From Mobula hypostoma (lineage: Eukaryota): a stretch of 64,000 bases of DNA. Of the stretch, positions 1 through 64,000 are shown piece after piece (within the stretch, counting starts at the first letter, position 1; each line of letters begins with the position of its first letter). The stretch lies in assembly GCF_963921235.1 (NCBI RefSeq), contig NC_086108.1:66590001-66654000 (forward strand). The letters are read 5' to 3'. A program made the position numbers and the translations under genes. Below the pieces are notes generated by a model. The model was not told the origin of the DNA. It saw only the letters and a program-made list of their open reading frames with translations, and ran no database searches.

Positions 1-2093
1 TCATTGTAGAAGTTTATTTTTGTGGTGGCAGAACATTGCTGGTTACTGATCTGTTTGCGCCAACAGCCAGAATAGTGGCTTTCAGATGACACAACTCCAA
101 AAACTCAATCATTGATGATATTTCTATACAGTGTCATTCATTTGCTATGACAAAATAAGTAAATTTCTTTTTTTTATCAAACAGAATTTCAGGATTGTTA
201 CTGACATTTTAGCAATTGTATTTTTTTCCTTTTTAAACTGATAGCTAGGGACTTCGTTCATTCATTACAATCTATAATGGGATGATAGAAATACTATTGC
301 CTCAATACAATATTTTGTTAGTTGCATTTTCTGTTCTGCAGTGCCTTTTTTTGTTTAATTAAGGCATGCTGTCAGATCAACAATCTTATCTCTCACTAGA
401 TATACAATTTAATCTAAGTGGTATCATCTAGTGAACATGTCAAAGTGGGATGAAAGCATTCGGTAGGATAATTACACTCATTAGCCGTGTAAGCCAACCT
501 AAAAGATCAACACTTCACCATAGTGTTTATATCTCAACACTGTATGACCTCTTTGCTGCATGCAGATTGTTGACCCTCTAATTTTCCATCTGTATTTATG
601 AAATGAAATTTAATATAATGTTTGAAACCAAGCACCTGAAATCTTGTCTCATTTCCCTCCTGGCATTTTATCCCCATGTGTTAAGCTTGTGCTGGCTGGA
701 TGAATTTTGGTCAAAATTCTTTAGTGTCTGGAAAGGGTTGATTCTAATGAAGAAAAATTTATGCTTTTGAATTGTAATGTTAGCCACTCAAAAGGGAAGG
801 TGTGATACAGGTCAATGACAAAATGGCCACCTTCAACCACAACCTCAGCTGAAACAACCCATAATGGCTGTTTCATTATCCGTTTTTTAGCTTCAGAGCA
901 GAAACTGCTATCCAAACTAGAATGATTCTTTGTTGCAGATTTACATGTCCCATTTTTAAATTGTTTAAAAAATGTTAAAGGTGCCATTTGGAGAAAATTC
1001 GAAAACTAATAGCATTTGTATCAAGATGTCCTCGAATATTTAGAGTGTAACACATTTTCTCAGTTATAAGATATCGCATTTCTGTAAAATACTTTATGCT
1101 TATGGATTCATGAAGCATAGACTTGAGGCCATTGAATTTAAAGCAGTCTCTATTACATCTCTCTCTCCTAAACAAGGAATAATTAGAGTACTCAAAACTT
1201 TGAATTGTTCCATTGAGTTACATTTATAATTCTGCAGTAGCATTGATGAACCCTTGTGGAGTAACCCGGGGTCCAAATTAACTGCTTTAATACAGTCAAA
1301 ACTAATTATACTTTTTTATAGTTTGGAAATTAAGCATAACAACAGCCTTCTGGAATACAGATAGAGTCTTGAAGTACCTCTTGGTAATTAGGGTAAATTA
1401 CTATTCAGCCAGAAGTGTCACCTACATCTATCTCCCGTTTTCTCTGTAATGGCAAGATTTCTGCCAACATCTGATTTGCAAATGATAGAAAAGCATCTTT
1501 AGTCTCAGATTAATTAGACAGACAATTAACATTATGCAGAAGAAACAAGTGGGCAATCAGGATATGTGTTGTCTCTGTAGTACTGCTATTATAAAGTTTC
1601 AATTTTGAGGCAATTGTCATGAAAACAATGCTGAAAAAAAATTGAAAATGTTTTTGAATCATGTGAATACATCTCAACTATAAACTTAACTGCATTTTCT
1701 TTACTATATATTAAATGATGAAGGGAACCCTGGTCTACATAACTTAAATCAGGTACTCTTTTGTCTGCATGGTTTGCTTGAATGTTAGAGTCCCGTGTTA
1801 TTCTCATGGAGATTGTGTGTGCGTTAGTATTTCTTGTCACTTTCTCAGTTCCTGTAGCTAGCTCAGTTTACCATTGATTTGTAAAATAAATTCCTTTGCT
1901 AAGATCACTTAATTTTGGAAAAATAAGCCTTAAAAATTGCAAATTTTAGATTTGCTATGTTTGATTTAATTATTTAAATGTTTGTTTAGATGGTTGAACT
2001 AATCTTATGTCACTCAAATTTCACTGTGATGCTCTACTTTTCATCACAAGAAAACAGTGGTGCCAGTTTCAGATACAGTACAGCATTTGATAC

Positions 2094-2331
2094 TGTGTGT
2101 TCAATACTTCAGTAACATTTGAGTAATTTTGTAAATATATAATTTGTTTAAGAATTCTTTATATGTTTAAATAATTAAATCGAGGTTGTATGCAATAGTA
2201 CGTGAATGGCATATGTCATCATGCTGCCACATCATACATACGTGCATCACTTAAAGTAAAAACAAAGTTAGACTCACATTCTGGTTTCCCTTGCTTTTCT
2301 TAGTTTTATGTGTTGGAGTTACAAAACATAA
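2094..2331 (+). repeat. 5' LTR of the Gypsy element
   Basis: Starts TGT, is followed by the PBS-like tggtgac and aligns by eye with 8065-8272. Confidence 0.7.
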
Positions 2332-2579
2332 GTGGTGACAAGGAAGTGTTAAATGAACCCGAGATGACTACCTATGCACCTGTTGAAGCGTAGTGAGATG
2401 CTTGAGATTTTTTAAAAAGCGCAGCAAGAAACAGTTGAGTTTTAAAAAATGCAGCATGTTTTTTTTCTTGCAAGAGGAGAAAGACGTTTGAGTTTCAAAA
2501 CAAAGGCAGAAAGTGGAAAAATTCACGGGTTCATAAGTAGTAAGTACCAGGTGATAATCATAAATTTTAAAAAGCAGAA

Positions 2580-3762
2580 ATGCCTGGCTTCATCAAAAGG
2601 TAGATGCATTCAGTTACACAAGAGATAACTGGCTGCTGTATACAGAATGAATTGAGCAGTATTTTGAAGCAAATGAAATAGCCTATAAGATACAAGTGCC
2701 AATTTTGCTGAGTGCATACAGTTTGCTTTGGGGTTTAATTGCTCGAATCAACCCAGCAGAAATAAGCTTTGCTGATATCATAAAAGTAATACAGGAACAT
2801 TTAGAACCACAGCTATTGATAATTGCAGAATGTTTTTGGTTCCATAAGTAGAATCAAAAGGAAGGGAAAGCCATGTCAGTGTATGTGTCTGAGTATTACC
2901 AATTCAGTAATGGGGTTAATGATGCACTGATAGACCGTTTAGTTTGTGGAATGTTGCAGGAGAGTATTCAGAAACAACTCCTAACTGAAGCACAACTTGC
3001 ATTTAAAAGAGCAATTGAAATACAGTAACTGTATCGATAGAAACAGCAGACAGAAATGCAAGTGAGCATGAGCAAATCTGCAACATTTAAACAGAAACCA
3101 GCCTGGCCGAACAAATTGTGCTACCATTGTGACAGGGGATCATATACACCAGACCGATGCAGATTTAAAGGATGAACCTATAGAAAATGAAAAACAGTAG
3201 GACAAATACAAAGAGCATGTTAAGCAGACAAAAGTAAATGGACTGTACGGGGAAGAGAAAAAGATAAGTCAAGTTACACTTTCAGGAAGAGCTTTAATCT
3301 GCATGCTGATGAAAAATCTGATAATGATGAGATTGACACAGGATTGGGTTACCTTGAGTTTTACTATGTGAAAACTAACAATGGAATGCTATATGGTTTA
3401 CACTAGAAGTGAATGGCAAATTAATTAAAATAGAATTAAACACTGGCTTGGCTGTTTCAGTCATTCCACAAAATGAGTTTGAATGGCACTTCAAAGATAC
3501 TGAACTGCATTTATCCAACTAAGAACTTGTACTGAAGAAAAGATGATTCCACAAATTATGTTTGTGACAGTAAAATACAGAACCAACAAGCTATATTGAG
3601 CATGTATGTGGAAAAACAGGAGGACCAGCATTGAGGGGATGTTAGTGGCTGAGACAACTACAGCTTGACTGGAAATCTATCCACTATATGCATGCCGCAC
3701 CCTCTACAATAAAGTTAACTCACAGCGATAACAAAGATACTGCTGGATGATGCCACAACTGT
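2580..3762 (+). pseudogene. Decayed Gypsy gag and aspartic protease
   Basis: Frameshifted fragments IEQYFEANEIA, QEHLEPQLLIIAECFWFHK*NQKEG, DRLVCGMLQESIQKQLLTEAQLAFKRAIEI, Zn-knuckle relic CYHCDRGSY and protease motif IELNTGLAVSVI (degenerate D-T-G). Confidence 0.8.
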
Positions 3763-3764
3763 CT

Positions 3765-5098
3765 CCATACTGAACTCCATGAGCAGTTGCCCAACCAATG
3801 ACAAATAGGTGATGGTGCCAACCTCTGTGCTTCAGATTGGGAAGCGTATTGGATTAAAGAGGGACCGTGCTGCTCAGGGGAAGCACGAAAGTGACAAAAG
3901 TAGCAGTCTGACTACTACAACAGATTTTGTAGGCAACATATCTGAGAAAGCTTCTGATATGTTATTCAGGCAGTTACTTGTGAAACATGGCTTGGTTTTA
4001 AACTGGAGGAGAGTTCATGGAGCTTCAGGAAAGATGCAAGCAATAGGTTTCAATAGGTACATTCAATGTCAGAGAAATGTATACAATATACATCCTGAAA
4101 TTCTTTTTCTTAGCAAACATCTATGAAAACAGAGGAGTGCCCCAAAGAGTGAATGATAGTTAAATGTTAGAACCCCAAAGCCCCCCCCCCAGCTCCTGCC
4201 TTCCATACATAGGCAGCAGAAAAGCAATGATCCTCCCTACCACCAGTAAAAAGCATCGGCTCCCCCCACCGAGCACTCAAGCGGCAGCAAAGCATCATTA
4301 AAGACACAGACTTGCAGTATCCCAAAGACTACTCATTCACCTGGTATTCGACATACCACATACCACAGTGAGAGGGGAGACATAACAAATCAACTTGCTG
4401 ATTTATGGTGTTAAAAGTGTGTTGTGTCACTTCTTCCGAGCTTTGTGCCCAAAGAACTTGGGTCTCGGGGCACACTGCCAGCAGCTTGCTGCTTTCAATA
4501 TTCCGTCTCCCACGACACACCAGTTTTCAGCGGTGGCACCAACCTCGAGTCCACCCACCTCCAGAGCCACGAAATCCCAGAACCCTGAAGGCGCACTAGT
4601 CTTCTAGGCCATGTCCTTGGCATATCGAATAGCGGCCAGCCGTGAGACCCCGACGGCAGGTCCCATTTCCGCAAAGAACCGAAGTCAGCATGTAACTCCA
4701 GGTCAGAGTCTTCAAAAAAAACCCTGAAAGGGAAAAATAGAGATATTAAAGATAGAAATAGAGCTGTTTCTGAAGATGCAAGCAAAGATAACACTGTTAG
4801 CATTTGGCTTTTGTGAATACAAACAACCAGAATCTACTCTGCATGCATTAAGGTTATTGCCTGAACTTCAAGTGGAAGACGAAAAAGCTGCTTGTAAGCT
4901 TAGATGCAAAGCCAAAGCCCAGCTGGATGAATGGAAGGCCAAAAGGAATGGAGTCAGTGGAGACACAAAAACAGAGGAGTCATCAGATGATGTTCTGGAT
5001 GAGGAATACAAGAGGAGAGATCAGATCGTAAAGGGAACAATAGAAGGATTAGTGAGGGAATACTCTAAAACTAGAAGAAGAAAAAGGAGGAAAAAGAA
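3765..5098 (+). pseudogene. RBM25: Processed (intronless) RBM25 fragment covering the RRM and following helix, interrupted by an insertion at ~4043-4798
   Basis: ORFs 3809-4126 and 4776-5108 join to give TTTDFVGNISEKASDMLFRQLLVKHGLVLNWRRVHGASGKMQ-AFGFCEYKQPESTLHALRLL...KAQLDEWKAKR...LDEEYKRRDQIVKGTIEGLVREYS. This matches the RBM25 RRM as I recall it (FVGNISEKASDMLIRQLLAKCG...AFGFCEYKEPESTLRALRLL). There is a compensated frameshift near 4880-4910. Confidence 0.9.
4043..4798 (-). mobile_element. Non-coding LINE-tailed retroelement inserted into the RBM25 retrocopy
   Basis: Short tandem tail (caataggtt/caataggt) at the left end and a GC-richer body. It splits the RRM between MQ and AFGFCEY. Confidence 0.6.
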
Positions 5099-5242
5099 AG
5101 GTGTCTAGAGTCTAAACGAACACGCCACGAGTAATGTCAGCAGAACACACTACACTAACACTGAACCAATTACCTTCTTGAATATGGTAATGCAACACAA
5201 ACCACAACCAACACCAGCCATGCTGTTCCTGTGTTGTCCCTT
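5096..5242 (+). pseudogene. Gypsy integrase core C-terminal remnant
   Basis: gaaaggtgtctagagtctaaac (ERFVQSLK-like) through PAMLFLCCP (PAMLFLGRP-like). It resumes at 7498 with LQSCLDLLKP. Confidence 0.7.
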
Positions 5243-7497
5243 CAAAGTTCAAAGTACATTCATTATTAATGTATGTATACATCATACAACCTTGAGATTT
5301 GTCTCCTTATAGGTAGCCACAAAAGCATGAAACCCAAAAGAACCCAATTAAAAAAAAAATCAAACATCCAATGCACAGAGAGAGGAAAAAAAAAACAAAT
5401 TGTGGAAACAATAAAAGCAAGAAAACAGCATTCAGAAGGAAAGTGAGTTCATGGACATGAAGCCTGGAGTAGCCAGAGCAGGCCCACAGTCTCAGCCTCA
5501 GTTCATCACACAGCGGAGCAGAATGTCACAGAGCTGGTAGACACGAAGCTTGGAGCAGGCCCACAACCTCAAACTTAATGTAGCAAAGAGTAGAGCAAAA
5601 GTTGTGGGGCAGTGAGCAGAATTGTTACAGCCCGTTCCTCTGGTCCAGACACCCTGACTTTCAATCCATTGTTTAAATTGTCCAAATATCAGATCATTCC
5701 TCTCTCTAAGACCCGGCCCCTGTCACATCAATACACTCGAGGCCTGGACCTTGCCACCATGTTACGGCCCATATCCAACCTTTCCAACGTGGCGTGGAGC
5801 TGAGATCGATCAAACCTCACTCTTGGTTAAGGTGATGGGCTCCAAAACTTATCCACTCTAATTGTTCTCTGTTCCACCAGCCATGACTCTGTCTCGAAAG
5901 AGCCTCGACCTCACTCCGTTCACTTCTCCTCAAACACACCTCAACCTCTCTCTGACTGCTTCTCCTTGAAAACACCTCAACCTCACTCCGACCATTTCTC
6001 CTCAAACACACCTCAACCTCACTCCGACCGCTTCTCCTTGAAAACACCTCGACCTCACTCTGACCTCGTTTCCTCAAACACACCTCGACCTCACTCTGAC
6101 CTTGTTTCCTCAAACACACCTTGGCCTCTCTCTCTGACTGCCTCTCCTCAAACACACCTCGACCTCTCTCCGATCGCTTCTCCTCAAACACACCTCGACC
6201 TCACTCTGACCACGTTTCTTCAAACACACCTCGACCTCACTCTGACCACGTTTCCTCAAACACACCTTGACCTCGCCTTGACAGCTTCTCCTCAAACACA
6301 CCTCAACCTCACACTGACCGCTTCTCCTCAAACATACCTCGACCTCACTCCAACTGCTTCTCCTCAAACACAACTCAACCTCACGCTGACTGCGTTTCCT
6401 CAAACACACCTCAACCTCTCTCTAACCGCTTCTCCTCGAAAACACCTCAACCTCAGTCCAACCGCGTTTCCTCAAACACACCTCAACCTCGCTCCGAACA
6501 TTTCTCTTTAAACACACCTTGACCTCTCTCCAACCGCTTCTCCTAAAACACGACTCTACCTCACTCTGACCATGTTTCCTCAAACACACCTTGACCTCAC
6601 TCTGACCGTATTTCCGCAAACACACCTCAACCTCACTCTGACCACGTTTCCTCAAACACAACTCGACCTCACTCTGACCGCATATCTTCAAACACAACTC
6701 GACCTCACTCTGACTGCGTTTCCTCAAACACACCTCGACCTCACTCTGACCGCGTTTCCTCAAACACACCTCGACCTCACTCTGACCGCGTTTCCTCAAA
6801 CACACCTCGACCTCACTCTGACCGCGTTTCCTCAAACACACCTCGACCTCACTCTGACCGCGTTTCCTCAAACACACCTCGACCTCACTCTGACCGCGTT
6901 TCCTCAAACACACCTCGACCTCACTCTGACCGCGTTTCCTCAAACACACCTCGACCTCACTCTGACCGCGTTTCCTCAAACACACCTCGACCTCACTCTG
7001 ACCGCGTTTCCTCAAACACACCTTGACCTCGCCTTGACCACTTCTCCTCAAACACACCTCAACCTCACCTTGACCGCTTCTCTTCAAACACACCTCAACT
7101 CTGCCTCTCCTCAGTCACACCCCGACTCACTCCAACTGCTTCTCCTCAATCACACCCCAACCTCACTCCAAGCGTTTCTCCTCAAACATGGCTCAACCTC
7201 ACTCCGACTGCTTCTCCTCAAACACACTTCGGCCTCACTTTACCGCGTCTCCTCAAACACACCTCAACCTCATTCCGACCACTTCTCCTCAAACACGCCT
7301 CAACCTCTCTCCATTTGCATCTGCACCTGCGTGCCTTGATCCTCAAACCAGCCTTGCCTTAGCTCACCTCTTCATTGTTTGCAGTAATCGTTTACTGTCT
7401 TTTTTTTACAGAAAAGTTATTAATAAAGTATTTAGTTGTATTTATTGTTTTGAAGACCTCCAGCAAGTTATCACATCCTCAGTAGCACCATCTTCAA
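5243..7497 (-). mobile_element. Non-autonomous composite retroelement with an internal VNTR
   Basis: Tandem tail ttcaaagttcaaagt at the left (3') end and minus-strand start ttgaagatggtg (AAGATGGCG-like). Flanks ccctt/ctctt resemble a TSD. It splits the Gypsy integrase. Confidence 0.6.
5905..7312. repeat. 36-bp minisatellite, ~39 units, consensus tcctcaaacacacctcgacctcactctgaccgcgtt
   Basis: Exact period 36 (e.g. 6721 and 6757). Near-perfect core ~6700-7020 with degenerate flanks. It produces the repetitive ORFs (PQTHLDLTLTAF)n and (CLRKRGQSEVEV)n. Confidence 0.97.
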
Positions 7498-7960
7498 CTC
7501 TTGCAGTCATGCTTGGATCTCCTCAAACCCAGTCTCAGAAGGACATACAGCTGAGACAAATTGAAGGTTCCTCAAATAAGGAGATTCAATCTTTCACCTC
7601 TGAACAAGCAGCCCTGTCAAGGGACTACAGAGGTGATGAAAAGTGGGTGCTGGGAAAGACTAAGGACAGAACTGGACCACTCTACCACACAGTGGAGATT
7701 GCACCTGATATTATCTGGAGATAACACATCGATCAGTTGAGGAGTCAATTGTTAGGGAATAAAGCTGGCTACCACAGTCAGAACCACTTCCTGCAGTTTC
7801 AGAGTCAACTCCTACAACCACCACAGAGGGTGCCCCTGAGCCTGAGATTGTTCCACAGCTGCAAGTCCCACTTGCCAAGCAGAGTGATTCCTCTCATCAG
7901 GAAAGACATTATCCCACAAGAGTAAGAAATCCCCCACAATGATTAACTCTTTAGGCCTGA
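7498..7960 (+). pseudogene. Gypsy integrase C-terminal (GPY/F-like) region
   Basis: RDYRGDEKWVLGKTKDRTGPLYHTVEIAPDIIWR*HIDQLR in and after ORF 7188-7724. Confidence 0.8.
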
Positions 7961-8064
7961 ATTGACTATGCTGTGGATATCTGTATAGTAGTTGTATTAT
8001 ATAGTATACTGTGGTTGAGATACATTTTATATTGTGTCGGAGTCTACAGCTAAGCAGAGAGGTG

Positions 8065-8272
8065 TGTTGTGAATTTAATATTTGAGTAATCCTGTGTGTG
8101 TGTGTGTAAAATATTAAGCATTTTTGTTCATTTAAATAATTCATTATGAGTTATATTTATAAATACGTGAATTGGATGTCTCGCTTAACGAGACCACAAA
8201 GTTGGACTCACATTTCGGACTCCTGTGCCTTCCTTTGAATTAGTTTAATATTTTGAAGTTATAAAATATAAC
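8065..8272 (+). repeat. 3' LTR of the Gypsy element
   Basis: Follows purine tract aagcagagagg, starts tgttgtg and is similar to 2094-2331. Confidence 0.7.
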
Positions 8273-10515
8273 TGTACCCTTGTTGCTTAATGATTAAGTA
8301 AAGTTTAACTATGGAGTAAATGAGTTTAACCCTATACTAGATAAAGACTTCATTAAAAGCATGATATAAATGATGTTCACACAGCTTGCTGTGTAATTGC
8401 TTGAAGGATTATGCTGCAAAATTGTGAAACTGACAGGCTTTTAAACTTCCATTTATTCTGTATATGGAGATTGGTTGTATGTAGATTTATTTATTTATTA
8501 TTGGGTATTAATATAAAATATTTCAAGAGATGGGAAGTAATGCATTTGAAAAACAGCAGTTATACTGAGCTAAATTGATATTCTGGAACCTACTGAAAAT
8601 TCCGTCTAAATTCAGTTACTTCAATGAAAAAGTAATGGAATCCCTGAGAGGATATCACTTTTCCCTTAAAGTGAAATCTTAACTTATCATATTAGCAGAG
8701 GCAACAAAAATGAACCTCTGTTTAAGGCAATAGTTTTCTTAATTTTTTTTAAAAGTGCAGTTTTGTACAATCAAGTTTCTGTGTTTTGTGTATTTGAAGG
8801 ATTAGATTACTGCACAACCTGTTGTGGTTTATTAGCTGTCCATAGTTCATTTATTCAAATTACCAACTAAAATGCTTCATGGCACTTCATACAGTGAATT
8901 CCTTTTGAAATTAGCAAAGGTTATTGACATAGATGAGCCCTGAATAAATACATAATGTCAGCTCATTGATTTTTTTTTTCTTCACAAAAATTTAATCAGT
9001 TCCGTATCTGACTTGATATTTTCAAGATTGTTTTGCTCATGAAAGTGTATCATTGTTTAATTATTATTTAAAGTGGCCCTTTGGTACTTGGGTTGTGGTT
9101 TTAACTTCCTGAGAGCAATTCCTGCTAGGTCAGCCAGAGGCCTATTTAAATCAGGAATGTACTTCTTAAAGCAAGATTGCATTCCCAATTGCAGTTGGTG
9201 TGGAGGATGAAGCTGATTCACGATGAATCACAGACTAGCCCTCAGGTTTTTGAGGCCTTTCTGGGAATCATGCTACAAGAGGCCAGGGGAAGGAGGGAAA
9301 TGATAAATCCATCTGGTGAGACCAAGATCCTAAAATGACACATTTACCATTGAGAAAGATTATCATCCCCACGAAGAATAAACCCCAGAAATTGAGTCAA
9401 TGTGTATCCATAGACTTGGGGCAAAAGCAAATGTGAGTTTCCATCATGCCTAACAAGAACTGGCAACACTGCTGTTCTGACTCTTAGCAACATTTTCCCC
9501 TTCTTCCTCTCCTCTACAATCGGCATGCACAATGCTGCTCAATCTCTTCACAAAAAACCACCAACCCTCACAAAGACCACAGTCAGTGTTCTCCACTCAC
9601 CAGGTAATGCAGAATTCCAAGCTTCTCATGGCCCCTTCCTCAATTCAGTGTTCCTTTCCATTTAATACCTATTTCACATGTCTGCAGAAGTGTGCAGTGA
9701 TTTCATGGCTACCCACTGTAGTTTGAACATTTTAAAATGTAATAAAATAAAAAGAATCAGCAATGGAAAAAAAATTAAAGGAAATGACCCCTTAACCGTT
9801 GAAAAAATTAGAAAAGAGCAATTTGACATTTCAAAGACTAACATTTAAAGAAACATATCAATCAGAAATGTTTGGGAAAAAATTGTTTGAGATTCTATAT
9901 GGAAGGCCATGTGGGATAGGAAATTGTTAAAAGCACAAGAATGTGGTCAATCCACAGGGAGTAATATAGAAGACAAATTCAGTGTGAATTAAGACCATGG
10001 GTAATATTATCCTAGAGGCTACATAGTCAGCAATGAATGCAAAGATTATCAAAACGTAGAAAAAGAGGCCAGAGGAAGAAGGTCTCTGAACCAACGGAGG
10101 CAATGTCTCCTACTAGGATTATAAATAGGAAATGTGCACTCAAGATGACTAAATGTAGAAACACAAAGAGAGGTCACAGTTTCAACTGCGTGATCAAATC
10201 AAGATAATCAGAAAATAACACCAAAAACTCACTGAGTGTAATTGTGATCGGTATTAAGAAACTGAAAAGTGATGTGAATATGAACGAACAACCAATTATT
10301 TTAATTAAAACAAATGTTTTGTAGATTTTGTGGATGCAAGTAAATCATTTCCTAGCACACTAACCCAAATATCGTTATCTCTGTTTCAAAAAAGGAGATT
10401 GCTGAGAATTTATATACGCAGCCAAATCTACCTTCAGCTTCCACCACCTCATTTCTCCGTGTGATTAACTGTTCAGTGAATCTGTGAGCAGCAGAGACAA
10501 CTGCAAGTCCTGATA

Positions 10516-11105
10516 ACATGCACAAAATGCTGGCACTCAGCAGGCCAGGCAGCATCAGTGGAAAAGAGTACGGTTGACATTTCAGGCTGAGACCCTTCAT
10601 CAGAACTGGAGAAAAAAATAGATGAGGAGTCAGAGTAAGAAGGTGAGGGCAGGGAAGGTGATAGGTGAAACCGAGAAGGAGGGTGTTGAGGGGTGAAGTG
10701 AAGAGTTGGGAAGTTGATTGGTGAAAGAGATACAGGGCTGGAGAAGGGGAAATCTAATAGGAGAGGACAGAAGACCATGGAAGAAAGAAAAGGGGAAGAG
10801 CACCAGAGGGAGGCAATGGGGATAAAGTGAGAGAGGGAAATAGGAATAGTGAAGAAGACATGGGGTTGTTACTGGAAGTTTGAGAACTCGATGCTCATGT
10901 CATCAGGTTGGAGGCTACCCAGATGGAATATAAGGTGTTGCTCCTCCAACCTGGGTGTGGCCTCATTGCAACAGTAGAGGAGAACATCGACTGATGACAT
11001 GTTGGAATGGGAAGTGGAATTAAAATGGGTGGCCATCGGGAGATCTCACTTTTTCTGCTGGACGGAGAGTATGTGCTCGGCAAAGTGGTCTCCCAATCTA
11101 CGTCT
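10516..11105 (-). mobile_element. Penelope-like element 3' part (GIY-YIG C-terminus plus terminal repeat)
   Basis: Minus frame RRRLGDHFAEHI...MATHFNSTSH...EATPRLEEQHLIFHLGSLQPDDMSIEFSNFQ*, followed by a pyrimidine-rich tract and a ctgatgaagggtctcagcctgaaatgtc tail. Confidence 0.85.
10571..10608 (-). ncRNA. Minimal hammerhead ribozyme motif in the Penelope-like terminal repeat
   Basis: Minus strand cagtt-CTGATGA-agggtctcagcct-GAAA-tgtc-aaccg. The core is intact and stem I has 4 of 5 pairs. Confidence 0.6.
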
Positions 11106-11470
11106 GAATTGAAGCCTCCTTGAAGTAGGTGGGTACCTCAGACTACTGAAGTGAGACATTAAAGATATCAGTGAACACTCCAGCCAGTTGAATAGCACAG
11201 GTCTTCAGTGCTCGGCCAGGTACCCCGCCTGGGCCAGATGCTTTCCACTGGTTCACCCTCCTGAAGTATGTGCTCACATCTGCCTCAGAGACTGAAATCA
11301 CAGGGTCACTGGGGTTCATACAAGAGATCCATTCTAGAGTCCGATAACAGTGGGATAGAAATTGCCCTTGAGGATAGTGGTACATGTTTTCAGGCTTTTG
11401 TATCTTCTGCTTGATGGGAGAGGGGAGAAGAGAGAATGTCTGGGGCGGGTAGGGTTTTTGGATATGAAAG
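11106..11470 (-). mobile_element. Rex1/Babar-type LINE fragments
   Basis: VSEADVSTYFRRVNQWKASGPGGVPGRALKTCAIQLAGVFTDIFNVSLQ (pre-RT region) plus an ORF2 C-terminal piece. Confidence 0.75.
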
Positions 11471-12671
11471 TGCAGGACTGCTGTGAAGAAGGAAACCTCA
11501 AACTTCTTGGCAGATGTTCTCTGATGAGTATGTGTTCTGTGTTGCTTTTATATTAAGTTTTGGAAGAAATAATGGCTTGATTAATTTTTTTTTGTATTGA
11601 TGAATGTTATAGAAAACTGAGAGTTTTAATAGCAGGATAAGATTGGGCCTTTGGTTAGCCACCTGTCCGATTACTTCCTATTTCCATAGGCATGGCAGGT
11701 GCTTGAAAAGGGAACTGGGAACTCACTGCTTTTTATCTGTGAAGATATTGGAGCAGTACAAGTCAGCAGGAATTGCCTTACAATCTAATAAACCTTAATT
11801 GACCTGTGATCTACCATTCTAATCAGGAATTTTTAGAAACTGGGGAAAATGCAACATTCACTTAAATAATTGACTTATTGTCAATTAGCAAATCAGTTTA
11901 AATAAACTAGAGACTGAAGAGAAGGGAGTGTAAGCATCTGGTAAAAGCAGGAAAAAAAATGTCTAAGATGCTGCTACTACACAGGAAATAGCAAACCGGT
12001 GAGGCTCCTCTGAATTACAGAGAAGATCCTGGAACTACAGCAGTTTAAGTAGCTGGGGAAGGGGCAGACATTTCTGTGGCTTCAAATATCTCTTAGGATT
12101 GATATATCATCCCTCAGAAGGCAAAGTGAAAGCTGTTGATTGGAGACTGTGTCTGTGTGTTGTGGAAAGCATTTGACGGAGGAGGAACAGTCAGTGGTTG
12201 CTGTTCACATCAGTACCAATTGTACAGATAGTCGAGCAGTCTAATTCTGAGAGCAATGAAAGAGATTAAAAAACAAAACCTCAAAGGCCGAAGTATGCAG
12301 AATATTTCTGGTATTGAATGATACCAAAGGCTTATGCAGATAAATGCAAGGCTGGAGGAATGGCCACTGAGAAAGTCTTTAGATTCCTGTGGCATTGATA
12401 TTGGTTTGAGGTGAGGGGTGGGGGTGGGAAATAGACCTTTATATGCCATATGGGTTTGCACCTCAAAGAGACCAGGAGTCTCTTGCTGCAAGAAGATTTG
12501 CCTGTCCTGTTGGGAAGGTTTAAATTCAAGAGGGCAAAAGAAACTAGAATGCATATTTAGGAAGGAGAAAATCGAGTCTGCTAATCAGTGAGTTTGGAAG
12601 ATGGAAGAAACAAAGTAGAATAAGTGCATAAATTCAGAATTAAGGAGTTTAGCTGTACTGAGTAGGATGTA

Positions 12672-15600
12672 CACTCAGTGGCCATTTTATTCAGCACACC
12701 TGCTCATTAATGTAAATATCGAATCAGCCAATAATGTAGCAGCAACCCAACGCATAAAAGCACTCAGACGTGGTCCAGAAATACAGTTGTTCAGAACAAA
12801 CATCAGAATGGGGAAGAAATGTGATCCAAATTACTATGACCATGGAATGATTGGTGGTGTTCGATGGGATGGTTTATCTCGGAAATTGCTTATCTCTTGA
12901 GATTTTCACACACAACGGTCTCTGAATTTACAGAGAATAGAAACATAGAAAATAGGTGCAGGAGTAGGCCATTCGGCCCTTCGAGTCTGCACCGCCATTT
13001 ATTATGATCATGGCTGATCATCCAACTCAGAACCGCGCCCCAGCCTTCCCTCCATACCCCCTGACCCCTGTAGCCACAAGGGCCATATCTAACTCCCTCT
13101 TAAACATAGCCAATGAACTGGCCTCAACAGTTTCCTGTGGCAGAGAATTCCACAGATTCACCACTCTCTGTGTGAAGAAGTTTTTCCTAATCTCGGTCCT
13201 AAAAGGCTTCCCCTCTATCCTCAAACTGTGACACCTCGTTCTGGACTTCCCCAACATCGGGAACAATCTTCCTGCATCTAGTCTGTCCAATCCCTTTAGG
13301 ATCTTATACGTTTCAATCAGATCCCCCCTCAATCTTCTAAATTCCAATGAGTACAAGCCCAGTTCATCCAGTCTTTCTTCATATGAAAGTCCTGCCATCC
13401 CAGGAATCAATCTGGTGAACCTTCTTTGTACTCCCTCTATGGCAAGGATGTCTTTCCTCAGGTTAGGGGACCAAAACTGCACACAATACTCCAGGTGTGG
13501 TCTCACCAAGGCCTTGTACAACTGCAGTAGTACGTCCCTGCTCCTGTACTCGAATCCTCTCGCTATAAATGCCAGCATACCATTCGCCTTTTTCACCGCC
13601 TGCTGTACCTGCATGCCCACTTTCAATGACTGGTGTATAATGACACCCAGGTCTCGTTGCACCTCCCCTTTTCCTAATCGGCCACCATTCAGATAATAAC
13701 CTGTTTTCCTATTTTTGCCACCAAAGTGGATAACTTCACATTTATCCACATTAAATTGCATCTGCCATGAGTTTGCCCACTCACCCAACCTATTCAAGTC
13801 ACCCTGCATCCTCTTAGCATCCTCCTCACTGCTAACACTGCCACCCAGCTTCGTGTCATCCGCAAACTTGGAGATGCTGCATTTAATTCCCTCATCCAAG
13901 TCATTAATATATATTGTAAACAACTGGGGTCCCAGCACTGAGCCTTGCGGTACCCCACTAGTCACCGCCTGCCATTCTCAAAAGGTCCCGTTTATTCCCA
14001 CTCTTTGCTTCCTGTCTGCTAACCAATTCTCCACCCACACCAATACCTTACCCCCAATACCGTGTGCTTTAAGTTTGCACACTAATCTCCTATGTGGGAC
14101 CTTGTCAAAAGCCTTTTGAAAATCCAAATATACCACATCCACTGGTTCTCCCCTATCCACTCTACTAGTTACATCCTCAAAAAATTCTATGAGATTCGTC
14201 AGACATGATTTTCCTTTCACAAATCCATGCTGACTTTGTCCGATCATTTCACCGCTTTCCAAATGTGCTGTTATCACATCCTTGATAACTGACTCCAACA
14301 GTTTCCCCACCACCGACGTTAGGCTAACCGGTCTATAATTCCCCGGTTTCTCTCTCCCTCCTTTTTTAAAAAGTGGGGTTACATTAGCCACTCTCCAATC
14401 CTCAGGAACTAGTCCAGAATCTAACGAGTTTTGAAAAATTATCACTAATGCATCCACTATTTCTTGGGCTACTTCCTTAAGCACTCTGGGATGCAGACCA
14501 TCTGGCCCTGGGGATTTATCTGCCTTCAATCCCTTCAATTTACCTAACACCACTTCCCTACTAACATGTATTTCACTCATTTCCTCCATCTCACTGGACC
14601 CTCTGTCCCTTACTATTTCTGGAAGATTATTTATGTCCTCCTTAGTGAAGACAGAACCAAAGTAATTATTCAATTGGTCTGCCATGTCCTTGCTCCCCAT
14701 AATCAATTCACCTGTTTCTGTCTGCAGGGGACCTACATTTGTCTTTACCAGTCATTTCCTTTTTACATATCTGTAAAAGCTTTTACAGTCCGTTTTTATG
14801 TTCCCCGCCAGTTTTCTCTCATAATCTTTTTTCCCCTTCCTAATTAAGCCCTTTGTCCTCCTCTGCTGAACTCTGAATTTCTCCCAGTCCTCAGGTGAGC
14901 CACTTTCTCTGGCTAATTTGTATGCTACTTCTTTGGAATTGATACTATCCCTAATTTCTCTTGTCAGTCACGGGTGTACTACCTTCCTTGATTTATTCTT
15001 TTGCCAAACTGGGATGAACAATTGTTGTAGTTCATCCATGCAACCTTTAAATGCTTGCCATTGCATATCCACCGTCAATCCTTTAAGTGTCATTTGCCAG
15101 TCTATCTTAGCTAATTCACGTCTCATACCTTCAAAGTTACCCCTCTTTAAGTTCAGAACCTTTGTTTCTGAATTAACTATCTCACTCTCCATATTAATGA
15201 AGAATTCCACCATATTATGTTCACTCTTACCCAAGGGGCCTCTGACGACAAGATCGCTAATTAACCCTTCCTCATTGCTCAAAACCCAGTCCAGAATAGC
15301 CTGCTCTCTAGTTAGTTCCTCGACATGTTGGTTCAAAAAACCATCCCGCATACATTCCAAGAAATCCTCTTCCTCAGCACCTTTACCAATTTGGTTCACC
15401 CAGTCTACATGTAGATTGAAGTCACCCATTATAACTGCTGTTCCTTTATTGCACACATTTCTAATTTCCTGTTTAATACCATCTCCGACCTCACTACTAC
15501 TGTTAGGTGGCCTGTACACAACTCCCACCAGCGTCTTCTAGTGCAAAAAAAAAAGAAAACATCCCGTGAGTGTTAATGAGAGAAGTCAGAGGAGAATGGC

Positions 15601-15795
15601 CAAACTGGTTCAAGCTGACAGGATGGTGACAGTAACTTAAACAACCACACGTTACAAGAGTGTGTAGAATAGCATCTCTAAATGCACAATGCATTGAACA
15701 TTGAAATGGATGGCTACAACAGCAGAGGACCATGAACTTAAATTCTGTGGCCAATTTATTATGTATAGGAGGTACCTAATAAAGTGGCCACTGAC
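12672..15795 (+). mobile_element. Internally deleted Tc1/mariner element split by a CR1 insertion
   Basis: TIRs TA|cactcagtggccattttatt (12672) and aataaagtggccactga (~15778-15794). Transposase N-terminal relic MGKKCDPNYYDHGMIGGVRWDGLS continues after 15539. Confidence 0.85.
12939..15538 (-). mobile_element. Young 5'-truncated CR1 LINE (partial APE endonuclease plus RT)
   Basis: Single reading frame 15528-13027 with three nonsense codons (14968, 14752, 13978). Motifs IMGDFN, YRPVSLTSVVGKLLE, YLDFQKAFDKVPH, GVPQGSVLGP and KFADDTK. The tail is tagaaacatagaaa. Confidence 0.97.
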
Positions 15796-16134
15796 TACTT
15801 CAACGTCTAAGGAATAACACAGATCAGCTGAGGGCACAGAATGATATATGTAACAAAATATCTTATTGAAATATGGCATGAAGAAAGACGAGGATAACTT
15901 CCCTGGTTGAAAACTTTACATCTGAAATAGAAGACTATGCAAAGGAAGACTGTTATAATTTTGATTAAAGAAATTATTGCAGGTGTGAGGAGTACAATAT
16001 GCTTTAAAAAGGATCATCAAATAAAGCCATATATGTTGAAGAGGGAATATATGTAATCACTCTTTTGTGAGTGTGCTTATGTTAGAGTATTATAGAAGAG
16101 CATTTCTCAGAAATGTCTGCCTGTATGCTCTAGT

Positions 16135-16360
16135 GAATTCGAATTGAATTGAATTGACTTTATTTCTTACTTCCTTCACATACATGAGGAGTAAAAATCT
16201 TTACATTGAGTCTCCGTCGTTAAGGGAGGTACAGTTCCCATATCAGTCAGTGATGAAGCCAGTCAGGATGCTTTCAATTGTGCCCCTGTCAAAAGTTCTT
16301 AGGATTTGGGGCCCATACCAAACTTCCTCAACCATCTGAGATGAAAGAGGCACTGTTGTG
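16135..16360 (-). mobile_element. Rex/L2-like LINE 3' fragment with (gaatt)n tail
   Basis: gaattgaattgaattgactttatt tail. Minus-strand relic QCLFHLRWLRKFG...DRGTIESILTGFITD*YGN. Confidence 0.55.
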
Positions 16361-16619
16361 AAAGGATTTTATTTCAATTTCTCTGATATTAATTGAAATA
16401 GAAGCAATATAAAAGTCATAGAGAAGCAGAAATACTAAAACAAATTCAAGAGAACCTAGTTAGCTAATGTACAGCAAGGCAGCAAGAGGGTAAGCTAATG
16501 CTGTCCTTACTTTTAGAAAGTGAGTCTTCACAGCCAAAGCTAGTTTAATTTAGTAAAAAAAAATTGGATAGGAATAACCTGGTTCAATTCAATTTAGCAG
16601 TTGTGGTAAAGGAGGTTGA

Positions 16620-16765
16620 TGAAGTCCAGACCTGATGAAGGGCCTCGGCCCAAAATGTCTACTATACTCTTTTTCATAGATGCTGCCTGGTCTGCTGAGT
16701 TCCTCTAGCATTTTGTGTGTGTTACTCTAGATTTCCAGCATCTGCAGATTTTTTCTTGTTTGTGA
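16620..16765 (+). mobile_element. Penelope-like terminal repeat (solo)
   Basis: cctgatgaagggcctcggccc...gatgctgcctggtctgctgagttcctctagcattttgtgtgtg, same family as 10516-10610. Confidence 0.75.
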
Positions 16766-17635
16766 TGATTACACATACAGTTTTGACTTCAGCAGAGGAT
16801 TAACAAAATATTTTTAGAGAAAGAAACTTTATAGAAACAGCTGGGAAAAGGATCTACAGAAAGACAGTACAGGTTTGTTGTGATCATTGGCCTCTGTGCT
16901 GTAATATTCTTTCAATAATTCTGTAAGGATATGGGTAGACTGGGAATAAAAGTTTCAAGCAGGCTGAAACTAACTTTACCTAGCTGATTTAGTTTTTTAA
17001 TAAAACCTTTGGAAACAACTCCTTGAAGGTATACCAGAGTTGTGGTGGGTCTTGAAGAAGAAGGCAGTGCAAGTTTGATACGGATATTTTCCCAGCAAGA
17101 AAAGGTTGTAATTGTCAAACACTTGTCCTCTTGCTCTACCTGGATGTTAACATGCATAGAAAGGATTAGGACCAAGGAGGAAAAAGAAGCTTCATCAGTC
17201 ACTGAGACTATAATGCTGTAGAAAATTTAGGTATAGTAAATATAAACAGTTCTGGGAGTAAAGCCAAAATAAAATCAAGTAGCAGAGTAGAGATGAAAAA
17301 TATTGCGGCTAAGTCAAGAGATACATTAGTAGAATTAGGGAGATAGGGAGTAAACTAAAAGAATGAACAATGACTAGTAGGTGTGGATTCAAAGCAATGT
17401 AGAAAGGTTACAGGGAAGTGAAGCAAAATTGATATCGGGTAGGGGATGGTGAGGACTTGAAACACTTTGTCATAGATGAAGAAAGCTAGAAATTATCAGT
17501 GTATCTTGATGTTAGTTGGCTTTGCATTTGAAATGCCATAAACTACAAGAACAGAAAAGTGGGAATGGGTTAAATGACAATATGGGGTTACAGTTTGTGA
17601 TGGTATTGGGGTTTGCTGACTGTAAAGTTCTAAAC

Positions 17636-17704
17636 CAGGGGTTCCCAACCCTTTTTATATCATGGACCCTTATCATTAACTGAGGGTTTTGTTTAAAACC
17701 CCTG
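17636..17704. mobile_element. Tiny hAT-type MITE
   Basis: Ends caggggttccc...aaaacccctg with 8-bp flanks ttctaaac/ttttaaac (TSD with one mismatch). Confidence 0.65.
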
Positions 17705-18039
17705 TTTTAAACTCAAATGGAGATCTTAAGCCCTATCTGATGTAGAGAGCTACAGATACCCTCTGTAAATGAAGGTTATACTGTAGTCACCAACTCTTCA
17801 AAGGTTTCTCCTGTTTATCTTCCATGCCAAGTTTAGCTGCCAATAGCCATTATCTGAGCAGTGGCACCCCCCTCCCAACCAAGGAAGGGATTGTTTCAAC
17901 TAACAAAGTAGTTTAAACACATTTCATTTATTTTTAGTGATACACATTTAAATTTAGATAAAATTCTGAAAACACATTTAAAATTTACAGAAGACTTCTG
18001 TCTTATAAAAGATTTCCCAGTGGACAGTGAATATCCATC

Positions 18040-18395
18040 ACACAAGTTGCCTTCCTGTTCCAGGGATCTAGTTTTGATCCTGACCAGGGGTGTTTTGTGG
18101 AGTTGCCAAACCCTTTCCGTGACCTTGTAGGGTTCTGTTTTCTTTCCTTAACCAAAGCACATGCTGGAAGGTTATTTGACTACTGTAATTTACCCCTAAT
18201 GTAGGTCATAGCAGAAGGATTGCAGCTGATGAGTATTTTCAGGGACAATAGATTACCATTAGATATAGGAACAGAATTAGGCCATTTCACCCACTGAGGT
18301 CTGCTCTGCCAGGGAAATACCTGGAGAACATGATTGAGAGCTGGCATAGACTAGATAGGTCGAATGCCTTTTTTATATACTGTGACAAAATGTGA
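18040..18395 (+). mobile_element. Degenerate tRNA-derived V-SINE-like repeat with a CR1 tail fragment
   Basis: gtggagttg...ccgtgacc...ccaaag...gtaatttacccctaatgtagg pattern. Confidence 0.45.
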
Positions 18396-19879
18396 AGTAA
18401 TATCTGATGAACAGAGCGTGAGTCAACGTTTACACACTGAGCTGGGTAGCCTTCTCCTGTGCTGGAAATTTCCATAATTCTATGAATTTTCTCCCCTTCA
18501 CTAAGGAATTTTGCACAAGAACTGTGTAATGGTCTTATTTCTCCTGGTTATGTTAACGTTTTAACTTTAACATACAATAGATTATTATTACCTTATTAAT
18601 TTATTGTTACAGCCACTAACACTGGCTGTATGTTTTACTGCACACCTATCAAATCTCATTCTCACAAATACCTAGATTTTATATGATGACAGTGGTAGAC
18701 AAAAATCCTCAACCCTATTTTCCTGAAAGAGATAAAAATTTGGCTAAACTTCCTTCATGTAAGGATTTTTAGTAAACTTTACGTAGTTGACTCCAAAAGG
18801 ATCCATACACTACCAGACTGTTCATCTTTTTCCTGTGTTTAAGATTTTATTTTAGACAAATACACTGCTATAATTAGTTGCATAACAGTGACCATATTAG
18901 TAAAGCACTGGAAGACTTGAGTAGTTTGATAATGTCAAGTGAATGCCCAGGAGTACAAGATCCTGAAGAAGATGCTGCATGCTAGTCAGTCTAGAAAGAG
19001 ATGTAGGGTATTCTGCAGATCTCAGAGTGCTGGCAATTATTTGGGATCTCTGTGGATGATTGGAAAGGGAATACAGAGGTTGGTGGATTGGTGGTCAAGA
19101 AATTGCATATGTTAGAAATGAAATAATATCAGACTGTAAGAAATACAGCAAATCAGGCAGCACCTCTGGAAAGAGGTTTCAGGTTGAAGATGCTGAGCAT
19201 GTCCAACATTTTTTCAGCAAGTGCAGTAGGTATAGTTATCATGGTTTGGAAGCTGTCTGGAGACAGAGAATAATGCTTATGCCTTTTTGCTCATTTAGTT
19301 AGTTGGCTAATTGATCAATTTCCCTTCTGTTTTTATAATCTTAAGTACGAATTACTCAGTTCAAACTGATTGGAAATGACAAAACTATTGAAAATTCTTA
19401 TTTTCATCTAATTTCATCAAATAATTAAGACACATGGGTGGCGGCAAACTTCCTCTGGATAATTCCCTATTAGAATCATTGGTAGTTAAAGTCATGAATC
19501 TCTAAGTAGAGCTGGATCTCCTTTGCGTGTTATATGTAACAAATTGATAATCCTTTTGAAAGTTAAATAGAGCACACAGCAAATCTTCCCTCTGTGTATT
19601 TTAACATATTCTATGTTTCTGAACTCTCTTACTAATTCTCATTTACACAAGTTGTGAGTGCATAAGGTACCAAAAATTGTCAGCAGTAATCTTAAAAATG
19701 TTTTAAACCACATCTTAGATGGTTTTAAAGTGCACTTGTCAATTTTGAGTGATGAGTTGGAGTTTTGTAATTAAAAGTACTAGGTTAATATTACAAGATC
19801 TTTGCTACAACACACAAAAGATGAAAAGGGAGGAAACTGATTTATTCCATTGTATGTCTTATCCTTTTATAAAAGGAAT

Positions 19880-20420
19880 CTGGAATTCATTGCTGCAGAT
19901 GGCTGTGGAGGCTAAGTCATTGAGATAGATAGGTTCTTGATTTGTAAGGGTGTCAAAAATTACTGAGAGAAGGCAGGAGAATGGGTTTGAGAGGAGTAAT
20001 AAATCAGCCATGATGGAATGGTGGAGCAGACTTGATGGGTTGAATTGCCAAATTCTGCTCCTATGTTTTGTGGTCTATTGGAGCACGTCTGGCTTTGAAG
20101 ACAGCCCAAAGCAGTGGCGTCTTTAACTCGAACATGAAAAAAATCTGCAGATGCTAGAAATCCAAAGCAACACACACAGAATGCAGGAGGAACTCAGCAA
20201 GCCAGGCAGCATCCATGGAAAAGAGTAAACAGTCGATGTTCTGGGTTGAGACCCTTTAACTCTACTGGTTGTAGAGCATATATAAGAAGTTTAAGCAGAC
20301 TAAAAAAAAACTCAGGACTGATGCAAAGTCTTGACCTGAATATCTAATTAACTTTTTGCTGCCTGATCTACTGAGTTGCTCTAGCAGTTTGTTTTCTTTC
20401 AGTCTCGTATCTCTAAATCT
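19880..20420. mobile_element. CR1 3' end (+) followed by Penelope-like terminal repeats
   Basis: tctggaattcattgc...ggctgtggaggctaagtcattg...gcagacttgatgggttgaattgcc, then tctgcagatgctagaaatcc...gaggaactcagcaagccaggcagcatc. Confidence 0.7.
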
Positions 20421-22519
20421 ACCTAACCCAAGCCCAAATAAATACAGACCATAGCACAAGAGCTTCCCATGTAGAATGGATATAAAAGTTGTACCCGAAT
20501 AAGCTTTTATTCAGTCATGTTATTCAGCTAAAAAGGAAGATTTACTTTCCCTTTGGCCAGTGACTTATAACTGCCACTATGTTGCTGAATGCCAAATGGC
20601 ACTGATTCTTTTTTCTCTCGCAGACATTTACATTTTTCATTGTGGATTTCCTTTTAAGATGTTATTTCAAACTCACATGTTATTGTTGGAAAACCATTTA
20701 TGATTGCAACATAAAGATACTTTGTGAAATCAAAGAAATGTCATGCTTAGTAAAATCGGCAGTCTTGCCTTGTTAATACTGCCTTCTGTCACAAGGTGGC
20801 AGCAAGAGCATCATTTTTAAGGAACTTTCTGATGCATTTGAGAATCTCAGGAGATAGTTATGAAATTATAATGATTTATTGACTCTTTATATTATCTTTT
20901 TTTCCCAAAAACAAAATCACAATTTTGTGACAAGTACAGTCACATGAACTGTAAACAAAGTAATTCTTGATCAGGTTTGGTATGCTTCTACATTCATATG
21001 ATTAATGCAAACTATGGCCATATTTACATTGAACATGTTAATTCCATTCTATCATTCTGTCTGGAATGAATCAGTCTGTCTGAATCCCTAACACTTTTCC
21101 ACTGAATACAACCAGGAATTATAATTTTCAAACTTCATAATATTAAAACATCGACATCGCCACCCAATTTGTGATTATGTTAAGTGAAAAAATGCAAAAT
21201 GGTTCCATGGGTAGAAATTTTAATGGTTCAAGCATGATTTTTAAATAGCAAATAATTAAAATATTTCTGTCAAATAAAGTTACCTTTTACAGGGCAAATT
21301 TGAATAATATTTACGTAATAACATGTTAATGGAATTGTAAAACCGGTGAACCTCTGGCAAATGCAAATGCCCGAATTCAACAGCTTATTAAGCCACATCT
21401 CCATGTAAGTAGGGCCATTGATATATAGCTAAAAAGAAGAAAAAAATACTGAGTGAGCTTCTGTACTTACATTCTACAAGAATACAAAATGTTTAAATCA
21501 GTTATAATATCTATAAACACATTGAATTAAATTTATAAGATCCTTTCATTAACGCTCACTATGGAGTCAATCCACTTCCTCTTACCATCTTGCCTTTTTC
21601 TGCAAAACTTTGACTTGGTTGTATTACCCTAATACTTATTTCTGATTTGTTACAATACAGCATTACATTACACTAAAAAAATAATATTTCTGGAAAAAAT
21701 AACATTAATAGAATCTTTTACAACAATGTGCTGAGAAAAGCAACAAAATATGTTACAAGTATGCCAAAACAGATGAAAAAAATAAAATATTTTGTATCTG
21801 TAATAACTTAATGCATACCAACTAATTCATAATAGTCCTTGTGTTTGGTGAGTGTACAGATCTATTCTTTACCGTAATATTTCAATATTGATAATGGTCC
21901 ATATTAAATCTTTGACAAGTAATGGAAAAGTGCAGTGACATCTCTGTAGAAGTCAACAGAATCAAAGCAAATGATCACTTCTGGCGGTTGACGTCTCGGG
22001 TTACCTTGCTGAACCTTAGTCAAGAGGATGCTTTGGAAGTTATGTAAAGCTCTTGCATTACTTTGTCATTAATTTTCTTTCCTACTGACAATTGCTCAAT
22101 ATTAAGCTCTAAACATTGACAAAATAGAAGCAATATCATCAAAGGACATGTGAAAGTTCATTAGGAACTCTCTGGACACATCACAATTTTGATCATTAAA
22201 CTCCCAGAACTAATACTTAATTGGTGATAAGAAGCAGTTAGCAAAAGTTGGACCATTTCAACAGCTTTGTTTTTGGTACTGATTTGCCTTTACTACAGGG
22301 ACTCAGATGATCTGTTTTCCCCTAATGACACACAATACTGCAAAGATGATAGCAGTCTGTGTATTTTAGGAGTGGAAAAAGGCACATATGGTATGCAATT
22401 ATAGTTTTTATTATAAAATCCTTCTGTCATTCCAAAAAGTGCCAGGCCATAGTTGGGTGTAGATCCACAAGGTGCAGAAATCTTCAAGGTTAAGGCATTA
22501 CATACAGGCACAGCATGTC

Positions 22520-23065
22520 ATTAAAAAAACTGATGGGTTGCCATTCTTTAGTGAGAGGTCTGAATACAAAAATGGGAAGGCTATGTTTTGGTTATCTTAA
22601 ACTGTGGTGAGACCACATATGGTGCAGTGTTGATCTCATCTAAAGAAGGATTTTAATGTGTTGGAAGTGTTTCAGCCAAGCTTTGTTAGACAGATACCTG
22701 AAATTGTATGCTGTCAAATGAGGAATGATCAGACAGGCTAGGTTTGTATCTGCTGGAGTTTAATAATGTGAATTTGATTGAAACATACAAAATCCTTGAG
22801 TTTTGATAAGGTAGATATGAAGGTGATGTTTCTTGTGGGGAAAATCCTGAATTCTTGGGTCACACACAATTTGAGGTGATTTTCTCTCTGAGGCACGTGA
22901 GGAACTCTCTTCCCAAGGCTCAGTGCAAACAGAGTCGTTAAATACTTTTAAGGAGAGGTAGATTCCTGACAAGTAAGTCATGGGTGGGAATCCAGAGCTG
23001 AAGTCTTAATTAAATTGCCCATGTTCTTATTAACTCATAAAGAGGTTTCAAAGTCCAAGCCTTTA
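22520..23065 (+). mobile_element. Old CR1 ORF2 3' fragment
   Basis: Degenerate GLEYK...VRPHM...LIETYKIL segments. Confidence 0.6.
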
Positions 23066-24289
23066 ATTGGTATGCTTGTGTTTTCATGAGCCTAACAGAG
23101 TTGACTGAATGGAAGGATTGCAACTGAGCAGATTCTTGCTTTGCCACCTGCTCAATCCGATGCACAACGATACCAAGAATAAAACAAAAACTCAAATTAT
23201 TGCCTTCATAATTGGGTTAAACTGAAACAAAGACACTGGCTGACTGTAAAAAATAGTATAGAACTGCCACTGTAACATGGGTGTTGTCTAGTTGTGGTGG
23301 ATTGATAAAGTGAGACTACTTTACCACCAAGGATCCTTCCTATTTATCCTAATCCCTGACAACACAGCACTGTTGCCAGAGGAGCTCGCCCACCTACTTA
23401 GAAACTGGCATGTATAGAGAAAGTCTCACTTAAAGATCAGAAAACAAAATGGCAAGATGAAAGATGTAAGGTGAGGGGCCCAGTGAGAGCAACATGAGCA
23501 AACAGAAGAGAGAGTGACACAGGAGAACATGGACGGTTTCCAGTTGGGTGCTGGCATGGAACCAATGCACTTGTTGATTTATTTTTGAGGCAAAGCCAAG
23601 AGTGAAAGGCATGCTGTGCAGTGCCTGTATTTGCCACATTGTCTGAGCCCGGAGGTACTCCACTGGAAATCTCTTTCCTGCTGCCATTTTTTTTTGTCTG
23701 ATTTATTCCATGGGGATAGTGAACTGTTTGTGGCAGCATCCTGTCAACAGCGAATGCCCTATTACAAGATATGTCTGACTAGGTGTTTGGTCTCTGAGGA
23801 GAGAAAGCAAACTAGCTGATGCACTCCTACTCTTTGTCACAAGCTTCCCCAACCCAGCAGGTTAACTTGCCATTACTTAAATGGAGGGTTATGTGGGAGT
23901 ATTTTTTATTAACTAGTTTGGCAGTAAAAAGGAACAGGAGTTCAACAAAAGTTGCTAAGTCAATCTGAGGATTTGTTGAACTGGGGAAAGGTCAAATTTA
24001 ATCATTTACCATGAATGTGGTTAAATAATGATGGACCGGAGGGTCATCACAGGATTTGGAAGTGTAAATTATCAGATGTGCTCATCAGCTGAGAAATATT
24101 CTGTAAGTAAACTTTGACACAGAAAGGGGTATCTGTGAACTTGAGAGATATTGTGAAATTATACAGACAACTATAATAAACTGTATGAAGAGAATGTTTA
24201 AAGAAATTGAAAAGGACAGATTTTCAGATCAAATTGAGTATTGCAACTAACACCATTAAAATAGTATGCAATATTTTCAGATTCAGTAA

Positions 24290-25340
24290 GAAAGCCCGGA
24301 TTTCCTAAGGAATTTCTCACGCATGGTGGAGCCGCAACCTGCTTGCTGGGAATGGCTAGTCCATTTAGGTTCTTCTAAGAGTAGGTACTCCATCAATCTC
24401 CATAATCAAGGAATTGTATCGGGGAAAATTCTAGACTAGTTCAGTGACTGTACCCTTCACAGACATCTGTAATACCACACTTTGGCCTTCTTGTCAGCCC
24501 AATCATTAATGAGGCTGAACTGATTGAGGAAGAGATTTTATTGTTTCTACTGAAGGCAGAATGACTGACTTTAGAGCCCAGTAAATTAATTTCCAGCCCT
24601 TCAACTCTTGTGGTGCACAGGCAGAATAATCTCTACCATGCGAGGCAGATTGGACTAGCCTAGACATGCTAGCTCTACTGATGTGCCTGCTTGCCCCCTT
24701 GTAGATGCTGATCACTGACGACTCCAGTGGTAGCATTTCTAGTCTGGGTGAGTATAGTGGAGGTGGGTGATATTTTTTCCCTCCGATCTGCACACGTACT
24801 TGTGGAGCGGACCACTGACTGGGCCTAATATTCTTGCTAGGGCACTTTTAGAGTGTTCAAAGGGGGCAGGTTGAATAATGATTTCACATGAAGCACCTCC
24901 CTCAAATGATTGTACATCTGTGAGTCAAAGTACTAACTAACTTCAGTCTGACATAGCTTGCAGGTACTCTCCGGCAGTGATTACTGGATGCCACCAGCAA
25001 GCTTGGCCAACTTTTTCCATTTTTGTCTCATGAGTGTTTCCAATTGCAATCAGTTCAGATCAGACATCAGCTCTTATAATTCCTGAAGCATTGTATCACA
25101 TAGATTTATCCACAAACATGTAGAATGAGAAGAAGGCAGCCTGCTCAAGGATTGAAGTCTCAGAACAGCCCTGAACACAGTAAGGTAGCAGATATCTTTT
25201 GCTGTATTGGGGATGCCTTGAATTTCCCCCTTTCAAATGGGATAGTAAATGAAAACCCCACCTACTTATTTCTAAAGACTTAGAGCATGTCATTTGAAGA
25301 GCATGGGTGCTGTTTGTGCCACCAATGACACTGATCAATC
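24290..25340 (-). mobile_element. Possible ancient RLE-clade (R2/NeSL-like) non-LTR retrotransposon relic
   Basis: Ordered decayed peptides FDSQMYNHLREVLHV..LP, LYSPRLEMLPLES, SHGRDY..LKGWKLIYWALKSVILPS, CGITDV and FSPIQFLDYGD*WSTYS*KNLNGLAIP resemble the thumb-to-RLE C-terminus. Weak, by eye. Confidence 0.35.
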
Positions 25341-26388
25341 AAAACCAGGTTTATCAGTTGTTTATCTTGGTGCTTGCCATGAACCTATTGTTGCATCTGT
25401 GTTATTTCCTGTGGTTCTCTGTTCAACAATAGTGATGATACTCCAAATAGGGAAACCAGAAAAGATCAGGCATATAGAATAAATGGAAGTTCTTAATCTC
25501 CTCTAAAAAAATATGAGCATGAATGCAGCCATTCTTTCATATGCAAATTCAACTCTAAATGTAATGAGTTTTTCTTGCAGACTGTCCACATCAGCATTGG
25601 TGCTTCGGGCAGTAAAGTGGCAGTACTGATGCCTCATGATGGCTGTAAAATGGAAGCTCCTGTGTGATCTCACCTTTTGTAATGCATGTGTAAACCTAGC
25701 TGAGTAAGGTTACCGGCCACCTGTTGCATTTGGTTCAGCTGTGGATTGCCTATCTATGCTTTTCCAGCAAAATATCCAATTGTTCTTTATCAATCCCTGC
25801 ATTAATGGTGTCTTTAGTACCAAAACTTCAACAATTGTCTTCCGAGCTCCTAGATATAATGAACAATCAATCGAATCATTAAAGACTTGTGAGAGCAAAC
25901 AGGGCTGGTGAAAAGGCACCTTTTTGTACATTTTCCATCTAATAGCAGACCTTTGGTAGAAAATTCATCTTTGCTGGTTAGATTGTGGTAAAACGTTGAA
26001 CTTTTTATATGTTATGGAATCATATACACAAAAAATTTAACATTTGATGGGGAATAAATATACATTATTCATGTGAACAAATAAACTTTGAAAAGTAAAT
26101 TTACAATGCCCCATAACATCATGGGGAAAAATACCCTTCTACAAAAAGAAGATGCTGTCATATTGTGGCTGTCCCAGCTTTAGAATTTCATCTTATGCTC
26201 TTCTGTGTTGTCACCGAGAACCTGATGGACCTGATGCAATTAGGCCTTGAGCGTCTGCTGAGCTGAGGAAAAGGCACTTCCTATGTGTAACTGCGAGAAG
26301 TTCTGTCACCTAGCATCAGAAATCTCTTTAACGTTTCTCTCTTAAATAAAACAAACAAGTTATGGGTTAAGGTAAAATGTTCAGCGGG

Positions 26389-26578
26389 TCACGAGGGCCA
26401 CAACAGATTCCAGATTAAGCAGACCACCCCAGAGATGAGTGCCGTTGCTGATGGGACTGTGGCTGTTGCAGTAGAGTTGAAGATGGGATGTTGCTTCTGT
26501 CGATGTGATGGTTCACGTGCAGGTTCCACTGTGATGTAGCCATTGATAATCCTGATATTGGATGGCACAATAGTTGTA
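26389..26578 (-). CDS. TRABD2A: Last coding exon of Tiki metalloprotease (TraB domain containing 2A) with GPI-anchor-type C-terminus
   Basis: Strong acceptor ctcttcttttctcccttcag|, phase 2 matching the upstream exon. It reads (S)TTIVPSNIRIINGYITVEPAREPSHRQKQHPIFNSTATATVPSATALISGVVCLIWNLLWPS*. The junction gives [13 protein letters not shown], as recalled for Tiki proteins. This frame is not in the ORF track. Paralog (2A vs 2B) is less certain than family. Confidence 0.85.
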
Positions 26579-27769
26579 CTGAAGGGAGAAAAGAAGAGGC
26601 CATTATTAGCTGGCTAGGAAGTAAGAAACATCTACAAAATAAATTGACATCCTTCAGGCCTGTTACAGAGTTTGACCGTAAATTAGTTTCTATCTTTCGT
26701 CTGGTTCACTAAACTTGCGCTAGATATAATGGTGTGTAGAATATTAATTGCACATTGGATTCTATACCAAAGTCACAAAATTGGCCAGAACCTTTTTAGT
26801 AGCAATGCTTTGTTGGTTTGCACCTAGAACTGTGTGCTAAACAGAATCAGTACAGTTCTGGATAGGTTCAGGCTCAACTAAATGTGGTTTTTGGCAAATT
26901 TTTGCATTCTGAATAGGGAAATACATCAGAACTTCTACTCAGGAGATGACACTGTCAGTGCAGAAAGTGGACCCCCAACATTCTGTCACCCTTCTACTGC
27001 CCTTGTTCCTGCCATTCTTCAGCTTGTATCTCATGTCCCTCAATTCTGAACTGGTATGCTCTTGGCAAATCCCAGCACCCAAGATGAAACTTGCTTCTCA
27101 CTGAAGTTAAAAGATTTGCTGTCATCTCTGGGCACATACAGTGGCTATAGATCTCTGTGATGCTACAGTGAGCAGCAAATTGGGAGAAAGAACAGAGGTT
27201 TTCTGGAGCAGTTGACAAGACCGGTAATGAGGAAGTCAAAATTCAAGCTGAACTTGACCTCAATGGAGAGAGATGTCTAGGTATGAGGGTATGACTGTGG
27301 CCTTCCCACAGATTTTCTCGTATCTTCGTGTATTAGTCTGGGAAAACCTGGGCTTGCAAGTACATCAACCTGGAGTGCTTTTGATACAGGGTTACTGAAG
27401 ATCTGGGTCTGGGCACATCTTTGTTTCTAGGCACATTCTGCTCTCTGCCATCAGTTGGTAGCGGTAGGGTCAGGTTTCCTGGTGTCACCAGAATCTCACT
27501 TCTTAACAGACATAAATGTAAGAAAGAAGCAGTAAATAAGTTCACCAAAGGCCAAGGTTGCATCCAAAAACTCCAATATCTATCAGCCAGAGAGCAAAGG
27601 TCCATTGCGTTATTTGCACTGTAACATAGTCAGTTGAGTGAAGGTGAGTAACATACAGCAGTGCTAAATGCAATTCTAAATGCACACAGTTTTACCAGGA
27701 AGTGAAAGCTTGTGCAATTGAACATAGATTAAATCATGCCTCTTCAATTTCTAGGCTGGTGTTCACTAT

Positions 27770-28070
27770 GTTTGTTTGTTTATTTATTTACAGAGACAGT
27801 GTGGAACAGGCTCTTCTAGTCCAATGGACAGCACCGCCCAGCAACTGGTCTATTTAACCCTAGCCTAATCACAGGACATTTTACAAGGACCAATTAACCT
27901 ACTGACTGGTAAGTCTTTGGACTATGGGAGAAAACTGGAGCACCTGGAGGAAACCCACGTGCACATGGGAAGAACGTACAAACTTTCTTACAGAGGACAC
28001 TGGAATGAACACTGAACTTTGCCCCGAGTTGCAACAGTATCACACCAACTGCCACACCATGATGTCACTC
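27770..28070 (-). mobile_element. V-SINE-like tRNA SINE
   Basis: (ttta/tttg) tail, then gtctttggactatgggagaaaactggagcacctggaggaaacccacg...agaacgtacaaact. Confidence 0.75.
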
Positions 28071-29034
28071 AAGTTGAGTGAGAGATGGTGAGTAACACAA
28101 TGTTCTCCAATAGCCCGCCTCTTCTGTGATTCTTATCTCAGCTGTCAAAGGATGTCAAGTGAGATAATGCATGGCTTCCCACCAAACGTGAAGTAGACAA
28201 GAGTCAGTTGTCCACTTATGGACTCCAGCAATTTTTACAATAGGATTATGCAGTGTCACTCTTGGTTATTTTAAGTGTCCAGTCCGGTGAGACTACAACA
28301 AAGAAAGGGAGTTACGTGCCTTAAAACAAAATGCATCTCTCAAGTGGCCACTTCGGTATTTCATGTGTTTGTAGGCTTATTTAAGTTAAATAAAATATAA
28401 AACAGGATTGATTTCATGAGAAACTTTATGCCAGAGAAGTTCAGACAAGGCATTAATCTAGCTCAGTAATGTTTTCCATCAAGTTTAATCTTTAAACATA
28501 CATGGCCCAGTGAATGCAGGTCATGTTATTACCTGCAATCAAACAACAAACTTGGCGCCTTTAAATGCTCCTGGAAATGGAGTCACAATGACTGGTAGTT
28601 AAGGTCTTTATAAAAGATTTCAAAGGCCACATGGTAAAATGACAGATTCTTATTGTTACCATTAAAACAGTAATTTCCTGTGAGGATCAAATCTGGTTGC
28701 ACACCAAATTATTTGTTTGTAGAACCTGTTGCTTAGTTATGTGTAAATATATTCTGATCTCATTCACACACGTGCAGAATGAGTTTAACAACAAATTCAG
28801 TGTAAATAATTAAGACCAGCGGAAGGAGTCAAGATTGTATTCCCATTTATGAGTGAAAACTAATTATTGAGGGTAAGCAAAGAGAAATTGCACAAAAGAG
28901 TTGCAATGAGACATCAGGAAAGTAATGATCAGCACCTTCACTTAAAATTCTGGATTTAACTTCATTTTAAGCCAGTTTAATTGGAGGGTATTTCCCTGTA
29001 AGTCTTTAGTTTAGGGCTGAATTAATTATAATTG

Positions 29035-29400
29035 GCGAGGAGACACCAGAGACTGCGGATGGTGGAGTATGAAGCAATGAACAATCTGATGGAGGAAGTC
29101 AGTTGGCCAGGTGGTTGTGATTAGATGAGGAGTGCGGGGTGGGGAAGATGTGGGTGTAAGACCTGCTGCACTTGGGCCCTGATGCAGAGTTTCAACCTGA
29201 AACATCAACCATTCTTTTACCCTTTGAATGATGTTTGACTGGTTAAGTTCCTCCAAAGTATTAATCTTCTTTGTTTCATATCTTCAAGAAAAAATGGAAG
29301 AACCCGTTGGTTTCTCTTCCACACATGCCAATCACTGGCCTAATTCTTCCAGCACTTCTGTTTGTGTTTCAGATTCCATCGTCTAAAATTTTGTTTTCCA
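29035..29400. mobile_element. Degenerate Penelope-like terminal repeat fragments in both orientations
   Basis: gactgcggatggtggag..., ccctgatgcagagtttcaacctgaaacatc..., ttcttccagcacttctgtttgtgtttcagattcc. Confidence 0.5.
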
Positions 29401-30059
29401 AGATATTTTCAAGAACAGGGATTGACTGAAACTGAACGTTAGGGAGAAGAAATGAAGATATCTAGGGAATAACGTCCATAAGCTGTGCCTCCATTTCTTT
29501 CAGTTTTCTTTTTAAACAAGAATTGTTCTATATATCAGGTTTTTTGTATAAATTTGCAAATTCCATAAGGGAAAATTACCATTAGTCAAACTGCTGTAAC
29601 ACATGGGTCACTTGAATTTAGAATGGCTAATGTTTCATTTGAATTGTCGATTATATGTATTTGTTACATGACTATATTTCAACTAATGGATAAATGCCAT
29701 CTTTTGGTGTTATCAGCAATTTCTTACTAAATCATGTTAAATAAACAAAACTGAGAAAGTGACACACTGACATAGTATTCTAAGTTCAGAAGATCACTCA
29801 AAATGTTGACAAGCCATATGAAGTATTCAAGGAAGCAATAGGTTACCCTTGTCTGTCTTGATCACTGACCCTATCACTTCTATTTCCTTCTTTACCATGT
29901 AAGACTAATTCCCAATTATCCTTTAGGCCTTCTACTACTTTAAACATTTTGAGTTGCAGTACAGTGTCAATACAAATTGCCTGAAAATTGAGCTGAGCAT
30001 TGAAAGTGGGAAATTCAAATGCTGTCAAGACCTCCTATCTTGGGAGACAATGAAGTTAT

Positions 30060-30640
30060 ACCAGAAAATCACAAGAAATAGGAGCAGAATTAGGCTGCTT
30101 GACCCCTCAAGTCTATTCCATCATGGCTGATTTATTATCCCTCTTAACCCCATTCTACTGCCTTCTCTCTGTAACCACTGATGCCCTGACTAATCAAGAA
30201 ACTATGAAATTCCACTTTAAATATACCCAATGACTTGGCCTCCACAGCAGTCATTGGCAATAAGTTCCACAGATCCACCAGCCTCTGACTAAAGAAATTC
30301 CTCCTCATCCCTGGCCTGTAGGGACATCATTCTTTTCTGAAGGTGTGCCCTCTGGTCCTAGGCTCTCCCATTATAGGAAACATCCTCTCAACGTCCACTC
30401 TATCCAGGCCTTTTAATATTCGGTAGGCTTCAATAAGATTCTCCCCTTATTCTTTTAAACTCCAGCGTGCATACCCAGGACGATGAAAAGCTACTCAAAC
30501 ATTAACACTTAAATTCCCATGATCATTCCTGTGAACCTCCTCTGGCCCCTCTCCAATGCCAGCACATCCTTTCTTAGATAGGGGGCCCAAAGCTGCTCAC
30601 AATACTCCAAGTACAGTCTGACCAATGCCATAAAAAGCTT
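30060..30640 (-). mobile_element. CR1 3' fragment
   Basis: Tail caagaaataggagcagaattaggc. Degenerate LVRLYLEYCEQLWAP...RRNFFSQR. Confidence 0.85.
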
Positions 30641-32289
30641 CAATTCGTGCTCATTTCAAGTCAAAATCCAGGCATAAGATGAAATCATGGAATCAGCTAC
30701 ATTTAAGTGGCAAATTGGATGCCATAAATGGACTTTGAGTATAGAGATTGTTCAGACATCATCAAATGTGGAAAACATTTTAGGTTCACTATTCAAGAAT
30801 ACGTTGCTGACCAGGTTGCAAAGTGCTCTTTTCTCTAAATCTTTTAAAAGGATTGCTTCAAAGGTATGAATTGGCAAATTTAATGGACAGCAGAAGGACA
30901 CACAGTTCTGTGAAAGATTATATTGTATGAATCACTTCAACTCCTCAATATAACAAGTATTTCATCTGATGATAAGGACCAAAAAAATGTTGAAGCAGAC
31001 ATCCTTCTAATATGAACCACATTTTCACCTAAGATGAAATTCTCAAGTGCATGCATCAGATTGATAGAATATTACTTTTTTAGAAGATTGGATCAGTAGC
31101 AAAATGGTCCAACTCTAACTACTGCATACAACATAAAGATATGAAGTAATAACACACTTGGAACTAGATAGAAGGGCCAATGATCATTTTCTCTGGCCAA
31201 CCAAAACTTGTATTGTGGAACAACTTGCAGTAAGTGAATAAAATTTTGCTCCTATTACGTAGAATCTGTTCCATGTACTTATTGGATGATGTCTGCTAAA
31301 CACGTGCAAGTTTAATGCAACTATAGGATTGTGAATTTTCAATCACATTACATGATTCAAACCAGATCACTGAATTTGCCATTTGTCTCATCTTGAAGAT
31401 ACATTGCTGCAGGTCATAGATCATTACAGAACTGAGCTGAACCAGTTTTAGTACAAGTTTTGAAAATTATTGTACATTCTAGCTTTTTTTAAATGTGCAA
31501 ATGGGGTATGTCCCATAATATCTCTAACATTGGGCTCATGCTGAATAATTTCCCATTACGTGCAGACCTGCTTGGGTGCAGCATTAGAACATCTGCATTT
31601 CTAAGTCAAGTGGAGTTGAATGCAGCCTAATAATAGACAGCCACACCAGCTGCTGCAACTAGCTATAAATTCCACGGAATTATAATTTTTCTCCATTAAA
31701 AGTGAACCCTAAAATATATTCCAGTTCCCACACCTGCCTACCCATTACAAATGTGCTGATTTCAGCCTGAGCAACAGTTCTATAATTAGTAGCTAAACAA
31801 AACAGCATTCTTCATGTCATTCTAGGAAGATTCAACAGGTTATTTCAAAAATAGATGACCGGAAGCATCAGAAGAGAAGCAGATTTGACCAGGATTGGTG
31901 ATGCACACAGGAACAATCTAGCAACAACAGCTGTGTGGTAAACTAGAACCAGGATGGCAGGGTGACACCTTCCTCCTCCTGATCCAGAAATACTTGAAAG
32001 AACTATTGTGCCTACACTCCTCCATCTGAAGTCAACCCTAAGCAGGGCCTAGACATGGAACTTTGAGACTGAACACTGAACCAGAAGGTTAAGAGTTAAA
32101 CCAGGTAATGAATTAACCCAGTGGAGAAATTTATTTCATAGCTTCATACAGCACAAGAGGAGGAGGCCAATCAGTCCATAGCCAGTGCACAAAATGAGCA
32201 AAAACAGATGCTTCTGGGCTAAAAGTACAACTACCCCATGAGATGTAGAAATTGTTCTACTTGTGATCTAATCATATTCACAGAAATAG

Positions 32290-33115
32290 AAGCAGGATTC
32301 TGGGGCAGGCAGAGGGCCAGCGCAGGGTCTCCAAGAAGAGGAGAAGGGTTGGAGACAGGAGAAAGGATCATCGGTGTGGGGTGCGGAATTCTTACCAATG
32401 AAGTAGGCTCTGAGATGGAGACAACAGAAGAGTTTGGTGTAATGGGTGTGGAACTCGCTGAGGCACGGGCAAAGCAAGACAAAAGTCAAGCCCTTGCTAA
32501 GGACAGAATTTTTGCCTCAGTGAGGGGAAGGTCGGAGGTCGGCGGGAATGGTGAAGAGACAGCATGGATTAGAGCTGGGACTGAAGGGGGAAGAAGAGTT
32601 GTCAGAGCAAGGGGGAGGGTTAGGGTGTTCAGGGAATGAGGGGTGGTAGGAAGATGGAGGCTCTGAGGATCCAAGAGTAGAGTCGAAGAAACCTGGGGTT
32701 GGAGAATGGTTCTGGGGAAGGGGAAGGGGAACCTAGGGGCCAGTAGCGGCAGCAGCAGCAAGGAAGGTCTCGGCTGGCGGCCAAGTTCCAGGCTGGAGAC
32801 AGAGCCAGAGCCACAGGCCCAGCCCGCACAATTTGCAGTCTGAAGGTATCTGGGGTCGTAGGAACCGGAGTTGGTAGCTGTGGAATCCAAGGTTTGAATC
32901 CACTCAGGGCTGTTGGAACTGGGGTTGGTGACAATTGTGTCACTGCTCTGGAGGAGTCCAGGGTCATCAGAGCTGGTGTTGGAGACAGTGAACTCCACAG
33001 TCTGGGGTGTCCAATCAAACTGAGGTCCTAGCAGGAGGCAGCAGGGTCAGGGGTGCGTGCAGGGCCACTGGAACCAGAGTTGGATAAGGTGGGATCCACG
33101 GTCAGGAGTTGGGCG
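32290..33115 (-). mobile_element. Penelope-like element ORF N-terminal region
   Basis: SDLPLTEA..LSKGLTFVLLCPCLSEFH...LHLRAYF...DDPFSCLQPFSSSW (LxKGLxF motif preceding the PLE RT), with a Pro/Ser-rich upstream segment. Confidence 0.75.
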
Positions 33116-33132
33116 ATTTTTTTATATATATA

Positions 33133-33133
<1 letters not shown>

Positions 33134-33179
<46 letters not shown>

Positions 33180-33186
33180 TGAGAGA
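33134..33186. repeat. (TG)n(GA)n microsatellite
   Basis: Seen directly. Confidence 0.98.
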
Positions 33187-34589
33187 ATGAGAATTGCTGC
33201 CTTGAGAAAATTCACTAGCTTCCACTCTATCTGTGCCTCTTATCATCTTATGCACTATATGATAAGACAATCCATATGGAGTACTTCCGTCCTCCGTGCA
33301 GATGAGATGAATGTGATTCATTACTTCATATAAGCAAAAACATTTTACTTATTAACTTTACATTTAATTTTACTTATTCATTAATACTTATCTAGAAATT
33401 AAATATTCATGGTTTGATATTTTGTGATTGCAGATGCTGAAAGTCAATATTTTTGGTTTCCAAAGTAAATCTTCACTGTGATAGACCAGGGAAGACGAGC
33501 TATCCTGGCTGAAGATTTAGATTATTTATCTTCTATTTATTCTGCTCCATTTCAGGCATTATGAATGCTGGAGTCAGAAGTATATTGAAGTCTTACCAGA
33601 TAAAACAGGTGTCAGACCAATGAAGTGATGTATTCCTCGGGTCAATAGTGCTTTCCTTGAGACTCCAAATCTAACAGGAAATACTATTGCAAGATTTTCA
33701 TTGTACATGGACTGGTGACTTGCAGGACCTGTCTGCACCTTGCATTACAACCAGCAATGGGCTTCAGTGGTGACTGACACGGGGTCAACTTACTGACCCT
33801 GGTGTTTTAGGGGCTTTGGGGTTGAAATAAAGTTTGTTTCCAGGTGACGCACTTTGGGTCAAAAGGATAAATAGAGGTGTCATTGTGACAGATTGCTTTA
33901 TGAGGAATCTTGCATCTCTTGCTGTACAATAAGGTTTTGATTGGTGTTGAAGAGAAAAGCCTCCTGTTTTGAGCACACTACTAGGAACATGAGAAGTAAT
34001 TTTAACTTTGAAGTGAAAGGTAACTGAAATCACTTCTAGCTCAATAACCTTTGAAAATATGAGGCCCTATAATTCTGGCTTCTGGATTATTCCCAAATTT
34101 AGGTATTTTTAGCTGCCAAGGCATGAGGCACTGGAATGTCATCCTTAACTGTTTCCAGCTTTCTAACTACTCTCCTCCTTCAAGTCCTTTATTAAATAGA
34201 TATCACTCCCACCAAATTTTTGCACTCTTATCATATTAGCTACATAATGTGGCTTGGCGTTATATTGGATGGGTTATGTACCTCCTGAAGAGTGTATTCA
34301 GATATTTTACTACTATAAGGACATTATGTACAGTAGTTGATTTGGCTGCAGTATCTTCTGTAATTAATGTATATCATTAAGACCTATAAACCCTTCATGG
34401 GTCTGGTACAAGGTCATATAGATCAGGATTTATTCAAAATTGAGAACTTGAACAGGAAAAAAAGGGAAGTCAGAAATTAGAAATGGGAACAAAGAGAAAG
34501 ATGATCATCCAGCTTGGCTATGATATGAAAATGGAAATCCTATACTGTACTAATATCTGCCCAGGGATTCAAATAATGAGTGACAGTTA

Positions 34590-35249
34590 CTGACTTGGTC
34601 CAACCAAGCAGAGTCCACTGCCAAGAAGGCCCACCAGCGCCTTTACTTCCTGAGAAAGTTAAAGAAATTTGGCCTGTCCCCTAAAACCCTCACTAATTTT
34701 TATAAATGCACCATAAAAAGCATTCGTCTAGGGTGCATCACAACCTGGTATGAAAGTTATCCTGTCCAAGACCGAAAGAAGCTGCAGAAGATCGTGAACA
34801 CAGCCCAGCACATCACACAAACCAATCTTCAGTCCTTGGACTCACTTTACACCGCACGCTGTTGGAGCAGTGCTGCCAGGATAATCAAGGACACAACCCA
34901 CCCAGCCAACACACTTTTCGTCTCTCTTCCCTCCGGGAGAAGGCTCAGGAGCTTGAAGACTTGTACGGCCAGATTTGGGAACAGCTTCTTTCTAACTGTG
35001 ATAAGACTGCTGAACGGATCCTGACCCGGATCTGGGCCGTACCCTCCAAATATCCGGACCTGCCTCTCGTTTTTTTTTGCACTACCTTACTTTCCCTTTT
35101 CTATTTTCTATTTATGATTTATAATTTAAATTTTTAATATTTACCTTTGATTTGTACTCCAGGGGGCGCGAAGCGCAGAATCAAATATTGCTGTGATGAT
35201 TGTATGCTCCAGTATCAATTGTTTGGCGACAATAAAGTATAAAGTATAA
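34590..35249 (+). mobile_element. Rex1/Babar-type LINE 3' end, young
   Basis: TWSNQAESTAKKAHQRLYFLRKLKKFGL...HPANTLFVSLPSGRRLRS...NSFFLTVIRLLNGS*, tail aataaagtataaagtataa. Confidence 0.9.
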
Positions 35250-35589
35250 TTGGCTACCTGGCAAGACTTTGCAAGACTGATAAGAAGAAAAGGCATTCAG
35301 TAGAAGGTTGGAAAAATATAAAAGATTTTGAAGCTGACTTCTTCCTTAATCTACATTGAAAAACTAATGCATTTAAAAATCATGTCAACTATTGTCATTT
35401 CCAAAAGTAATCTGGAATTAACCCAGACCCCTGAAAGAACAGCTTTGAGATGACTTACACCGAGAAACAGGTGTTAGAACAGGTCTTGCTTGATGCTAAT
35501 TGAACCTCACATCAAGCTACCGATGCTTTGTTGATACCCTTTCTCAATGCTCTACAGCCATAAAAGGCACAATCCATGTGGCATTTTCC

Positions 35590-37640
35590 TGCCTTTTCTC
35601 AGAAACCTTTAATGCCCTGACTAACTAAGAACCTATCAACCTCCACTTTAAATATACTTAATGACTTGGCCTCCAAAACTACCTCTGGCAATGAATTCCA
35701 CAGATCCACTACCCTCTGGCTAAAGAAATTCCTTCTCTGTTCTAAATGCATGTCCCTCTTTTCACTACGGAACCACTCACTGCACATCCATTCTATTAGG
35801 GCTTTTCAATATTCTACAGGTTTCAATGAGATATCCCCTCATTCTTTGAAACTCGAGCAAGTACAGGCCCAGAGCCGTCAATGTTCTTCAGACATTAACC
35901 TTTTTATTCCAGGAATTGTTCTCATTAACCTCATCTGGACCCTCTCCAATGCCAACACATCTTTTCTGAGGTATGGAGTCCAAAACTACTCACAAGACTT
36001 CAACCTCAGTCAAACCAATGCCTTATAAAATCCCAGCATTAGATCCTTGCTCTTATGCTTTAGTCTTCTCGAAATGAATGCCAACATTGCATTTGCTTTC
36101 CTTACCACTGAATCAACCTGCAAGTTGATCTTTTGGCAATACTGCACAAGGACTCCCAAGTCACTTTGAACCTCTGATTTTTTAAATTTTCTCCCCATTT
36201 AGAAGATAGTCCACACCCCTATTTCTTCTACCAAAGAACATGACCACACACTTCTCTACACTATATTACATTTGCCATTTTATTTTCTATTTTCTATTCT
36301 CCTAATCTGTCCAAGTCCTTCTGCAGACTCACTGCTTCCTCAACACTATCTGCCTCTCCGCCCAACCTTATATTATCTGCAAACTTGACCACAAAGTAAT
36401 CAATTCTGTCATTCCAATCATTGACATATAACATGAAAAGAAGGGGTCCCTATACTGACCCCTGTAGAACATCACTAGTCACCACTGACAACCAGAATAA
36501 GCTCCCTTTATTCTTTGCCTCCTGCCAGTCAGCCAATCTTCTATCCATGCTAGTATCTTTCCTTAATACCATAGGTTCTTATCTTGTTAAACAGCCTCAT
36601 GTGTGGTACCTTGTCAAAGACCTTCAGAAAATCCAAGTAAACAACATCCATCAATTCTCCTTTGTCTATCCTGCCTGTTATTCAGAGAATTCCAGCAGAT
36701 TTGTCAGGCAGGATTTCCCCTTAAGGAATCCATCTTGACTTTGACCTATTTTATCTTGTGCCTCCAAGTACCCCAACCTCATTCTTAATGATGGACTTCA
36801 ACCTCTTCCCAACCACATAAGTTAAGCTACCTGGCCTATAATTTTCTTTCTTCTGCCTCCCTCTCTTAAAAGAGTGGTAGGACTTTTGCAATTTTCCAGT
36901 CCTCTGGAACCATTCCAGAATCTAGTGATTCTTGAAAGATTATTAGTAATGCCTTCACAATCTCTTCAGCTACCTCTTTCAGAACCTGAGGTGTAGTTCA
37001 TCTGGTCCAGGTGACTTATCTACCTTCTGCCCTTCTAGTTTTCCAAGCACCTTCTACTTAGTAATACCAACTACACTCACTTCTTCCCCCTGAAACTCTC
37101 AAATTTCCAGCATACTCTTAGTTTCTTCCACAGTGAAGACTGACACAAAATACTTATTAACTTTGCTATTTTTCTGTCCCTCATTGCTACCTCTTCAGTA
37201 TTATTTTTCAATGGTCCAACATCCACTCTCGCCTCTCCTTTACTCTTTCTATATCTGGGAAAAAAAAATCTGGTATCCTGTTTTATTTTATTGATTAGTT
37301 TACCTTCATCTTTTCTCTCCATATGATTTTTTTCATTTGCCTTCTGTTTGTTTTAATAAGCTTCCCAATCCTGTAATTTCCCATCAATTTTTGCTATAGT
37401 GTATACTGTTTCCTTTCAAGTATAACACCTTCAGACCTGTATTCATCACCCTTTTCGATTTTGCCCCCTTGTTAATTTCAACTCATTCCCCTGACTGCAA
37501 TTTTGTCGTATCATCGGTGTGTCCTTCCTCACAGTCTCCCCATACATTAGGTTGATGGTATACCAGCTGCCCCATCCTCAGCCCTATCACTTTGGTTCCC
37601 ATCCCCCTGCCAACTTAGACTAAATCCTCCTGAACAGCTC
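35590..37640 (-). mobile_element. CR1 LINE, degenerate ORF2
   Basis: RRNFFSQRVVDLWNSLP and SEVQSDLGVLV...KANAMLAFISR, plus RT and EN relics. Confidence 0.9.
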
Positions 37641-38534
37641 AAGCAAACCTGCCTGCAAAAGACCATTCAGTAGTCTTATAGTGGCAGAGTAGTAGTGGTT
37701 CTTCAGCCTGGTGGTATGTGCTTTCACAGTTTGGTATCTTCTGTCTGATGGGAGCAGAGAGAAGAGAGAATGCCCGGGGTATGTGGGGAAATGAAGTCAT
37801 GAATATGTTTAAATAGAGTGGAATCAAAAGCAGAAAAACGAAATGAAATGGGAAACAAGAACAGAAGGAAAAAGCATAAAAAATAGAGAGGAATCAAAAG
37901 CAGTAAAAAAAAAGTAATTTGCTACATTTGACTTCTTGTTCAATCCACAGCCTTTGCTGAGTCAAGTAAAGTCAGGAGATGAGAATGAATGCCCCTCACG
38001 TCATCAGTATTTCACTGATCGCAAATCAGGGAGTTCAAGTGCAACTGAAAATGGCAGTAAACTATCTACTAGCTGTAATCATATGTCAGGTCATCATCAT
38101 GGAATGGCAAAGGCATTGTCTAGTTTAGCCATCCTCCTGATAACTACATATTGTTCAGTTCCATTGGCAACTCCCCAAACAACGCTGCAGTCAATAAGCA
38201 TATGCAGTGAGAAGCTGGACAGCATACAGGCTTGACTTGATAAGCAGAAAATAACTTCTGGCAATGAATGGTCCAAAAATAGAGAACAATATCATCAAGC
38301 TACTTACCAAAAGAGTTTTCCTCTGTATTCCTGATCGCAGTTTACATACCGCCAAAGGCGATATTGTGCAGGCACGCAAGATATTGAATGCAAGAAACAA
38401 GAAACAGCCTACCCCGACACCTTTCAAATCATTGTCAGGAACTTCAGTCAAGCTCATTTGAAGAACTCTCTGCCCAATTATCATCAACATATAATCTGCA
38501 GCAGAGGGGATCCTAACATACCTGACCATTGGTA

Positions 38535-38995
38535 TCTCTCACTCTCTGGCTATCCATCCCATAGGATGATGATGGTTCCTTTCAGTCAGTTAGTGGGGTT
38601 TATACCCCACTCCTCAGAAAGGAACAGCGTGTGCATGAATGGATCTTAGGTGAGTAGGGGGTTGCACAGGTCCAGACCCACCCCCTCGACATCCCCTCCC
38701 GGATCCAGCAGCATGGTGGGGTCCAAGACGGCTGGGGGAAGTTCTGTTGCAGTGAATGGCCAGACCAAGCTTCGATGCAAGGGATGCCCTTTTCACGCTT
38801 CACAGCACGTGTTTGCTAGATGGCCGCTGACCCTACGAGAGGGTTCATCCACCCTTTGACAGGTCTTGTTTTTCGCCCTGCAGGGTGTCTATCCACCCTC
38901 TGCACCTGGCAAGCCTGGTGGGGGATCTGGTTTAGTCGCCGCCCATCCGACCATGCGACAGGTAGTACTGGGTTACATGGTACCAGTAGCACTCA
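38535..38995. mobile_element. GC/CpG-rich interspersed element of uncertain class (possibly non-autonomous, RTE-derived)
   Basis: Abrupt GC-rich block with retained CpGs and a simple (ga)/(cat) tail at the left end. No ORF recognised. Confidence 0.35.
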
Positions 38996-39235
38996 GAGGA
39001 GTGACCTGACTTCCATTGCTATACTATGAATGGGAATGCCTACCTTTCCATGCCTAGACCACACTTCAGTAAATCTGAACACTTCTACCTGCATATAGGT
39101 AGGAGCTAAAGAGCAAGGCTCCAGAGATCGCTTCTGATTGGAGAACTGGGCAGTGTTCAAGGACTCATCAGAGGCTCTGAATGAATACACCATGGTTGTC
39201 ATGGACTTCATAAACACATTTAGAGATGAGTATTC

Positions 39236-39955
39236 AGTTCTGGTCACCTCACTATAGGAAGGATCTGGAAACCATAGAAAGGGTGCAGAGGAGATTTACA
39301 AGGATGTTGCCTGGATTGGGGAGCATGCCTTATGAGAATAGTTTGAGTGAATTTGGGCTTTTTTCCTTGGAGTGACAGAGGATGAGAGGTGACCTGATAG
39401 AGGTGTATGAGATGGTGAGAGGCATTGATCGTGTGGATAGTCAGAGGCTTTTTCCCAGGGCTGAAATGGCTAGCATGAGAGGGCACAGTTTTAAGGTGCT
39501 TGGGAGTAGGTACAGAGGAGATGTTGGGGTAGGGTTTTTTTTTTTACGCAGAGAGTGGTGAGTGCGTGGAATGGCTGCCGGCGACGGTGGTGGAGACGGA
39601 TACGATAGGGTCTTTTAAGAGACTCCTGGACAGGTAGATGCAGCTCAGAAAAATAGAGGACTCTGGGCAACCCTCAGTAATTTCTAAGGTAAGGACATGT
39701 TCAGTAGAGCTTTGTGGTCCGAAGGGCCTGTATTGTGCTGTAGGTTTTCTATGTTTCTATGAGTATGCTCCAAAAAATCATTCAGAGTCTTCCCCAATTA
39801 ATAGTTTCCTGATTGGTCAGGGCATCAAAGGTTATGGTGACAAAGCAGGTGTATGGGGTTGACTGGGATCCATGATCAGTCATGATGGAATGGCGAAGCA
39901 GACTAGATGGACTGAATGGCTTAATTCTTTTCCTATGTCTTACGTTCTTATAGTC
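39236..39955 (+). mobile_element. Two CR1 3' ends
   Basis: QFWSPHYRKDLETIERVQRRFTRMLPGL..., with tails ttctatgtttctatg and cctatgtcttacg. Confidence 0.85.
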
Positions 39956-39964
39956 TAAGCCCTA

Positions 39965-40615
39965 TATGAACCATGAGATCTGCAACCTGCTGAGGACCAG
40001 ATCAGTAGTATTCAGGTCTGGTGTCCAGGCAGGATACAAGAGGTCCAGGTAGAGGCTCCAGAAAGCCATCGCATAGGCGTAGTGGCAACTCTGGACCAAA
40101 TTTGGTTCTCTGGTTCAATTCATTACAGATAGTCTATATCATGGAACTCACAGTCCCATGGGAGGATTCAGTGGCTGAAGCTTATGAGTGCAAGAGGCTA
40201 CACTATGCAGATCTAGAGGCTGAAACTCAGTAATGGGCTGGAAAACCAAAGTTTGTTCTGTGGAAGTGGCTTGTAGGGGATTTATAGCCACATCCACCAT
40301 CAAATTGCTGATGGAGCTAGGGATCCATGGTCAGACTCCACGGCAACCATCAGAGGCACATCAGAAGTGGCAGAAAGAAGCAGTCACTGGCTTTGGATCA
40401 AGCAAGAAGACCTTTCCTGGGCTCCAGGATAGCAACAAGGGAGAACACAATGGGGGTGGTGACTCTGGGATGATTGAGCCCTCCAGAGATGTAGTCGGCT
40501 AATCAAAAAGCCCTGTGTGTCAACCCTGTGCCACTTCCAGTTTCAAGGCAGTCTCGAGCAAATGCTCATGACTCATTGGCACAAGGGATATTGACATCTT
40601 ATCCTGTGTTTTCTG
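39965..40615 (+). mobile_element. HERO-like (R2 group, RLE) non-LTR element, 3' end: restriction-like endonuclease plus 3' UTR
   Basis: PNLVLWFNSLQIVYIMELTVPWEDSVAEAYECKRLHYADL...GWKTKVCSVEVACRGFIATSTIKLL...SSHWLWIK. Confidence 0.85.
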
Positions 40616-40629
40616 ATTTTGATTAAGTG

Positions 40630-42415
40630 GACCTGTCCAGTGACTGCTGTGAAAAGGCAGCTGATGACAAGGGAAAGACCTTGAGACTCATGGAAAGACA
40701 GCTGACAGGAGGGAATAGACCCCAATGGGACTGTCATGGGCTAGTTACCCACGGCAACAGTCCTCAACGCTGTTTCAGCATGTAGGAGACACCCTTTAAT
40801 GGCTATGAAAAGGCAACAAAGGAAGATGTTCCTAGAGCCTGCAAGAGTAGCTCAATGACTGATAACATGGCGACAGACCTAGGAACAGAATCTACCATGA
40901 ATAAAGAGAGCACTGCACGAGACCACCAAAACACCAGCAGCAGTAGCGGGACACAAGCGTTGGGTGTGCATCTGTGGGTGGGAGAAAGTAACATCAGGAA
41001 AAGGGTTGAAGATCCATCAAGAGAGGACAGGGTACTTGAGGGAGCAGAGACAGGGGCCTCACATTGACCAGTACTTCTTGCAAAGTCAGTCAACTGAGTT
41101 GAGTGAAGTGCAGCAACCGGACACAAACCTAAGTTTGCAGAGCATCAGCATCCCTGTCACTGAGGAAATTAGCACAGAAATCCCAGCTGAGGGACCTACC
41201 CAACCACCAACATATCCTAAGGAGAGAAAGATCAAAAGGCATAGACAGTTTGTGAAGAGTCCTAAAACTGCTGATAAGAAACAGTGAGAAGCCATCAACA
41301 ACTACTTGAAGAAAAATTTGGAGCAATTAAAAGGAACGGCAGAAAAGAAGTTGGATGCAATGGAAGAAATAATCTACTGCTATGGGAGAGTGCAATTTGG
41401 AGTCAGTGCAAGGAAGAGTAGAAAGACGTCATCACCACTAATAAAGTCCAAGAGGCAGCAGGAGATTGAGTGACTGGTTCGAGAAAGGAGACAGCTAAGG
41501 AAACAGTGAAGAAAGCCCCAGACAGTGAGAGGGAAGGCTTCAACCAACTTCATGCAGATATCAAGAGCCGACTGACAAAGTAGCAAAGAGCTGAGAACCC
41601 AAGGAAGCTGAGTAGAAAGAAAGAACAAACAAGTACACGATTCTACAAATATCCTTTTAAGTTCACTAAAGGTCTCTTCACACCGGAAATAAAGTGAAAT
41701 TTTGACTTCATAAAAGCAGGAAATGGAAGAGCACCTGGAAAAGATTCACACAGACTTCAAAAGGCTGGAACACATGATCATTCCATCCGACATCCTGCCA
41801 ATTCAGTCCCCCAACTACCACCTGGATTCTGACCCTCCAAGATGGAGAGAAGTGGAGAAGGCAGTCTGACGAGCAAGAGCAGCATCTGCTCCCAGGCCTA
41901 ATGGAGTACCAAAAAGGCTTTATGAGAACACCGGGCATCTTGCAGTTTCTCTGGAGGCTCATGAGGGTAGTACGGCAGGGGTGACTAATACCCAAAGCAT
42001 TGAGAAGGGCTGGCGGCATCCTGATTCCAAAAGAAAACGATACAGAAAACATCAGTCTGTTTCGACCAATCTGCTTGCTGAGCGTTGAGGGGAAAATCTT
42101 CTCCACTGTAAGCACAGTGGCTGGCCAGCTACCTGGAAAGAGACAAGTGTATTGATACATTTGTACAGAAAGCACAAATTCCAGGGTTCCGCCAGTATTT
42201 GGAACATACAAGCATGAAATGGTAGTAGATCCAAGCTACCAGGAAGGAAAAAAAGTGGACCTCGCCAATGAATTTGGCTCATTTCCCCATACACTCCTCT
42301 GGGAAGCATTTGATTTCTTCCAGATACCAATGCTCATCACAACAACTGGTGAAGTTGTACTTCCAAGACCTGCAATTGTGCTTCACAACAGCAGAGTTTA
42401 CCACAACATGGCAAT
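40630..42415 (+). mobile_element. HERO-like element, 5' part: UTR, N-terminal Zn finger and first RT motifs
   Basis: CICGWEKVTSGKGLKIHQ, PPRWREVEKAV*RARAASAPRPNGVP, GGILIPKENDTENISLFRPICLLSVEGKIF and DLANEFGSFPHTLLWEAFDFFQIP. Confidence 0.85.
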
Positions 42416-42660
42416 GTGGAAAGAGAGCATGATCTGGATGGTTGGACGGTGGGTGGCCCTGATGATGGATGCTGCTTTCTTGTGACAACACTCTGTGTAG
42501 ATGTGCTCAGTGCTGGGGAAGGCTTTCTTTACCCATGATGGGCTGGGCTGAATCCAGTGCTTGTAGTATTTTCTGTTCGAGGGCAGTGGCATGGAAACAC
42601 CAGGGTTTTATATGATGTTATATATGTACTTTGATAATAAAATTGCTTTGAACTTTGAAG
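42416..42660. mobile_element. Rex-type LINE fragments (inverted ORF2 piece plus tail)
   Basis: Minus strand PSTEHIYTECCHKKAASIIRA. Tail gataataaaattgctttgaactttgaa. Confidence 0.6.
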
Positions 42661-42859
42661 TTCTGAGCCATTAATATTTGGTGGGGGTGAACAGAATCCT
42701 CACCAGTCCAGCCCCAAGAGCAGGTTAAAGGCAAAATATTCTGCAGTAAATAACTCTGTCTCAACTCCACAACTCTTTGCAGCACTTTCAAGGGAAACTT
42801 TTTTCATTCTACCTTCATCAGAGTTAACAACATTCTTAATTGAGGGCAACATTCTTCAA

Positions 42860-43320
42860 CAGTATGGTCATGTCTGGTACAACAAGATGTCAAGCTTGTA
42901 ACATGTGGGAGAGTCAATTTTTAATAATACCTACAGAGACTATTGTTTTACACAACACTAGACTATTTTCCTACCTTGCCTGCGTGCTTGCAGCTTGAAG
43001 AAGTTTGATACACTCAAGGACAAAGCAGCACGCATAATTGGCCCCAATTAGCCATCTTCACTTATTGGGTTCACAGGCGCATGATGGTTAGTTACAATGT
43101 GAATCATTTACAAGGTGTGCTGCAGCGACTCACAGTTCTACACTGTCTGCCATTTGGTGCATACTTGCAACAGTATGTTGAATTATGCACATGCTCCCTC
43201 TCCATCCATCCTATGGATACATGTTCCTAATGTACACGAGGACAGCTCATCATTACATTCTCAGGATGGGCACTAAAATGCTGCTCTTACCAGCCATTCC
43301 CCTACCCTGCAAGTGCATCA
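42860..43320 (+). mobile_element. Ancient L2/Crack-like LINE 3' fragment
   Basis: LKKFDTLKDKAARIIGP...HRRM...IYKVCCSDS relic. Confidence 0.45.
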
Positions 43321-44580
43321 TTTACAATTAGAATTGACAGGTAAATTACAATTAACATCAGCGCCCTGTTTGGTGAGTTCATAGTCTTTCTAATATTTCC
43401 ATTCAAAAAGGTAAAATTGAACAATAAATTAACAAACTTTGAACAACCTGATGATTAAATAATTACCAACATTTGCTATCCAGGATTATAATGGTCAAGA
43501 ATTATCTGAACAATGGACATTTAGAGAGCATACCGAATGAGTAGAATTAAAATGTGAAGGGAAAGTGAATTAATGAAAACGTAAGGAATGAAGAAATTCA
43601 GTCAATTATTTTTTTTTAAATTGCAAAGCCAAACCAAGTTAGTGCCAGACTCCAGAGCCACATCTATGAATTGTCTGCCCAACATCACACAAAATAACAG
43701 TCTACAAAATAAAGGGTATTTGGCCATATCAGTTGATTAGGAGCATAGACTGGAATTTCTTTCTCCCTAATACATGGGTACTTAATTATACTGACATACT
43801 ATAATACTGATTGAGATGATCTTAATTAGTACAGGGCTGGTACCGACCTATGTGGTTTAATATCATTTCAGTGATACGGTGATCATATATAATGGAGAAG
43901 ATACCAGAACTATAATCAAGCTATGTTAATGGAAAAATCCAAGTTAATTTTAGTTGTGTATAAAGCAGAAAAATAAACTAATCTGTAAAAATATACATGA
44001 AGCTACAAAATAAATTATAATAGATTAATCTGCCATGTAGTGTTATCATTATGGTGCTGGAAAGCTGAAACAATGTAAAATCCAACAATAATATTGAGAG
44101 TTAATCCAGAAATAGTATCACAGTTTTATAATAAATTAATAAATGTACAATCCAATGAAATATTTAGTTATATTGATCAAAAAACTTCCAAGGCTTTTGA
44201 AAAGTTATTTGATTAAAGTTTTCCCTTCCCATTCAAATTGTTTTCTGACCCTATGGTTCCATTATCTTAGAAAATACATTGGCAAAAGTAAATTGTAGTT
44301 GAGTTCCTTCTTTGTATATTTAAGTAATTATCACACTACAGAAGATTTACAGGCAAAGCAGGGCTCTGAGGGGAAAGTAAGCTAGTACAGGCAGGACAAC
44401 TGTACTGGTTAAAAGAAGTGGCCATTGCTATCAATTCAGATAGTTTAAGTCAGCAATGTTTGTTTAATGGTAAGGCACTTAGGTTACTTTCCTCTTCAAT
44501 GAAGATACAACTTATTCATTTTACATCATGACGTCACTTTTTGAGTCATGTTGCAAAATTAAAATTTAACCAAAACCCAC

Positions 44581-44850
44581 CTCTCTTCAATGCGAACCCA
44601 CAGATCACTAAACTGCCGTTGCCTCTGCTGCTTTGGCAGCTTCTTCTGCCGTTTCTTTTGGCGGCCAAATTCCTCCAGTTGACTAAGGCTGTCGGGCATC
44701 AAGAGGTGTGGAGAAATGATGTCATCATCCAAGTCAGCAGTTGGAGAGGAAAGGGAAGGAACTGGCAAGGAATTTTCTAATGATTCATCAGTGGATGTAA
44801 AAGTAGCAGTAGGAAGTGATGAAGATGAGCCAGTGTTCTGTGTCCTTATC
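44581..44850 (-). CDS. TRABD2A: Penultimate coding exon of Tiki metalloprotease (Ser/Thr stalk plus conserved basic segment)
   Basis: Acceptor tgtttcttttctttctaaag|, donor AG|gtgggt, 270 nt, phase 2-2. It reads [89 protein letters not shown]. [19 protein letters not shown]...RQFxDLWVRIE is the Tiki signature as I recall it. Confidence 0.9.
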
Positions 44851-45249
44851 CTTTAGAAAGAAAAGAAACAATTTAGTGAAGACATCAACACAATTGGCTC
44901 ATACTGAATATCACCAATGACTTTATAGTACTTCATTAAATATATCTCATATGGCAGGAAATCAAAATTAGAAGGTGACTATGATATACCTGCTGAAAAG
45001 AGCTAAGTGTGATTTAATATCACAAAAAAAATCTTTTGTGTGGTTTTCACTGGAAATTTGATGACTATTATTTTTGCTGTGGAGCTGACTGTAGTTCCAA
45101 ATGCAGCTGCAGGAAGAAGACAAATATCCAATTCAAATAAGGTCTGAAGATTTCACTTGGACAATGGCACAACTTCAAAAGGATTGGTTAGAAGAGGGAT
45201 CCAATTTGGAAAGAATTAACAGATTATGAAATACTGTCCTTTTAATTTG

Positions 45250-46250
45250 TGTTTGGGGTCTCTGCAACTGTAGAGAAAGCGGAGGACAGGTTAGTGTAGA
45301 ATTCTTAAAATTATAGGAACCAAAAGATCAATGACTGTTGTAAACTGCAGATGCTCCACAAAGTGGTTGCCTAGTCTATGGTTGCTTTCACCACTGTGGA
45401 GGAGGCCACATCATGAGCACCAAATGCAGTACACCAGGTTGGAAGAGGTGCAGGTGAACTTCTGCCTCATCTGGAAAGACTGTTTAGGTCCCCAGATGGT
45501 GCTGAGGGAGGAGGTATAGGGACAAGTGTTACATCTCCTTCATCTGCAGGGGAAAGTGCCGGAAGACAGGGAATGTTGTTGGGTAGAGATAAGTAGATCA
45601 AGGAGTTCTGAAAAAGGAATCTCTGTGTAGAGCAGAAAGTGGGAGATGGTGAAGATAGGACTGGTGAGAGGATTGCATTCAATCTGGCAAGATGGTGGGC
45701 GATAATGCATTGGATACTAAGGCTGGTGGGATGAAAAGTGGGGTCAGAGCAAATATACTGTACACAAAATGGAGGAAATACATAGGGCTCTATCAACAAC
45801 GGCAGATAAGTAAGCATGCTTCGAGAAGGGTGAGGACATTTCAGAAGCTCTTGAACAGTAGGCCTCATCTTGAGAAAAGATGTGGCAGAGAAGAGAAATT
45901 TTAAAATGGGAAGGCATCCTTTCAGGGGATGTGGGAGGAGGAGGTATAGTCAAGGTAGCTGTGGAATATGTCAGTGGAAAGTTGTCTCCTGGGATGGAGA
46001 CAGTGTCTTTCATAAAAGGGAAAAGAATATTCAGAGAGGTTCTTGGTGAATTTGAGGGTAGGGTGGAAGGTAGAGGAAATTTGATGAAATTGATGAGCTC
46101 TGCATGAGGCAATGCTGATAGAGTTCTTCATACAGCAGCAAAAATGCTTGGGGAGATGGAGCTGCTGCATGAGGAGATCCAAGGCAGTCCTTGCTAGAGC
46201 CCTTGCAAATGTCCATGGTTAGCTCTTGGGTTTTTAGAAAGTGGAATCAA
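45250..46250 (-). mobile_element. Penelope-like element (RT C-terminus plus GIY-YIG)
   Basis: ELINFI..FHPTLKFT...LSTDIF.HSYLDYTSSSH and GPKQSFQMRQKFTCTSSNLVYCIWCS*CGLLHSGE. Confidence 0.85.
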
Positions 46251-46352
46251 AAGTGAGTAAAAATGTTAAATTTTATTCCACATAAAAAAAGTCAGACTTT
46301 GGCAAGGTAAAGTACTCACTAATCTATTTACAAACTATTCCTAGACTTAAAT

Positions 46353-47172
46353 CCATAAGACATATGGATCAGGCAGTTTGGCTCATCGAATCTGCTCTGC
46401 CATTCAATCATTTTATTAACCCTCCCAACCCATTCTTCTGCCTTTTTCTTGTAACCATTGATGTCCTTACTTATCACAACCTATCAATGAAACTTCACTT
46501 ACATACATGCAAATTAATGGATTTTGGGAGACAGGACCATAGACAGTGAATGGCAAAGCCCTGGTGAGTGTTCGTGAAGAGTGAGATCTTGGGGGGTACA
46601 AGTACATAGTTCCCTGAAAGTGATAACACAGAGTGTGAAGTAAGCGTATGGTATGCTTGCCTTCATTGCCCTAAGAATTGGGACGCAGTTAGGGCTGAAT
46701 AAATCATTGATTAGCTGGCACTTTGAGTACTGTGCACCATGCTGTTGCTGCACTGCAGGGTGGTTTTGATTAAGCTACAGAGGATACAGAAAAGGTTCAC
46801 TGGACTGGTGAGCATAGTTATAAGGAGGGACTGTATTCACTGGAGTGATGGACACTGAGGGATGATCTTACAGATTGGTTACAGAATTATGAAAGTCATA
46901 GATGAAGATGGGTATAGTTTTATTTATCCCAGGGTAGGGAAGCGGTTATGAGTTTAAAATGAGAGGGGAAAGATTTAAAAGGGATCTGAGGGGCATGTTT
47001 TTCATGGAGGGTGATTGGTGAATGGAATGAACTGCTAGAAAAGCTATAGAGGTTGGTACAATTACAACTAAGAGACACGGTACATGGATAGGAAATGTTT
47101 AGCATAGATATCCATGACACAGATTAGTTGGGTTAAAAGACTTGCTTCTATGCTTTATAAATCTGTGAATCT
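46353..47172. mobile_element. CR1 tail (-) and CR1 3' fragment (+)
   Basis: ccataagacatatggatcagg tail, then degenerate DLGVQVHSSLK...AYGMLAFI. Confidence 0.75.
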
Positions 47173-49927
47173 AAAAAAAACTGAGCCGTTGGCTGATCTC
47201 TCAGTAATTATGCTGTGAAACTGACTGAATGCTGCTGTTACTCTACAAGTTAGATGGAAAACACTGGATTGCAGATACAATAAAGCCTAGAGTTCTGCAT
47301 GTTTTCTTGGTTATAGGTAAGTTATATATAACTCACACAGAAAACTACAGATTTAGCTTCCTTCCGTATAGCTCCTGTCATTTAAAAATGAAATATATTT
47401 TTAAATGCACTCAAATAAAAAATTCAGAATATTTTACAAGCGTTTTAAAAAATGTTTAAGATGTAATTGCATTAAAGCTATCATTAAACTTGAACATAAC
47501 TTTGTGAAAGAACAGAAATAGAAAACAAAACTGATTAGCCATAAAATTCCTGCATCTGAATGAATGGATTTTGCTTCTCAAGTATTATGTTGAGCTATTT
47601 TCTTTCAATATGCGGTTCTAAATCAGCATTCTTATGAATTATGTTATTTTCTCTAAGCACAAATTGCTTAAAACATTCCACAAAAAGAAATTGTAAATCA
47701 TTTTAAAGAAATCTGAGAACAACAGGAAGATTATATTGCTCTACTTATCTGATTCCAGTTGAAGACCTATGGTTATTTACACAGGCAGGCATGATTATTG
47801 AAAATCTTTGGAAGAAACTTAAGAATGTCCGTACAAACGACTGGCTTTGGAGATAACGAGGCATATCTGCTGCCACTGCAAATTAATAGATCAGAGACTT
47901 TCATCTCATAGCAAAAGCTGAACTTTTTACATTTGGTTTTAATTCAAGTGATAGAACCTTTTTGTTTTTTTTTAATGTAGCTTTTGTGAAGAAATTGGAC
48001 AGCAGCAGAAAACATCTGCTGGAATCATCATCTGAATTACATTTATTTGACTCAGTGTAAGAGCTACACAAAATTTGTGCTCCCATCTCGGTATTAGGGC
48101 TGTGAGATACAGTCATTGCATTAGTGCATATCTTCACAGTACAACTTCAGGAGTGGCTAATTCTGGCTGAATCTATGCACTGACTGAAGCTATGCCTCCT
48201 CTTCTTAAAAAAGGGCATGTTGCCTCTGGTACAAAGACATACCAAAGGTTTTGGAAGTTTACAGTAAACTATATCGGACTATGGAAGAGATAGACATTCT
48301 GACTTTCTCGTCCTGCTCCTCCTGCCTTTTGGAAAAGCATTAGAGGAGAGCTGTGCATGCAGGTTGTACGTTGCACAGCTCGCAGTTAAGTTGCATTGCA
48401 GGTTAATGTCAGCAGTGAAGTAGTGAGGACATGGAGGCAATGTTGAAAAAACTGTTACGATCTCTCCCTCATGGTCAAAATGAATGAACACTTCATCAAG
48501 TCTGTTTCTTAGTAGCTGCAAGACCAGCCTCACTCATTGGCCCACCCTCACTATTCATTTAACGATATCTGTCTGTCATTCATATATCAAACACTTAACA
48601 CTGCTTCATGGCTTACACACTTGCAGCTATTCAACAAATGCAGGCATATCACCAGACACATGCAATATGTCTGTTCTATCCATACCTCAGATAAGTGTTG
48701 GGTGCGAGGTTGAGTGGACATTGTTTGTCTCCAAGCAACCAACCATTGGTCTGATAATGATAGATAGAGTTGCTTGCTCGACTTCACAGCTAACATGTTT
48801 TCCAGTTGCCTAGAGTAATCTGAAACCAGAAGCTTCCCAGCTCCATGGAACAACTGGGGCGAGCTGTTGACTCGATAGATTAAACCAGTAAATGAAACTA
48901 ATATAATTCAGAGTTTTATAATTAAGAGTATAAGGTTAAACACTTGAGAAGCAAAAGAAAACTGTATACAGTTTAGACCATTAACAAAAAGGACACTAAA
49001 CCCTTAGAAGATGCATTGTGTCAATTCACAGGATAATACGACGGATAATACAGAATTACACATAACATACAGCAAAGAAAGAGCCTCAAAACATCTTTGG
49101 TGGTGTTCAAACTTGCTGGAGTTTCCTGCCTTTCCATCCACCTTATTTTGCCTCCTTTGCATATTTTTCTAATCAGTCATCTATCATCTCCTTGTCTAAT
49201 CTTGCAAGTCATGTTGGATATTTCACTAACTTCCTGTGGTTGGGAAGTACAAATTCTAATTACTTGAGTAAAAAAAAATCTCTTCATTTCTCTGTTGAAT
49301 TTAACAATAATTAGCTAGTATTCATGAGTGTCAGCTTTATAATCTCCCACAAGAGGAAGTATTCTTTCCACATGCATCCTGTCCAATTCCTTTTCTCAAG
49401 TCACCTAAAAGGAAAGCAATTCATTGTAATAATATCTCAGTTCTGCCACCTTTATGAATTATTTTGCAATTTATCCAGTACTTCCATATCCTTTTTATAT
49501 TGGGAAACCAGAAAATTGTGCAATGCTCTGCATAGAGCCCAAATGTGTTCATATACAGATTGAACATAGGTTCAGTATTTTTTAGTTTATAAAACCAGAA
49601 ATATGCCTTGTTAATTATTAATAACTGTAAAACTTTTTAAACTTTTGCTCACCCCATCCATATCACTTTGCTTCTGTACCACTTTTTATTTCCAAAAGTG
49701 CAGCTACTAAGGTAGTTATCTGTTGGGGTTCATTTGCCATTTAAATGCTCTGTCAAGTTCTCTAATGTTCTCAGGATCTGGGGTGCAGCTATCAGAAGGA
49801 ACTTGACAAACTGAACCTACTTCCACTGTAATTTAAGTGGATATTTAATCCAAAGATATTTTTGAAAATTATGTATTTTGCGAAGTAACAGGGAAGCAAA
49901 TGTCTGGGGAGATGTTGATAAGAGTCA

Positions 49928-50300
49928 ACATCATCATCGTTATCTGCCATGTCTGGATGACGTGGGAGATCATGACCTTGATTATTCTTGGAAAACTTTT
50001 CTACTGAAGTAGTTTGCCATTGGCTTGTTCTAGGCAGTGTCTTTACAAGATGGATGACCCCGGCTATTACCAATACTCTTCAGAGATTGTCCGTCTGACG
50101 TCAGTGGTCACATAACCAGGACTTATGATGAGCACCAGCTGCTTATGACCATCCACCGTTTGTTCCCATGGCTTCCCGTGACCCTGATCAGGGGCTTAAG
50201 CAGATGATACATATTGCCAAAGAGTGACCTACAGGCTAGCGGATGGATGGAGTGTTGTACACCTCCTTTGGTACAGACGCATCTCCACCCTGCCACCCAT
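49928..50300 (-). mobile_element. RTE-related SINE-like repeat
   Basis: (gat)n tail. Minus-strand aagccaatggcaaactacttcag resembles the RTE/Bov-A-type ggcaatggcaaaccac segment. Confidence 0.55.
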
Positions 50301-50424
50301 TACAGGAGTTAAGATTATGATGAAAGTGCTTTGACAAATCATGAGCCGTATTTAAAAAAAACTTAAATGGAGGAAAAATAAATTATTTATGTAAACATTA
50401 TACTGTTCTCTGAAAGTAGTTTAA

Positions 50425-51000
50425 GGACTGGGCTGCTTTGCCGAGCACCTTTGCTCCATTTACCACAAAAGGTGGGCTTCCCTCGTGGCCACCCATTTAA
50501 TTCTACTTCACATTCTCATTCCAACATATTGGTCCTTTGCCTCCTCTACTACCATGATGAGGCCACTCCAGGTTGGAGGAGCAAAGCCGCATATTCCGTC
50601 CGGGTACCTCCAGCCTGATGGCCATGAACGTTGATTTCTGTAACTTCTGGTCATCTCTCCCCTCTCCCCCTCTTTTCTTTTTCCATTACCCATTCTTACT
50701 CCCTTCATATCCCTTCTCTTCTCACCTGTCCATCACTCCCCCAGGTGCCTTCTCCTCTTTTCATTTCTCCCATAGTTCACTCTCTGTCAGATTCCTTCCT
50801 CTTCCACTTATCATGTTCCAGCTTCTCACTTCAACCCTCTTTCACACCCTCCCACTTTCCCCCTGACCTGTTTTCATCTACTACTTGCCAGCTTGTACTC
50901 CTTCCTCTCCCCCCACCATATTTTAGCTTATTCCTTCTTTCGTATTAGTCCTGATGAAGGGTCCTGGCTTGAAAAGTCAAAATGTTTATTCTTCTCCAGA
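50425..51000 (+). mobile_element. Penelope-like element 3' part
   Basis: FAEHLCSI...VATHLILL...EEQSRIFRPGTS, followed by the gtcctgatgaagggtcc tail. Confidence 0.8.
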
Positions 51001-51002
51001 GG

Positions 51003-52620
51003 TCAAGTTCAAGTTCAGTTTATTGTTATTCAACCGTATACACATATACCGCCAAGTGAAACAACGTACCTCCGGACCAAGATGAACAACATAGTTCATA
51101 TAACTGACACACATAACACACAAAGTAATATTACCACTACTAAAGTAACAAATGATAAGGTGCATTTATGACTTAAAAATTAAACAGTATAATGCTACTG
51201 GCGCTCCATGCATGAAGAGACCTGGGTAGTGGCAGGGGGTTCATTTGTCTTATAGCCTGGAGGAAGAAGCTGTTTCCAATTCTAATAGCTCTTGTCCTAG
51301 TGCCAGGGTACCTGCTGCCTGATGTTAGGGGGATCATAGATTGTCGGACGGATGGCAGGGAGCACTGACAACGCTAAGGGCCCTGCGAGTGCAGTGTTCC
51401 TGATAAATATCTCTGATGGGTGGAAGAGAAACCCCGATGATCCTCTCAGCATTCCTTGCAATATTTTTTAGGGGCTTGCAGTTAGATGCCTTGCAATTCC
51501 CATGCCAGATGGCGATGCAGCTGATCAGGACACCCTTAAAGGTTCTCCTGTATAAATCGGTTAGAATGATTGGGGGTGGGGGGCCTCAATCTCCTCAGGC
51601 GGGAGGAGAAGATGGCGGCCACTCTGGTGAATGATATCTGTTATCTGTCAAGTACGGTGCCGTGCACAATCCTGATTTGACGGAGACAGATGTGAGAGCA
51701 CAGAGGAACATCTGGTGAAACTTCTGAAATGCCTTTTTCGCTGCCGCTGCTACTGTGTGATCCAGAATCTCCGGAGGGGAAGGCCGCGAGTCCTCGGCTT
51801 TACTTGTTGCTCGGCAGCCGGGGCGGGGTCGAAGCGCTCGGCAGAGATGGTGCTTGGCACTTGGGCTGGTCGGAAGTTAAAAGTTTTTGGACAGACTCAG
51901 AGTCAGCTGTGGTCGGGTGCTTCCTGGTGCTGCATCCGCAAGTTTGCGGTGCTGGAGGTTCATGGCAGGGAGAGTTTCTCCCTATTACCGTCTGCGTGAG
52001 ATGATGGGGCTATCGGGACTTGAGACTTTTTTTACGGTGCCCATGGTCTGCTCTTTATCAAATTACGGTATTGCTTTGCACTGTTGTAACTATATGTTAT
52101 AATTATGTGGTTTTGTCAGTTTAGTCTTGGTTTGTCCTGCGTTTCTGTGATATCTTTCTAGAGGAACATTGTATCATTTTTTAATGCATGCATTTCTAAA
52201 TGACAATAAACGAGGACTGAGTGTCCTTATAATCTAAAAAAAACCGTGGAAATGCTGCTGTGCTTTAATAACCCAGAGGTGGTGTTGAGGGAACAGGTGA
52301 GATTGGAGATTGCCTGTTATGTGCACTCTTTCCACATAGCCATGTATGTGCAGTGAGGAGTCATCAGCCTGCAGCTTACTAAAGTCCACAGTCATCTCTT
52401 TGGTCTTGTCCACATTAAGACTCAAGTTATTGTTCTTGCAGCATTTTACCACCCACTCTATCTCCTCTCTGTACTGTCTCGTAATTGTTGTTTGTGAGGC
52501 CAACACCTGTTGTGACATCAGAAAACTTGATGATTCAGTTTGAACTGGATCTAGCAATGCAGTCAAGCATCAGCAGTGGGCAGAGTATGCAGCCTGGGGA
52601 GCGCTGGTGCTCAGTGTGAC
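51003..52620 (-). mobile_element. Rex-type LINE 3' portion with nested element
   Basis: Tail tcaagttcaagttcag. YREEIEWVVKCCKNNNLSLNVDKTKEMTVDF. Confidence 0.8.
51601..52236 (+). mobile_element. Non-autonomous LINE-tailed element with 5' AAGATGGCGGCC
   Basis: CpG-rich, starts gggaggagaagatggcggcc, ends tgacaataaacgaggactgagtgtccttataatctaa. Inserted within the Rex ORF2. Confidence 0.7.
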
Positions 52621-54149
52621 AGAGTGGAGGAGGCTGCAGGATACAAGAAAATTAGTGGGTGGGGGGGGCGGGTTGAGAGCGAAGGGTAAGAGCTGTGGGA
52701 GATGTGGGGTAACTATGGGGCTGGAAGAAGATCATGGTATTATGGAAGGCCTTGGGGTATAAGGAGAGAGAAAGAGGAGAGTGGGGAAGATAATTGAGTA
52801 CGGGGTGGATATTGGGAATGGTCACTATAAAGATGAACAAGTGTTGCTAAATATGATTGGCTGGGGAGTTGTGGTAAGGGCACTGGCTGGAAGGTGGTTC
52901 AATACAGGAAAATGAAGGTGAGTGAAGAAATGGGATGCTAAGATGCACTGCCTGGGAGATGCTGAGGATTGGGAATAATGAAGAGTATTTCAAGGAAGAA
53001 CCTACCTATAGGAGCCTAACTGCTTTGGACGCCCCAGTAGCAGCCCAGTTATGATAAAGCCCTTCATATCTAACAAGGCCTCAACCTTCCACCTATGAAT
53101 TGCTTCAGTGTTACAGGCCAACGTTGTTCCTCAAGACTTGTTTCTGAGCTAGAATTGCTAATATGGTACAAAAATCTGATTTGCAGTTGGTTAGAAATCA
53201 ACAGAGACCGCTTTCTTTGAGGTCAGCAATGATAGCCATTGTCTCCCCACTGACTGCAAAATCCAAGTCAAAAGAAGTCCAATAAATAATTACACAGCTG
53301 TGGTATCTGAGGTTCCACTGAAACTATTTTCAAACCTTGGTGATCCTTAATCTCTGACATAGGAAGGGAAGGACAATGGTAAATAAAAAATACTGAGTGC
53401 TGGTAAGCTTAAGAAGCCAATGCTCCTGCAATTTGGTTCTGGATTTCTACCACTCCTCCAAATGTTTGGAACAAGCCCCAGGTGTGCAATTGTATCGTCT
53501 GTATCATTAAAATATAATTTGTCTGGGAAGGAATCAAAAACAAATAAATCATTCACAAAAAAAAAGAAAGCAAGTAATTTGTCCACGGAAGTGGAAAATA
53601 GTAGCAGTGCAAAAGTCCACTTAGTCATAATGAAAGGAGTTAGACATTCTGTGCCAAGAAACAAGCCTGAAATACTCAAACTACTTCATTGCATTAACTT
53701 TCAAACATTATAAATGCTGACAGACTGAGTTGAGCATTCTCCATATATTAATTTAATTATACAGTTTTGGAATATTTTATCTCAATCTTAAAGGGAGGGG
53801 GGTGGATTTTAACTGTGTCTTGGCTGACTGAAAGACAACTAGGATGTTTACCTGTTACTATCCTGCTCCCTTCAATTTTAATTCTTTGCCAAAGGGCTAA
53901 TGGTTCTTTATTAAAGGTGTAAATTAGCCGCTGGTGACACCTTTGAGCCTGAGCAACCTTTCAGATTTAAGCAGGAATTCCAGCCAGCTCTAGGAAGTAA
54001 CAGTCTAAACCCTCCTACTTACACACATTTCCGTTCCTTGTGAAGCCGTGATTCACCAGCAATATTTACAGCCTTTTGAGCAGGGCATCTTCCATGCTCG
54101 GACCCTCTTTAAATCCACTCTTTTAGCTTACATGAGGTCAGATAACTTT

Positions 54150-55118
54150 CCTGAAGACGTAAGCCTAACATCAGTGGTAGGGAAGATTACTGGAAAATTT
54201 GTGGGAAAGGGTTATTGATCACTGAGAAAGGCAGAGACTTATCAGAGACAGCTAACTTGGTTTTATCAAGGAGAGACCCTGTCTGACCGATTTGTTGAAT
54301 TCTTTGAAAAGATAACAATGTGTATCGACGAAGACGGGGCAGTAGTTGTGGTTTAGGTGAATTTTTGTAGGACCATTGACAGGATCCCAGGTGGGAGTAT
54401 GCTTCTAATGGTCAGGATGCATGGGATCCAGGGCAAATTGACAAACTGGATCCAAAATTGGCTTGGAAATAGGAGACAAAAGTGAATGTAGACAGTTGGC
54501 TTCGCAATTGTGTGCCTATGACTTTAGTGTTTCAAAACAATCAGTGCTGGAACCCTTGCTGTTTGCAATATATGTGAATGTCCTGGGTTGGAGGTATGAT
54601 CAATAAGATCATGGATGACATTAAGATTAACAGACTTGATAGTGTGCAAGGTAGTTGTAAATGGTGGAAAGATATCAATCTGATAGTGGAAAAGGTCAGA
54701 TAGAATTTAAAGAAGACAAATGTGAGGTGATGTATTTGAAAGCTCTAATTAGCCAGGACATACTGTATAAATGGTAGGGTTTTAGACATTACTGAAGAAT
54801 AAGGGGATTTTGGAGTAGATCATTGAAAGTAGCAACACAGGTAGATAATGTTGTTGGAGAAGCATGAGGGATACTGGTCTTCATTAGTCAAGGCATAATA
54901 TTCAGATATAGGAAGGCTATACGCCAACATTAAAACATCGGTCAGACCTCAGCTGGAGTATTTTATGCAGTTCTCTTCAATAGAAAGAGGTGCAAAGGAA
55001 AAGGGAGATTGACCAGGATATTGCCTAGGATGTAGTAGTTCAGTTACGAGAATAGACAGGAAAAGCTTGATCTGTTCTCACTGGAATGGAGAAGGTTCAT
55101 AAGGGACATGATTGTGTA
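54150..55118 (+). mobile_element. Old CR1 RT fragment
   Basis: SLTSVVGK, CLTDLLNSL, QSVLEPLLFAIYVN and RPQLEY relics. Confidence 0.75.
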
Positions 55119-55124
55119 AGTAAG

Positions 55125-56910
55125 TTATCTCTCAAGTCTCTTTTCAAACTCTCCTCGGTTACTTAGTATCTGTACCCCCTAGGTTTGGACTCCACAACCT
55201 GAGGGAAATGATTATGATTGTCCACTATCTCCATACTAATTATTTTATAAAACTCAGTGAGGACACCCCTCATTCTCCTGCACTCCAAGTAACCAAGATC
55301 CAGCATAGCCAACCTTTCTCTATAACTAAGACTCTCTCGTCAAAACAGTGTTCTTGTAAATCTTTCCTGCACCATCTCCAACTTGACAATGTCTTTGCTA
55401 TAACAGGGTGACAAAATCTGTACACAATACTCCAAGTGTGGCCTCAGCAATGAATTTTATAACTGCAACGTAATGTCCCTATTCCTAAACTTGATGTCCT
55501 GAGTGATGACGGCTAGCACACTAAATACCTTTTTCACTACCTTGTCAACTTGGGCAGCTGTTTTCAGTGAACTGTGCACTTGTACTCCCAGGTCCCTCTG
55601 TTCCATGGCCTCATCTCTGCCCTGCCATTCACTGTACAAATGCTTCATTGGTTTGACTGTCTGAAATGCATTACCTCACACTTATCTAAGTAGAAATCTC
55701 TTTGCCAATCCTCAGCCCAACTTCCTAACTGATCAAGATCTTTTTGTAATTCATTGTAACCTGCTTCACTATGAACAAGAACCTCCTATTTAGTATCATC
55801 AACAAACGTGCTAGTCGTGCTATCTACATTCACATCCATATAATTTACATAAATAATGAAACTGGCCACTTGGGGCAACCACTAGTCACAGGCTTCCAGT
55901 CAGATAATCCATCTCAACCATCACTCTCTGCTTCCTATCATTGAGCCAATTCTGAATCCACCTTGCTAGCTCCCCCAAATCTTATGTGACCTAATCTTCC
56001 AGATCAACCTGCCATGTGGGAACTTGTCACAGGCCTTATTAAAGTCCATATTGACAATATCCACATTCTATTTTTGTTTATATCTCCTTAGATACCTCTT
56101 CAAAAAAAACTCCGAAAGTTTTGTCAGACATGACCTCCCGTGGTGGTGGATCTTATCCCTCAGAATTCACAGCAGTAGCTTCCCTACAACTGAAGTCGGT
56201 CTCATTGGCCTATCCTTGCTTCCCTTCTTGAACGATGGAACAATATTAGCCTCCCTCCAAGCTTTTGGATCTTTGCCAATGGCTAAAGCTGAAGCCAATA
56301 TCTCTGCAAAGGTCTCTACAGCTCTTCCCTGGTGTCTCATAAGGTCTGGGGATGTACTTGGTCAGGCTCTGGGAATATGCCAGGTTAATAAGCTTCAAGG
56401 TTGCAAATACCTCTTTCCTCATAATGTGCATATGATCCAAGACATCATAACATATCACGCTCACTTTTTGGCACCCTTCACAAACATCAGCAGAGATAGT
56501 TGACATTAAAAATATCAGCTATCTCCTTCGACTCCACGCATAGGCAGCCCTGATGGTCTTTAAGAAAATCTCTCCCTTGTCATCCTTTTACTGTTAATAT
56601 ATGTAATTGAGAAACCCCTTGGGATTATCTTTAACCCTGTCTGCCAAATCCATCTAATTTTTCTCTTAATCCTGCCGTTACTTTTTTAAAATATTCATCA
56701 AGAGAGTCGTTCTTCTTTCTCCTAGTGATCATCCATCTATCTGAAGCCTGTCTCTTGAGTGTGTCCACCTCAGTAAGTCTTATTTTTGTAGCCATTAGTT
56801 TTACGGATGATCTAGATGACCCTCCAGATCTAGCCCATGAGGAACATTACCCAGTTTATAATTTTGCCCTTAATATAGTTATAAAATGACTTCAGATCTA
56901 CTTTTATCAG
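55125..56910 (-). mobile_element. Old CR1 ORF2 fragment
   Basis: EQRDLGVQVHSSLKTAAQVDKVVKK, DFNKACDKFPHGRL and KSFYNYIKGK. Confidence 0.8.
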
Positions 56911-58369
56911 GTCCACAAGTGATATTCCTTGACCTCTCTGCCTTCCTGATTTCTTGTACCAGGACTCGTGTATTAATGAGATGGAGTGGGCACAGTTACA
57001 AAGTTGAAGCTGGTCAGAGTGTTTGCTGGTGCTCATCTCCCTGGTTTACACATGATGATCTGGCATTAGATACAAGACCTGATATGATCACCGATTAGTA
57101 TTTGGAGGAAACTGGGAAACATTTTGGAAAATATTAAATAAAAATCAAATATTGCCTTGCATCAGAAATGTATAATACGATTTAGCCAGAAATGAACTTC
57201 CAAAAGAATTTACACTTTAGTCATAGATTTGTCACATTTCCAAAAAGAATATAAGGATAAATGTTATTGGGTGTGATTTTCTTCCAGAACATCAAAATTA
57301 AATTGCATACCACTGCTGAAATGCAACAGTTCCTTTGCCAGTGAATCAACATACACCTCACAAAACAAACCATGCTGATTTTATGGTATTGAACCCTCTG
57401 AACCAAGTCCCACCTGTTAGTGTGTGCAGGCTACAGACAATGGAAGGCTTACTGACAGATTTTGTACTGCAGCACAATTAACTGGAGATTGCAAAATCCA
57501 AATGAAAGAACAGTTTTAAAGGATACCATCAGCTCAGCATAAAAGAGGAAACTACCTAGTTGTATGGCCATGTCAGAAATAAACGAGCATATTTGATGCT
57601 GAGCAGATGGAGCCTTACTGTTGGAGTTACTCCAAAAGATATAGATCAATGTTCCCTCTAAGATGAGTGCATACACATCATTTGCTACTAGCGCACAAAG
57701 GAATTTAAACTGCACACAAAAGGTTGTCACCCTCTACCTCATTGGCATGTTAAGTATATTTCACAATTGTACACAATCATATTTCCATTTCCCATTTCTG
57801 ATGCAGACAGTGTTGACAACATGGAATTTGCAATGATTTATCTGCTGATTTTAGAACTGGCTTATTTATATTGTTTAGTTGAAGAAATTATTGAAACACT
57901 ATGTCCAATGAAGCAAATGGTGTGAAGTGCAAAAGAACTGCTAGTTCATTTAAAGCAGAAAGGCTTTAACAGTTGAAACTGCTACACTGAAAACTCATAA
58001 GGTCAGGAACGTGCAGCTATGAAAAATATTTATGTACAATACAGAAACTGGTGATACCTACGTGCATGTGTGCATGTGTTGTCGTCACTGGGCAAAAATT
58101 GCACAGCACTAGATTTTTGTACTCATTGGCCATTTAGAGGGAACATTGACCCAGATCCTTTCATTCTGGCTGCAAGAATAGAAAAACTTTGCTAATATCA
58201 AAAAGAAAACAATGCCAACTTCAATTTTACTCATATTTCTTGTTGGGGAGACATCAGCCAAGGTCAGCCCTTAGCTCAGAATGGCTGGACTCCAGGGGTC
58301 TAGAAAATCCCTCATAAAGCTCTTTCCTTTCAAGAAAATGCAATCTCTAAGCAGGTTCTGAACTTCATG

Positions 58370-60120
58370 AGCTAAAATCAACATTCCCAGGCAAAAGACC
58401 AGATCAGAGACATTCAGCTCTGGCGACCAAGAAAACTACAAAAGGTCTAGATACAATCTTTGGAAAGCCATCTCACGGAAGAGGCAATTCTGGACTAACT
58501 TGAAACAGTGAAGGATGCTCGACAGCTGTGGCAGAGTTTGAATGCTATTGTCTCTTACAAAGTGAAATAAAAGACATAGGTGGCAACCGGGCTTCACTCC
58601 CAGATGAGATCAATGCCTTCTATGCTCGCTTTGACCATCAAAACATGGGGGAACCATCATGAACTCCCACGGTTCCTGAGAACCCTGTGATTTCAGTTGC
58701 TGAGGCCAAACTGAAAGTGTCCTTCAGGAAAGTGAACCCACGGAAAGCATCCAGCCCAAATGGGGTACGTGGCTGAGTACCAAAGACCTGTGCTGATCAA
58801 CTAGCTGGAGTATTCACCGATATCTTTAACCTCTCACTTCAGTAGTCTGAGGTACCCAGCTGCTTCAATTATACCCGTGCTTGAGAAGAAAAGACTGTAC
58901 ACTTTTCCATAGATGCTACCTGGCCTACTGAATTCCTCCAGCAGTTTGTGTGTGTTGCTTGGATTTCCAGCATCTGCAGATTTTCTCTTCTTGGTAACCT
59001 GCCTTAATGACTATTGATCAATGTGATGAAGTGCTTAGAGAGGTCGGTGATGAAATATATCAACTTCCCCCTGAGAAATTATTTGCATATGCACCAATTT
59101 GCCTACCAGCAAAATAGGTTCACAGCAGACTGGCTCTTCACTCAACCCTGGAATATATGGGCAGCAAAGATGCATACATTAGGATGCTCTTTACCAACTG
59201 CAGCTTGGCATGCAATACTATCATCCCCTCAAAACTAAGCAACAAGCTTCAGGACCTTGGTCTCCATTCCCCTTTATGCAATTGGGTCCTCATTTTCCTC
59301 ACTTGCAGTATGTTTGGATTGGCAACAACATCTCACTCAATGTCAGCAAGACATGGGGCTGATTATTGACTTCAACAGGAGGTCCCTGCGCCAGTCCTCG
59401 TTGGGGGATCAGAGGTGGAGAGGGTCAGCAACTTTAAGTTCCTGGGTGTTATCATTTCAGAGGACCTGTCCTAGGCCCAGTACATAAGTGCCATTATGAA
59501 TAAAGCACAACAACACTTCAACTTTTCTTAGAAATTTGAGAAGATTCAGCATGTCATCCAAAACTTTGACAAACTTCTACAGATGTGTGGTGGAAAGTAT
59601 ATTGACTGCCTACATCATAGCCTGGTATGGAAACACCAATGCTCTCGACCATAATATCCTACAAAAATTAGTAGATATGGCCCAGTCCATCACATGTAAG
59701 GCCCTTCCAACCATTGAGCACATCTACACGGAGCGCTGTCACAGAAAAGCAGCACCCACCATGAAGGACCCTCACCGCCCAGGCCATGCTCTCTTCTCGC
59801 TGTTGTCATGAGGAAAAAGGTACAGAAGCCTCAGGACTCACACCACCAGGTTCAGGAACAGTTATTAGCCTACAACCATACTCATTTTTAAGGACTCTTC
59901 ACCTCATGTTCTCAATATTTATTGCTTATTTATTCATTGATAGTATTTCTTTATTCTTTTCTATTAAACTTTTTTTTTGGTCTTTTGCACATTAGTTATT
60001 AGTCTGCCCTGCTGGGTGTGGTCTTTGATTGACTCTATTGTGTTTCTTAAATTTACTGAGCATGTTCGCAAGCAAATGAATTTCAAGATTGTATATGATG
60101 ACATACATACACTTTGATAA
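58370..60120 (+). mobile_element. Rex1/Babar-type LINE with a nested Penelope terminal repeat (~58895-58995)
   Basis: LPDEINAFYARF, KTCADQLAGVFTDIFNLSL, DAYIRMLF and TLTNFYRCVVESILTAYIIAWYGN...HPGHALFSLL. Confidence 0.85.
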
Positions 60121-61529
60121 GACCATAAGAGCACAGAAGCAGAATTAGGCCATTTCCATCAAGTCTGCTCCGCAATTTCATTATGGCTGATCCAATTTTC
60201 CTCAGTCCCAATCTCCTGCTCTCTCCTGAAATAAATTTACTTTTTTCTTTGAAAATGATTAGAGGGTTGCCATGCATACATTGTCTTACTGCTGCCTTAT
60301 TGCTTAATCAGCTGCTTGAAGTGCAGAGCCTGATGTTCCAAACCATGACCAGGCAATATAAGACACCGTATTTGGTCATGGGGCCTTAGGCAATAAATCA
60401 GAACACTCAGGCTTTTGATAGTCTAGACCTCGAAATTTAATACCTATATAGAGGGAGCATATTATCCCAAAGCACATGGATTTTTAACAAAAAATATTGG
60501 ATTGAGATCTTATAATGACTGCTATGGTAAATGTGCTACCTAAAATGGAACTGAGTCTTTCACAGCATTATAAGGACCAGACTCAGTGGGCTGAATGCCC
60601 TAATTTTGCTCCTTTGTCTAATGGTATTATGGTCTTTTAACTTAACTATCTCAATGGGAACTAAAATTAGCCTAAGTCCTGCTTTTGATTATTATTCTAT
60701 GAAGTCTCCTGGAAAGTCACACAAGGGCTGGTTGATATGGAAGTGCTCACATGTGGTTACCTGGTCTCTTCTGATATACAACCAAATGGATGGTTGGTGC
60801 TTTCTAGGCTCAATAACATGGAGTTTCCTTTGGGATAAGAAACTGAAGACAGCCAAGAATGGGGAATGCCAAAATGAGCCAGCATCTATTCCAGAGAATA
60901 AGGGACAGACATTAAACTCGGGCAGAGGTGGGGGTGGAAATTAATGTAAAAGAGGCCTTGAAATGTTAAGTCCAAATACAGTAAAGCATGGATTCCTTTA
61001 AAGAAATTCAATGCAGTTTGACATGGGTCAATTGGGATTCAGTGTGCAGATCCAGCTCTCATCACTTTGTTTGACACAATTAGTCTAAGTAATAAAACTG
61101 CTGGGCTTGCATCCATAATAAACATAAAGAGGCATGCATCAGGAGTTTTTACGTATATCAGAGACTTACTTCCAAAGGTCAGTAAACCAATACCAGCCAT
61201 TACTAGAATCCAGATTCTGGGATGAGACCAAACACAACAAAGTTTTAAAGACTTCCCTGCCTTAGCGCCCATTCTTGTAAATGCACACCTTTGATGCATT
61301 ACTGCTATTCAATTTTCTATTTTGAACTTTCTGAAATATCTACAAAAATGGCTTGGATACATAAAGGATATCCTTTGTTTCCTTCAACATGAGGAGTTTT
61401 TCTTTCTTTGTATCTGTAACCCAATACTAATCATTTGCAGGCCATATTAGGGGTAGATAGAATCTAGAAGTTAATGACCATGTGGCAGATTTTAATGTTG
61501 AGCAGTACTGGAATATAGGCTACAGTCGT

Positions 61530-62155
61530 CTGTTCATGTCGAATCCCTATTGAAAGGGAAGTCACTTATATGATTCCCTGGTTTCCCATCCCGCCTTATA
61601 AATCCCTTCCAGTCCTCAGATATTTTTCTCTGAGCTGCAACATCCATCCCTACTCCTCTTCCCTGACCATCATTCAGGGACCGAATCAACCCTTCCAGGT
61701 GAGGCAGAGATTCACATGCATTGCTGCCAACCTTGTCAATTGCATTTGGTGTTCTCCATGTGGTGACCACTACATCAGTAAAACCTAGTACACACGAGTC
61801 GAACACCTGTGCTCTGCCCACGATGGTCATCTCAAGCCTCTGGTAGCAAGGCATTTTAATTCCCGTCCCCATTCCCACACTGATCTGTCTATCCTCACTT
61901 CTTCCATGACCAGGGTGAAGCCAAACAGACGAGGACAGCAACACCTCGTATTCTGCAATCCAAGGGCATGACCACTGAGTTTTCCAATTTCAGGTAACCT
62001 GCAGCCCTTCTGTTCCATTTTCTCTTCTTCTGATCCATCCAGATCCTCTCACACATATTTTCCTTCACTAGTTCCCTCTCCTCAGCAGCCCTGTAATGCA
62101 GTTTATTTTCCCTCTCCCACATAGTTCCATCTGCCTGTCACTCAATCCATTGAGT
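61530..62155 (+). mobile_element. Penelope-like GIY-YIG fragment
   Basis: TIIQGPNQPFQVRQRFTCIAANLVNCIWCSPCGDHYISKT. Confidence 0.8.
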
Positions 62156-62157
62156 CT

Positions 62158-64000
62158 CCATAGAACCACAGAAACATAGAACATTACAGCACAAAAACAG
62201 GCCATTTGGCCCTTCTTGGTTGTGCCAAACCATTTTTCTGCCTAGTCCCACTGACCTGCACCATATCCCTCCATACACCTCTCATCCATGTACCTGTCCA
62301 AGTTTTTCTTAAATGTTAAAAGTGAGCCCGCATTTACCACTTCATCTGGCAGCTCATTCCAACTCCCACCACTCTCTGTGTGAAGAAGCTCCCCGCTAAT
62401 GTTCCCTTTAAACTTTTCCCCCTTCACCCTTAACCCATGTCCTCTGTTTTTTTTCCTTCCCTAGCCTCAGTGGAAAAAGCCTACTTGCATTCACTCTATC
62501 TATACCCATCGTAATTTTATATACTATCAAATCTCCCCTCATTCTTCTACGCTCCAGGGAATAAAGTCCTAACCTATTCAACCTTTCTCTGTAACTCAGT
62601 TTCTCAAGTCCCCGCAACATCCTTGTAAACCTTCTCTGCACTCTTTCAACCTTATTAATATCCTTCCTGTAATTTGGTGACCAAAACTGTACACAATATT
62701 CCAAATTCAGCCTCACCAATGCCTTATACAACCTCACCATAAAATTCCAACTCTTATACTCAATACTTTGATTTTTAAAGGCCAATGTATCAAACGCTCT
62801 CTTTATGACCCTATCTACCTGTGATGCCACTTTTAGGGAATTTTGTATCTGTATTTCCAGATCCCTCTGTTCTACTCACTCCTCAGTGCCCTACCATATA
62901 CCTTGTACATTCTACCTTGGCTTGTCCTTCCAAAGTGCAATACCTCACACTTGTCTGTATTAAACTCCATCTGCCATTTTTCAGCCCATTTTTCCAGCTG
63001 GTCCAAATCCCTCTGCAAGCTTTGAAAACCTTCCTCTCTGTCCACTACACCTCCAATCTTTGTATCATCAGCAAATTTGCTGATCCAATTTACCACATTA
63101 TCATCCAGATCATTGATATAGATGACAAATAACAACGGACCCAGCACTGATCCCTGTGGCACACCACTAGTCACAGGCCTCCACTCAGAGAAGCAATCCT
63201 CCTCTACCACTCTCTGGCTTCTTCCATTGAGCCAATGTCTAATCCAATTTACTACCTCTTCATGTATACCTAGCGACTGAATCTTCCTAACTAACCTCGC
63301 GTGCGGGACCTTGTCAAAGGCCTTACTGAAGTCCATGTAGACAACATCCACTGCCTTCCCTTCATCCATTTTCCTGGTAACCTCCTGGAAAAACTCTAAT
63401 AGATTAGTTAAACATGACCTACCATGCACAAAGCCATGTTGACTCTCCCTAATAAGTCCCTGTCTATCCAAGTACTTGTAGATCCTATTTCTTAGTACTC
63501 CTTCCAATAATTTACCTACCACCAATGTCAAACTTACCAGCCTGTAATTTCCCGGATTACTTTTAGAGCCTTTTTAAAATTACGGAAAAACATCTGCTAT
63601 CCTCCAATCCTCCGGCACCTCACCTGTAGATACCGACATTTTAAATATATCTGCCAGGGCCCCTGTAATTTCAATACTAGTCTCCTTCGAGGTCCGAGGG
63701 AACACCCTGTCAGGTCCTGGGGATTTATCTACTCTGATTTGCATCAAGATAGCAAGCACTTGCTCCTTCTCAATCTGTATAGGTTCCATGACCTCACTAC
63801 TTGTTTTATTTTGCCTTATTTCCATTGACTCCTTGCTAGTTTCCTTAGTCAATACAGGTGTAAAAAACCCATTTAAGATCTCCCCCATTTTTCTTGGTTC
63901 CATACATAGCCAACCACTCTGATCTTCAAGAGGACCAATTTTATCCCTTACTATCCTTTTACTCTTAATATACCTATAGAAACTCTTTGGATTATCCTTC
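62158..64000 (-). mobile_element. CR1 LINE ORF2 (RT), running off the window end
   Basis: DKSPGPD, YMDFSKAFDKVPH, GVPQGSVLGP, KFADDTK and LEYCVQFWSP, with tail catagaaccacagaaacatagaa. Confidence 0.95.

Follow-up and report, generated by a model that had tools for sequence, protein, structure and literature searches.

A decayed Gypsy-type LTR element of Mobula hypostoma with spliced RBM25 sequence in place of pol, and the non-autonomous family to which it very probably belongs

Introduction

A decayed LTR element on contig NC_086108.1 of Mobula hypostoma (GCF_963921235.1) carries sequence of the host gene RBM25 where its pol gene would be expected. How did spliced host mRNA come to stand there, and has it spread? 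The original prediction, made on the same 64,000 nucleotides (the whole stretch analysed, here called the window), proposed a capture by the element itself. The analysis described here leads to the view that the window element is very probably a dead member of a Gypsy-type LTR family that is non-autonomous. In this family spliced host RBM25 mRNA took the place of pol, likely on one occasion, when reverse transcription switched template twice, and the family likely spread afterwards through the enzymes of pol-bearing relatives.

Structure of the element

The element runs from LTR through PBS-like site, gag and protease remnants, RBM25 piece, C-terminal part of the integrase and PPT-like stretch to the second LTR (Table 1), and this order, claimed beforehand, was borne out by reading of the sequence and by copy comparison. 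Equally sound was the description of the RBM25 piece as sense, internal and free of a poly(A) tail or TSD, as was the claimed loss of pol domains at its site: RT, RNase H and the N-terminal part of the integrase are missing, where pol-bearing relatives hold about 1.8-3 kb. The piece had been placed at about 3765-5098; it begins at 3751, and two later insertions had been overlooked. The first, of 756 bp, cuts the RBM25 piece in two, so that its length is about 600 nt and not 1.3 kb, and the second, of 2.26 kb, cuts the integrase part in two. The first insertion was considered as a retained host intron and rejected, as it has no match to the introns of the RBM25 gene. A Pfam search of the window's own frames gave no meaningful match; for the protease, an RVP match was obtained in the family copy L005. 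The window copy is an old, dead and atypical chimera.

Table 1. Features of the element, in window coordinates
Feature	Position	Strand	Basis
5' LTR, decayed	2091..2332	+	Alignment to 3' LTR; start placed via 12 other elements
PBS-like site, first letters TGG	2333..2345	+	Read from sequence
gag (CCHC-type knuckle remnant) and protease/linker remnants; many stops and frameshifts	2570..3750	+	Translation; DNA 70-77% identical to that of family copies
Left switch point, 7-nt word TGCCACA	3751..3757	+	Word present in RBM25 exon e2 as well as in pol linker, with one reading frame in common
Captured RBM25 part 1, from the end of exon e2 through ea, eb and ec to the first 2 nt of ed	3751..4042	+	Match to host spliced exons
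Later insertion, unrelated repeat, private to window copy	4043..4798	.	Other copies contiguous at site; comparable pieces in L023, L120, L130 lie at unrelated sites
Captured RBM25 part 2, with exon ed and most of ee, followed by a deleted purine-rich remnant of exon eg	4799..5097	+	Match to host spliced exons
Secondary join, family post-RBM25 tail to integrase core of pol-bearing relative, at near-repeat within element	5095..5110	+	Copy comparison; one genome match at <=2 mismatches
Integrase core, C-terminal part	5098..5242	+	73-78% identity to pol-bearing copies; neighbouring frames there match integrase Pfam models
Later insertion, unrelated repeat with 36-bp minisatellite (5903-7311, 39 copies)	5243..7499	.	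Other copies contiguous 5242/7500
Integrase C-terminus and 3' tail	7500..8051	+	Comparison with pol-bearing copies
PPT-like purine-rich stretch	8052..8064	+	Read from sequence
3' LTR, decayed; without clear TSD against 5' flank	8065..8273	+	Alignment to 5' LTR; flank comparison

The captured RBM25 sequence and its parent gene

Window positions 3751-5065 match spliced exons of the host RBM25 gene and stand in place of pol. Identity to the host exons is 81% and 86% for the two RBM25 pieces, and a family copy shares 58-72% identity with vertebrate RBM25 proteins. The parent gene was located by protein query, its exons are AG/GT-bounded, and its introns are lost exactly, as the original prediction had expected: those of 5805, 3425, 1738 and 2778 nt are absent from captured part 1, and one of 4824 nt from part 2. 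Among 96 copies, the first five exon junctions are each crossed without intron by 68-81, and the next three by 7-11. Two RBM25 introns also appear as CT..AC joints in contigs of four out of four runs, which presumably are RNA runs. The missing exon ef was considered as a case of exon skipping and rejected; the join falls inside exon ee, which indicates a deletion.

The matches of a PWI family search were other loci, which we take to be SRRM1-like and PRPF3-like, and not RBM25. A PDB sequence search returned only a weak RRM match. No annotated protease-RBM25 fusion protein of 129-412 aa was present among 99 matches.

Replacement of pol and the switch points

Some relatives have the same linker followed downstream by RT, RNase H and integrase, and in these pol-bearing copies the three domains lie at the very site of the RBM25 piece, which therefore replaces pol and does not interrupt it. 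Their domain order PR-RT-RH-IN was pieced together from several copies (L113, L114, L116, L124, L128), with Pfam matches to RVT_1, RT_RNaseH, Integrase_H2C2 and, weakly, rve_3. On this domain order, the Pfam models and general likeness, the element is provisionally assigned to the Ty3/Gypsy type.

Mapping against the pol-bearing Gypsy copies, as had been proposed, yielded a shared word at each end. The left join is found in 51 of 58 RBM25-bearing copies, in frame with gag-protease, and its word TGCCACA recurs in seven of the eight pol-bearing copies shown (three exact, four with one change), where the sequence continues into pol. The founder's right switch lies at a 9-nt word, GAGAAGAAA, common to the element and the later RBM25 exon eh. 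The chance per random pair of points is 6.8e-4 for the 7-nt left word and 3.5e-5 for the 9-nt right word. The microhomology claimed at 5098 as a capture point is a different matter: this RBM25-to-integrase junction is a later join of two element sequences, private to the window copy, and not the family's capture junction. Sequence that is intron-less, an ORF that is replaced, microsimilarity at both founder switch points and a host piece without poly(A) tail or surrounding TSD are the marks of an LTR-mediated retrocopy; those of a LINE-made processed pseudogene (3' poly(A), TSD, no target loss) are absent. The LTR-mediated origin proposed at the outset is hence supported by exact intron loss, replacement of pol and shared words at both founder switch points.

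Under the preferred explanation, RBM25 mRNA would have been co-packaged in a particle, where minus-strand synthesis would have jumped from the element's 3' tail onto exon eh at the 9-nt word, and at TGCCACA a second jump would have led from RBM25 back to the linker between protease and RT. The product would have retained LTRs, PBS, PPT and gag-protease, and so would have stayed packageable and been copied in trans in a burst.

Copy number and family structure

A 23-mer across the left junction has 547 matches in the genome (control 0), and the pol-type 23-mer at the same site has 1205. The RBM25 form makes up about 30% of the family's copies at this site. The original prediction had looked to shared junctions as the sign of a family; this proved right for the left one, common to 547 places, and wrong for the join at 5098, found once. 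The capture was copied to at least several hundred places and likely to a few thousand, with a family size estimated at 1,500-3,000 copies. The RBM25-bearing elements lack RT and integrase, keep the cis signals and lie dispersed with TSDs of their own (by eye, five of 11 have a 5-bp TSD matching at 4-5 of 5 positions), and they constitute a non-autonomous LTR family.

The copies also share later deletions in the purine-rich 3' part, which was trimmed at least twice. Markers of this part count 598 matches for the deleted form and 167, with the host gene among them, for the undeleted form. The undeleted, long form was considered as younger and rejected, since those of its copies that were sampled have 81-86% identity to the host and do not differ in this from the others. 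The choice of copies by likeness biases divergence low.

The window copy: one insertion or two

The 3' half of the window copy has a history of its own. This copy would later have lost its own 3' end and gained the one of a pol-bearing relative, most likely by the joining of two insertions after integration, and it also received the two unrelated insertions. Reverse transcription makes both LTRs of an insertion identical; the window LTRs are 0.32-0.33 apart (K2P) and differ by a 29-bp indel. Each ranks the other only 29th and 34th of 44, with a p-distance of 0.27 against 0.24 for all pairs, whereas LTR pairs with a TSD match of 3-5 of 5 positions rank 1-7. Moreover, the window flanks match at one of five TSD positions. 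The two LTRs may thus come from two insertions. Two findings count against the preferred explanation here: the distance of 0.33 lies inside the family range of 0.17-0.39 (n=16), and a clear TSD is missing from four of 11 other elements too.

A tentative alternative, possible if somewhat doubtful, concerns this 3' half only: before integration, reverse transcription may have switched template once more, onto co-packaged pol-bearing RNA, and so recovered the integrase part, which would make the locus a single insertion. The join sits at a near-repeat common to the tail and the integrase core, the copy L036 has another join into integrase sequence, and no left-over piece of a second element is present within the 64-kb window. 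A single insertion should nevertheless have begun with identical LTRs, at odds with the ranks above, and the missing TSD also speaks against it. The original prediction saw a danger to the capture in LTRs of different insertions; this is possibly true of the window copy, and the capture is untouched, being evident from other copies with 5-bp TSDs.

Selection on the cargo and rival origins

Did the RBM25 piece serve the element? On this reading, which is unlikely, the origin would be the same, and either an in-frame Gag-protease-RRM fusion or likeness to an essential host mRNA, evading germline small-RNA silencing, would have driven the spread to thousands of copies. The left join is indeed in frame, and many copies are open from linker into RRM; however, both parents read the shared word in one and the same frame, and a switch there yields the in-frame join at no cost. 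The 580 nt containing the RRM show no shared large deletion while the tail is trimmed, as a useful cargo would also produce. The pol-less element is nonetheless shorter, and shortness may itself favour copying. Fixed differences between host and family number about 20 synonymous to one nonsynonymous, which also favours a useful cargo; against this, the two fixed exon sites covered by contigs of related species are host-lineage changes, and two family-side changes in exon ea alter amino acids. The related species used for polarising seem to have split after the capture.

The copies themselves are star-like and their decay is neutral. Private changes in 85 copies comprise 847 synonymous, 2666 nonsynonymous and 129 stops, with an omega of 1.10, a test with little power for a short stem before the burst. 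No purifying selection on the captured RRM frame was detected over these 85 copies, in none of which do synonymous changes exceed the chance level (lowest p 0.017), and no linkage among 40755 variant pairs remained after correction. With the lowest threshold, common variants include relatively more synonymous changes than rare ones do (19:42 vs 196:824 for the RBM25 part, p=0.03), an effect that is gone at higher thresholds and is explained by recurrent transitions. Therefore, the proposal of a non-autonomous family that amplified an RRM holds for the family and for the RRM as DNA, with no selection seen on the RRM, and the RBM25 cargo is most likely a passenger.

Quite improbable is an origin at the DNA level, in which an RBM25 cDNA or LINE-made retrocopy would have recombined with an integrated Gypsy element by microhomology-mediated repair, replacing pol, before amplification of the hybrid. 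Microhomology at both ends fits end-joining equally well, the flanks inspected by eye often show CR1/LINE-like open frames, and the sequence cannot tell an RNA switch in a particle from DNA repair with RBM25 cDNA. This route, however, needs two precise joins and sense orientation without poly(A), TSD or flanking genomic DNA. The same outcome is seen in a SUDS3-carrying family of a different Gypsy lineage in the same genome, which points to a particle-based route. Sampled SUDS3-like copies mostly adjoin Gypsy-like gag sequence; a shared lineage with the RBM25 element was considered and rejected, with a 51-nt DNA match at one of 20 loci and none at the rest. Finally, simple insertion of a LINE-made RBM25 retrocopy is most improbable, since, common as nested insertions into the element are (two in the window), pol is absent at precisely this site, the RBM25 piece lies within the element without poly(A) or TSD, both its ends share words with the element, and the pol-bearing copies are not contiguous across the site.

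Comparison with known captures

Acutely transforming retroviruses carry host coding sequence in frame behind gag (gag-onc), have lost pol, depend on helpers and have a fusion protein that is selected. The RBM25 family resembles them in the in-frame position behind gag, the loss of pol and a likely dependence on helpers, and differs in that no selection was detected and env is lacking.

The mechanism of capture is already published, and copy number is the unusual part. The animal LTR-mediated retrocopies reported by Tan et al. (2016; PMC5131818) likewise have part of the internal ORFs replaced by partial mRNA, microsimilarity with a median of 6 bp where the template switched, neither poly(A) nor TSD, and secondary retroposition with common switch points. 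The cases given there are young, two having multiple insertion sites and 18 sites for nine retrocopies, in contrast to at least 547 matches on one junction and internal subfamily deletions here. Maize Bs1 also holds host exons inside an LTR element with switch points common to all copies, but its accounts give 1-5 copies, three parental genes, and transcription and translation, against one parent and dead copies for RBM25 (PMC5131818, PMC13317346). The KIT-ligand capture of CrocERV29 and the nectin3 capture of CrocERV31 are further ancient vertebrate LTR lineages that multiplied with host mRNA; as described, these are retroviruses with 9 and 6 copies and ORFs under purifying selection, whereas the RBM25 family is Gypsy-type, decays neutrally and exceeds them in copy number by two orders of magnitude (PMC4299795). 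Pxyfem of Plutella is reported as a multicopy (11) LTR template-switch retrocopy with microsimilarity at the switch point, but in tandem W-linked clusters that make silencing RNAs (PMC9674220).

Implications

The published LTR-mediated captures compared here have 1-11 copies, while the RBM25 capture matches its junction at no fewer than 547 places and probably numbers 1,500-3,000 copies. A 2026 preprint tied vertebrate retrocopy numbers to non-LTR elements and listed SUDS3 among the top parents in cartilaginous fishes; mRNA-carrying LTR families inflate such retrocopy counts. Were the cargo useful after all, retrocopies in cartilaginous fishes would stem in large part from a source that has gone unrecognised, the repeated capture of mRNA and its mass amplification by Gypsy lineages separate from each other. 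In the RBM25-bearing copies an old RBM25 isoform survives, with the sequence that it had when captured. With one capture founding a family of at least 547 junction matches, a piece of host mRNA became a structural part of a successful transposon.

Spliced origin of the RBM25 segment

The frame of one family copy was found to match vertebrate RBM25 proteins in a protein comparison, as well as the Pfam domain RRM_1. The parent RBM25 gene lies on the minus strand of the host contig C1, and its exons (labelled here e2 and ea to eh) are bounded by AG/GT. The host very probably belongs to the cartilaginous fishes, as its protein is identical to that of Heptranchias at 196 of 203 aligned residues, versus 79–83% for gar, reedfish and frog. 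Two of the parent-gene introns appear as CT..AC joints in contigs of 4/4 runs. In the window copy five introns (5805, 3425, 1738, 2778 and 4824 nt) are absent, and its RBM25 pieces share 81% and 86% identity with the host exons in spliced form. Among 96 copies, the first five exon junctions are crossed without an intron by 78, 69, 78, 81 and 68, respectively, and the next three by 11, 8 and 7. The RBM25 span in the founder of the family hence began with the final 10 nt of exon e2 and extended ~28 nt into exon eh, with eight introns lost. Exon ea (G000:C1:99832586-99832633, 48 nt) was included in the captured mRNA; since it is missing from the fetched gar and reedfish isoforms and present in a shark protein, the family preserves one splice form.

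Replacement of pol and size of the family

In several pol-bearing copies the match to the window stops at 3757 and resumes at ~5100, with reverse transcriptase, RNase H and integrase frames in between, and RBM25 was found in 0 of 20 copies chosen by their integrase core. At the left switch, a 7-nt word, TGCCACA, is common to the protease-RT linker and exon e2 and has the identical frame in both; this join is present in 51 of 58 RBM25-bearing copies, in many of which open frames run through it. The word at the founder's right switch, GAGAAGAAA, occurs both in exon eh and in the tail that follows the integrase, and is out of frame with that tail. In 200,000 random trials, at least 7 shared letters occurred in 6.8e-4 of point pairs and at least 9 in 3.5e-5. 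Neither a poly(A) tract nor a target site duplication (TSD) was found around the RBM25 piece.

With the left-junction query, all 39 other scored matches (from 3492 candidates) covered the query almost end to end, and a junction 23-mer with up to 1 mismatch had 284+263 genome matches, with 0 for the control and 1205 for the pol-type counterpart. The original prediction of a host RBM25 mRNA captured in place of pol, lacking poly(A) and TSD, holds, and these 547 matches bear out, at the left junction, its expectation that shared junctions would reveal family-level transduction. The junction pattern (≤1 mismatch) was recovered in 5/29 copies picked by their 3' part, or 5/22 with a recognisable junction; by binomial scaling of this recovery at 9–13% divergence, the family would number about 1,500–3,000 copies. 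Two loci, L021 and L027 (C91:12.6 and 14.7 Mb), carry near-identical open frames, probably through segmental duplication or an assembly duplicate, and L027 was excluded from copy counts.

Of two exclusive 3' markers, the one for a shared internal deletion matched 598 times and the one for the undeleted form 167 times, with the host gene among the latter. A hand count of tail types in 40 mapped of 58 examined copies gave 28 short, 9 medium, 2 long and 1 integrase-joined. Stepwise trimming of the founder in its purine-rich part follows from these counts, and the trimmed forms predominate. In organisms F and H, contigs continue past the RBM25 part into the tail of the element, with 32 and 44 letters on the shorter side of the joint, and in organism G this join is seen as a loose end; the family therefore predates the splits from these organisms.

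The window copy

Coordinates of the window element and its later insertions
Feature	Window position	Strand	Description
Decayed LTR element	2091-8273	+	5' LTR, PBS-like TGG, gag and protease remnants, RBM25-like piece, integrase C-terminal part, purine tract, 3' LTR
Later insertion inside RBM25 piece	4043-4798		Other copies contiguous across site
Later insertion inside integrase part	5243-7499		With 36-bp minisatellite; other copies contiguous across site

Within the window (G000:C50:66590001-66654000), both insertions had been overlooked in the original prediction. The first lies 2 nt away from a junction between RBM25 exons, and pieces of it recur in the loci L023, L120 and L130; the second is reverse-looking, its minisatellite comprises 39 units, and several of the fetched loci contain its left end too. 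The RBM25-integrase junction, taken earlier for the capture junction of the family, proved private to this copy: a 27-mer over it occurs once in the genome, and the join is spanned by 0/39 other matches and found in 0/51 family copies.

At the join, the window follows the family tail over a few bases before continuing as integrase core, the site being a near-repeat within the element. By eye, 5-bp TSDs agree at 4–5 of 5 positions in 5/11 family elements and at 3 or more in 7/11; the window flanks agree at 1/5. Compared with each other, the window LTRs show no more likeness than unrelated ones do (partner ranks of 29 and 34 among 44, after removal of 10 LTRs with ambiguous ends). We consider it fairly probable that the copy consists of two insertions joined after integration; a further template switch during reverse transcription, within a single insertion, is the less probable account. 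Secondary joins recur: the copy at locus L036 has an RBM25-integrase join of its own, placed elsewhere, at the equivalent of window 7589. The window copy is dead and chimeric.

Divergence and selection

The median K2P distance was 0.14 between copies and host (n=57) and 0.20 between copies, and LTR-LTR distances within pairs were 0.17–0.39 (16 pairs, taken from 20 fetched loci and in part with uncertain ends). Linked variant pairs were absent after correction, consistent with a burst that started from near-identical templates. Across 85 copies, private changes were neutral (omega 1.10, with stop codons close to expectation), and none of the 85 stood out. Differences from the host common to most copies were 20 synonymous to 1 nonsynonymous; two of them, visible in relatives' contigs, are host-side changes. 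A third site, an amino-acid one, is in agreement with the shark protein, and in exon ea two changes on the family side replace residues.

The RBM25 cargo was most likely passive. For a cargo that was not passive speak the in-frame left join, the RRM part kept whole, and a mild excess of synonymous changes in common variants under the lowest threshold (RBM25, p=0.03; protease/linker, p=0.0006); this excess weakens as the threshold rises, and recurrent transitions confound it. When runs X16 and X18 were compared with loci L003 and L099, contigs resembling the family were in a few cases deeper than host-like ones and may represent single well-transcribed copies, although contigs cannot show transcription.

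Comparison with other captures

Matches to the Sds3 family were found at 119 places among the best 150 of 331 candidates scored. A Gypsy-like gag lies nearby in 19/20 fetched loci (L194-L213), with ~35–56% amino-acid identity to the window gag and without long matches to it at the DNA level. The Sds3 matches form a second capture family, separate from that of RBM25, and the gag beside them belongs to a different Gypsy-like lineage. SUDS3 is named among the top parents in cartilaginous fishes by a preprint of 2026 that covers 244 vertebrate genomes; 'RBM' does not occur in its main text, and the supplements may list RBM25 (10.64898/2026.06.26.734816).

No paper combining RBM25, retrotransposons and sharks was found in the openly searchable literature, and RBM25 did not occur in the papers listed by related searches; the family may stand in repeat libraries (Repbase, Dfam), beyond the scope of that search. 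Passages of Tan et al. (2016; PMC5131818) describe LTR-mediated capture and secondary copying, with Bs1 at 1–5 copies, and in excerpts on other cases the copy numbers are 9 and 6 for crocodilian ERV captures, which evolve under purifying selection (PMC4299795), and 11 for Pxyfem (PMC9674220); the passages of a plant review contain no high-copy case (PMC13317346). In contrast to the numbers in these excerpts, the RBM25 family has at least 547 junction matches. The RBM25 capture is real, and represents a known mechanism at unusual scale.
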